64,000 nucleotides of DNA from Squalus acanthias. Its lineage: Eukaryota. The DNA lies in NCBI GenBank assembly GCA_030390025.1, contig CM059432.1, positions 70,930,001 through 70,994,000 of the forward strand. The letters are read 5' to 3'. Made by a program: the position numbers and the translations under genes. The notes beneath the pieces were generated by a model. That model had not been told where the DNA came from and searched no databases. It saw only the letters and a list, made by a program, of their open reading frames with translations. This document shows, piece by piece, positions 1 through 64,000 of the stretch; position 1 is the first letter of the stretch, and every line of letters starts with the position of its first letter.

Positions 1-642
1 GGAATCTCATTCTCTCAGAAGAAAATTAGTGCTGGCGATTTAAAAAAATTTAAATAAGAATTTTTTAAAAACTTTCTGACTGTCTCTTTTATCTCTCTCC
101 CTTAATCCCATCCGCACTTCCCAACGTTTATTTCGCTTTCTCTACATCATTTAAATCTAATTTATATTTCCTGGTTTAGATTCTGCATGTCTCGGTGAGG
201 ATTCTTCAATCTGATTGGTTGAAGAGCCTCATGGTTTCTTGCCCTATTCACAGACGCCACAGCCCTTGTAGAGGGTGCCACGCTGGAAAAGCTGCCAGAT
301 TAGAGGAAATCTCCACTGACATGCCCGCAAAAAGTTTGTGGGCAGCTATCGGCAAGATGAACAGCGAGCAAGGTTCCTTCGCCGCTAAGAGCAAAGTCTG
401 GGCCTGTGTGTTACATGGTATCATGCTCCTGTAATTATAAAAGTATAACATCTGCACTTCTGTAAGAAAAGCAAAAGGAGGAGTGTCGCTCATTGATAGT
501 AAATACCTTGAAAATATGCACAAACTGAAACGTAGAAAACAGCAATTCAAAGCTTAAACATATCCTGCCTCGAAATACACCATGCTTGGTCTAAATATTA
601 TAAACACACAAAATATCCAGAAACCACAGAAGCTATTCTTAC

Positions 643-742
643 CTGCCAATCCGTTGACTGGAAACAGTCCAGCCGAACTGGCAATGCTAATCAGATGGCC
701 ATGGTTGCTGGCAATCATTGCAGGAAGGAATGCTTTGTAGGT
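643..742 (-). CDS. SDR16C5: SDR16C5/RDHE2-like retinol dehydrogenase, coding exon 3 (gene continues beyond left edge)
   Basis: 100-bp exon flanked by ttttag| and |gtaag; translates TYKAFLPAMIASNHGHLISIASSAGLFPVNGLA, matching the SDR16C family; in frame with the previous exon. Confidence 0.92.
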
Positions 743-1261
743 CTAAAAACAATTAACCCTTAGAATTACTAAATGAACTTTAACTGATGGTACATTGTTT
801 TCACTTAAAACTACAAAGTATTATTAAAAGGAGGAAGAGAACAAAATAAGACATTTTTGAAAATTGTATTGACAATCCATTGTTTTTTAGTGTAACAAAA
901 TTTCCTAGATTATTTACATTAATCGCTGTTAAATGAAGGAAACCAAAACCAGTGAATATAACAGGGGAGTAAAACCATGTGAAGTACAGAATGGGTCAAT
1001 GCATTATAGAAATCCACTAAAAACCATGTACAAAACTGAAAAACAGCAATTTCAACACACAGACATTTTGTCTGAGCTTTTAGCAAACAGTATCCAATAT
1101 GTACATGTATTTAGCCTACAATACACTGCAAGTAAAACAATGTAACAAATCTAAAATTGTTCATGGGCCAGTTTTATTACCATTTGTGCATTGATGCAAA
1201 GCAGTTTAAGATGCACAATAATGTAAAAGCAGTAGTATAACTCAGAATTCAGGTCAGTAAT

Positions 1262-2435
1262 CTGAATTTTCAAAAGGCATTTGATATGGTGCCACATAAG
1301 AGGTTGTTACACAAAATTAGGGCTCATGGGATTGGGGTTAATATATTAGCATAGATTGAGGATTGGTTAACGGACAGAAAACAGAGAGTAGGAATAAATG
1401 GGTCACTTTCAGGTTGGCAGGCTGCAACTATGGGGTGCCGCAAGGATCAGTGCTTGGGCCTCAGCTATTTACAATCTATATCAATGACTTAGATGAGGGG
1501 ACTGAGTGGAATATATCCAATTTTGCTGATGATACAAAGCTAGGTGGGAAAGTAAACTGTGAGGAAGACGCAAAGAGACTGCCAAGGGATATAGACCGGT
1601 TAAGTGATTGGGCAAGGAGCAGATGGAGTATAATGTGGGGAAATGTGAAATTATCCACTTTGGTAGGAAGAATAGAAAAGCAGAATATTTTTTTTAAAAA
1701 GGTGAGAGACTAGTAAATGTTGGTAATAAGAGGGATTTGGGTGTTCTTGTACACAAATCACAGAAAGTTAACATGCAGGTACAGCAAGCAATTAGGAAGG
1801 CAAATGGTATGTTAATCTTTATTGCAAGGGGGTTGGAGTATAAGAGTAAGGAAGTCGTTGCAATTATATAGGGCTTTGGTGAGACCACACCTGGAGTATT
1901 GTGTACTGTTGTGGTCTCCTTACCTAAGGAAGGAAATACTTGGCTTAGAGGGGGTGCAACAAAGGTTCACTAGATTGATTCCTGGGATGAGAAGGCTGTC
2001 CTTTGAGGAGATATTTAGAATGGGCCTATATTCTCTGGAGTTTAGAAGAATGAGAGGTGATCTCATTGAAACATATAAAATTCTTAAAGGGCTTGACAGG
2101 GTAGCTGTTAAAAGGCTGTTTCCCCTGGCTGGAGAGTTTAGAACTGGGGGTCATCGTCTCAGGATAAGGGGTCAGCCATTTAGGTCTGAGATGAGGAGAA
2201 ATTTCTTCACTCAGAGGGTTGTGAATCTATGGAATTCTCTACCTCAGAGGGCTGTGAATACTCAGTCATTGAGTTTAAGACTGAAATCGACAGATTTTTG
2301 GGCACTAAGGGAATCAAGGGATATGGGGATCGGGCGGGAATGTGGCGTTGATGTAGAAGATCAGCCATGATGTTACTGAATGGCAGAGCAGGCTCGAGTG
2401 GCCATATGGCCTACTCCTGCTCCTATTTCTTATGT
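1262..2435 (+). mobile_element. CR1-type LINE 3' fragment (RT)
   Basis: [28 protein letters not shown] and RRMRGDLIE motifs; frameshifted; typical 3' end ..GGCCTACTCCTGCTCCTATTTCTTATG. Confidence 0.93.
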
Positions 2436-3637
2436 GGACCAAGCTAAAAGTAGGACCACCTCCACAATGCTTGGGACTTTGCATCTTCTACACAGAACTA
2501 CACTGTGCCATCTTCAGAAACAAGGATGGATTTTCCTCTTCATTGCATCTGGGGAATGCTCTAGAGGCCCAATTAGAAAAATCTACCAACATTTGATAAT
2601 TTTGTGTCAGAAGGTCATAGGTTTAAGCCAGGACATCAGCACATAATCTAGGAGGTTTATAGCATTTTAGCGGTTTGTGAGCCTGCCTCTTGTATGAACA
2701 GAATCCTACTAATGCATGATGGGAACTTCTATACATGTTCAGACTGTACCTGAAGCTAAGAGTGATAGCTCCAGGCCAAAGTATGAACTTCAAGCCCAGA
2801 CTTGAGGCAGAAGCCTTCAAGAAAAATATTAAGCTACTCAGACGTAAAATAAAAATTTATAGGCAAACTTAATCATATTATTGTGCAGACATAATTTTAT
2901 ATTGCAAACTTTGTTTGGTTAATTAGAAATTTTGAGAAAATAGTAGCTGAAAGGATTTTGAAAAAGTAGTCTTTAAAAAGAAGAGCCATTGAGCATGCGA
3001 CTCGAGTGGGGAGCCCGGATCCCTGCACCCACCCCACCCGCCAAAGCCCCTCTCCTTGGCACTTTCTCCACCAGTTATCATTAGCTTCATCATCATGGTG
3101 GGGGAGAAAGAAGCAAGGCTGAGGTAGCCAAAGATAATAATTGTTACCTGACCATACATGTTGCATGTTAGGAAGCTTCTAAGAATTAATACAAAGAAGC
3201 CAGCAGCCCGTGGCTGGTAACATGAAAGGCTTGCGTGAGCTGCAGGAGCCAATGAGCTGGAAGTGGCGGACATTGTTTTAATGGATCGGGGTGGGGGGTT
3301 AACTTCTTCGATTAATGAGTATTAAAAAAAAATTATTTAACAAAAAATTAGCGTGTTAATTACAGAATTTAACTGTGATTAATTCACAGCCCTTAAAATT
3401 ATGAAAAGTCTAGACAAATTGGATCCAAGTATGCTTTTCTGCGGTGGACAGAATTTAAGCACATTGAACAGATTACTGGCATGGGTGGTGGAACAAGAAA
3501 CCTTAATGGGTTTCAAGAAGGCACTCGACAAGATTGTCAACAAATGGAATTCAGCGTTACTGGAAATGTAGCAAGTGAATAATGTGGATAGGTGGGCTAA
3601 ATGGACTGAACATCTTCTGCCTGAAGCAGTTACTATG

Positions 3638-5236
3638 GCTGCGATTTCGCCGACCGAGGCGGGTCTGGGGCGGCCGGGGGCGGTGTTGCGGTCCCAGCCC
3701 GCTGCCTACTGCAGCCCACACTCTCCAAGTGATTTTACGTTGATTGGGCTCGTTAAGCCCGCCCTGCAAGGTTCCCGGCCAATTAAAAGGAAGCGGGTCT
3801 GATGACGTCATTTGATGATGCGTCATCAGCCGGTTTCCTTAAAGGGGCCATGTCCAAATTGATCTTGACCGTTCTGCTGTCAGTGTTCTACAGCACTGAG
3901 GTGCTGCAAACACTGATAAGCACTGCACAAAGGTGCGCAGCTGCACCCAGGCTCTCCCTTGACTCCCTCCATATGCTTATGGAGGGAGTCACAGCACGCA
4001 GGGAGGTTCTCTTCCCTTCCAATGGGCGAAAGACACCTCCCCAGGAGACCAACGTAGCCTAGTTGCACATTGCACAGGAGGGCACAAGCAGGGATGTCGT
4101 CAGGAGGACCAGGCTGCAGTGGTGCAAGCCTTTCAATAATCTGAGTAGATCACGAAACGTTACTGCCAAGCCACACTCAACCTCATCCTGATGTGCCACT
4201 CATCACATCCACATCACTCTGCCTTCCCTATCCTACTCCTGCATATCTTTACTCACACCAATTTACCTTGCACCTCCACTGTCGGAGGTGCAGTCTTTCG
4301 GATGAGACGTTAAACAGAGGCCCTGTCTGCTCTCTCAGGTGGACGTAAAAGATCCCATGGCACTATTTCGAAGAAGAGCAGGGGAGTTATCCCCGGTGTC
4401 CTGGCCAATATTTATCCCTCAACCAACATAACACAAAAACAAATTATCTGGTCATCATCACATTGCTGTTTGTGGGACCCTGATGTGCGCAAATTGGCTG
4501 CCGCGTTTCCCACATTACAACAGTGACTCCACTTCAAAAGTACTTCATTAGCTGTAAAGCACTTTGAGACGTCTGGTGGTCGTGAAAGGCGCTATATAAA
4601 TGCAAGTCTTTCTTTCTTTCACCCATCCCTCTCTATCTACATTATCACTTCCCCATCTCACTAGCCACCCCTCACACTCATCCTACTGCAAGCATAGAGA
4701 TTAACAACACACAAGGGTAGGCACTTGGGTGGTTTAGCCAATGTTCATGAGAAGTTTCTGTTAATGTGTTGTCAAACATTGAAATCTGTATTTTCAACAT
4801 TTTACCTTATTGGACAGATCTGTGCTCACCTTTGGAAGTGTCTTAATGAGTTCCAGTGAATGTTGAGACATAACTGTGAAATGGTAGCTTTCAGACCACT
4901 TTTGCAGCTGTCGCCTATTCACAACAATGGGGAGACAGAGAACCAGACCTACTTACCTGACGTGATCTCCGAACGACGTTAGCCTCGTTAAAATTGGTAA
5001 AATAGTAATAGGCTGGCAAAGTAGTAGTTAACAAGCGTTTAACAAGTATTTAACTATCTTAAATGCCTCCCCCAACACTTGGTGTTGGATCTGTTCTGAA
5101 ATCGCAGACCCGACACTTTGAAAACTTGCACGGAGGCGGGTTCGGAGCGGGCTCCCAACCTGCTGTCAATCATTTCGATTTTGACAGCGGACCCGCTTCC
5201 GAATCCGCACACTGAGCGCCAGGCAAAATCGCAGCC
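3638..5236 (+). mobile_element. Non-autonomous PIF/Harbinger derivative (decayed Myb/SANT exon)
   Basis: 15-bp TIRs GGCTGCGATTT(C/T)GCC flanked by TAT; homologous to 36750-39346 and 55330-57136; remnant APRLS..LMEGVTARREVLFPSNGRK. Confidence 0.75.
4278..4620 (+). mobile_element. 5'-truncated Deu-domain SINE (SacSINE1/AmnSINE-like) nested in Harbinger derivative
   Basis: GGATGAGACGTTAAAC..GTAAAAGATCCCATGGCACTA..GGTGTCCTGGCCAA; tail GCTATATAAATGCAAG(TCTT)n; host sequence resumes at 4621. Confidence 0.85.
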
Positions 5237-6991
5237 TATGTAACTAAGGATACTGATAAGTCTGGAAAAAACTCTCTTCCCTCTTTCATTTGTTTCTCAT
5301 CTTCCCTTCTATATGTCTTCCACTGTCTTCTTTGACAAGAGGCCCTAAGCCATTGAGAGAGTATCTATGACATAACATACAAATTACAATCCTACACCCT
5401 TAATGGAATAATTTGCTTAGAGTGCCAATTCCAAAATGGTTGTCCCAAAGTTAGGGAATGAGCAGGCAAAATAAATTCATTTGTTAAAACTAGTTGGTAA
5501 GAATTAAAAAAAAACTTCTAGATTATCAAATCCTGGTGTTGAAATTGCTAAGTTTTTAGCTGTTTTTATTGTGCTATGGCATTCTTTAACTATCACTTGT
5601 CCCTTCTTCGTTATTTGGGAATAGCAACAGGAACTACTACAGAATTGTGGATGTACTTACTCTGCTGAGTTTCTGTACTCAGCCGTTCTGTGCAAAGAGG
5701 TACAGAATGAAGGCCAGACACCTCCCCATAAAAAGGGGATGGAGGAGGAAAATTAAACAGGGCTTTTTCATTGAGCTCATTTAGGACTATATATTCCAAG
5801 CAAATACTTTTAAACTAAAAGGAACACATTAAAAGCTCTTTTACATTAAAAAGTAATCCAAGTTAATCATATTGGTGAGCTTTAATCTTACTATCAGTCA
5901 AATTCTAAAGTTAAAATTTATATTATAATATGCTGTATTTCCTCAGGCAGTACTTTTATATTTTTCCAGGAGTTGAAGGTGGCATCAGCATCCAGCACTA
6001 CCCACGTGGAAGATTGAACAGGGTTCTACAGACTCCTGTATGGTTTTTAACTCAGTTCCAGGACATAGCCTATAAAACATGTTAATAAATTGGATACATT
6101 TGTTATGACATCTACAGTTCTTAAGTAATGTTTTTGATCTATTATCCCATGTGCTGTAATTTTGTTGTGGCAAATTCTGGGGAAAATCATAGGCCATTGA
6201 TGATAAATGTCAAAAATTACAGAAATCACAGTAAGAACCATGAACAATAATGGTCACGTTTTATGGTAACTAAAGTATCTTTTGCCATATTTTATCCCTT
6301 TGTTTCCACAGTTGGGCTGTTTTTGTAGAATCAGTCAGCTATGGAGTTTACTGATGTCTACAGCCTGCAGACATTGGAGTGGGTGTTTGCATTCTGTTGT
6401 ATAGTGGCCACTGCATCTTGGACCTGGGAAGGGATAACGGAGATGCTACTATATACTGGGTGGTCCAATAATAGTCTTGTTGTTGCTTTCCATCTTACGG
6501 GAGCATTTGAAGGAGATGTTGGGATGCGGAGACTCAGCAGTCCAACAGGAATTTAAAAGCAGTTTTAACTGCCAGAGTCAGCAGTACTGTGGAGTCCAGA
6601 GGTTCGTGCTCACTGGAGAGGGGGAGCAGTGCTGGGGAAGGACGACTGTTGGGAGTGGGAAACATGTGTCAGCAACGTCCATACCCACTGAGAGAGTCAG
6701 AAACAACAACATGTGTTGTTTTATTCCTTACCAGCAGATAAACTGTTTCGGTTGGCAGGATTTTTGGAAATGAATGTTTTATGTAAATAACCCTCAGCTC
6801 AGTCATCTGTGGTTCCGTGCTGAAACCAAAAGGGAAGGCTACTGTAGGATTTGGCATGTCCATGTTTGATAGCAGTGTGCAGGGGGGAGGTGAACTAAAA
6901 AGGGCCTCAAGCTCCCATAACAAATCGAAGGCCTTGACTGTGCCCCATTTAAGGGAAACATAAGAGGTGCGTGAATTAACCCTTTCATTTG

Positions 6992-7835
6992 AAGACTGCA
7001 TAGGCTGCAAAGAGACATTGATAGGATGCAGAGCTGGGCCGAAAAATGGCAGATGGAATTTAACCCTGATAAGTGCGAGGTGATTCATTTTGGTAGGGCA
7101 AATTTGAATAATGATTACAGGGTCAACGGCAGGGTTCTGAGGAACGTGGAGGAGCAGAGGGATCTGGGGGTTCATATCCACAGATCTCTGAAGGTTGCCA
7201 CTCAAGTGGATAGAGCAGTAAAGAAGGCCTATGGTGTGTTGGCGTTTATTAACAGAGGGTTTGAGTTTAAGAACCGTGAGGTTATGCTGCAACTGTACAG
7301 GACCTTGGTGAGACCACATTTGGAATATTGTGTGCAGTTCTGGTCACCTCACTATAGGAAGGACGTGGAAGCATTGGAAAGAGTGCAAAGGAGATTTACC
7401 AGGATGCTGCCTGGTTTGGGGGGAAGGTCTTATGAGGAAAGATTGAGGGAGTTGGGGCTTTTCTCTTTAGAGCGGAGGAGGATGAGAGGCGACTTAATAG
7501 AGGTTTATAAGATGATGAGGGGGATAGATAGAGTGGATGTTCAGAGACTATTTCCTCGGGTAGAGGCAGCTGTTACAAGGGGGCATAACTATAAGGTGCA
7601 TGGGGGGAGATATAGAAGGGATGTCCGAGGTAGATTCTTTACTCAGAGAGTGGTTGGGGTGTGGAATGGACTGCCTGCTGTGATAGTGGAGTCAGACACT
7701 TTAGGAACTTTCAAGCGGTTATTGGATAAGCACATGGAGCACACCAGAGTGATAGGGAGTGTGATAGCTTGATCTTGGTCTCAGACAATGCTCGGCACAA
7801 CATCGAGGGCCGAAGGGCCTGTACTGTTCTATGTA
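6992..7835 (+). mobile_element. CR1-type LINE 3' fragment, young subfamily (uninterrupted 248-aa ORF)
   Basis: ORF 7026-7772 WQMEFNPDKCEVIHFG...LVRPHLEYCVQFWSP... Confidence 0.93.
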
Positions 7836-8840
7836 TGTTTACATACTTATGCTTTGGTGCAGCACTTCTCCCTATTACTATGCCAGTGCCAGGATGAGCT
7901 TGTTAATACTGACAGGGACAAAGGGAAAGTCATGGTCCTTTCATCTGACAATATGGCAACAAGAGGTCTGGAGAAGACATCATCAGTATTGCATTCCTTC
8001 TTGGTGATTTATACATTGGGAGAAAAGGAGGATAAAACTAATTGGATAAAACTAATTGGAATTGAGGGTTAGTAAGAAAAAAATAAAATTGCCAATAATA
8101 GTTTCTAAGACATATTTGATTAATTGACTTCTTTAAAATTGATCAGTATTGCTAAATTTGTCACTATGATTGGTCAGGTCGCATGAAGTGGGATTTTCCA
8201 ATAGTGTAAGATATTTAATGTCAGAGGTTGCTCATCTAAATTCAGAACGTTTTCAAAGGAGGTTGGAAGTTGGATGTGTTAAGACTGTAAAGAGAAGGTT
8301 TTGGAAGTTAGAAAGAAGTTTTCAGAAAGATTAAAGTTGGTTTAGATCCAAGTAGAGATATCATTGCTTCAGTGTAGTATAAAGGCAGATTTTAAAAGTG
8401 CTTAGAGAGTGTGATGGCAGTGGGAATGTGGATTTGCATACACAAACAGCTAGCAGCATAACTAGAGCCTCGGTTGCATAGGTTCAGAGGTGAAAAGGGC
8501 TGATGCAAACTCAGGGATCTCTGCAGCTTTCCATGATGCCCCCTCTGATTCAACACCTGTGCAGGAAAGGGCTTTGGATTACCCACAGTGAAATCTGGTG
8601 ACCATAGCCTTCTCCTTTAAAATTGCATAAACATTTAAGTTAGGTCTTGTTAGACAAACCAAAGAAGGTACAAAACTATCTTTATTGATCTGGCCAAAGA
8701 TAAAATAAATTGCAAAGAATGCTTGCTTTTTTATCTTACATTTTATTGAAACCCACTGAAAATGGGCTATATAAGATTGCTGAGCTCTGCTAAGCTCAAA
8801 TCATCTAATAGTTCACTATTAACAGTAATGGAGTGCTTAC

Positions 8841-8972
8841 CCAAAAATGTGCAAGAGTGTTCACCTCCATGGTTTTCTCCAGCAAGGCATCTGAGGAATC
8901 AATGAATTTCTTTCCAGTAACAATACCTGCATTGTTTATCAGAATACTGACATCTCCAACCTCCCTTTTTAC
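8841..8972 (-). CDS. SDR16C5: SDR16C5/RDHE2-like, coding exon 2
   Basis: 132-bp phase-0 exon between ggacag| and |gtaag; [44 protein letters not shown] contains the SDR NNAG motif. Confidence 0.93.
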
Positions 8973-9784
8973 CTGTCCAAAAAAAGAAGCTTGTTAAATA
9001 CCAACACATACCAAACTCTTTACCTTCAAGGGATTTACATAAAAGTGCATTTTCCTGTATTTACTAGGGTTATTCCATTGTTTCTTTGAAAATTATGTTC
9101 TGTTTAACTCATTTGCACTCTAGTTTATGAAGTGGTTAGTTCATTAATTATACTTCCAATTACATTATTATCTTTTACACTTACCAGTCCTTCTTCAGCA
9201 GCTCATCAGCTTGGATTCAGGGTATCTAATCAATCATTAGACATCAACAATAAGTTAAGCATCTGAATTAGATAATAATTAAACATTTGATTGCTGAAAT
9301 ATGACTTCCAGTCCATGCTGATCAAAACCGGTATTGGGAGAGCGATGAGGAGTGAAGAAAGCTACAGCTAAGAGGCTCATGATGTTTAGAGTTGGCATTA
9401 ATTGTCCAAATCCATTCACCAAGAGCGAGCTTTGTCAGGATGTTTCTCTCCAATTGAATGCATCTGCCAAGAATCATGACATGAGGGTGAGGTCAGAAAA
9501 ATGTACAGCGACATCAAGAAAACCACCAAAGAGAAGATTAAATTTGAACTAAAAGGAGGGTATGGAATCTTTGAACAGTGTGTCAGAAGCTTCACTATTC
9601 ACACAAAGATCCACCTAACATATAGAACATAATCACTTATTAATGCCAGGATCTGTTAACAGAAATGTAAGCTAATATATGAATGCAGGCATCATTTGTG
9701 ATTTGATACAGAGATTGTCAGACAATAATTATCTTTACTGTTATGGTGAGTATAGTGATATTTTTCTTCCCTCCAAAGACAAAG

Positions 9785-10048
9785 CTGGGCTGGAGTGTCG
9801 GGCTGAGCGATTGCGGCCGGCACACCGCATAAAAAAGGGAAAGGGGGCAGGTGCTGGCAGTCGGCCAAAGTATAAATGACCACCCTGCACCTGCCCTTTA
9901 ATTTGCGTCGCCGCCACTGCAAAAACACCCCCTGATCCTGTCTGTCATACCGTCCGGCGATAGGTCAGGGGGCGCTACTGGCTACTGCTGCTGCTAACCT
10001 CCCGCAGGGGTGCTAACGAGAGGTGCAAACCAACCCAATTTTCCCCCC
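9785..10048 (-). mobile_element. Partial MITE of the 34801-35507 family
   Basis: Shares the terminus CAACCCAATTTTCCCC and internal GC-rich sequence with 34801-35170. Confidence 0.6.
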
Positions 10049-10785
10049 ATAGAATCATAGAATAGTTACAGCACAGAAGGAGGCCATTCGGCCAGTCGAG
10101 CCCGTGCCAGCTCTCTGCAAGAGCACTTCAGCTAGTCCCACTCCCCCGCCCTTTCCCCGTAGCCCTGCAAATTTTTTCCCTTCAGGTACTTATCCAATTC
10201 CCTTTTGAAAGCCACGATTGAATCTGCCTCCACCACCCTTTCAGGCAGTGCATTCCAGATCCTAACCACTCGTTGCGTAAAAAAGTTTTTCCTCATGTTG
10301 CCTTTGGTTCTTTTGCCAATCACCTTAAATCTGTGTCCTCTGGTTCTCGACCCTTCTGCCAATGGGAACAGTTTCTCTCTAACTACTCAGTCTAGACCCT
10401 TCATGATTTTGAATACCTATCAAATTTCCTCTCAACCTTCTCTGCTCCAAGGAGAACAACCCCAGCTTCTCTAGTCTATCCACGTAACTGAAGTCCCTCA
10501 TCCCTAGAACCATTCTCGTAAATCTTTTCTGCACCCTCTCTAAGGCCTTCACATTCTTCCTAAAGTGCGGTGCCCAGAATTGGACACAATACTCCAGTTG
10601 AGGCCGAACTACTGTTTTATAAAAGTTCATCATAACTTCCTTGATTTTGTACTCTATGCATCTATTTATGAAGCCCAGTATCCCATATGCTTTTTTTAAA
10701 CTGCTTTCTCAACCTGCCCTGTCTCCTTCAACGATTTGTGCACAAATACTCCCAGGTCTCTCTGTTCATGCACCCCCTTTAGAAC
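10049..10785 (-). mobile_element. CR1-type LINE 3' fragment
   Basis: VRPQLEYCVQFWAPHFRK and TRGHRFKVIGKR on the minus strand; (TTCTATGA)n tail. Confidence 0.92.
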
Positions 10786-13700
10786 TTTGATTTTACAGGT
10801 TATCATAAGAATCTGAGCTAATGAGGATTTTTTTGTTAATTATACTAACTTGTTAATTCCTATGCAATTTTATTTGCATGGAATGTAGAATTACTCTAGA
10901 AATTAGTATTCATTATGTATCTACATGCAGGCCAACCTAGCAAACTAGCAAAAGCTGACCAATAGCTTTAAATGAAACTGACACAGCTCCAAAAGCTGAC
11001 AGTTTATGAATGGGCCTGACATGGGAAAACAATAGTTAGATCGGCAATTGGGGTATACACCATTCCTTCACTCGGAGAAATAAAAACCCTAAAAAGAAAA
11101 AAAACAAATGTCGAAGGCACAAAATTGCAGGTGCATTTTTGGAAGGGGCAGGGAAGGAGGTTGAGAGAATCTGGGAGAATGCTCTCTTAGAAAGATTTGA
11201 ATTTTTACATTAATAATTATGTATTCTGGTTAATTTTAAGCACTTTTATACTTAACAATTACATATTTTATTTTTAGAAAAAAGTGAAATTTGGATTTTG
11301 AAGCTAACCAAAAGTTATCTTAACAGTCACGGTCCTTCCAATCTCCCACCACTCCGGTTCATAATGGCACTCTACCAACCCCTCCAGACCTATTCACCGA
11401 ACCAGTGTAACCCATCCAAATTCCTACCCTTTCAGAGACACGCTCTTCTTCAACCCGCCCAGTTGATACTGGTACTCTTCTTCCTTTCCTTTGTCAATTC
11501 AACCTGGAACACTTCTCCCCCTCCAACATTAAGCCGGTCCCCCCCAACCCCCACCCAAAAGTTCATGCCTCCATTTTCCACCATCCCCTCCCCACAATTC
11601 ATGTTGGCACTCTGACTCCTTAATCCATTTCAATTAATATTGAGACTGTCCTTCCTCCCTCACCCCCAAGCACCCACTCCCAGCTTTCCCCTACTTTTCC
11701 CAAAGCACATTCCCAGCTTCTTCCCCTCATTACCATCCACTTAGCCTTTTTTCTATTGCCATCCATCTACCTTCCCCTCGTCATAGCTATCGATTTCCCC
11801 TTCCCTCTCCAATTCAATTCCCCCTCCCTTCCATTTCACCCACGCCATGCATTCTCTCTCCACCTCCTCACATTTTCTTCCCCTCCTCCCATCCAAGTCC
11901 AGTGGCTAATGCACTCCAGTGTACAGAGACTGAAATCTGGCCAATAATGCTGGAAGCTTGTGAAGAGGAGTGGATTTGTTCAGTGCATTACATGCCAGAT
12001 TCAGTAGGAGTGAGATGGGGGGCGGGGGTGGTGGAGATAAGGAGGGTAGAAGTGGGTCCCGGTTAAAATGATTTGTATCAAATGTCAACTTGCTACCCTG
12101 GGCCCACAAATGCTGCCATGCCAGTGTTAAAATGCTGAAGGTTGCAATGTATGTATCCAATATACAAAGTTTGTTACAATAATGTTCTTTCCATACACAG
12201 TTTTCTCATTAAACATATTCTCAGATGTTTTTACTGATCAATACTAATTTTATAAATTGTAAAAATGTAAAATAGTAATACAGTTCCCAAACATAGATCA
12301 CTAATAAAAACAAGAGCACTTTAGTTCCTTGCAATGCTCTCGATTATCCCTCTAAAAAGGTACTATAAATACTCTTGTTTTCAATATGCAGGTTTTTGCA
12401 TTCCCTATATGTGCCAATTTTATACAAAGTAATCCATTGATTTAAGAACCATTAATGAAGCGTTCCATTGCACTATAAAAAGGTGCTGTCTTTTACAGGT
12501 ATTTTCAAGCTAAAATCATTAAAATCATTAATTGGCTATACAGTGCCATCCATACTGTACATAGACAACAATAGCTGGCTATGACCGATCTTGAGTACAA
12601 TGAGTATCTGCAATTCTGGAGTCCAGGTTAACACTATAAATAGCAGGCCTGATATTTGTGCAACAGCTTTGAACTCATTGCTTTAAACAATGATTGCTCT
12701 TAAAACAAAATAGACTGCAGTAAAAACATCGCTCATCTGATAAAATATCATTTCTTTCATGCTAGTTAGTGAATCATGCCATGTTAAAGGTCAGTTGTGT
12801 AATGCAATGTTAAAGGTCAGTTGTGTAATGCAATGCATTGGTTACACAGTATTAAAAGTTATTAGTCACGTACACAGTAAAAAAAAAGCTTATGATGATA
12901 GATCTTTTCAGATACGTTGCAGGATAATTCACTGAATTGCCATGAAGATTTGGTAAAGGAATCAGTTGGATATGTTTTTACTCAATACTCCCTGATGAAC
13001 AATTAAAAGTCAGATCCTCTACCATAATTGATTTGATACATTAATACTCCATTTATAATCATAGCCATTAAAATTCTGCTGCAAGCTCAACCAAATTAAG
13101 GTGGTATCAAAAGATATACTGTGGCAAGTTCGTCCAGGGTTGGGAGACACTTCGGTATATAATTTTTAAAATACCACCTCAATATAATAAATAGTTTAAA
13201 AGTTTATTGTATAATAGCTCATTTTGTTTTGAAAATTTGGCATTTTAAACTGTTCAAAAGCAGTTTACTGTGCTCAGATTCTGCATCTGCTCAGCTGCTT
13301 TCAATAAAAGCTGCCATTTTACACCTAGTTGTCTCACTTGACTCAACATAGCTTGACCAGATGGCTAGCTGTTATATGGCAGCTAGCTAAACTGGCGGCT
13401 TTTTACTTAAAGTGCTTGGAGCTAAAAATCCACAGCCTTTCTAGCACACACCCGTGTTAAGTACATTAGGAGTGCAGTGGGATGGCTGGAAATTAGTCCA
13501 GGATCTGGAACCAGTGTCCCAACAGTTTCTGTCCACCACAAACATGGTCCTCTGCATCAGAAGGGACGTGGCTAGGCAGAGGTTACACCCAGTGCAGCAG
13601 TTTCCTTGTCCTCAGCCTGGGAGAAGAACAGTGGGCCAGAATACTGAACTGGAGCGGGTGACCGGCCAGCTGAAGAGGGACCCATCTTGGGGTCCTGGCT

Positions 13701-14273
13701 TAGACCCCTGAAGGTCTTAAGAATTTTAGCCCAATTTTTCATCTCTCTTATAAAGGGTGGCAATAGGCACATGCAAGTCATTTTTCTGTGGCTATGGGTG
13801 GGGCAGGAATCCTCTCACCAGAGAGAATTTCACAAATTGGGTTTGGTATCCTGGGTTAAGGAATGGAAAATTGGCCAAGGTTCCTGCTCCACTGTCGAGC
13901 AGACCATGCTGGAAGTGTGTGTGGGGGTCTGGACTCCAGGCACATTTGTCAAACAGCCCACTAGCACTCAAGTGTTATGGTTCACATGACCAGATCTCAC
14001 CATGTCTGGGTGCTGACCCTCAGTAGATGAAGTGGGGAAGGCAGAAAATAATTGGTGAGGAGGAGCGAATTCAGATTTCCCTCCCCCTTTCAGATATCCA
14101 TTCTTTTGCTGGGTTGGGGTGACAAGGCCAGACTTCCAAACTGAAGTCAAGGAATTACATGAAAACAGTGGTAGTGGGATTTATTTACCAAACAAATAAC
14201 TGGTGGCCATTATATCCTGTATGCATTGTATTTAATCCCCCCGCGGGAGTAATGCAAGAGGTATTTTCCTGAC

Positions 14274-14591
14274 CTGGTCGGCTACTTCGTACACGGATGT
14301 CTTCTTGCTGCAGTCACACGAGTAGGTGTAGACCCTGGCTCCTCTCTCTCGGGCCAGCCGCGCCGTCTCCTTGTTACCTTCAGCATTGATGTCCCAGAGC
14401 ACGAGCGTGGCTTGCAGGCGGGCGAACTCCAGCGCCAAGAGCCGCCCGATGCCGCTGCCAGCCCCGCTCACCAGCACGATCTCTCCGCTCACCTTCTTCT
14501 TCCGCACCGGCACCACCAGCAACACCAGTGCTTCCAGAGTGTAATACAGCGACAGGAACAGCACCTGAAGCGTCTCTACAAAGAAGTTCAT
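14274..14591 (-). CDS. SDR16C5: SDR16C5/RDHE2-like, first coding exon
   Basis: ATG at 14591; MNFFVETLQVLFLSLYYTLEALV...GEIVLVSGAGSGIGRLLALEFA...LWDIN...CDCS...VADQ with a hydrophobic N-terminus and Rossmann GxxxGxG motif; donor CAG|gtcagg; CpG-rich; synteny with PENK. Confidence 0.92.
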
Positions 14592-15099
14592 GTTGTTTGT
14601 TGGCAACCTGTTGCGTCGTCCTCACACCAGTCGCTCCCTTCGCCCGGCTGCTGCGTAAACTTGGCCTGTTGTTCAGAAAAAAACAACGACCTTTGCTCGA
14701 AACACGTCAGCAGCAATTGATTGTGGCCGCTCCAAATGCAATAGAGCGGCGGCTGTAGTTTATGCTGCCCTAAAACTGATTTTGCAAATTAATTATGTTG
14801 CAATTCTGCTGTCTTGGGCGTATAAGTAAAAGTTCGCGTTCCCGCTTTCGCTTTATTATTATCAGTGGCCAAATCGTGCCACCTACAGGTTTAGGAACGC
14901 TGAAATCACACATTGGCTATTCAGTGCTCCCGTGGTTTAAGGCGTGTAAAAAGTGAACTCTTGCATGATGTTTGCCTTCCGATCAGTAGATGAGACATAA
15001 AAGACTAAAACTACACGTTGCCAACCTTTTACATGGACAGTTTCGGACCCAGTGCCTGTTAGCATTTGCTGGGAAAAGTCAACACAGAATCCAGGGGTG

Positions 15100-16960
15100 C
15101 AAACAACAACAACAACTTGTATTTATATAGCATCTTTAACATAATAAAACGTCTCAAGGCGCTTTACAGGAGTATTATAAGTCAAAAAAATTGACACCGA
15201 GTCACATAAGGAGAAATTAGGGCAGATGACCAAAAGCTTGGTCAAAGAGTTAGGTTTTAAGGAGCGTCTTAAAGAAGGAAAGAGAGGTGGAGAGGTTTAG
15301 GCAGGGAATTCCAGAGCTTAGGGTTGAGGCAACAGTAGGCATAGCCACCAATGGTTGAGTGATTATAATCAGGGATGCTCAAGAGGGCAGAATTAGAGGA
15401 GCGCAGATATCTCGGTAGGGGGGTTGTGGGGCTGAAGGAGATTACAGAGAGAGGGAGGGGCGAGGCCATGGAGGGATTTGAAAACAAGGATGAAAATTTT
15501 GAAATTGAGGTGTTGCTTAACCAGGAGCCAATGTAGGTCAGCGAGCACAGGAGTGATGGTTGAACGGGACTTGGTGTGAGTTAGGACATGGGCAGCCGAG
15601 TTTTGGATGACCTCAAGTTTATGTAGGGTAGAACGTGGGAGGACAGCCAGGAGTGCGTTAGAATAGTCAAGTCTAGAGGTAACAAAGGCAATGGATGAGG
15701 GTTTCAGCAGCAGATGAGCTGAGGCAAGGAGCGGAGACGGGCGATGTTACGAAGGTGGAAGTAGGCGGTCTTAGTTATGCCATGGATATGTGGTCGGAAG
15801 CTCATTTCAGGGTTAAATATGACACCAAGGTTGCGAAAAGTGTGGTTCAGCCTCAGACAGATGTTAGGGAGAGGGATGGAGTTAGTAGTTAGGGAACGGA
15901 GTTTGTGGCGGGGACCAAAAACAATGGCTTCGGTCTTCCTAATATTTAATTGGAGAAAATTTCTGCTAATCCAGAACTGGATGTCGGACAAGCAGTCTGA
16001 CAATTTAGAGACCATGGAGGGGTTGAGAGAAGTGGTGGTGAGGTAGAGCTGGGTGTCGTCAGCGTACATGTGGAAACTGATGCCGTGTTTTCAGATGATG
16101 TCGCCAAGGGGCAGCATATAGATGAGAAATAGGAGGGGTCAAGGATAGACCCTTGGGGGACCCCAGAGGTAACGATGTGGGAGCGGGAAGAGAAGCCATT
16201 TTAGGTGATTCTCTGGCTACGATTAGATCGATAAGAATGGAATCAGGTGAGTGCAGTCCCACCCAGCTGGCTGACAGTGGAGAACGATGGAGTAGTCAAC
16301 CATGTCAAAGGCTGCAGACAAGTCAAGAAGGACGAGAAAGGATAGTTTACCTTTGTCACAGTCACAAAGGATGTCATTTGTGACTTTGATGTGAGCCGTT
16401 TCGGTACTGTGGCATAGGCAGAAACCTGATTGGAGGGATTCAAATATGGAGTTGCAGCAAAGATGGGTATGGATTTGAGAGGCGACAACACGTTCAAGGA
16501 CTTTGGAGAGGAAAGGGAGGTTGGAGATGGGGCGGTAGTTTGCAAGGACAGAGGGGGTCAAGGGCTTTTTTTTGAGGAGAGGGATGATGACGGCAATATT
16601 TAGGGAGAAAATTCCAGACTTTAGGGTCTAGGCGACTGGAGGCACGGCCGCTGAAGGTGGGGCAAAGGGAGTGGGGCAAAGGGAGTGTGGGATGCACAAG
16701 AGGCCAGAGTTGGTGGAATGCAGTGTTCTTGGAGGTTTATAGGGCTATGAAATAGAGAGGGGCGAGGCCATGGGGGGATTTGACCACAAGGATGAGAATT
16801 TTAAAATCGTTGGTGGACTGGGAACCAATGTAGGTCAGCGAGTACAGGAATGATAAGTGCAAGGGATTTGGTGCAGGTTAGTATATGAGCAGCAGAATTT
16901 TAGATGAGCTCAAGTTTCCGGAGCGTGGAAGATGGGAGGCTGGCCAGGATAGCATTGGAA
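15100..16960 (-). mobile_element. L2-type LINE fragments (RT)
   Basis: NYRPISNLPFLSKVLERVV, QSGF..HSTETA, LLDLSAAFD and YADDTQLY; (TTG)n tail; 16610-16960 looks like a second L2 3' piece. Confidence 0.9.
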
Positions 16961-17526
16961 TAATCGATTTTTAGGCCTACTTCATGTTAAGTCTCTATTA
17001 ATTTGCTTGGAGCCCATTAGATTATTTTTAGTGGTGATCTCTTAAAGGGAGCACTTGCAGTACTGATTTTTGTTCAGTGACACTAATTAAAATAGGCATA
17101 TAAGGAATTGGGGGCCACATCAAGAGAATTCTAGGATTTGACTTTTTTCTAATCGCCTTAAGCGTCAATGAGCACTGCTTAGAGTCTAGCGATGCTCAAG
17201 GACAGCAGTGTGGTGAGGGATGCAAATTAATTTTTTTTTTACAGATGGGGCTGGAGGGCTGTTCAATCTTTAGCAGTCGACAGTTGCTCTATGTATGGGC
17301 CTCCTGATGCCACCGGTGGGCAGAAAATTAATTCATCGGACCGGTTTCCTGCCAGTAACTGGCTCCGAGTTAAAATCATCCCCCTGTCCCCCCCACCACC
17401 CCCCGCCATGACTGAAACACTAAATGTGTACTTCAACTTAATTTTGACAGAAGAGTGTGGTAGTGGGAATGAAAAGGTACAGAGGACAAGGTGGAGCAAT
17501 TAGATAGGGTAACTATAGATAAAGAA

Positions 17527-18672
17527 AAATGAGAAGTCGCACAACACCAGGTTATAGTCCAACAGTTTTATTTGAAATTACGAGCTTTCGGAGCTCTGCT
17601 CCTTCGTCAGGTACAGTGAGGGAATACAAATCGGTTACAAAGTATATATAGACAGAGAACAATGTGTCTGCAGAGATACAATCCGTCAGGGAGGCATTAC
17701 ATCAAAGACACAGCAGAGTACAGCTAAGACAATGAGGTGGGGTCACAGGGGGTCCAACGTGTCAAATGCTGCAGTCTGCAGTTAAGCTTTTTACTTTTTT
17801 TTAAAACTGGAAATCACATCTGTGAACCAGACAACGACGTCGAGTCACGTCCTGTAGTGTGACATGAAACCGAGATCCCGGTTGAGGCCGTCCTCATGGG
17901 TGCGGAACTTGGCTATCAGTTTCTGCTCGATGATTTTGCGTTGTCGTGTGTCTCGAAGGCCGCCTTGGAGAACGCTAACCCACAGATCCGAGGCTGAATG
18001 TCCTTGACTGCTGAAGTGTTCCCTGACTGGGAGGTAACAATCCTGCCTGGCGATTGTTGCGCAGTGTCCGTTCATACGTTGTGAACGTATGAACGGACAC
18101 CGCACAACAATCGCCAGGCAGGATTGTTACCTCCCAGTCGGGGAACACTTCAGCAGTCAAGGACATTCAGCCTCGGATCTGCGGGTTAGCGTTCTCCAAG
18201 GCGGCCTTCGAGACACACGACAACGCAAAATCATCGAGCAGAAACTGATAGCCAAGTTCTGCACCCATGAGGACGGCCTCAACCGGGATCTCGGTTTCAT
18301 GTCACACTACAGGACGTGACTCGACGTCGTTGTCTGGTTCACAGATGTGATTTCCAGTTTAAAAAAAAAGTAAAAAGCTTAACTGCAGACTGCAGCATTT
18401 GACACGTTGGACCCCCTGTGACCCCACCTCATTGTCTTAGCTGTACTCTGCTGTGTCTTTGATGTAATGCCTCCCTGACGGATTGTATCTCTGCAGACAC
18501 ATTGTTCTCTGTCTATATATACTTTGTAACCGATTTGTATTCCCTCACTGTACCTGACGAAGGAGCAGAGCTCCGAAAGCTCGTAATTTCAAATAAAACT
18601 GTTGACTATAACCTGGTGTTGTGCGACTTCTCATTTTTGTCCACCCCAGTCCAACACCGGCATCTCCACATC
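17527..18672. mobile_element. Fold-back (inverted) Penelope-like element, 5'-truncated, with GIY-YIG C-terminal fragment on both arms
   Basis: Inverted arms 17525-18080 and 18084-18638; ORFs ..PVGEHFSSQGHSASDLRVSVLQGGL..RKIIEQKLIAKF..GLNRD; about 34-bp unpaired 3' tail; 12-bp TSD ATAGATAAAGAA (17515-17526, 18673-18684). Confidence 0.9.
18551..18585 (+). ncRNA. Minimal type I hammerhead ribozyme motif (mirror copy 17579-17613 on minus strand)
   Basis: UAC-CUGACGA-A-GGAGC/aga/GCUCC-GAAA-GCUC|GUA: catalytic core, stem II, palindromic AGCU stem III and a 3-bp stem I. Confidence 0.7.
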
Positions 18673-18844
18673 ATAGATAAAGAAGTAAGATCAAAAAAAT
18701 TGATGGAACTCACAGTGGAAAAGCCATGGTCCTTGATGGCATGCATTTTAGAATGCTAAGGGAAATTAGTAGAGGTTTTGACTACAATCTTTTAAACATC
18801 CTTAGATATATAATTTGTGCCAGAGGACTCAAGGGTTGCAAATA

Positions 18845-19312
18845 TAATAACAACAACTTGCATTTACATAGCACCTTTAACATAATGTCCCAAGGTACCT
18901 CACAGGTGTGTTAGCAAACAAAATTTGACACCGAGCCACATAAGGAGATATTAGGACAGGTGACCAAAAGATTGGTCAAAGAGGTAGGTTTTAAGAAGCG
19001 TCTTAAAAAAGGAGAGAGAGGCAGAGAGGTTTAGGGAAGGAATTCCAGAGTTTAGGGCCTAAGCAGCTGAAGGCATAGCCGCCAATAGTGGAGCGATTAA
19101 AAGCGGGGATGCGCGAGTGGCCAGAATTGGAGAAGCGCAGAGATCTGGGAGGGGGGCGGGGTTGTAGGGCTGAAGGAGGTTATAGAGATAGGGAGGGGCA
19201 AGGCCATAGAGGGATTTGAAAACGAGGATGAGAATTTAAATTTGAGGAGTTGTTGGACCGGGAGCCAATGTAGGTCAGCGAGCACAAGGGTGATGTGTGA
19301 ATGGGACTTGGT
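18845..19312 (-). mobile_element. L2 3' end inserted in a decayed CR1
   Basis: LADLHWLPV..; same tail as the 15100 element; flanks 18690-18840 and 19313-19400 are CR1-like. Confidence 0.85.
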
Positions 19313-19664
19313 TCAAAAAGGATAAACCAGATAACCATTGACCAGTCAGCCTAACATCGATAATGGGTAAGCTTCAAGAGGCCATAATACAGAATAACAT
19401 TAAAAAAGATAAAAGAGTTCACTGGAATGAATATGCAGAAACATAATAAAAGGGTGGTTAGAGGGGCAAGGAAAGACCTGGAAAAAATAACTATAAATGC
19501 AAATCATAGCAGTAAGAAATTATTTCTGGTACAGTATGAGGGCAGTCAGAGAAGTGGGAATGCTGTAAAATGTGTGAATGAGGTTGAACTTGAAAGTGAG
19601 CATAAGATCCTTTTATATACAAAATAATTACTTCCTCCAAATGGGCAGCTTCTGTTAGATGGAA

Positions 19665-20286
19665 AACTGGCTACCGGGATGCCTGTTCAAAAAAGGTGAT
19701 GAAAGAGACCTCGGCAACTATACACCCATTGTTTCTGTATCAATACTAAGTAAGATAATGGAGTTGATAGGAGTAAACTTGAAGATTACCTGTATAGTAA
19801 TAATCTAGTAAACCACAGCCAATATGGATTCAGAAGACCTTCATGACCAATCTTTTTTGACGAAGTGACATCCTTGGTAGACTGTGGAAAACCCTGTGTT
19901 GTAGAGTACCTTGACTTCCAAAATGTTTTGCATGAAAGGCAGTGGTGATTCAGTGCGGATGGATAAGACATTTGCTGAAGGGTAAGAAGCAATAGATAAT
20001 TTTTAGACAAGTTATGTTATGGTGGGTAGGGGAGTGCTTGTGGGGCACGCAGGGTTCAGTGCTGGGACCCCTACTGTTTCTAATTTGTATTAATAACTCG
20101 GATTCATAAGTTGAATGGAAACTGGTCAAATTCACAGCTAATATTAACAGACGGCAGCTCGAGAACTGCAAAATAAATTGGACAAAATATGATTGTGGGC
20201 ACAATCGTGGAATATAAAATTTATGGGTGCCATAAGTAATCCATGAATGGTGTTAAAATAGCTAACAATGAAGTGGAAAGAGATCT
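19665..20286 (+). mobile_element. Highly decayed CR1 RT fragment
   Basis: Remnants of FKKGD..GNY.P, YLDFQ and QGSVLGPLLF. Confidence 0.65.
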
Positions 20287-20287
20287 A

Positions 20288-20509
20288 GGGGGTGAAATTC
20301 AACTTTCAATTGGCCCAGGATCAACTGCTGTTTGCGGAAGATAGGTCCGAACTTCGACCACCCTTTGCATGTAGAAGTCTTTCCTAATTTCACTCCTGAA
20401 AGGCAGCTGCAAAATGGGTGATAATGAATCGGCAGCTCATTTTAGTAAAACAGGCTGCTGATTTGCTGTCATCCATTTTACGCAACTGCTGAAGTCGAAT
20501 TTCACCCTC
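20288..20509. mobile_element. MITE (about 220 bp)
   Basis: Imperfect TIRs GGGGTGAAATTCAACTT / AAGTCGAATTTCACCCT. Confidence 0.6.
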
Positions 20510-20596
20510 CTCGGGTTTAAATACACTTGATACACAACATTGTAGATGAACAATCCACAAAGCAAATAGAACGCTGAACTACATAGTTAAAAACAA

Positions 20597-20820
20597 TTGT
20601 CCGGATTTTGTGGTCAGCGGCGAAGGAAAGGCACTCGGCGTTCACCATGCTGACAGCTGCCCACAGAATTTTCGCAGGCTTCTGAGTGGAGATCTGCTGT
20701 CATTGAACGTCTGCTCCAGTGCGGCGCCCTCTACGGGGGATCCGTGGCATCTGTGAGTAGGAAAAGAAACAGCGAGGCTCTTCAACCAATCAGATTGAAG
20801 TATCCTCACTGAGACACGCA
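20597..20820 (+). repeat. Interspersed repeat shared with 180-405 (minus strand)
   Basis: Both contain AGCGGCGAAGGAA..AGCTGCCCACA..GAGGCTCTTCAACCAATCAGATTGAAG.ATCCTCAC.GAGACA. Confidence 0.7.
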
Positions 20821-21484
20821 GGGGGGTGATATTTTAACCTAAAACAACGGGTGGGTTGGGGCCGTGGATGTAGTTAAAGTGTTAAAAATCGGAATCCCGA
20901 CCTGAATCCGCCTCCAACCTGCCCACTTCCCGTTTTAATGGAGGCGGGACGGTGGCTGGCAGCCAACCCGCTGCCAGGAGGTGCGCCGTCTATTTTATAT
21001 TATAATGAGGCTGGAAGCCTCATCTTTAACCTCCATATTAAATTTAACTATAGCTGGTTGGGTTTTGCACATCTCGTAAAACTCGCCAGCTACAGCAAGA
21101 CGAGAACTGCTAGATCCAGGAGGTAAGTGCCTTTACACCTACCTCCTGGATCCAGGATCCCTGCCTAACCCACCCCCGCGATTGGAGACTCCCCCCCCCT
21201 CCCCCCGAGGCCTCTAATCCCCCCCCAAGGCCTCTGATCCCCCCCCCCGGCCTCCGATCTCCCCCCCGCAGGTCTCCTATTCCACTCCCCCTCAGTCCTC
21301 CAATCCCCGCGCAGGCCTCCAATCCATCCCCCCCCATCTCCAGCCGTCTCCTTGCTGGTCCTCCGGCCCCCGATCCTCTTCGGACCGCCCATCCTCCTCT
21401 GGCCCCCGACTCTCTTTGGACACCCCCGATTTTCTCCCAGCCCATAACTCTCTGCTGATCACACCTCCCCAGAGGTCTGTGTCC

Positions 21485-21960
21485 TTTCCGGGCTAGGGTG
21501 AGCTGAAGAGTCATGAGGCGCTCGTTTATACCGCTAGGAGAGTCTCTGAGATGCCCAACTAGTTCATTTTTTATGGCGAAGCCTACCCCATGGAGGCGGC
21601 GTTCTTCTTCGGGTTTGCCTTTCCGGAAGACGGTGTAGCCACCACCTTGCTCCTTGAGCTAGCCTTCCCCTGCCCGCCGGGTCTCACTTAGGGCGGCGAT
21701 ATCAATGTCGAAACATCTGAGCTCCCGGGCAACGATAGCAGTACGCCGTTCCGGTCTGTCACTGTTGGGGTTGTCCATGAGGGTCCTGACGTTCCAGGTC
21801 CTGAACTTCATTTTAAAGGGTGGAAGATGCCTGTGCGTGAAATCTTTTAATGTGGGGTGGCCGTTGCACACCTGCTACCACACGGGCTTGACAGAGCAAG
21901 GTCTTGGTCCAATGGCAAGGGGATCCAAGACGATTGGAGACCAGGCTCTGCTACATCGGC
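21485..21960 (-). mobile_element. RTE-clade LINE 5' end (APE endonuclease N-terminus)
   Basis: TWNVRTLMDNPNSDRPERRTAIVAREL..DIDIAALSETR..GEG*L.E..GGYT..GKPEEERRLHGVGFAIK..INERLMTL. Confidence 0.85.
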
Positions 21961-22696
21961 CTAGCACACACACACAAACATACTCCTACTGTCCTCCTCC
22001 CTCCTTCCCGCAGGTCCTCTCTGCCTGGGTTTCATAGGATGCATTGTGGTCCTCCCGACCCCGCTGTTGGCCCATGCCGCACCTTCCCTAGGCCCCGACC
22101 CCACTGCTGGTCCACGCTGCGCCACTCCTGGGCCTTGACCTCTCTGCTGGGCTTGTCCTCGCTCCTGGGTCCCGGCCTTGGACATGAATGATGTTGTCTC
22201 TCACAGGATCAAATTAGCACTGATATTCTCGCGATCCCTGGCCCCGAACTCCATTCGCGATCCACTAGTCACTAGATCACTAGTCTAGTGGAGAAGCATA
22301 GTCTTGACGGCAGAGAGGTCTGGGAATTTGGGAGCTAAGTTTAAGTGAAGAGCCAGTGCTCACTGAGAACAAAGAACAGGCATGGTCGGGGGATGGGCAG
22401 TGGACTCAGGTAACTTTAACCTTGCAGCTTGAACTTGCAGTTAGGGATAAAATGCACCCACTATTAGAGCCAGGGGAACTTAAACAGCAGAAGAGAGGAG
22501 ACGGGGGGTGGGGCGGGGCAAGAGTAAAGGATGGCCAAGGATGGCAAAGGAGCTCCCTGGGGAGCTGCCAGCTCAGGAGCCATCTTGTTTAATGGTGGAT
22601 ATGGAGATGCGGCGACTGACAACTGACAAATATACTCTATTCATCATCCCCTGCATATATAACCAGTTGGCACAAAGCAAGGTATAATAATATAGA

Positions 22697-22889
22697 AATG
22701 AGAAGTCGCACAACACCAGGTTATAGTCCAACAGATTTATTTAATTTTACAAGCTTTCGGAGCTATCGCTCCTTCGTCAGCGATAGCTCCGAAAGCTTGT
22801 AAAATTAAATAAATCTGTTGGACTATAACCTGGTGTTGTGCGACTTCTCATTTTTGTCCACCCCAGTCCAACGCCGGCATCTCCACATC
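22697..22889. mobile_element. Short fold-back Penelope-like terminus, same family as the 17.5-kb element
   Basis: 75-bp arms 22696-22770 and 22779-22853; same 3' tail; 13-bp TSD ATAATAATATAGA (22684-22696, 22890-22902). Confidence 0.88.
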
Positions 22890-24049
22890 ATAATAATATA
22901 GAGATACACAGGACAAGAAAGGGCCATGGCGATCCATCTGCCAAATCCCAAAGTTCAAAGTACCTTACTATATTACATAATAAATGCCAAGGCATGCTGA
23001 ACAAGTAGGAGTTAAACATAAATGTATTTGCTCTCCTATCGTGCCTGCGAATTCCAGGCCTGATAAGACCTTTGATATTCTCATCACAATTAGTCTTGGT
23101 TTATACGATCTTTTAATACTGCTGTTGACTTGCTTAATCTTGTTTGGGTGTTTGGCTGTTACAAATGTGTAGTTAACTTTGTTATTGCTGCAGTATTGCT
23201 ATTTTTCTGTGTATAGTGTGATGTTGAACTGGTTTTGCTTGTGTTTTTGATTGTGTTTTATAAATTGTTTCATAAATAAAACTTTTTAAATATATAAATG
23301 TACTGTCTTTGAACTGTACTTGAAACGTATCAATGTAAAATAAAATCTTTGAATTTTGTTCATTTCTAACTGAAGATTTCTACCATTTCTCACTACCTTA
23401 CATTGAACTAAGATCCCTTCTATGAATATTTGAGCACCACTTTCCCTTTTAAATCAGTTGTTTATCTAATTTTCAAAGGCAGCGTTATTCAGATTGAATT
23501 CGAGAATTAGGCAGAAGGCTTGCTCAATGAATGTTCTACACTGATCCGAAAGTAGTCTTATTTTTCTAAAATCTACCTTTTATGCAGTGTTAACGTTATA
23601 TTTACTTTTGAAGAAATTAATTTGTTAGTTGGAACAATATTTTCATTACAATGGAATAAAGGTGAGACAGAAGGAGTGTTTGTGGAGGATGTGGAAGAGC
23701 CACGACGAGATAAATATTCAAAAGGAAACTTATACTTGAATATTAAATTAAAAGGAAAAGGTTAGTAGACTGAAACTCACCAGGTCCAAATGTTATACAC
23801 ACCAGAATGCTGAAGGAAGTTGGAGAGGAGCTAGAAAAAATAATAACCATAACTTTACAAAAAATGGACTGGAGGGTGGTAAATGTTATACCTAGGTCCT
23901 AATACATAATTAAATCTTATTGAAATAGATCTAGTAATATATGAGATTGTTCATAAAAATGTTTTAATTATCAAGTGAAAGGGCCCTTGAAAATATAATT
24001 GCAGGATGCCCTTTTGCTAACTATACAGTTGCATGTTGGGATAGAATAA

Positions 24050-24657
24050 TAAAGAAAGACTTGCATTTCAATGTTCCCGTTAATCTTTTTTTGGGTGTAA
24101 GGCCCCTTTAAGGGGCTGCGCGGCCCATTCAGAACCCCGCGCATGCGCGGTTTTTCTCATTGAAAAGCCGGCAAGCTGGTTGCACAGGAGGTTCAGAGAG
24201 TTGCGCGGCCAAGGGAACATTGCTGCATTTCTATAGCACCTTTCACGACCTCAGGATGTCCTGAAGTGTTTTACAGCCAATGAAGTACTGTTGAAGTGTA
24301 GTCACTGTTGCAATGTAGAAAACATGGCAGCCAATTTCCGCAGACAGCAAGGTCCCACAAACATCAATGTGATAATGACCAGACAATCTGTTTTTAGTAA
24401 TGTTGGTTGAGGGATAATATTGCCCATTATAACAGGAGAACGCCCCTGCTCTTCAAATAGTGCCATGGGATCTTTTACGTCCGCCAGACAGGGCAGACAG
24501 GGCTTCAGTTTAACCGAAAGACTGCACCTCCTACAGCACAGCGCTCCCTCAGTACTGCACTGAAGTGACAGCCTGGATTATGTACTCAAGTCTCTGAAGT
24601 GGGATTTGAACCTATAACCTTTGGACTCAAGTGAGATGCTATCACTGAGTCACGGCA
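24050..24657 (-). mobile_element. Full-length tRNA-headed Deu-domain SINE
   Basis: A box TGACTCAGTG and B box GGTTCAAATCC at the 5' end; Deu core; 3' tail split by a MITE. Confidence 0.85.
24069..24222. mobile_element. hAT-type MITE (154 bp)
   Basis: Perfect 10-bp TIR CAATGTTCCC/GGGAACATTG; 8-bp TSD TTGCATTT/CTGCATTT. Confidence 0.85.
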
Positions 24658-25954
24658 GTTGCTAAGAGAAATCTTTATACTGTCCAAGAATAATACCATA
24701 TAGTAAGTATTCACAGAAACAAGCAATTTCAGGAATCGCAGCACATCTGCTGATCTTTAACTAGGGCTTTAATGAGAACCATAATTATTTAAAAACAGAT
24801 CCATTCAATGTTTTCCAGACGCTTCTATCACTGTTGACTGTCCTGTATAGAACAGTGACTAATGAGCAAATATCAGTGTACTGAATCTTGAAAAAGTAAG
24901 TATTCATTAACATAGTGTACCAGATAATAGTGTTTATGTGAACTTTAAGTGATTATTTAACAACGCAACTTCAGCATGAATAAATTATGATGTATATACT
25001 ATACACAACTCCTCTTCAAAAGTTTTACAGTAGATGGTCTATTAAAGTCTGTGTATATTACTGTTAGAACATAAAATGACAAAGAAATAGAAATGATATT
25101 GAGTATCACAAACTGCTAGACAACTTTGAAATTCTACAGCAAGTACACTATTTTGAACCATAGAATTCTACTGCCTGTCATGCCTGTGTCAGCTACTCTG
25201 GAAGAGCTATCCATTTTGTCCTATTCCCCTGTCCTTTCCTCAAACCCTTTTATGTATAATAACAAGCACAAAGCCCTAAGAGCGGGAAATTACTTTGAAT
25301 GAAAGCTTCTGCAGCAAATATTTACTGGGACACTGTCTTCATGAAAAAATGTTTGGCAAACATTGTTCGTTTGGGGAAAGAGAAGAGCCAGGAAAACCAT
25401 GCATTTTTTTTAATGACGGCATTGGATAAATCTGACGAGTTAGCAACAACCTCGCTCGATTGAAGGGCAGATTGGACTATCAGGCGCAGAAATCAGCATG
25501 CTAAATTTGTGTCCCTCATAATTTTCTGGATGTCCAACAAATTGTGGGGTGGGGGAGATGCATATCAGGCATACTGACCACTGCATCTGATTGTCTGATC
25601 TGTCTGGTTGAGCAAAGCTACATGCTGAGATTTCCAACTCAGAAAATTTGCTCCATTATGTGTTGTTACACCATGATTGATGCATCTTAGATGCAATTTA
25701 TTGCATTTTGTTGTAAATTAAATGAAAAATATTTACTAAACATTTTTTGTGAATAATAAATGTAAACATTTCATTGCAGTAAATAGTGTTAGTTTTCAAA
25801 TACCTGCAAGATACTATCCTTGTTATCCTTGTTATCTCTCTGTGACCATTCAATGCAGAATAATGGGTCCTTGGAGATGATAGTCTTCTAATTGTGGGTT
25901 CATATGGCATCATGAACCAGAAATGCCATGTTTCAGCAGTTTATCACCATTAAC

Positions 25955-26336
25955 TAAAATCTAGGCTGACACTCCAGTGCAGTACTGAGGGAGTGCTGCA
26001 CTGTCGGAGGTGCCATCTTTCGGAAGAGACGTTAAACCGAGGCCCTGTCTGCCCTCTCAGGTGGACGTAAAAGATCCCATGGCACTATATCGAAGAAGAG
26101 CAGGAGAGTTATCCCCGGTGTCCTGGCCAATATTTATCCCTCAATCAACATCACTAAAACAGACTATATGGTCATTATTACATTGCTGTTTGTGGGAGCT
26201 TGCTGTGTGCAAATTGGCTGCTGCGTTTCCTACATTACAACAGTGACTACACTTAAAAAAAAGTACTTAATTGGCTGTAAGTACTTTGGGACGTCCGGTG
26301 GTCGTGAAAGGCGCTGCATAATTGCAAGTTTTCTTT
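25955..26336 (+). mobile_element. Deu-domain SINE (5'-truncated)
   Basis: Highly similar to 4278-4620 and to the reverse complement of 24225-24590. Confidence 0.88.
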
Positions 26337-27077
26337 AACTGAATCCCAGGAAAAGATTCCTTACCTGAAATCATCACCTCAATTTTTATATGTACATTGG
26401 CCCCGAAATTACATCATTGGATAACTAATGTACAAATACTTAACACATTCATCCGAAGTACATTTTTCCATTATTTTAGCATATCTGTTAACCAATTAAT
26501 TTTAAACAGGTTAATGCCACTGGTTAAAATTAGTGTGGAGAGGAATTTCAGGTGAACGTGTTAAGAATGTGTTCTTTATATCCCATTATGTCATTTCAGG
26601 GGCATGTTTTATTTTATGTTGGGGTTTTACTCAGTGTCAACCAAGTCCATATCATTGATACAATGATGACATTCTCACTGCAGTTTAATAATCATACTAC
26701 TGCAATGTTATGAAGAAATAGTCTGTGGTTGATATATGGAGGCTATAGATTTTTCAGTTTTAAAGAGTTATATGTAGGCCAGTAGTATAATTGAACCAGC
26801 TGTCCTGAGTTATGCAGTGAGAAAGCAGTTAAATCCAGCACAACAAAGCAATTGAAGGGACCATTATGCTCTTTTCTGCTGCTGTTTCAAGCACAGTCAC
26901 AAAAGCAGAGAAGATTCTTGCAAGCTGGTCCTTTTAAATGAAAATTTATGAAATCTGTCTGTTCTGGTTGGGGAACATTCAAGGTTTATAAGAAAAAACA
27001 CACTGAAAACTTTGGGGAAAAGTTCTCACATACAGCAGATAAATAGATTAATTAATTCAATTACCTGAGAATCATAG

Positions 27078-28144
27078 GGGGGAATTTTAACTCCAAAAAA
27101 CTGGCGGGTTTGGGATGGTTGAGAGCTTAAAGTGTTAGAAATCTGAATCCCGATCCCAATCCGCCTCCCCCGCCCACTTCCAGTATTAACAGAGGCTGCC
27201 GGGGGCGGGCAGTCAACCTGCTCGCAGGAGGTGAGTTGGCACTTTAAATATTATAATGAGGCTGTATGCCTCATTTGGAAGCACCATCTTAAATTTAACT
27301 CTGGCTGGCCAGGTTTCCCAAGTCTTGGGGAACCCGGCAGCTAAAGGGAGGTGAGGACTGCTGGATCCAGGAGGTAAGTACCTTTCTAGTTACCTGGTGG
27401 AACCAGCATACCTGCCTCACCAATCCCCTGTGATCGGACAACCACCCCCAACCCTTCCGATCTCCCCCTGACCTCCACCCACAAGGCTTCTGATCTCCCC
27501 CCCGAATCCTCCAACACCCTCCCCCGATGTCTCTGATCTCCCCACGATGCCTCCGATCTTGCACTCCCCAGCCTCTGATCTCACCCCCGGCCTCTGACCC
27601 CCACCCTACGAGGTCTCTGACCCCTCCCACAAGGCCTTTGATCTCCGATCCACCCTCCGGCCTCCAATCCCTGGCTCCCAAGTCCCCCTTTGGCCTTCCG
27701 ATCTCCAACTGCCCCCGATCTCCGACCCCCCAATATCTCCGGCCCCCTCCGATCCCGGCCTTCCGATCCCCTCTGATCTCCGGCCTTCCAACACCCCCCA
27801 ACCCGATCTCCGGCCCCTTCTGATCCCAGCGCTTCTGACCCCGTCCGATCTCCGGCCTTCCGACTCCTTCCGATCTCCGACCCTGACCCTCCCTGATCCC
27901 CACCGATCCCCAACCCCTGACCACCCCCCAACACCGGCTACAGCCTGGTGCCGCAAGCTTACACGCCCGACAGCCAGCCAGCCTCTCAATCTGCCTGGCT
28001 GCGGGCAGGAAACAGAGAAAAAAAAATGTTAATCAGGCCCTGCCGTTAAATTCGGCAAGGTCTGAGGGAAACCTGTTCACCCGGGTTTCCCGACCTCAAT
28101 CCAGTCCCCCCGCTCCCTACCTGCCCCCAAGTTAAACTCCTGCC
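27078..28144 (+). mobile_element. Non-autonomous DNA element with internal C-rich CCGATCTCC-type degenerate tandem array
   Basis: Imperfect TIRs; the first 350 bp are homologous to 20821-21170, which also continues into a C-rich array. Confidence 0.6.
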
Positions 28145-28159
28145 ATTGAATCATAGAAT

Positions 28160-29410
28160 CTTTCAGCAATCCGGAGAAGTGTGAGGTAATGCATTTGTGG
28201 AGGGTTAACAAGGCAAGGGAATACACAATAAACGTTAGGATACTGAGAGTATAGAGGAACAGAGGGACCTTGTGGTGCATGTCCACAGATCCCTGAAGGT
28301 AGCAGGACAGATAGATAAGGTGGTTAAGAAGGCATATGGGATACTTTCCTTTATTAGCTGAGGCATAGAATACAAGAGCAGGGAGGTTATGTTAGAACTG
28401 TATAAAACACTAGTTAGGCCGCAGCGAGAGTACTGCGTACTGCTCTGGTCACCACATTACAGGATGTGATTGCACTAGAGAGGGTACAGAGGAGAATTAC
28501 GAGGACTGGAGAATTTTAGCTATGAGGAAAGATTGGATAGGCTGGGGTTGTTTTCTTTGGAACAGAGGAGACTGAGGGGAGACTTGATTGAGGTGTATAA
28601 AATTATGAGGGGCCTAGATAGAGTGGATGGGAAGGACCTATTTCCCTTAGTAGAGAGGTCAATAACCAGGAGGGCATAGATTTAAATTAATTGGTAGAAG
28701 GATTAGAGGGGAGTTGAGGAGAAATTTTTTCACCCAAAGGGTGGTGGGGGTCTGGAACTCACTGCCTGAAAGGGTGGTAGAGGCAGAAACCCTCATCGCA
28801 TTTAAAAAGTACTTGGATATGCACTTGAAGTGCTGTAACCTGCAAGGTTATGGACCAAGAGCTGGAAAGTGGGATTAGGCTGGATAGCTCTTTTTCGGCC
28901 AGCACAGACACGATGGGCCAAATGGCCTCCTTCTGTGCTGTAAATTTCTATGATTCTCTGATTCAATATGAAGGAGGCCATTCACCTGTCATGCCTGTGC
29001 AGGCTCTTAGTCCCACACCCCAGCTTTTACCCCATAACCCTGCAAATTTGTTCTCTACAAATACATGTCCAATTGCCTTTTGGAAAGTTCCTATGGAATT
29101 TGATTCCACCACCCTTTCAGTTAGTATGCTCTAGATCATAACAACCCTCTGTGTGAAATCATTTCTCCTTATTTCCCCTCTTGTTCTTTTGCCAATTATT
29201 TTAAATCTATGATCTCTGGTTACCGATCCACTTGCCAGAGGAAACAGTTTCTCCCTACTTGCTCTATCAAATCCCCTGACAATTTTGAATACCCCTATTA
29301 GGTCTCTCCTTAACCTTCTCTGCTCTAAGGAGAACAATCCCAGCTTCTCCAAACTCTCCATATAACTGAAGTCCCTCATCCCTGGTATCATCCTGAGAAA
29401 CCTCCTCCGT
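28160..29410. mobile_element. Two CR1 3' fragments, tail to tail (+ 28160-28962; - 28965-29410)
   Basis: CR1 ORF2 C-terminal motifs on opposite strands. Confidence 0.88.
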
Positions 29411-32400
29411 CCCCACTTTTTTCATTTAATTAAATAACATTTTGATGTTGCAGCACCATAACCTCTACCACCAAATATAGAGTGCTTAAGTATTAGGAAG
29501 ACTCCGTATCGTATATTATTTCTTGCTCATTTAACTCTGGCTTTGGTGAAAAGTATTCACGATGAATGGGAAAGGTTGAAAAGGTTTATCTTTAGGTGAT
29601 GGCAATAGTGGTGGAAGGAGCTACTTCAGGATCCCTTCCTCGGGAGATTAAATGAATTGAGTAGAGTTCATAATAAAGGAAATTGTACAGTCTGTGGATG
29701 GAACAAGCTTACTGGCTGAATGGCATTTTCTCATTTCATACTTTCTCATGTTCTTACAATGAAAGTGGGTCCAATTGCCACTACAGCACTGCATAATTGC
29801 TGCACCTGATATCAGGTTTATACTAATTTGTATCTCTATCTCAGTTAAATACTTACTACAAAATATTTATTTAAATTTCATAATTGTAAGCACACAGTGT
29901 CAAATGAAAATCGAACGAGCAATTCCACACTGGTGGTTCGCTGAAAGTCAAATCCACAGTGTTGTTGGACTACATATACCACTTCTCTTTCAGGGTGGCA
30001 GACTGTCCAATTCAATGTCATTCAATGGTTTCTTTTTTAGTAAACTTCATTCGTTATTTACTGACCATCCCAAGTAATGAATCCTTTTATCACCACACAC
30101 CTCTAAGCCAACATGCATAATGTAGGAATAATTCTATTTAATAATTACTTCTGGGAATTTTGTAAATGACAAAGATATCAACAAAATTGCTTTTTTTCAA
30201 TATAATTTGCATACCAAATTAATAAACATATCTATATAGATTTGCTTTTTTATAAAAATAATTTGTAGGTTCTTGCCAAACATGGGACTGTTTATTACAT
30301 TTTCAAAGATTTGACAAAATATTTAACTTTTTACACAAATTGTCTAGTATGTCATAATATACTCATTTGGTAATTTTACAATTGCATGTTAGTATGCTAT
30401 ATTGTAATAGTTCTGCTGCCAAGAGCAATCTTTATAATGTCCAAGAATAATACAATTCAATAAACATTCTTTAGATATAAACAATTTCATTAATCAAGGC
30501 AGCACATCTGCAGACCTTAGCTATGGCTTTAATGAAAAATATAAACTTTTACAAACAGATCTCCTCTTGCTATCCAAAGCTTATAACATTCATTTTATTT
30601 TGAATAGGACTCTGAACATTCTCAATATTGAAAACATTCTGTTGAATGTAAGGACAAGAATGAATTTCCAACAAATGCATGAGGTTAGTAAATTTTCACC
30701 CAATTCCGAAACGACCAGGAAAATCACAATTATCAAGTTTTCCTTATGCTTTTTCCAGCATTCCATTAGAGCCTGGTAATGCAACTCTGAAACTATTACA
30801 GGCATCGATGGTTGATAAGCAGAAGCACAGTACATTCTCAAAAAAAGCAAAGATGGAGAAAGAATTGATAACTTTTGTATTAAGGGGTTGATTTGTTTTT
30901 CTTTGGTTGGTCTCACCATGCTGTGCACATTTCCCAGTCTGGTGGCTCTATAACTGGCCACTGGGAGAGGAGAAACTGTTGTCTCATGTTACTCTCTCTG
31001 TAATTTCCCATCCTTTCTAAAAGGAATTAGTTTTGTACATACACATACACCTGAGATTTAAAGCTTACTGTATGGGAAATCAAGGGTCTGTGGCACAGTG
31101 TGTTAGAGCTTCAATATGCTATGTCACAGCGCCACCCAGGGGATTACAGAAGGCTGATACTTGACACTAGTTCCAGAGAATGTTCTCACTTGTCTTTTGT
31201 CAACTTATAGATTTTATTTCCTATTTCTTGCATACTTAAATAAAAACACCTACTTTAAAATTCTGCATATCCACCTGTCTCCTTTGCAAAGCCTTAGTTG
31301 AGGGACAGAGGGACAATTCTTACAGCCTTTACAGAGAATTTTATAAAAAAACAAATTGTTGATTCAAGGTTATTGAGACAAAAATTCTAGACAGCTGACA
31401 TTGAAGTACTACATAAATGACAGCATTGTTTTATTGAAATGAGGTGGCTGTGCCCACCAAGTTCGGTCGTGCAGAAGGGAATGTGATTCATGTTAATGGA
31501 TAGTGGACTTGAATCTTTACCTACCACCATGGTGTGTGTCCCAGTACCATTGCCATCAAGAACAGACCTTATTCAAAAAGTTTGAATATGTGTTATTTGT
31601 GGGGATCTGAGTTGCACTCAATGTCAAATAACTAAAACTGCTGGCACAACTGGAAGATTACAAGAACAGTCTGTGACCTATAAGAACTATGTAGCTAATT
31701 TAGTATTGTGCAGTTTTTTGTTAACACAGGCGGACCATAAGAGATGTGGGTCCATTCAGGTGCATTACACCTGTGAGAAATATTGTAACAAAATGTATTA
31801 TAAACAGGCTGAAAAACAATTTCATGCTATTTAACAGAACCATTGAACACTTTGATGCCAGTATCCTATAAGCTCGGTACGAAATTTGCATAAGAAGAGC
31901 TTTTGAGGTCAGTCCAGTTATACTGGCAGTTTACCAAAAAATCCTCAAATAATTTTAAGATTTTGGTGTTTAAACTCGCAAAGTATATTATAAACAGGTT
32001 GATAAACCATTTCATACAGTCACATTACATCTTTTTAATAATATTGGGTCCTATATTAGAAGGCATTAAGTTACTTTGTAATGTAGTATAAATAATTTTA
32101 AAATCCAGTAAAAGCCATTGTACAAAAGGAAGGATACCCCCAGTGTATTCCATATTTTACTAGCTACATTGAACTTTTTGACATTGTGTCACAGCACTAT
32201 TGATAAAACCAGTCTTTTGTTACAGTATCCTTGCTGCCATCCCAAGTTTAGTGGAACAGTTACAAATATGATCAGCAGAAAATGGTGGTTATGCAGTTGC
32301 ATAAGTACTCAGCAGCCTAAAGGAATTGTTTGAATAATCATTTCTTTTAAACGGCATATGCTTTTGCCTCCATAAAAAAGGTTGCTTATTTATTCTGTTC

Positions 32401-32599
32401 CATTACAACTACACCAGGATGATTTTACATTTAAAGATATAACAAGCCAAATGATACATTATCCATTTAAACTTTGTGAGATTTAACCGTCAAAATCCTA
32501 AATTATTTGAGATTATTTTTGATAGGAAGTCAGCGCAACTAGACTGACCTCAAAAATTATTTTAATGTGAATTTATAATATTGATAATACACTGGCATC

Positions 32600-32780
32600 A
32601 AGCTCCCCCTATGGTTCAGTAAGTGTACTGCCTCCTGGCCTTAATGACTCAGTACTGCCTGTTGGAGTACTGAGCCATACTAGCCAGGAGGATCCTAGGT
32701 TCAATTCCTGGTCTGGGTTGAATTAGCTGAACTCTGCAAGGGGAGTGTTAGAATATTCCTGTTGCCCTCAATGTCTCCAG
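32600..32780 (+). mobile_element. Decayed tRNA-derived SINE head
   Basis: TGGTTCAGT A-box-like and GGTTCAATTCC B-box motifs; a related remnant lies near 58280-58350. Confidence 0.45.
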
Positions 32781-33536
32781 TCGACATAAATCTGTGTACA
32801 CTAACGAAGATAGTCCACAAGAATGAAAAACGATCCATTACACCACATTAATACTGCTGTTGTTTCTAATAGGCTGGTCCAAAAATACACATCCAGTTAT
32901 TGCTCACTAACAAATACGTGTTAATATCAGTGTTTTAAGGAGTTACTTTGATGTAACCATTTTGCAATTCTCACAAGTATGTACTTGTAATATTGTTATT
33001 CATTTTTGCATTGAAATGTTGAGACTTTGCTCTAGACATAGACTCTTGCTTGATGAAAGTAGAGATCAGAGAAGCCGGTGCAGAGGGCAGTACACCCAAT
33101 TCACATTGCTCCTGATTGTACAGCCATTGATATTAATAGATGGAAAATCGGGAGCGGCAGATATTGGGCATGCTGACCTTTACGCCCAATTCTCTGATCC
33201 GTGCCCCCAACAGACTCCACATGAGGAGCAGACTCATGCAATTTTGGGGCTTATAAATGTATTTATTTTACAGAATTACAATGCTTTACTATGATGGACA
33301 CCTAACTCAGTGGTTCTCAAACTTGGGGTGGGGGGAGTCATTAGAGACTTCCCAGGGGGTCCGCGAGAAAACCCCAATCGGTGATGGAGAGCGAACCGGT
33401 GCGGAGCGGCCAGTCGCTGCTGAACGGGGCAGAGTGTGGCGACAACAGCGGCTGTGCGCTGCAGGAAAAAGAGGGAGGGAAGAAGACTGCTGGTCTCGGC
33501 TGGTGACTGTCCGGATTTGACCGTTTCACCGCTGCG

Positions 33537-34055
<519 letters not shown>

Positions 34056-34155
34056 AATTTGCTGATGAACAGAATAGCCTAATCAAGTACAAATGTAATT
34101 GATATTTCACTGGCGCCCACAAATATGTATGTTGGTGTCATGGAAATGTACATTA

Positions 34156-36030
34156 GAATAGAATCATAGAATGGTTACAGCACGGAAGACGGCCATTTGG
34201 CCCGTCGAGCCCATGCCGACTCTCAGCTAGTCCCACTCCCCTGCCCTTTCCCCGTAGCCCTGCAATTTTTTTTCCTTCACATACTTATCCAACTCCCTTT
34301 TGAAAGCTGTGATTGAGTCTGCCTCCACCACCTTCTTAGGCAGTCCCTCGGAACCGAGGATGACTTGCCTCAGCCACCCTTTCAGGCAGTGCATTCCAGA
34401 TCTTAACCACTCGCTGTGTAAAAAAGTTTTTTCTTACGTCGCCTTTGGTTCTTTTGCCAATCACCTTAAATCTGTGTCCTCTGGTTCTCGTCCCTTCTGC
34501 CAATGGGAACAGCTTCTCTCTATCTACCCTGTCCAGACCCCTCATGATTTTGAACACCTCTATCAAATCTCCTCTCAATCTTCTCTGCTCCAAGGAGAAC
34601 AACCCCAGCTTCTCCAGTCTATCAACGTAACTGAAATCACTCATTCCTGGAATCATTCTCGTAAATCTTTTCTGCACCTTCTCTAAGGCCTTCACATCCT
34701 TCCTAAAGTGTGGTGCTCAGAATTGGACACAGTACTCCAATTGGGGCCAAACCAGTGTTTTATACAGGTTCATCATAATTTCCACACTTTTATACTCTAT
34801 GGGTGAAAAATTGGGTTGGTTTGCGCCTCTTGTTAGCACCCCCGGGGTACACTAACGGGGCACAAATCCCTTAGCACCCGGGCGCGGCGCCGCTAATGCC
34901 TCCCGTGAAAGTCAGTGGGAGGTTAGCGGCGGTGGAAGCCGGTAGTGCCCTGCACCGCCGCCGATGATGTCATCGCTGTGCGCAGCGCCTCGGCTGCAAA
35001 TTTCCCTTATGCCCCCTGACCTATCGCCGCACGATATGTGCGACAGGATCAGGGGGCGGTTTGGTAGCAGTGGTGGCGCAAGTTAAAGGGCAGGTGTCAG
35101 GCGGCTGCCAGCACCTGCCCCCTTTAGCTTTTGTATGTGGGGTGCCGGCCGCGAACGCTCAGCCTGGCACTCCTCTCACGGCACCCTGCTCCCTGGTGGT
35201 CCGGCAGGGTGACGGTGTGCGCAGCGCTAGGAACCCCCCTTTAATCAGAGAAGGAGGCCTGCAATGACGCGGCGCTATGTGCTGCTGCGTATGGTGCGGC
35301 TGCACATAGTGCTGCGTAATTCAGTAGTAGCACCCCAAGCAGGAGGTGGAGCGCTTTCCAGTAGCACCCCACCTCCTGCTTGGGGCACTACTACTGAATT
35401 TACAGCGGGGGTGGGGGGGGGGGAGGGCGCTAACTTTTTCGGGGCGCTAAAATTAGTGCCCCAGCGACGTTAGCTCCCCAAAATGGGTGCAACCCAATTT
35501 TTCCCCTGTACCTCTATTTATGAAGCCCAGGATCCTGTAAGCCTTTTTAACTGCTTTCTCAACCTGCCCTGCCACCTTCAATGATTTATGCACACCTACC
35601 CCAGGTCGCTCTGTTCATGCACCCCCTTTAGGATTGCACCCTTTAGTTTATAAGTCCTCTCCTCATTCTTTCTACCAAAATGCATCACTTCACACTTTTC
35701 TGTGTTAAATTTCATCTGCCACGTGTCCACCCATTCCTCCAGCCTGTCTATGTCTTCCTGAAGTCATCACAATCCTCCTCACTGTTCACTATACTTCCAA
35801 GTTTTGTGTCATCTGCAAATTTTGAAATTGTGCCCTGTACACCCAAGTCCAAGTCATTAATATATATGAAGAAAAGCAGCGGTCCTAGAACCAACCCCTG
35901 GTGAACACCACTGTATACCTTCCTCCAGTCCGATAAACAACCGTTCACCACTACTCTCTCTTTCCTGTCACTTAGCCAATTTCGTATCCATGCTGCCACT
36001 GTCCCTTTTATTCCAAGGGCTTCAACTTTG
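34156..36030 (-). mobile_element. CR1 LINE fragment interrupted by a MITE
   Basis: [19 protein letters not shown]-like and [12 protein letters not shown] motifs; LINE sequence resumes after 35507. Confidence 0.92.
34801..35507. mobile_element. GC-rich MITE (Harbinger/Tourist-like)
   Basis: TIRs GGGTGAAAAATTGGGTTG / CAACCCAATTTTTCCCC; 3-bp TAT/TGT flanks; cleanly splits a CR1. Confidence 0.8.
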
Positions 36031-37983
36031 CAACTTTTCAACTTTACATTGAAATAAATGGAACAAAAATCAGGCAGGTTCTACAATGGATGGGTAACCT
36101 GCTCTGCTAGGTTACTGCCCAGGTAGTGAAGTTGAAAATTACTTCCAAATTATTTAGGTCTGGCAATGGAAGTTCAGAAACAAATTGACTCTCTGTTGTA
36201 GACTCAGTAATCCAATACCTCAGCATGTCTGCAGTACTGCAAGGCAGTGATAATGATTAATCAGTCAACCTGTCTTCTACTGGTACCTGGAAAGTAGATG
36301 TGTCAGTTGGCACTAGGAATCTTCTCAATCTGTCAAATTTAGTTCAATGGAATGAAACTCAGGTTAGTTGTACAACAGAGGTGAGATCCACTCCACTAGA
36401 TAATCACCTAGGCAGTGAAGGTGACAATTACCTCCTATGGGAGAGATTTTCGGATCGGTTCAGATGGGCATGTTATCAACAGTGGGCCTCTGGTGCCTGC
36501 CCAGGGCCAGAGTCGAGAGGCTGAATGATTTCCATGCTTGGGTCTCATTTTAATTTTTCTGGTGACTGCGGGCACCAAAGGAGCACTCCTCTGATGCCTG
36601 CTGGTTTGGAACTTGTAGAATTGGCTGGCTTCTGCACAGAGCTGGCTGGCAGGTAGGGCCTGTTGGGGTGAGGGGAGTGATTCTGGAGAGGTTCGGTGTG
36701 GGGGGTAGAATGGGCCCGCAGAGGACCAGAATATATTGAAAAAGATATTGGGGGGGATTTTTCGTGGGGTCAGTGGGCGCAATCGGTGGCGGGTCAGGTG
36801 GGAAAAAACATTTTTTGACAGCGGGTCGGGACGCCGCTGTCAACCCACTGCCAAACGCCTTTCCCAGATGTCGGGTCTGTCAGCGTTGACAGACCCGACA
36901 CGCAGTGGCGGGGGAGGCAATTCAGGTCATTATGACCTTGTTAACAGCCCATTAAGAAGTATTTTGAGCTCATCTTTACATTTTACGAGGTCGCTCACGG
37001 GGTCCACGCTGCTCGGGGATCATGTCAGGTAAGCAGGTCGTGAGTTGTATGACCAGGGAATCATCTCATTACTTGACAGCTGAAAATGTGCTATAAAAGC
37101 TCCCATCTCACAGCTGTTCACTTTACAAACTCAGAAGCTGTTGCTTACTGCATTTGGAAGACAGATTGAGCTTTATGCAGGTTGCAAGTGTTTGGAGTAA
37201 ACTCTCTATCCAGTGTCACCTCATTGGAACAACCTCTCTCACCATTGACAGATCGCTTCTGTCATCTCAAGTTCACCTGCCATCAGCATCAGTGCCCTTG
37301 AAACTATCTCACCTTGGTCTTCAGAATCCCACCACGATCAGCCCCAAAACCAGCATCACCAGGCATACCAGCAGCACCAACAACAACACCAACCTTCTCC
37401 GCAATCAACTGATGCTGCACAGGACACAGGGCATCAGCACCCAACCACGTCCGGAAGACCAGGGATGGCCTCACCATGGCCAGATTTACTTCACTTGATG
37501 CTATACACCTTGGCTGCCACATGAAGCACCAGGTTGGCACCACCCCACACCAACACCATAAAGCATCCCTACAATGCCCAAGCCATTCCTTTCACACTCA
37601 TGACCATTGCAGGGGTACCGTTATGTCTCACCATTCACTGCAACTCACTAAACCACTTCCAAAGGTGCGCACAAATCTGTCCAAGAACACAAAGTTTTGA
37701 AAATAAAGGTTTCAATGTTTGACACCACATTAACAGAAACTTTACATGAACATTGCGTAAAACACCCAAGTGCCTACCCTTGTGTGTTGTTAGTTGGTAT
37801 GATTGCACTAGGATGAGCGTGAGTGTGAGGGGTGGCTACTGAGATGGGGAAGTGATAATGTAGATAGAGAGGGATGGGTGGAGGTGCAAGGTAAGTTGGT
37901 GTGAGTAAGGATGTGCAGGAGTAGGGTAGGGAAGGCAGAGTGATGGGGATGTGATGAGAGGCACAACAGGATAAGGTTCAGTG

Positions 37984-38800
37984 CACGCGCAGGAGATGCA
38001 ACACATGCCCTTACACCTCCCCTCTTCCCACTGTCCAGGGCCCCAAACACCCCTTCCAGGTGAAACAGCGATTTACTTGTACTTCCTGCAATTTAGTATA
38101 CTGTATTCGCTGCTCACGATGTGGTCTCCTCTACATTGGGGAGACCAAACGCAGATTGGGTGACCGCTTTGCGGAACACCTCCGTTCAGTCCGTAAGGGG
38201 GACCCCGAGCTCCCGGTGGCCTGTCACTTTAATTCACCGCTTCACTCCCACTCTGACCTCACCGTCCTCGGCCTATTACACTGTTCCACGGAAGCGCAGC
38301 GTAAGCTCGAGGAACAGCACCTCATCTTTCGTTTAGGCACGCTACAGCCCTCTGGACTCAATATCGAGTTCAACAATTTTAGATCATAACCTCAGCTCCA
38401 ATCACATTTATATTTTATTTTTTCCACCCTTTTATTTGCCCCCCCCACCTTTTTTTTCCTCCTAGAAGCTGGCAGCTGTCCTTCATTCTGCCAGTGGATT
38501 TCACACTTCTTTCAGCCTTAATCTGTCACATTAACACCACCTCTAGCCTTGCATATCTCTTAATGTCTCTTAATGTCTCTTCATCTCCCCCTTTGTTCTT
38601 TTATCCCCTCCCCCTTTTCCCAGCTTTACTCTGGCCTTAAATCTATTTGATTTCCGGCTCTTCACAGTTCTGACGAAAGGTCATCGACCTGAAACGTTAA
38701 CTCTCTTTCTCTCTGCACGGATGCTGCCTGGCCTGCTGAGTTTTTCCAGCGTTTTCTGTTGTTATTTCAGATTTCCAGCATCCGCAGTATTTTGCTATCG
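37984..38800 (+). mobile_element. 5'-truncated Penelope-like element (second family) with GIY-YIG endonuclease ORF
   Basis: ORF 38060-38389 NLVYCIRCSRCGLLYIGETKRRLGDRFAEH...HF...GLN; 12-bp TSD TAAGGTTCAGTG (37972-37983, 38801-38812); nested in a Harbinger derivative. Confidence 0.92.
38666..38702 (+). ncRNA. Minimal type I hammerhead ribozyme motif in PLE terminus
   Basis: AGUU-CUGACGA-A-AGGUC/auc/GACCU-GAAA-CGUU|AACU with palindromic ACGU stem III and a 4-bp stem I. Confidence 0.72.
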
Positions 38801-39454
38801 TAAGGTTCAGTGTAGCTTTGTATTACCGTTTCGTGATCTACTGAGATCATTGAAAGGTTTGTGCCACTGCAGCCTGATCCTCCTGACGACATCCCTGCTT
38901 GTGTCCTCCTGTGCAATGTGCAACCAGGCTGCGTTGGTCTCTTGGGGAGGTCTCTTCCGTCTATTGGAAGGGAAGAGAGCCTCCCTGCGTGCTGTGACTC
39001 CCTCCATAAGCATATAGAGGGAGTCATGGGAGGGCCTGGGTGCAGCCGTGCTCTTCTGAGTGGTGTTTGTCAGTGTTTGCAGTACCTCACTGCTGTAGAA
39101 CACTGACAGCACAACTGCCAAAATCAATTTGCGCATGGTCCCTTTAAGGAAACCGGCTGATGACGCGTCATCAAATTATGTCATAAGATCCGCTTCCTTC
39201 AATTGGCTGGCAAACGCGCTGGGTGGGTTTAACAAGCCCAATCAGGGGAAAATCATTTTGGACAGTGGGCTGAAGCCAGCAGCGGGGTTGGGACCCACCA
39301 CCGACGTCGTCCACCACGGACCTGCCGAGATAGGGGAAATTGCGGCCAGAAAGACTGACCTTTTTGGAGCAGCTTCTAGCGATCCCTTTAAGGACCATTG
39401 ATTAGGCCTCTGATCACCTGGTACTAGTGGGACTAGTATGCACTTCCAATGCTC

Positions 39455-40918
39455 CCAACTAAATATTCCAGGGTACTTGATGTTTAGAAAAGACATGCAG
39501 AATGGAAAAGGAGGGGGAGTAGCCCTGATAATAAAGGATGACATAGGCACAGAAAGGATCTTGACTCGGAGGATCAGGAAGTAGAATCAGTATGGGTGGA
39601 GGTAAGAAATAACAAGGGGCAGAAAAAGATAGGAAGGTAGCAAATGTAACCCCACTATTCAAGAAAGGAGGGAGAGAGAAAGCAGGGAACTGCAGGCCAG
39701 TTAGCCTGACATCAGTCATCGGGAAAATGCTGGAATCCATTATTAAGGAAGTGGTAACAGGGCACTTAGAAAATCTTAATATGATTCTGCAGAGTCAACA
39801 TGGTTTTATGAAAGGGAAACCGTGTTTAACAAATTTATTAGAGTTTTTGAGGATGTAACTAATAGGGTAGATAAAGGGGAACCAGTGGATGTAATATATT
39901 TGGATTTCCAAAAGGCATTCAATAACGTGCCACATAAAAGGTTGCTATGCAAGATAAGGGCTCACGGGGTTGGGGGTAATATATTAGCATGGATAGAGGA
40001 TTGATTAACAGACAGAAAACAGAGAGTTGGGATAAACGGGTCATTTTCTGGTTGACAGGCTGTAACTAGTGGGGTGCCACAAGGATCAGTGCTTAGGCCT
40101 CAGCTATTTACAATCTATATTAATGACTTAGATGAAGGGACTGAGTGCAATGTATCCAAGTTTGCTGACGATACAAAGCTAGGTGGTAAAGTAAGCTGTG
40201 AGCAGGACACAAAGAGCCTGCAAAGGGATATAGACAGGTTAAGTGAGTGGGCAATAAGGTGGCAGATGGAGTATAATGTGAGGAAATGTGAGGTTATTCA
40301 CTTTGGTAGGAAGAATAGAAAAGCAGGATATATTTTAAATGGTGAGAAAGGGCTTTGGTGAGACCACACCTGGAGTCGTGTGCACAGTTTTGGTCTCCTT
40401 ATCTGAGAAAGGACCTACATGCCTTAGAGGTGGAGCAACAAAGGTTCACTAGATTGATCCTTGGGATGAGAGGGTTGGCCCATGAGGAGAGACTGAGTAG
40501 ATTGGGCCTATACTCTCTGAAGTTTAGAAGAATGAGAGGTGATCTCATTGAAACATATAAGATTCTGAGGGGGATTGACAGGGTAGATGCTGAGAGGTTG
40601 TTTCCCCTGGCTGTAGAGTCTAGAACTAGGGGGCATAGTCTCAGGATAAGGGGTCGGCCATTTAAGACTGAGATGAGGAGGAATTTCTTTACTCAGAGGG
40701 TTGTGAATCTTTGGAATTCTCTACCCCAGAGGGCTGTGAATGTTGAGTATATTCAAGGCTGAGATCGATAGATTTTTGGACTCTCGGGGAATCAAGGGAT
40801 ATAAGGATTGGGCGGGAAAGTGGAGTTGAGGTCGATGATCAGCCATGATCTCATTTCATAGCGGAACAGGCTCGAAGGGTCAAATGGCTTACTCCTGCTC
40901 CTAATTCTTATGTTCTTA
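39455..40918 (+). mobile_element. CR1 LINE with internal deletions (APE remnant joined to RT)
   Basis: GKGGGVAL, VTPLFKKG, YLDFQKAF, PQGSVL and FADDTKL; deletions near 39630 and 40347. Confidence 0.92.
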
Positions 40919-41132
40919 TTTTCTCCCCCATTTCTCCAAGAAAATTGCAATTGAAGTCCTGCATTCGGCTTATTTAAAGAGCCTCCCACCTGTTTTAGGC
41001 AGGAGCGCTGGGCACCCATTTAAAGGCCTGCCTGAAAATTGAATCAGGTGAGCAAATGGTTGTACAAGATCCTCACCAGATTTTCCTCTGCTGGTCGCCT
41101 CTTTTTCAGCCAAGAAATGAGCAGCCAGCCGT

Positions 41133-41310
41133 TAAAGAAAGAAGAACTTGGATTTATACAGCGTTTTTCACGACCTTTAGATGTTCCAATTTGCAGCCAA
41201 TGACATACTTTTGAAATGTAGTCATTGTTCTAATATAGGAAACACGGCAGCCAATTTGCACACAAGGTTCCACAAACAGCAATGAGATAAATGACCATAT
41301 AATCTGTTGA
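41133..41310 (-). mobile_element. Deu-SINE 3' fragment
   Basis: Matches the 3' half of the 24225-24400 element. Confidence 0.7.
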
Positions 41311-42292
41311 AAATCTCCTCTCTATATGTTGGAGATCGTAAGTAATATTTGACGTTGAATCATATGGCTACAAAAGTTTATGTTATTTGCCAAAAATATT
41401 AGCAACAATAAGCACAATAGATTAATGGCAATGTGTTATGACACATTTTTTTCACCCTCCATAGTCTTACGTATGTGGCTTGAATCACTGCAGCCTTTGT
41501 TTTGCTATCTTTGTAGAATTACAACTTCTCATATTATTGTTACCATATTGTTTTAGGGCACATTTACATGCAGCTGAGACTGATCTGACTTTGTTAGCTG
41601 CTGTTCTGATTCCAGCCAGACAGAACCTTGTTTAGATTGCTTGCCTCCTTCTTGGCAGGTACTTTAACTGTTCTGTTTAGAAGAAAGCACTGCATTCTCC
41701 TGGATACATGCATGTGCAGAATTGTCTCTCAAAAGTTAGACATTTCATTGTTTAGAGAGCTGGGAGGGGAGAAACACTGTAGTCTAAACATTTAAGTTAA
41801 GGTTAGGTAGGTTTACAAAGTCTTGGGGTTTGATCCAGCTTTGGATTTACACTCCACATGTTGTCAACCCAAATGAGTCTACTCTCTACAGGGAATATCA
41901 CTTCACTTCACTCCAAAGTCAATTCTGGTCCTTGCTTCAGATTTACAGGTTGGTGGGAAGCAGCAGTCACTTTGCACTGAAACTGAACAATCTCATGTTA
42001 CCAGAAAACTCAATTCATACATAGATGCTTATATCGAGACACTAAGTTTACTTGAATTCTATACTAATAAGCCACTGTGGGTTATATTGGCACCCATTCA
42101 TCAATTAGTGGTGTGTCAGTAAGCAATGGAGATTTTGTATGAAAGATGCCCAATTGTAGAAAAAAATGTAAATACAAAAATTTGAAAAATAGAACTGATA
42201 GTGAGATTTCACTGTTAAAAATATAATTGCTAGTTTGAGTAAAAGAACAAATATAAAAAATGCACAAAACAGTTTATAATTTTGCGGTTAGA

Positions 42293-42298
42293 TTTATT
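42293..42298 (-). terminator. Candidate PENK polyadenylation signal AATAAA
   Basis: AATAAA on the minus strand about 285 bp after the stop codon, followed by a T-rich tract. Confidence 0.5.
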
Positions 42299-42582
42299 TG
42301 AATATGTACAACTAGGCAGTTGAGATTTTATCTTTGTCTTACATTTAATGAATATTAGACAACATTTAACAAATTACAGTTCGAGAAGAAAGTGCACAAA
42401 GAAGGCGTACAATTAAATCTGACAATCTCATCTCGACTAAAGGCAACATAGATCTGCACGTAACATGTAGGTTGCAGGTCGCCTGTTCTTGGTAAACTAA
42501 ACAGTAAAAAAAACACCTGTACATTCTAAGCAACACAGTACACTTAAATATGAGAACAGAGACAGTCTTTCTGATTGTACGT

Positions 42583-43242
42583 CTAAATTCTCATAAATCC
42601 ACCATATCTCTTTTCAAGTTCAGGGACTTCTTTGGAATAAATTTCACCATCTTCATCAGAAGGAATGAAAGCATCATTCCAGCGTTTCATAAATCCACCA
42701 TACCTTTTCTGGTAATCTGGTTTACCAAATCTTCTCATGAAGCCCCCATATCTCTTTTGCAATTCTGGCAAATCTTCTAATTCAGGGCTTCTCTTGAATC
42801 CATTCATGAATCCTCCATACCGCTTCATGATCTCGCTGCGGCTATCAGAGTTGCTGTGGTCCAAGTAATGCTTCCGTTCATTGAGCTCACTTAAGTTCAG
42901 CAGCTCTCTCAGAATGTCAGCAGAATCTACTGAAGAAGCGCTCTCAATGTCCTTCTTCATAAACCCTCCATATCTCTTACTCAGTATCTCTCTTCCCTTA
43001 TTTTCATCGTCGACTTCGGAAATATACGTATCACCACTGTCTCCTTTTTTCATGAAGCCTCCATAGCGCTTCATGAAGCCGCCATACCTTTTGCTCAATA
43101 GCAGGCGTTGCTCTTCTTTTTCTTTGTCATTTTCAGGAGAACTTTGACTGTCATCATGGAGTTTGTTGACTTCTTCTAGCTCCTTACACATCCCCCATGC
43201 CTTTCCTGATGGCAGCTTACCTTCACACTCTAATGTGCAACT
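42583..43242 (-). CDS. PENK: Proenkephalin, last coding exon
   Basis: Acceptor tttcag|AGT; SCTLECEGKLPSGKAWGMC... then seven YGGFM cores preceded by KR sites; ends YGGFMRI-stop. Confidence 0.98.
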   Translation of the reverse strand, partial: SCTLECEGKLPSGKAWGMCKELEEVNKLHDDSQSSPENDKEKEEQRLLLSKRYGGFMKRYGGFMKKGDSGDTYISEVDDENKGREILSKRYGGFMKKDIESASSVDSADILRELLNLSELNERKHYLDHSNSDSRSEIMKRYGGFMNGFKRSPELEDLPELQKRYGGFMRRFGKPDYQKRYGGFMKRWNDAFIPSDEDGEIYSKEVPELEKRYGGFMRI

Positions 43243-44204
43243 CTGAAATAAAATAACATTTATGTATCAAATAATGCGTAATGTATACTGAAAAGCAGCA
43301 TGACAGTCAAACAGGTCAAGGAGACATCGACGGCCAAACAAGTTCCTGTATTTTATTGTTGTAAAATCTATTACAGCTCCCTGGTCTTGCTATGTGTGGT
43401 GGAGTGAAGAGTTCAGTTGCATGTGATACATACATTTAACAATTTTATTACATCATTTTGTGATATAATTCAACTTCTTTATCCAAGTTCAGCTGATGTG
43501 GGAACAGACAGCCAACTTAATAAAAACATTTTCTGAAATTTCACCAACTCCAAGAGCAGCAATGTCTTGAGAGCACCCTCACCACAAGGACTGCAGCAGT
43601 TCAAGGAGAAGGCCCACCACCAACTTCTCAGGCCAACTAGGGATGGGTAATAAATGCAGTCTTGCCAGTGTTGCTCTCATTCTGAGAACAAAAAAGCTAG
43701 ATCAGAGTTTCACTGGACCATTTTTGGATTATGTATAATCTGTGAAAGTGGTTGTATACACTGACCATTTCTCATTTATATTCAGCACTAATTGAGAAAT
43801 TATTTTTTTATCTGGGAATAGTTATGCAGCTAGACAATAATTACACGCTAAACAAACTAACAGCTAAACTGCAGATTATGGCTGGATAAAATTCCAGAGG
43901 TTAGGTGAGGGTCATTAATCCCTTAGTAACAACTTCAACTCTGCTTCACTGTAACCTATCAACGGGCGTCCAGTAAAAAGTATATAAACTGAACTGGCCC
44001 ATATCAACTGCAGGAAATATGATAATAGAAAATGGATACACATGAGTAACTTCACACACTATTGCCCTAGGATTCAGATGACTGTTCACATTTGAACGCT
44101 TCAATGTAATTGTTGTCTTGGATTACATTAAATATTTGTTATTTTCGAATGATTTTTTACATAGCCACATTTTTTGTATTATGATCTTTTTTAAAAAAGA
44201 GACT

Positions 44205-44495
44205 GAGAAGGCACGGATTGTGCAGTGGGTTAAATTTCTTAGGTTCGAATCCAGCCCACGCTAATGGGATTAAAGTTTGCTGGTTGTAAAGGTTTTATGT
44301 AAAATGAGTTTGGATAATCTCAATTCAGTTCCCGGAAGCGTCAAATTGCACAAATTGTCCGTCATTGACGGTGAATTGCAATCTGGCTCAGGACTACGAT
44401 AGATACGGTTGGGAACGAAATGGAAAGATGTTGCACTGGTTCAGTAGGGGTACGCTTCTGAGGTTAGGGCTAAGGCATGCTGGGGCATTATCTAA
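44205..44495 (+). mobile_element. Ancient tRNA-derived SINE, LF-SINE-like, in PENK intron
   Basis: GGTTCGAATCCAGCCCA, TATGTAAAATGAGTTTGGATAATCTCAATTCAGTTCC and AGGTTAGGGCTAAGGCA resemble, in order, blocks of the LF-SINE consensus as I recall it. Confidence 0.55.
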
Positions 44496-45269
44496 CCCGG
44501 TATTACTTGACGATGAGTATGAGGAAGTATTTAATTTCCTAATACTAACATTCTTCGTCTTAAAAAGATCAAATATTATATTTAAAACAGGGGGAAAGAC
44601 AGTGAACATGCAGTTGTGTAATCGAGCAGTCCAGTGGTGCGGGATACAGTCCAGCTCCAGCAATCAGCATCACAGGACAGTGGCTTCTTCAGGAAGACGA
44701 AACGATATTTGTGTGTTTACTTAGCACATATTTAACTTAACAATAGTTTGGATAAAAGTGCTGTCAGTCACGCATTAAATGCTATTATTTGCCTTAAGCA
44801 ACTAAGCAATTGCCGTTTAGGTAAAGCAATTGTATATTCTCAAAACGGGACATCATTTCTGACAGTCCCCCCCCCCCCATATAATTATCTAAAACCAAAC
44901 AGCTGGCCACTAACGAAAGGTATTAAAATCCAATAAAGTACTGGTGGGCCGGGCTTTTTCTAGAAAACTGAAATTGTAAAATTGTTGTGCACAAGCGGCC
45001 GACGTTGTTCGTGTACAGACAATTGTTTCTTCAGTACTCAGCATAAATTCTGGCTCTCAGTTCGGTCTTCCGTCCATACAGCGGCGCAGTCGAATCCTTT
45101 ACGTGAAAAGCTAGGATGTCACTGAAGTTGCGTAAATACAAACCTGGAACAGGTTGGCTTACTAGTAGAGACTGAGAGGAGCCGCAAGATGTTTGTTTCA
45201 ACCCTTCATTAATTGCAATTTCCCCCCTCATCTTTTAAACTTATTAAACAGGAACGATCTTTCCATTTC

Positions 45270-45385
45270 CTGCTTTTTTCCAGTTCTGACGAAAGGTCAT
45301 CGACCTGAAACGTTAACTCTGTTTCTCTCTTCACAGATGCTGCCTGACCTGCTGAGTTTCTCCAGTATTTTCTGTTTTTATTTTG
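45270..45385 (+). mobile_element. Solo PLE terminus with intact hammerhead motif (45282-45318), in PENK intron
   Basis: Near-identical to 38660-38770; CTGACGAAAGGTCATCGACCTGAAACGTTAACT. Confidence 0.8.
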
Positions 45386-46854
45386 GAGAGCTGTTAATGA
45401 GTTAGCAATCTTCGTCCGATTCAGCTACATTGATGTATGAACATGAAATAAACAACTCTTTACCTGGTCTGAAATGTTTCAGCGTTGTATACGCGAGACA
45501 ACCCCAGATTCAAGATTCTGCCTGCGCCAACTACACATTGTACAGTTTATACCAAGCTGGTTTACTCTTATTTCAGAATGTATCCCAGATTTTATATTGT
45601 CCGTGGATCCATATGGAGCCTGAATGCCGAGTAGAGCAACCAGGCTGTATTAGCCCCTGAACACCACCATCTTTATGGGGGAGGGGAGGGATAGTTCCCC
45701 CACAGTCTGTACAGAACCACATTAAAAAAAAAATCATTCTCGGGATGTGGGCATCTCTGGCAAAGTCGGCATTTATTGCCCACCCCTGGAAGATGGCGGT
45801 GGGCATTTTAATTCTCACTACATTAACATTAATGGACTTAAAAAAGTTTTGAAATGAAACAATATAAACATCATTCTTCCCATTCTATTGAAGTTTTGTA
45901 ACATTGATAACACTCTTATGTGATTGCACTGACTTGACTGATCGCGGTCCCAGTTTCTGATACATTCCCAGAGCTGAGAAATGCGTCGCAAACTCAGCCG
46001 ACACTGATCAGCATGACAATCAGCCGGTTACTATTTAGTTCAGTCCATGCCCCCGAAAATAATGATTTCCACTATGATACTGCCACCAGATTGCCTTCCA
46101 ACGCCGCTTCTTGAAGAATACCATCTCTCCAGTACGCCTGGTTCGTGGAAGAATATTGCAATTCCGCATCTTTTCATCTACCCACATTTAAATTCAACGG
46201 TTCAAAGAAGCGGATTGCACTCTGCTGGTAGGTTACTGCAGATAAGACAGCCTGGAATTTGGTCGGAAGATTTAGCATCACTCCGATTATCTATTCATTC
46301 GAATAATTGGTTCTAACAAATAATTAATATTCGCACTTTTACCCGAACCTTTCTTTTAATAAAAAAAGCTAAATTCATAAAATATCAACATTTCTATTTT
46401 TTGCAAAAACAAAACATATTGCCTGTGTGTACCCTCCACAAGTAAATAGAAGTAAAATATGTATATGCTGTGTTCAGCACCTGCTGCCGAGAGGAAGAAT
46501 GCACAACAATGGAGCGCGGGTGTCTTCACTGGTGTATTATTGGGTGCTGGTTATTGGCAGCCCTGTTGTTTGAAGGCCAAGGCTGGCAAAGTTCACTCTT
46601 TTAAAACGTAATACTCCGCACCACGGCCCTTTCATGCCCGTTTGGACCAGTGTGTCCCTCCATGTTTAGTAACTGTTACCTGTTAGAAACATCTGTGTTT
46701 CATATCCGTCTTGTTTATTGTCGTAAACGGGTCGCAGGTTTGCTTCTCACTACCGATAAACACGCCTGTCGGTAACTTATACCTAATTATAACTGGGACA
46801 CGAAATTTTAATTTCAGTGGCATTTCTGTGTTGTAAAGGAATAAGCAGACTCTA

Positions 46855-47058
46855 TAAAAAAAACCTGCAAATGCTGGAAATCTGAAAGGAAAAGAGAAAA
46901 TGCTGGAAACAATCAGCTGGCCAGTCAGCATCTGTGAAGAGAAGACAATGTAAAGTTTGGTGTGTAACCTTTCATCAGAACTGCTCGGGAAATACGAAAT
47001 CATCTCTTTTCTCCACACAACTGATCTGCTGCGTGTTTCCAGCGTTTTCGGTTTTTGA
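46855..47058. mobile_element. Degenerate inverted pair of PLE termini in PENK intron
   Basis: Minus-strand copy (CAGTTCTGATGAAAGG...CAGATGCTG...TTTCCAGCATTTTC) followed by a plus-strand partial copy (CTGCTGCGTGTTTCCAGCGTTTTC). Confidence 0.6.
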
Positions 47059-48557
47059 GGCGGGATATACAAATGTTCTCATATTGAATTTAATAAATTC
47101 TCCACAACATGTAATTTCCCAACATGGAGAAAAGTATGTTAAATTAATGTATTTGCTAGTTTATCTCACCTTTAGGTCCCCCGTATTATTCATTCGTCGA
47201 GGGCTTTCTTGGAGCACTGTGAGACCAAAGATTCACTCTCCTGCCTAGCCTGCACTGGGCACTCCCAGCAGGGCCTGTTCGGAGTCGTGGGGCAAACTGC
47301 GTTTAATGTATTGCGGCTCAGCGCTATAACACCGGGGGTTAAATGACCGAATGCCGTTGTCAAAGTTTTTCATGATGTCCTGACTGATGTTAGACTCCTA
47401 TTATCTTATTTAAAACCATCCTACATCACTCAGACAGTGAGAGTGGATTATCATTCAAGTAAAAACGCCCATTGTATCCCAGATTGTCTTTATAAAAGGC
47501 TGGTGCTTTTCTCCAAACTGAGCCTGAAGCTATTCAATACTGAGAGTTCATAGCGAAGAGTAAATAGAGTCCCGCCCACTGTTCAAAACAACAAATTGCC
47601 GAGAGCCTGGGAGTGGGATAAGATTGATTTACCGAAGTTGTATTTGTTGCTGTTTCCTGGTCTCCGGGAGAAAGTCCGGGAGTACAAACATAATTCTTCA
47701 CCTGAGCGATTGTCCTAGGCTACTTGTCACATCCGCTACCTGTCTTTATCTATTTAATATAGTTCTAACTTTTAAGTGAGTTTTTTTTATTCTGGCGGGA
47801 CAATACTATTGGTGATTAATCTGGGAGAGCCGAAATGTTCGTTTTGTCCGGAGCCTCCTGTGCGGAGCTTGAAGTGCGCGGCATTTACCGGATTGTTTTG
47901 TGCAGCGAGTCACAGTCCGCGATAGTTGGCGCTAGTGGAACTTCAGAGCCTCGATTGCTATTCTAGACTTTTTTTGTCTTTGGATTTAGAAACATAGGAA
48001 CTGGCGGCTGTTTAACGGATAACCTTGGCGTTAGAGGAGCGGAGGGACAACTATGACTAAGACCAATCGGTACGATGATTTTAGAACCGTGCAATGCTGT
48101 CACTCTCTGTCTCAGTCTTATCTTTCAATGCCATCCTTTCTGTTTCTTTCCCGTCTCTCTCTCTCACTCCCCACCCCAAGATTTGTCGCCTCCAACGCGC
48201 TCACTTTACCCGTACACCGTCCACTCCCCCATCGATCCGCTCTCTTCGCTAACTCAGAGCACAGCTGCTACACACACTGCTTTGATTAAAACAAATTATA
48301 CAAGTTAATATGAAAATCAATCATAAAATATTTGTCTTCCTAAGAACTCCCAACCACATCAGAGCCCTGGCGTTTCCATAGGGCTGTCTCTCTAATGCGG
48401 TATCAGGGAGCTGACTTAAGGATACAAGGTTGATAACCCAAACTTCACATTGACATTAGGATATCACACCGTGGGCTTCCTAAAGCAGTCAGCACAGAGG
48501 ATGTGTACGTGTGTACGGTAGGTGTGTGTGTAATTGTTGGGGGCTGTTTATACTCAC

Positions 48558-48695
48558 CAGCGGGTTAAACTCAGTCGAGTGGCCGGCCAGATGGTAGGCG
48601 CAGTAAGCGCAATCCTGGTCACAGTCTGCCCCGACCCCCACGAAGGAGGCACACAGCACCGCCACCAGACAATGACACTTCCACAGTAACGCCAT
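48558..48695 (-). CDS. PENK: Proenkephalin, first coding exon (signal peptide and start of the Cys-rich domain)
   Basis: Acceptor ttgcag|CTC ATG; MALLWKCHCLVAVLCASFVGVGADCDQDCAYCAYHLAGHSTEFNPL; donor CTG|gtgagt; 46 codons, phase 0, joins the last exon to give 265 aa. Confidence 0.96.
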
Positions 48696-49381
48696 GAGCT
48701 GCAAATGCAACGCAGAATACAAAATATACTTAGCCGAGATACTGAAAGGAAAATGCATGTCTTCATTTAAACCTTATTCTGCGTTGGTGTAAGACCTTCA
48801 CATAATTCTTCACCACATCAACCAATAAACGTAATCACAAAAGACATCAGGTTTTGGATATTCTCTGCTGATCTATAGGCTACAGTTCCTCGATAGAAGC
48901 AAAATCATAAATAGCCGTTTTGTAGAAGGAAGATCTTTATCTTGAGAGGTTCTGTTCATCGGCTAGACCAGCAGTTCTTCCAAGTAAAAATAAAAACTAG
49001 ACTCAAAACATTATGTATTCTTTTAATGGAATTTACATAGACAGCGATTCAGCTGCAACACAATCTGTCAAATGTAACTACTGTGCAAGAAGAGATTAGT
49101 AAAGGATGAAAATTATGTTCTCGTTTCATTGTTTATCACCATCTCTATCTGGAAGAAGAGTTTTACATAAACTTACTTTTGACTCCGAGTGTAGTACATC
49201 AACCATGCTGAAAGACCAAAACTTGCGTGAGGTTATTTTAGTTAAAAAAAACTCGCTCGATACATTTACAGAGAATTGCAGTTTCAGTGAATTCTGAAAG
49301 TTCTACTGTTCATGTTCACAAGATACCAGGAACACAAGAACTAGGCTGCGTCTCAAAGACAAGAAGCTGCCTTGCACCTAC

Positions 49382-49437
49382 CTTTGTTGTAGCCTTTCTC
49401 AGAATGAAACTCGTCTGAAGCTGGACGTAGCTTTTCT
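49382..49437 (-). other. PENK: Putative non-coding exon 1 of PENK (5' boundary approximate)
   Basis: Donor AAG|gtagg at 49381; TATA box about 30 bp upstream of the inferred start; matches the known three-exon layout of PENK. Confidence 0.6.
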
Positions 49438-49460
49438 GGCTCTTGCAGACTTCAGCTGGT

Positions 49461-49467
49461 ATTTATA
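49461..49467 (-). promoter_or_regulatory. PENK TATA box (TATAAAT)
   Basis: Minus-strand CTATAAATA upstream of a good splice donor; GC box GGGCGG near 49584. Confidence 0.65.
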
Positions 49468-49711
49468 GAGGAATGAGCTGATCTCCGGAGATAACCTGGA
49501 AAATAGACAAATGCCCCGCAGTTATAGCAAGCAGTTTGCCAGTCTACTGATACCTAACTGTCTCGCCCCACGCCTTTAAGTAAGGGCGGGTCACTGTGGG
49601 CAACTGTCAATCCTTACCCAAGCTGTCAGGTTGTTAACATTTACAGCGCGTGTGATGGAAGCAGCTCTATGTAATGATCACAAGAAGCAAAACAGTTGCC
49701 TGGAGGTCCCA

Positions 49712-49718
49712 TGACGCA
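49712..49718 (-). promoter_or_regulatory. ENKCRE-2-like CRE/AP-1 site TGCGTCA
   Basis: Same heptamer as the mammalian proenkephalin CRE-2, about 250 bp upstream of the TATA box. Confidence 0.45.
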
Positions 49719-52718
49719 GAACGCACGGACTTTATCTTCCACGACGCGTGACACATTGCCGCCTACAGGGACAACACACTTCAGGATCTAATTGGAGAAA
49801 AAAAGTGTGGATTTGTAAATGAAGGATAATCGATTGCCCCCAGTCCCATTTTTAAAGGATGTGTAGGATGAGACTGCAGGGAGCATTCACATTCCAATAC
49901 AAATCCGCTACTCTAAGAACAAATGTAGAAAACCACAGCAAAGCAACAAGTGAGACGTGTTCACTTGTAAAGTGTTTCGGGGCGGTTCGCAATTGCGGTT
50001 AATGAATGTCCGAACTAAGCGCGACTGAAAGGGATTGTGCATTCCTGAGCTGGATTTAGAAGATAGCAAAGGACAAGTTAAAAGTATATGTAAAATTCAG
50101 TTAGTTATTTTGGTATTGAGTGATCTGGTACATTTCGTATTATCACAAGCCTCAAAGCAGGATTGCACTAAGGATGCAGGTCGCAGGCTGTATCCGATAT
50201 ATCACGCATTCAGCGTGAAGATCTGTAGAATAACAGCAAAATGGGCACATTTTAGATTAAGCTGATTTAATTTAATTTATTTATATATATTTTTTTTAAA
50301 TTGGGAGTTTATTGGAGCTGGACTCCATTCTAAAGCCCAGAACAAAATGTGTCTTACTTGTTATTTTAACTGCATCTTGTGCCGAGTCTACCTGTGATCG
50401 TGTGCTGGTAACTAGCGACAACAATCATTGTGGAGAAGATCGCCAAATAAAATCAATCTTGGCAAAAGCTTAAGCTGTTTACAAAAGTACATTTTATGAC
50501 ACCAACTGGGCATTGTTATATGGGCGGCAGTCAGCACGATTCAGGGATTCCCACCTATCCATTTTACACCATGTAACGCGAACTTCTCCAGCTCCCCAAT
50601 ACGTGAACTCAAGTGTTCAAGAGTTCTCAGTCCAGTCCGATTTTATTTAGTTGAAATCCCGCGTTTTGTAGTTATAATCATTTTGTCAACGGGCCAGCCT
50701 GGCGCTAGAACTGCGCATATTGCCAGACTTTAGTTTATTAGTCAAGCGTAAAATAAAAATGTAAAAAAAAAACACCCATATAAAACAGGCAACGTGCACT
50801 ACACCGGTGTATCAGGGATAGGCCCAGAGCTACTGCTTTGAGATTGGAAACGCAACAGGGCTATGCTTTTCTACAATAAAGGGTTAATAGCCCTTACTTT
50901 ATAGAAATGAATGACATTTCCCCCCACAAGTTTCCGTCTCCTTCGTAACGGTTAGTGTCGGTGAATGTGTACGGGCCAATCAAATATTTCCTCAGCCGTG
51001 CTGTTCTCCCACTCAGCGGGCTCCATGAAATCCCTCTGTGCGGGAGCAGCAAGCACACAGAAGGATCCGGCAGGGGTGCATTTAGTGTTCGCCTGGGAGC
51101 GGTACTGGTCGGAGAATTTACACTGCTGTTTGGCACTTCTCAAGCAATTTCAATGTAACCAGTAAAACTTGCAAATATTTCTCTATCTATTCGTGCAGTG
51201 TACAGAGAAAGATTTTGCAAAGCTCTTGTACACATTTGGTCTAGCGGGGAGAAGGGATCTGTCAAGTCCAAGAATGCTTAATGAAAGCTCCAATCTAAAC
51301 GATTAATAGCTTTGTTCTCCTAACGCAACTCCTCAAAGTCTGGACCCGAGCCAATTCCTGCTGTTCGCCTGGCTCAGTCCAAGCCGCTTTAATCAGCCTG
51401 GATCCAACATGATTTCCACTAGCAAATTAAAGAAATTACAGCTGACTTGTGAGGTGGCGGGTGTTAACACCGAGAAGGTGACTAAATGTGGGTTGTAAGG
51501 AAAGCTGTGTTAGTTTTATAATTTTATTATATGAATGAAAACAAACGCCTAAAAGGTTAGCAAATGAGGAAAAAAATCATTCTCCAGGATTATTTTCACT
51601 CAAGTAAGAAGGTGCACTGTGCAGTAGCATCTTGAATTCTATGCAGTTTTCCATCCTGTACTGGTGCCTATTACTGGTGCCTGTAGCTCAGCCCATTTAT
51701 CACTCATGAGAGGGGAGAACGGCATTTAGCCCCTTTCTCCCATTTAAGATTGGCAGCACCATCAAAGCACGAAGATGATACCATAAATTGCAAAAATGAA
51801 CTCGTGCAGTTGATAAATGGCAATCTAACCTTGCGATTGCATGCTTTAATTTCTCCCTTAGCCATTCTTATACATCATTTTTTGGGGTGGTGAAAATTGT
51901 CAGTTTTTGTGATTACTTAACAAGTTCTTTGTTCCCTGATGATTATTATCTTTGTTACTTCATTTTGGTCTTTTATGACTGGTCAAATATGATAGCGAGG
52001 AAGGCATGATTCTGCTCTGTAGCAATCTATCAGTAGATGTACATCTAATTTTTTGACAGTGCTGTGGGCGAGAATGCCTTTGTAATCTTTTGGCGAGTGT
52101 GCATTTGAAGTCTAGCTGATGTAGTGGAGGTGAGTCTGGGAAGAGAAAAAGTCAAATCTCTCGTGGCGTGTGTCTTTGTCCCTGTTTGTCTAATGGGGAG
52201 AAGGAATGCGTCAAAGTCCCAGAAAGTTTAATGGAAGAGGACAATCTAATAGTTGGCACACACCAATAAATACTGTGTCAGTCATGGCAGTCTACTGGTT
52301 GGCATACCTCAGAGGTTAGTGCAGGCTCATCCCAATTGGAAACTGGTAAGCTTCATCAGATCTTCAAGTTTGAATTTGGAAGATCCTATTTCTAGACCCT
52401 TAGAATGCACAGCATTAACTTAGAATGCCTTTCAATAACAACAACAACAAGAACTTGCATTTATATGGCACTTTTAACATAGTAAAACATCCCAAGACAC
52501 TTCACAGGAGTGTAATCAGACAAAAATTGACATACTGAATATCCTGGATCAGACACATTAGTATGTCATAGTGCATAATTTCTATTTAAATTCCATTCAT
52601 ACCGTTAAACTATTATCAATTATAATTAATTTCAGTTTATAATTTTTGTAGCTCTCTCCATATTAATAGTGACTGACAAGTTAAGTGTAAGTTCTATTCA
52701 AATGATTGTGTAATTTAC

Positions 52719-55021
52719 CAGTGGGAGTTGGGTTAGGTTTAGACCAGCAGTGGGAGTTGGGTTAGGTTTGGACCAGCAGTGGGAGTTGGGTCAGGTTTGG
52801 ACCAGCAGTGGGAGTTGGGTTAGGTTTGGACCAGCAGTGGGAGTTGGGTTGGGTTTGGACCAGCAGTGGGAGTTGGGTTAGTTTGGACCAGCAGTGGGAG
52901 TTGGGTTAGGTTTGGACCAGCAGTGGGAGTTGGGTTAGGTTTGACCAGCAGTGGGAGTTGGGTTAGGTTTGGACCAGCAGTGGGAGTTGGATCAGGTTTG
53001 GACCAGCAGTGGGAGTTGGATCAGGTTTGGACCAGCAGTGGGAGTTGGGTTGGATTTGACCAGCAGTGGGAGTTGGATCAGGTTTGGACCAGCAGTGGGA
53101 GTTGGATCAGGTTTGGACCAGCAGTGGGAGTTGGATCAGGTTTGGACCAGCAGTGGGAGTTAGATCAGGTTTGGACCAGCAGTGGGAGTTGGATCAGGTT
53201 TGGACCAGCAGTGGGAGTTGGGTTAGGTTTGGACCAGCAGTGGGAGTTGGGTTAGGTTTGGACCAGCAGTGGGAGTTGGGTTAGGTTTGGACCAGCAGTG
53301 GGAGTTGGATCAGGTTTGGACCAGCAGTGGGAGTTGGGTCAGGTTTGGACCAGCAGTGGGAGTTGGGTTAGGTTTGGACCAGCAGTGGGAGTTGGGTTGG
53401 GTTTGGACCAGCAGTGGGAGTTGGGTTAGGTTTGGACCAGCAGTGGGAGTTGGATCAGGTTTGGACCAGCAGTGGGAGTTGGATCAGGTTTGGACCAGCA
53501 GTGGGAGTTGGGTCAGGTTTGGACCAGCAGTGGGAGTTGGATCAGGTTTGGACCAGCAGTGGGAGTTGGGTTAGGTTTGGACCAGCAGTGGGAGTTGGAT
53601 CAGGTTTGGACCAGCAGTGGGAGTTGGGTTAGGTTTGGACCAGCAGTGGGAGTTGGGTTAGGTTTGGACCAGCAGTGGGAGTTGGGTTAGGTTTGGACCA
53701 GCAGTGGGAGTTGGATCAGGTTTGGACCAGCAGTGGGATTGGGTCAGGTTTGGACTAGCAGTGGGAGTTGGGTCAGGTTTGGACCAGCAGTGGGAGTTGG
53801 GTCAAGTTTGGACCAGCAGTGGGAGTTGGGTCAGGTTTGGACCAGCAGTGGGAGTTGGGTCAGGTTTGGACCAGCAGTGGGAGTTGGATCAGGTTTGGAC
53901 CAGCAGTGGGAGTTGGGTTAGGTTTGGACCAGCAGTGGGAGTTGGGTTAGGTTTGGACCAGCAGTGGGAGTTGGGTTAGGTTTGGACCAGCAGTGGGAGT
54001 TGGATCAGGTTTGGACCAGCAGTGGGAGTTGGGTCAGGTTTGGACCAGCAGTGGGAGTTGGGTTAGGTTTGGACCAGCAGTGGGAGTTGGGTTGGGTTTG
54101 GACCAGCAGTGGGAGTTGGGTTAGGTTTGGACCAGCAGTGGGAGTTGGATCAGGTTTGGACCAGCAGTGGGAGTTGGATCAGGTTTGGACCAGCAGTGGG
54201 AGTTGGGTCAGGTTTGGACCAGCAGTGGGAGTTGGATCAGGTTTGGACCAGCAGTGGGAGTTGGGTTAGGTTTGGACCAGCAGTGGGAGTTGGATCAGGT
54301 TTGGACCAGCAGTGGGAGTTGGGTTAGGTTTGGACCAGCAGTGGGAGTTGGGATAGGTTTGGACCAGCAGTGGGAGTTGGGTTAGGTTTGGACCAGCAGT
54401 GGGAGTTGGATCAGGTTTGGACCAGCAGTGGGATTGGGTCAGGTTTGGACTAGCAGTGGGAGTTGGGTCAGGTTTGGACCAGCAGTGGGAGTTGGGTCAA
54501 GTTTGGACCAGCAGTGGGAGTTGGGTCAGGTTTGGACCAGCAGTGGGAGTTGGGTCAGGTTTGGACCAGCAGTGGGAGTTGGATCAGGTTTGGACCAGCA
54601 GTGGAAGTTGGGTTAGGTTTGGACCAGCAGTGGGAGTTGGGTCAGGTTTGGACCAGCAGTGGGAGTTGGGTTAGGTTTGGACCAGCAGTGGGAGTTGGGT
54701 TAAGTTTGGACCAGCAGTGGGAGTTGGGTTAGGTTTGGACCAGCAGTGGGAGTTGGATCAGGTTTGGACCAGCAGTGGGAGTTGGATCAGGTTTGGACCA
54801 GCAGTGGGAGTTGGGTTAGGTTTGGACCAGCAGTGGGAGTTGGGTTAGGTTTGGACCAGCAGTGGGAGTTGGGTTAAGTTTGGACCAGCAGTGGGAGTTG
54901 GGTTAGGTTTGGACCAGCAGTGGGAGTTGGATCAGGTTTGGTCCAGCAGTGGGAGTTGGGTTAGGTTTGGACCAGCAGTGGGAGTTGGGTTGGGTTTGGA
55001 CCAGCAGTGGGAGTTGGGTTA
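52719..55021 (+). repeat. 29-bp minisatellite, about 79 copies
   Basis: Unit ACCAGCAGTGGGAGTTGG(GTT/ATC/GTC)AGGTTTGG seen directly; the array accounts for all the stacked ORFs here. Confidence 0.98.
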
Positions 55022-55329
55022 CTGAGTGAGATGTAAACCAGCATCCCCCTGAATCCACCATTGTTTTCTGTCAGTACTTTGTTCAAACCTTGACAACTGC
55101 TCATCCTTCTGATTACGAAATCACGGCTCTGAATATATAGTTAAACTTCCTTTGTAAGCCTGATTCTAAAAGATTCCATGCAAATTTGCCTTGAACTAGG
55201 TCTTACTGTCCTTTACAAGCATTTTTGGGAGAATTATATCTAGCAATACATTTCAGCATGGAATAAAACCCTATGGTAGAAACATGAGAAACATCTGCTA
55301 ACAACTTCCTAATGATTTCACTCACCATT

Positions 55330-57136
55330 GCCAGAATTTTGCTGGCGCTCAGAGTGCGGGTTTGGAAGTGGGTCCACTGTCAAAATCAAAAAGATTGACA
55401 GCAGGTCAGTATCCCGCTGTAAACCCGCCTCCTTGTCAGTTTCCCAAGTGTCGGGTCTGTCATCCCTGAACAGACCCGACACCAAGCAACGGGTCAGCCA
55501 ATTTAGATACTTAAAAGCTTGTTAAAAGGTAGTTAAGCACAATTTTACCATGTACTTACCATTTTACCAGCTTTTCCACGCGTTTCCCGGAGCACGGGGA
55601 TCATGTCAGGTAAATAGGTTGGGTGTTGTGTCAGCATGGAATAATTTACTAACCTGACAGCTGCAAATGCTCTATGAAAGCTTCCATTTCATAGCTGTTC
55701 ACTTCCAAGGTTAGAAGCTGTTGTTTACTGCATTTAGAAGACAGATTGAGCTTTATGCAGCTAGCAAGTGTTTGGAGCAAACTTTCTATCCAGTGTCACC
55801 TCATCGGAACAACCTCTCTCAACATTGACAGATCGCTTCTGTCATCTCAACCCCACCTGCCATCTATTCCATCAGCATTGGTGCCCTTGAAAAAAATCTC
55901 ACCTTGGTCCTCAGAATCCCAGCACGATGAGCCCCAACACCAGCATCACCGGGCACACCAGCAGCACCAACATCCACACCAACCTTCTCTGCAATCAACT
56001 GATGCTGCACTGGACACAGGGCATAATCACCCATGCACATTGCTGCCTGGGACGCCAGCGATGGCCTCACCATGTCCAGATTTGCTTCACTTAACACTGT
56101 ACACCCTAGCTGCCACATGATGCACCAGGTTGGCACCACCCCACACCAGCACCATAAAGCATCCCTACAATGTCCAATCCATTCCTTTCACAGTCATCAC
56201 CATTGTGGGGGGGGGGGGGGGGGGGGAGGGGGGGGGGATGTTATGTTTCACCATTCACTGGAACTCACTAAGACACTTTCAAAGGTGCACACAAATCTGT
56301 CCAAGAAGGCAAAGTGGTGAAAATAAGGATTTCAATGCTTGACAACATATTAACAGAAACTTTATACAAACATTGGCTAAAGCACACTAGTGCCTACCCT
56401 TGTGTGTTGTTAGTTTGAATGATTGGACAAGGATGAGGGTGAGTGTGAGGGGTGGCTAGTGAGATGGGGAAGTGATAATGTAGATAGAGAGGGATGGGTG
56501 GAGGTGTAAGGTAAGTTGGTGTAAGTAAGGATTTGCAGGAGTAGGGTAGGGAAGGCAGAGTGATGGAGCTGTGATGAGAGGCACAGCAGGATGAGGTTGA
56601 GTGTGGCTTTGTACTAACGTTTCATGATCTAATAAGATAATTGAAAGGTTTGTGCCACTGCAGCCTGATCCTCCTGATGACATCCCTGCTTGTGTCCTCC
56701 TGTGCAATGTGCAACCAGGCTGCGTTGGTCTCCTGCGGAGGTCTCTTCCGCCCTTGGAAGGGAAGAGGACCTCCCTGCGTGCTGTGACTCCCTCTATAAG
56801 TATATGGAGGGAGTCATAGGAGAACCTGGGTGAAGCCCTGCACCTCTGTGCAGTAATTCTCAGTGTTTGCAGCTGTTCAATGATGTAGAACACTGACAGC
56901 ACAACTGTCAAAATCAATGTGGACCATCAATAAGGAAACCGGCTGATGACGCGTCATCAGATGACGTCATCAGACCCGCTTCCTTTTAATTGGCTGGGAA
57001 CCTCACACGGCGGGCTTAACAAGCCCAATCAGGGCAAAATCACTTGGAGGAGGCGGGATGAAGACGGGAGCAGGGTTTGAGGCCGCTGCCTACTCCGGCC
57101 GCACCGGACTCGCCACGGCTGGCGAAATCACGGCCC
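55330..57136 (-). mobile_element. Non-autonomous PIF/Harbinger derivative
   Basis: Homologous to 3638-5236 and 36750-39346; degenerate TIRs; Myb remnant 56600-56900. Confidence 0.78.
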
Positions 57137-57451
57137 ATGTCTACTTCTTTAGCAGAAAGGAAAAGATAATTTTGTTATCCACCGACAATGCTCTCACAAT
57201 ACATTTCTTCTCAATTTTAATACAGATTATTGGTGTAGTCAGTACTGGTCTGGAAAATGTACCTGGACATATGTGACTGCACTATAAAAATTAAGTTATA
57301 TTGAATTTGGATTTTATTGACTAACAAAGACAGACTGGATGAGGTCCAGGTAGAATAGTAGTGGGTAAACATTCTACTGTGTCATTCCTGGCATTCACTG
57401 GGAGTGCACATCACAAAATAACACACTCCCAGTTTATGTTTTTCACTCATT

Positions 57452-58066
57452 GGGGTGGATTTTCACTTGCTTTACCTGGTATTAACGGGGCGGTAATAGC
57501 CTCCAAATGGGGACGCTAGCCTTACCACCCCTTTAATTCTGATGATGCGCTGGGGTACATTTTCAAAGAGGCTTACCTGCCTTACTTACCTGCCAAGGTG
57601 CCTGCCTGTTTCAGGTGGTAGACTCCATTTAATATGCAAATTGGCATCCTATGATGTAAATAGGACCCCATTTCCATTTTAGGTTGGAAATGGTCAGAGC
57701 CTGGACAGTGCAAGTTCCGATCAGTTCCATGGGCAATGGAGCCGAAAAGGCCTAGCAAAGGCAAGGTTGGAATTATTTTCATGGAGGAGCAAGAATTCTC
57801 CTGTGAACCCCACAAAAATAATCTGGGCTGCTGCAACCCTCCATGATTGCGACCCTTCCCAAACTTACCTTACTGGCGGCCCAACATTGATAGGCTTCAA
57901 TCTGGTGAACCACATTGGGATGCCCATTTGGTGCCCCGCAGCTTGCCGGCTCAATGTAAATGAGGCTGAGGCCTCAAAATCAAGGCTGCTTCTTCACTTC
58001 AAGTGCTAGCATTTGACCGATTAGCACACTCTGCTAGTCGGTCACCAAAAAGTCAAAATCAACCCC
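57452..58066. mobile_element. MITE (about 615 bp)
   Basis: TIRs GGGGTGGATTTTCACTT / AAGTCAAAATCAACCCC. Confidence 0.6.
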
Positions 58067-59231
58067 TTTATCTTTAATAGATGCCAAATCCTGGGCAGGA
58101 TGTGCGCAGATTGCGATATGCATTTCCAGCGCATGCCAGGAGTAGCACAGAGGAATTTTATATATTTTAAAATTTCTATAGGGATATTGAGAAAAGCGAA
58201 AGGTGTTGTTCTGGTTATAAAGGCAGAAAAAGAAAGCAACAGATTAACACAGTGTTGTAGGAGCTAACAGCTCTGTGGACAGGTTCACTGCATGTTGTAC
58301 TGGGCCAAAAAGACACAGGTTCAAATCCTGATTTGTGCTGAGTAGATCTCAGAGGTGCATAAGTGCTAATTTATGGGGACGGACTCCAATCTGAGAATAA
58401 TGCCTTTATTTTGCTCAGGGTGGCTTTGCTGCCAGATTTGGAACTTGCTGGACAGCAGCCAAGTTGCCCATGTTCGGTAGTTAAATTAGTGGATTCAAAT
58501 TTCCTGCACTCCAGGAAGTTGCCCTATCAGTCACTGCTGCTGCTTGGGCCTCAGGAAATTTGAACCTGCTAGTTAACAGGCTGCAAATCTGAACAAGCAG
58601 ACTGCTGGCTAGTAAGTTCATAGTGCCGATTTTAACCCTGCCAACTGGAAAAGCAGGCAGTTCCCGTGGGTTGTAGGTGAGAGTGATAGCCGGCGGAGGA
58701 AAGAGAGGTCCTTTTCAAATATACAGATCGGGCTTCAGTAACACCAGATTTTGCTGGTGGCGACCCACTTATCCATGCAGTTTACTTTAAATTTTCTGCA
58801 CTGACTAAAGTCAGTGATTCTGACTGCAGAATATTTTAGTCCACAGGTTTTAGTGTGTACATGTGCTGCTGCTGAACTAGATCTGCCTGTCAACAGAATC
58901 ACGTTCATAGTCCTACTCCTCCATGTTTTGTGCAGGTGGCTGGAGGGCTGCAATTAGCCTCAGTTTTCCCGGACTAGGAAAGGGAAAAATCAGCCAAGGT
59001 GCCAGCTACTGCTCCTGCACACTATCCTGTGATCTATGCCAGAAAGTGAGAATGATGAATGTCTGCAGGATCGGCTGCAAGTAATCATTTTGCTGGGGAA
59101 GCTGGATTCATGGAGAAAAAAATGGAGGAAGGAATTCCTCTGGTTTTTATATGCATGACATTGTAAACACATTCATAAACTTTCATCTGGTCAGTATTTC
59201 TAGAGAAATTGAACATATTTATGATTTATAA

Positions 59232-59681
59232 CACGGTGGCATAGTGGTTAGCACTGGTGCCTCACAGCGCCAGGGACCCGGGTTCGAATCTGGCCTCGGG
59301 TGACTGTCTGTGTGGAGTTTGCACATTCTCCCCGTGTCTGCGTGGGTTTCCTCCGGGTGCTCCGGTTTCCTCCCACAGTCCAAAAATGTGCGGGTTAGGT
59401 TGATTTGGCTATGATAAATTGACCCTTAGTGTTAGGGGGGGATTAAATATGTGGGGTTACGGGGATAGGATGGGATATGTTAGGGGGAATTAAATACGTG
59501 GGGTTACGGGGATAGGGTGGGATATGTGTCGGTGCAGGCTCGATGGGGATTCTGTGTGAGAGAGCAGGGATAGGGTACTGGATTTGGATGATCAGCCATG
59601 ATCGTATTGAATGGTGGAGCAGGCTCGACGGGCCGAATGGCCTACTCCTGCTCCTAGTTTCTATGTTTCTATGTTTCTATG
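59232..59681 (+). mobile_element. HE1-like V-SINE, full length
   Basis: tRNA head (TGGCATAGTGG, GGTTCGAATC); V-domain TGTGGAGTTTGCACATTCTCCCCGTGTCTGCGTGGGTTTCCTCCGGGTGCTCCGGTTTCCTCCCACA; CR1-derived tail and (TTTCTATG)3. Confidence 0.9.
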
Positions 59682-60016
59682 ATTTCTCCAAAAATACTGA
59701 CCAGACGAAATCCTCATGAATGCACTGACAACGTTGTTACACATTGCAATCAGAGCAATTCTCCTACACTAGTGACTAAGTATAGTAGGAAACTTCAAAA
59801 AAGAAAAGGTATTCAGTAATGCCAACTCTCACAATTTAATCGTGAGACACGCAATTTTTGATGAAAGTCCCTCCCCAACTCACAATCTCGCGATTCACCT
59901 CAGAAAACTCACGAGTTGACCAGTTGATTAATTCCAAATCAGAAATTCTGTACAGGAAAAAAAGCGAACTCTGCCTGCATACCCCGCATTGAAATGGTTG
60001 AAAATGTGCACAAATC

Positions 60017-61395
60017 ATTGAAGGTGGCAGGACAGGTTGAGAAAGCGGTTATAAAAGCATATGGGATCCTGAGCTTCATAAATAGAGCCATAGGGCTGGA
60101 TTTTCATTGACCCGTGGAGGCGGGTTTGGAGGCATGTGGGGGGTTAAAATTGCGAAAACTGTCGGGCGGGCACAAGCCCGCCTCCATCCCGCCTCCATGC
60201 AATTTTCATTAAATTGTGTCTGCTGGTCCCGACTCTGTCCCGCCTCTAAGAGGCCCTTAACAAGCACTAAATTGCCTCTATAATGCCATTTTGAAAGGCT
60301 TTTGTGATTTTAACCTTTTTTATACGTGAAGCATGCCAGTTCTGAACCACGAATGTGAAACCTGGCGGGAGCACATTTGGATAGCTGATGCCGGCTGGCC
60401 GGCTGGCCATCTGGCTGGGTATGGGGATGCATATATGGATGGCTATGTGGATGGATGACTATGTGGATGGATGGAGAGGAGACATATCTGGGAGTGGTGG
60501 TGTAAAAATATCTGGGAGCAGACTTAGGGCTGCTGCTGCTCATTTTGCAGGTCCTCTCACAGCAAAGGCCAGGCAGTCTTTGAAGACCTTCAATGCAGCA
60601 GCAATGATGACATCATCAGAGGCGACTTTCAGACTGAAAACACTAATTGGTTCATGGGTTCCCACATGCTGGAACTCAATTGCCCAATTAGGTGAAAATT
60701 GCATCAATCTCCCACATCCAATTGCAGTCGGGTGGATAACACGAAAAGTGGATGACACGACCCCAACCCGCCCCAGTATCAAAATCCAGCTCATAGAGTA
60801 CAAAAGCAAGAAAGTTATGATGAACCTTTATAAAACACTAGTTCGGCCTCAACTGGAGTATTGTGTCCAATTCTGGGCACCACACTTTAGGAAGGATGTG
60901 AAGGCCTTAGAGACGGTGCAGAAAAGATTTACGAGAATGATTCCAGGGATGAGGGACTTCAGTTACGTGGATAGACTAGAGAAGCTGGGGTTGTTCTCCT
61001 TAGAGCAGAGAAGGTTGAGAGGAGACTTGATAGAGGTATTCAAAATCATGAGGGGTCTAGACAGAGTAGATAGAGAGAAACTGTTCCCATTGGCAGAAAG
61101 GTCGAGTACCAGAGGATGCAGATTTAAGGTGTTGGCAGAAGACGACATGAGGAAAAATGTTTTTACGCAGCAAGTGGTTAGGACCTGGAATGCACTGCCT
61201 GAAAGGGTGGTGGAGGCAGATTCAATCATGGCTTTCAAAAGGGAATTGGATAAGTACCTGAAGGAAAACAATTTGCAGTGCTACAGGGAAAGGGCGGGGG
61301 AGTGGGACTAACTGAAGTGCTCTCGCAGAGAGCCAGCATGGGCTTGACGGGCTGCATGGCCTCCTTCTGTGCTGTAACCATTCTATGATTCTATA
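60017..61395 (+). mobile_element. CR1 3' fragment interrupted by a MITE
   Basis: LINE sequence ..AATAGAGCCATA [MITE] ATAGAGTACAAAAGC..; intact C-terminal frame to 61311. Confidence 0.92.
60093..60792. mobile_element. Harbinger-type MITE (700 bp)
   Basis: TIR GGGCTGGATTTT / AAAATCCAGCTC; 3-bp TSD ATA; right end similar to the left end of the 61401 element. Confidence 0.8.
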
Positions 61396-61400
61396 TATAT

Positions 61401-64000
61401 GGCTGGATTTTGTCAGTGTGGGCGGGCTGGGGCGTGTGAGGTGGAAATCGTGACAGGACCCCGACTCCTAAGTGAAGTGTTGAAAAAGTGCGATTTTCCC
61501 CTAATTGGCCAATTGATTTGCTGCATGTGGGAACCCCTGGCCCAATGAGTCTTTTCATACAGAAAGTCGCCTCCGATGACGTCATCAATGCTGTTGGATT
61601 TAAGGCCTGCAAGCAGCCTTGATTCTTCTGGAGACTGCAAAGGCTCTGCAATTTATATAAAGGAGTCAAATTGTGGAAAATGTCAACGATCAAGCAAAAG
61701 TGTGCTCCTCGGTTTGATGAGCCCTCCCTCCAAGCTCTGGTGCACGGAGCCAGCTGTAATAAGCAGGTGCTGTTCCCTTCCTCAGGGAGAAAAAAGCCAC
61801 CCCAGCAGACAAAAGCTGTATGGCTACAAGTGGCCCAGAAGGTCAACTCCATTTCGCTGAGCCGCAGAACCTGGCTGCAATGCAGGAAGAGGTTTCATGA
61901 CCTTCTCCGCACAGGAAAAGTGAGTATGACTTTCCCATCACCCTCAATCTGATCCCCATCGCCTCTCCTCACCAGCACTCTGCTATGCCAACCTCTTCCT
62001 CCATATGCCATTTGACACTTACATCCCTGCACCCTTACCCATTCCCTCTCTCTCTATGGTCACATTCACTTAACTATTGGACCATGCAGCCCTCACACTC
62101 CCTATCACTGTGATGCCATGACAACAACAACTTTCAACACACAGGGAGGGTCCTTTGTATCCTTCTAAGCATCTATGTTATGGATTCTCTACACTCACTC
62201 CTTCATTCTCACTCAAACTCCACTTGTGTCCCTCATTGCAGGAGAAGAGAGCCCACAATAAGAGGGAAAGGGCGAGGACAGGAGGAGGGCCACCCTCAGT
62301 AGCCCAGCTCACCCACTGGGAGGAGGCGGCCCTGGAAATCGCTGGGATCGAGGAGGATACCCAAGTGGGGGATGGACAGATGGGCGCATCACAGCAAGCT
62401 GGTGACAGAATAGTTTGGCATCTCTCTCATTGACATAGCATGAGTCACTGATAATGATTCTGATGCTCTAACAGATTGTCTTATGATCATCTGCAATATT
62501 CAATGTGCATGTAAAATTGGCCTCACATCTCTGACTCTTTCCTTTACTCCCCCACAGGACCATCGAAAGCCCCCATCCCCACTATCCAGGAGGAACAGCC
62601 TGAGCCTCCAGACTCCTCAGAGGAAGCTGCAACCTCTGAGGGCGCAGCGTCAGCAGAATTCAGCGCACCCAGCACCAGTGGAGAGGATGGCTATGTCCAT
62701 GGAGGAGCTTAGTCGCCAGGGTATTGAAAATATGGTCATTGTTCAGAATAGAATGACATCTCTTGAGGAGCGATGGTCAGCTATTGAGCAAACAAACCAG
62801 ACCTTCATGCAAGTCCTCTGGAGTAGGACTTCCAATGCAGAAACGGGTCCTCATGGCCCCCCTGCAGTGCAGCAAGGTGCTGTCAAGCCACTTGCTAGCT
62901 CTGAAGTGGGGCTGACCCATGAGAGGGATGTTGGTGGCAGACAACAAGGAAGTGAGGGCTCCTCTCCAAGCGCTCACATGACCATGCCACAGCAAAGCCC
63001 TCGGTCAGAGCACCACCAGAGTCCTCACCCAACTGAGATGGGCGTCTTAGCCCCTGCACAGCTGCAGGAGCAGCAGACTGTTGGTGAGCCCGCACAGGTT
63101 CACCACCCCAGAGGACGCCTGCCAAAGGCGTCAAGATAGGAGCAGCAAGAGAGTGAGCAAGGGGCCTCCACATCTGCTGTAGCCACAGGGGAAGCACCAC
63201 GTAGGAGCATGCATAAGAGGAAGATAAAGCACAAGTAGTCACAAGGGTAGTCACTTGGGTGCTGTGTTGTTTTGTTTTTGGACCAGCCATCATTGTGATT
63301 GTATTATAAAGTGTTTTGATGGCAAACTGTTGAAGTTGTGGCCTGTGTCATTTCGCAAATGGGACTTACACATAGAGGGCTTAGGGCGCCTTGCGATTAT
63401 CAGAATGGTGGTCAGAGTGATAGGATTCCACAGGTTCTTGTCCATTGTCGATGCTCTGGTAAGAAGGAGCGAGACTAAAGTGTTTGATTGTGCAGGCTAA
63501 GCAAATCTGGCCAGGATGAGTGCATCCCTTGCATCCCGGGCAGCAATGTTGTCGCGCGCTGGCGCCTTCTGGCCTGTGCATCTTCAGGTGGGTGACTAGC
63601 AGCTTGCCGCTCCTGTTGATGCTCCTGCTGTTGGTGGTGCTGTTGCTCATGGTTCTGCTGCTGCCGCGGCTGGTCTGCATCCGAATCTGATGTCCAGGAG
63701 GAAAGGAATTAAATGTTCGCCATGCTTCTGGAATATGCCTCAGTTGAAGAAGCGCTTAGTCAAGGTGGGGGAGAGGGGTTTCCCAGGAGGTCACACTGGA
63801 GATGGGTGTCAGGCTCCAAACTTCCACAACAATGAGTATGCCTGCTAAAAGCTCCCCCAGACCTGAGACAACAAAGTTCTGCCACCTGCAAATGATCATC
63901 GGTGAAAACTCCTTTGTAATGGTGGAGCTGCAGCTGTGTGTAAACAATCCACTTGTGAGGCCACCAGGAATACCTGGCGTGTTCCAGAGGAGGTGTGAAG
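61401..64000 (+). mobile_element. PIF/Harbinger element with spliced Myb/SANT gene (+) and convergent transposase C-terminal remnant (-); runs off the right edge
   Basis: TIR GGCTGGATTTT after TAT; exon 61680-61919 (APRFDEPSLQAL..LFP..W.QVAQKVN..RTWLQCRKRFHDL, donor gtgagt); exon from 62242 (EKRAHNKRERARTGGGPP); minus-strand ARDARDALILARFA* ending at 63497. Confidence 0.8.

Follow-up and report, generated by a model that had tools for sequence, protein, structure and literature searches.

The 64,000-nucleotide stretch of Squalus acanthias contig CM059432.1 analysed here (hereafter, the window) holds a palindrome with almost no spacer, which raises the question of what it is, and how and in how many events it was formed. 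A reading made from the sequence alone had described it as 1.1 kb long, with a 3-nt loop, a 34-nt tail on one side only and a TSD of 12 bp. Aligning one arm with the reverse complement of the other confirmed this architecture: the paired arms extend over 17525-18080 and 18084-18638, the loop reads GTG, the unpaired tail has the reported length, and the TSD is an exact repeat (Table 1), for which we estimate a rough chance of 5e-4. The longest perfect block measures 243 bp and the stem beside the loop 17 bp, and the arms are equally truncated, so that the entire insert is one 556-bp hairpin. This locus, which we call copy 1, is a dead insertion, truncated at its 5' end, from a Penelope-like retrotransposon that is very abundant in the shark.

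Table 1. Features of the two fold-back copies and of the neighbouring gene, in window coordinates.
Feature	Position	Strand	Remarks
First coding exon, SDR16C-type dehydrogenase	14271..14591	-	Transcribed away from the element; ATG at 14591
Copy 1, left TSD	17515..17526	+	12 bp, A/T 10/12; last two A overlap the left-arm end
Copy 1, left arm (3' end of the element, inverted and without tail)	17525..18082	-	Family sequence reaches 18082, contigs then diverge
Copy 1, mirror minimal hammerhead, left arm	17579..17613	-	
Copy 1, mirror of the TATATATA/TCACT pair	17643-17650 and 17615-17619	-	Faces the SDR gene
Copy 1, unpaired centre	18081..18083	.	2 letters extend the left arm; 1 in neither family orientation
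Copy 1, right arm (5'-truncated sense copy)	18084..18638	+	
Copy 1, GIY-YIG endonuclease C-terminal remnant	18084..18319	+	Stop at 18319; mirror 17845-18081 on minus
Copy 1, TATATATA and TCACT initiator-like motif	18514..18549	+	23 nt apart; outward-facing, promoter-like, putative
Copy 1, minimal type I hammerhead motif	18551..18585	+	3-bp stem I, 5-bp stem II; predicted cut after 18582
Copy 1, tail	18639..18672	+	34 nt, unpaired, right arm only
Copy 1, right TSD	18673..18684	+	
Copy 2, left TSD	22684..22696	+	13 bp, A/T 12/13
Copy 2, inverted tail-less arm	22696..22780	-	Ends with the initial C of the hammerhead core
Copy 2, loop	22771-22778		8 nt; 2-nt overlap at 22779-22780; both within the tail-less arm
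Copy 2, sense arm	22779..22853	+	Starts inside hammerhead stem II
Copy 2, tail	22854..22889	+	Unpaired; 34 nt as in copy 1 but for 1 mismatch, followed by two T
Copy 2, right TSD	22890..22902	+	

The identification as a Penelope-like element (PLE) is supported by a remnant of a GIY-YIG endonuclease, by the tail, by the inverted 5'-truncated build and by the variable TSD. Of 27 candidate proteins, 15 were matched by the remnant of 78 amino acids; those with a name all come from sharks, and the best match, at 92% identity (E 2e-37), is to the C-terminus of P0001 of Heptranchias perlo. Upstream of this endonuclease, P0001 bears a reverse transcriptase, recognized by RVT_1 (E 5e-9) and by a DKG motif; the corresponding region is truncated away in both window copies. 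A Pfam search with the two remnants gave nothing credible, and in the relative P0006 the GIY-YIG domain scored 21.7 bits, just below the cut-off of 22.6. Family contigs that continue past 18082 encode YIGETMQTL (translated by hand), a motif also present in the alignment of the relatives, which both confirms the endonuclease and fixes the junction of copy 1. Of the CCHH motif, the two histidines are retained in the window remnant and are invariant in the alignment of the relatives (A1), while the cysteines, present in most relatives, belong to the part truncated in the window copies. The relatives P0001, P0002, P0003, P0005, P0006, P0009 and P0011 have a CX2-5CxxC linker, which is altered or absent in P0007, P0008 and P0012; this linker, which lies outside the window copies, is common to Neptune and Nematis as opposed to Penelope/Poseidon, and suggests a family of the Neptune/Nematis type, probably Neptune itself.

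The end of the element is ordered as GIY-YIG C-terminus, TATA/Inr, minimal hammerhead and tail. The family is very abundant, with a summed read depth on the arm of 1e5-1e6 against 11 on the flank, a depth that is not a copy number. The tail patterns were matched by no contig from metagenomes, prokaryote genomes or viruses, and a protein scan of metagenomes returned one distant, unrelated-looking locus only, at 30% identity. Three other identities were considered and rejected. The ends are unequal by the tail, the TSD length is variable and the coding remnant is that of a GIY-YIG endonuclease, which speaks against a MITE or TIR DNA transposon. Non-LTR retrozymes are defined as non-coding head-to-tail tandem units with hammerheads in the available part of bioRxiv 10.64898/2026.07.22.740005, whereas the copies described here are head-to-head and copy 1 contains a coding remnant. 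As for a miRNA, Rfam at E<=10 gave only sub-threshold miRNA-hairpin and other chance matches, as expected of any long stem.

A second copy of the same family and the same architecture, overlooked in the sequence-only reading, lies 4 kb from copy 1 at 22684-22902 (copy 2); that reading had held its interpretation to depend on other inverted copies of the family, and here one is found within the window itself. The tail has only two matches within the 64-kb window, and 2/2 belong to fold-backs. The arms of copy 2 are identical at 75/75 positions, and both differ from copy 1 at the same several sites, which indicates that each insertion drew both its arms from one template. In copy 1, the arms likewise have in common four letters that are in the minority among the family reads. 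The proposal that the hairpin arose in a single insertion event is supported by both observations. The TSDs of the two copies are AT-rich (83% and 92%, compared with 56% for the window), and each shares 1-2 A with the tail-less end.

The divergence between the arms of copy 1 tells of what happened after insertion. The global alignment of one arm with the reverse complement of the other gives 7 differences in total, in agreement with the earlier description of about six that were mostly CpG changes plus an indel: there are six substitutions (17803, 17904, 17982, 18024, 18060 and 18063), five of them CpG transitions, and one indel at 17559, where a base is absent from the right arm. CpG accounts for 58/556 positions (10%), so that 5/6 substitutions of this kind have a P of about 7e-5. 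The transitions fall on both arms, and at 17982 and 18024 the letter of the family, as judged from the reads, is that of the right arm. From this pattern the arms appear to have decayed independently by CpG deamination since insertion. A single non-CpG substitution in 2x498 sites would place the insertion at about 1.4 million generations (95% range 0.04-8 million), an order of magnitude at best, given that the rate of 7e-10 is that of another species, the epaulette shark, and that the one substitution sits at a homopolymer edge. Copy 1 has in any case persisted long enough for the decay of 5/58 CpG copies.

Twenty sequencing runs contain part of the stretch; five of them, from two samples of organism A, cover half or more, and contigs of four runs were aligned to positions 16970-18115. 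In run X5, which represents a second individual, a contig of 1682 nt aligns to 16970-17526, apart from three differing letters and one gap, and then extends by 1089 letters foreign to the arm. Its departure coincides exactly with the final base of the left TSD, the point expected for an empty allele; we infer that the contig probably represents such an allele and that the insertion is probably polymorphic. The flank contig of run X1, which may be the source sample, ends at 17521; the insertion lies at the edge of a low-copy repeat (17438-17522, depth 340-450 versus 11), which may explain this break. The flank contig of organism B ends at 17504 and is uninformative on the insertion. Contigs aligning through 18082 numbered 30 in X1, 14 in X5 and 4 in X7, so the left arm is family sequence up to 18082, 18083 is an extra letter, and the right arm begins at 18084. 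Family contigs repeatedly end at 17525-17530 with a mixture of tail and non-tail letters beyond, which shows that tailed and tail-less termini both recur. One run, guessed to be of RNA, had a contig on the flank at 16970-17134 in addition to family contigs, and gave no evidence for transcription of copy 1.

Other joints between family sequences were also seen among the contigs. Looser opposite-strand joints connect 17565 with 17602 and 17774 with 17910 in X5, and in X1 another inverted, looser joint runs from 17545 to 18084. Tight junctions are therefore not universal in the family reads, a point that weighs against the explanation favoured below. Both individuals have a contig that extends to 17563, passes into five letters of the tail end and restarts at 17525, which corresponds to a short tandem re-start at another locus.

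By which route, then, were the two arms joined? The sequence-only reading proposed that reverse transcription had folded back on its own product; its single event holds, but its plain form does not, since the loop extends the tail-less arm in 2/2 copies. Eight loop letters continue this arm in copy 2, where it overlaps the sense arm by 2 nt, and two loop letters do so in copy 1, followed by one extra letter, a polarity observed in n=2 copies and in one of them by 2 nt only (1 in 16 by chance). Each copy is the product of one event, with two different termini and the same loop polarity. The explanation that fits best, and that we consider reasonably probable, is priming from both target strands at two start sites of reverse transcription, followed by closure at the centre; we infer both the dual priming and the closing step.

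According to this proposal, the endonuclease of the element would nick the two strands of an AT-rich site at positions 12 bp from each other, as judged from the TSD, and both 3' ends would prime reverse transcription on the element RNA. The outer start site would give rise to the tailed arm, and a second start 34 nt further in, at a U-run, to the tail-less inverted arm, with synthesis ending prematurely within the endonuclease gene. Since the tail cannot be copied from the tail-less strand, a second source is needed. The centre might then be closed in one of two ways: the tail-less cDNA could snap back, through the pairing of 1-2 nt or with the help of an untemplated base, and copy itself until it reaches the tailed cDNA, or two cDNAs with almost coincident ends could be joined. 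Most of these activities have been described for PAc, the enzyme of a lizard PLE (PMC11167929, in the available part): on AT-rich DNA both strands are cut and extended, synthesis begins at two internal positions separated by one tail length, and uncleaved RNA is the preferred template; the enzyme is predicted to be dimeric. A further point in favour is that both arms of both copies span the hammerhead cut site. The text of PMC11167929, as far as available, does not derive inverted copies from dual priming, and its sole use of "inverted" refers to a blocking nucleotide; the origin of inverted PLE copies is still termed undefined in the available parts of PMC8557442 and PMC11167929.

A different route, self-priming on an antisense template, was put forward by Arkhipova et al. 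in 2013 (discussion of PMC3846280, seen in part). A free antisense strand would fold back at its 3' end and be extended to a full hairpin that includes the tail, endonuclease processing would remove 34 nt from its 5' end, and integration would follow. Head-to-head arms, tight loops and a loop on the tail-less arm are what this model predicts and what is seen in 2/2 copies, and the available part of PMC8557442 also suggests the tail to be an intermediate resolved by the endonuclease. On the other hand, the in vitro work explains the tail by two starts of reverse transcription on sense RNA (PMC11167929, in the part available), and the overlap of 1-2 nt between the TSD and the tail-less end fits target priming, so that we regard the antisense route as rather unlikely.

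The plain version of a fold-back, in which the first-strand cDNA with its tail turns back to serve as its own template and synthesis ends 34 nt too early, would also explain the nearly equal arms, copied from one template, and the tight loops. It requires the loop to be contained in the tailed cDNA, whereas the loop of copy 2 is antisense on the top strand and absent from the sense orientation, and that of copy 1 is also contrary, by 2 nt; moreover, it gives no reason for a stop at the identical tail border in both copies. This leaves it improbable. The arms could instead stem from two separate insertions or a later rearrangement and have been kept alike by gene conversion, an idea that can draw on the extreme abundance of the family and on the ability of conversion to make arms share variants. 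Against this, one TSD encloses both arms in both copies, the 75/75 identical arms of copy 2 share their subfamily letters, and the arms of copy 1 retain unrepaired CpG differences beside the loop; we give this reading, too, only a small probability. Finally, an assembly or library fold-back chimera, to which the lack of a contig crossing the centre or right junction of copy 1 among the 32 of 27,065 pieces listed might point, is very unlikely in view of the 7 differences between arms with their CpG signature on both, the different flanks joined by an exact TSD, a tail beyond the reach of a fold-back read, a second copy of the same build, and a contig from another individual that leaves exactly at the TSD end.

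The sequence-only reading had also reported a hammerhead on each strand. The motifs are present: a descriptor search placed cores at +18554 and -17610 in copy 1, and the descriptor matched the window 4 times and none of 40 simulated 64-kb sequences, while Rfam applied to the window gave no hit of any kind at gathering and, at E<=10, none to a hammerhead. Both arms of copy 1 have the core boxes, stems I and II, the extra base 9/10.1, G10.1-C11.1 and a palindromic GC at 15.2-16.2, and copy 2 lacks the complete motif, having lost the 5' strand of stem I. Their occurrence on both strands, however, is a by-product of the inverted arms, which makes one the mirror of the other. Folded by itself, the motif was no more stable than shuffled sequences (z -1.15), and the whole unit as RNA is computed to fold at about -1126 kcal/mol, with the hammerhead completely paired with its mirror. 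Buried in the stem in this way, it would leave a read-through RNA with no free ribozyme, and since the motifs are on opposite strands, an active dimer in one transcript is impossible.

The earlier reading further noted that the palindrome lies about 3 kb upstream of SDR16C5. The distance is right (the ATG is 2,924 bases away). The best PDB matches of the exon are 17-beta-HSD13/11 (E 3e-24), and we take it to be SDR16C5 from its sequence and from synteny with proenkephalin, which is presumably encoded at 42586-43266 (minus strand), in a large exon with repeated YGGFM motifs, and which supports a SDR16C5-PENK neighbourhood. The left promoter-like motif faces the SDR16C-type gene. As these motifs face outward, they would not be expected to transcribe the hairpin. 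Hammerheads and promoter-like motifs are, as far as can be read from the letters, passengers of the duplicated terminal repeat, and no host function is indicated for copy 1. Nor did the analysis give evidence of a cruciform or of hairpin or small RNAs, which the sequence-only reading had considered possible, or of an influence on the SDR16C-type gene.

The window contains other repeats. A different PLE family is represented by regions at about 37955-38800 and 45265-45383, with hammerheads at 38670 and 45286 and a 143-aa endonuclease frame with a cysteine linker (37958-38386; Pfam GIY-YIG above cut-off), 40% identical over 68 aa to the endonuclease of copy 1. The self-comparison of the window revealed no inverted arm for this family, and the fold-back habit is therefore not common to every PLE copy in the window. 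An 83-nt imperfect palindrome (35318-35400) and two of 32 nt (3960-3991 and 36869-36900) show no relation to the Penelope family in BLAST. Two diverged LINE-like 3' ends, presumably of CR1 type, lie in opposite orientation at 28515-29370 and are about 66% complementary, and a high-copy tandem repeat with strong GC skew occupies 52716-55021.

As a single locus, copy 1 carries little weight; its use is that of a clean fossil, and loop polarity provides a cheap genome-wide test between models. We put forward only tentatively, and with doubt, that the tight fold-back, with its loop always on the tail-less arm, is a main product of this family, and that thousands of nearly spacer-free palindromes of up to a kilobase persist in the genome over very many generations. 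If true, this would give a genomic read-out for the unsolved second half of the Penelope cycle, in which a dimer would prime both strands and the inner cDNA snap back; sharks would lend themselves to testing how well long palindromes are tolerated, and some empty alleles might be precise excisions between TSDs. Long, tight and near-identical palindromes are described as fragile sites in yeast and mammals (PMC7999016, in the part available), and the survival of a near-identical palindrome of 556 bp with CpG decay is a data point on such tolerance. The literature listings and passages covered here contain no description of kilobase shark PLE palindromes, of twin priming by PLEs or of a loop-polarity rule; figures, supplements and subscription papers may contain one.

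The structure itself, of which the sequence-only reading made too much, is published PLE anatomy (Arkhipova 2013; Craig 2021), besides recurring 4 kb away: an inverted 5'-truncated copy, a junction palindrome, a one-sided tail and a TSD are known from rotifers, flies and fish (PMC3846280, PMC8557442 and PMC8969392, each in its available part). The closest likeness is to Pen2a, Pen2 and Pen3a of Adineta vaga, with an inverted pLTR, a junction palindrome, a 31-bp tail and a TSD of 8-10 bp (PMC3846280, PMC8557442, in part); as in the shark, a 5'-truncated copy is inverted head-to-head, the tail is at one end and the TSD surrounds the unit. The pair formed by TATATATA and TCACT also occurs in the rotifer pLTR (PMC3846280). 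In contrast to the rotifer palindromes, which measure 18-38 bp in the available text of the same paper, the shark arms are equally truncated and form a 556-bp hairpin, and the host is a shark. Minimal hammerheads like those of copy 1, with the same core boxes, extra base 9/10.1, G10.1-C11.1 and palindromic 15.2-16.2 and with no stem III, are reported for metazoan PLEs (PMC4209133, in the part at hand). PAc, the Poseidon element of Anolis carolinensis, shares with the shark copies a hammerhead close to the 3' terminus, a pair of termini spaced by one tail, AT-rich targets and, as it appears, an uncleaved RNA template (PMC11167929, as available); it belongs to the Penelope/Poseidon clade, whereas the shark relatives have the CX2-5CxxC linker of Neptune/Nematis. 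Finally, twin priming of LINE-1 resembles our proposal in that both target ends prime, the products are joined in the middle and one TSD results (bioRxiv 10.1101/2024.12.14.628481, in the part available). In LINE-1 the cDNAs copy different parts of the RNA, which leads to an inversion, whereas in the shark the starts would be 34 nt apart, which would make the arms complementary and the product a palindrome.
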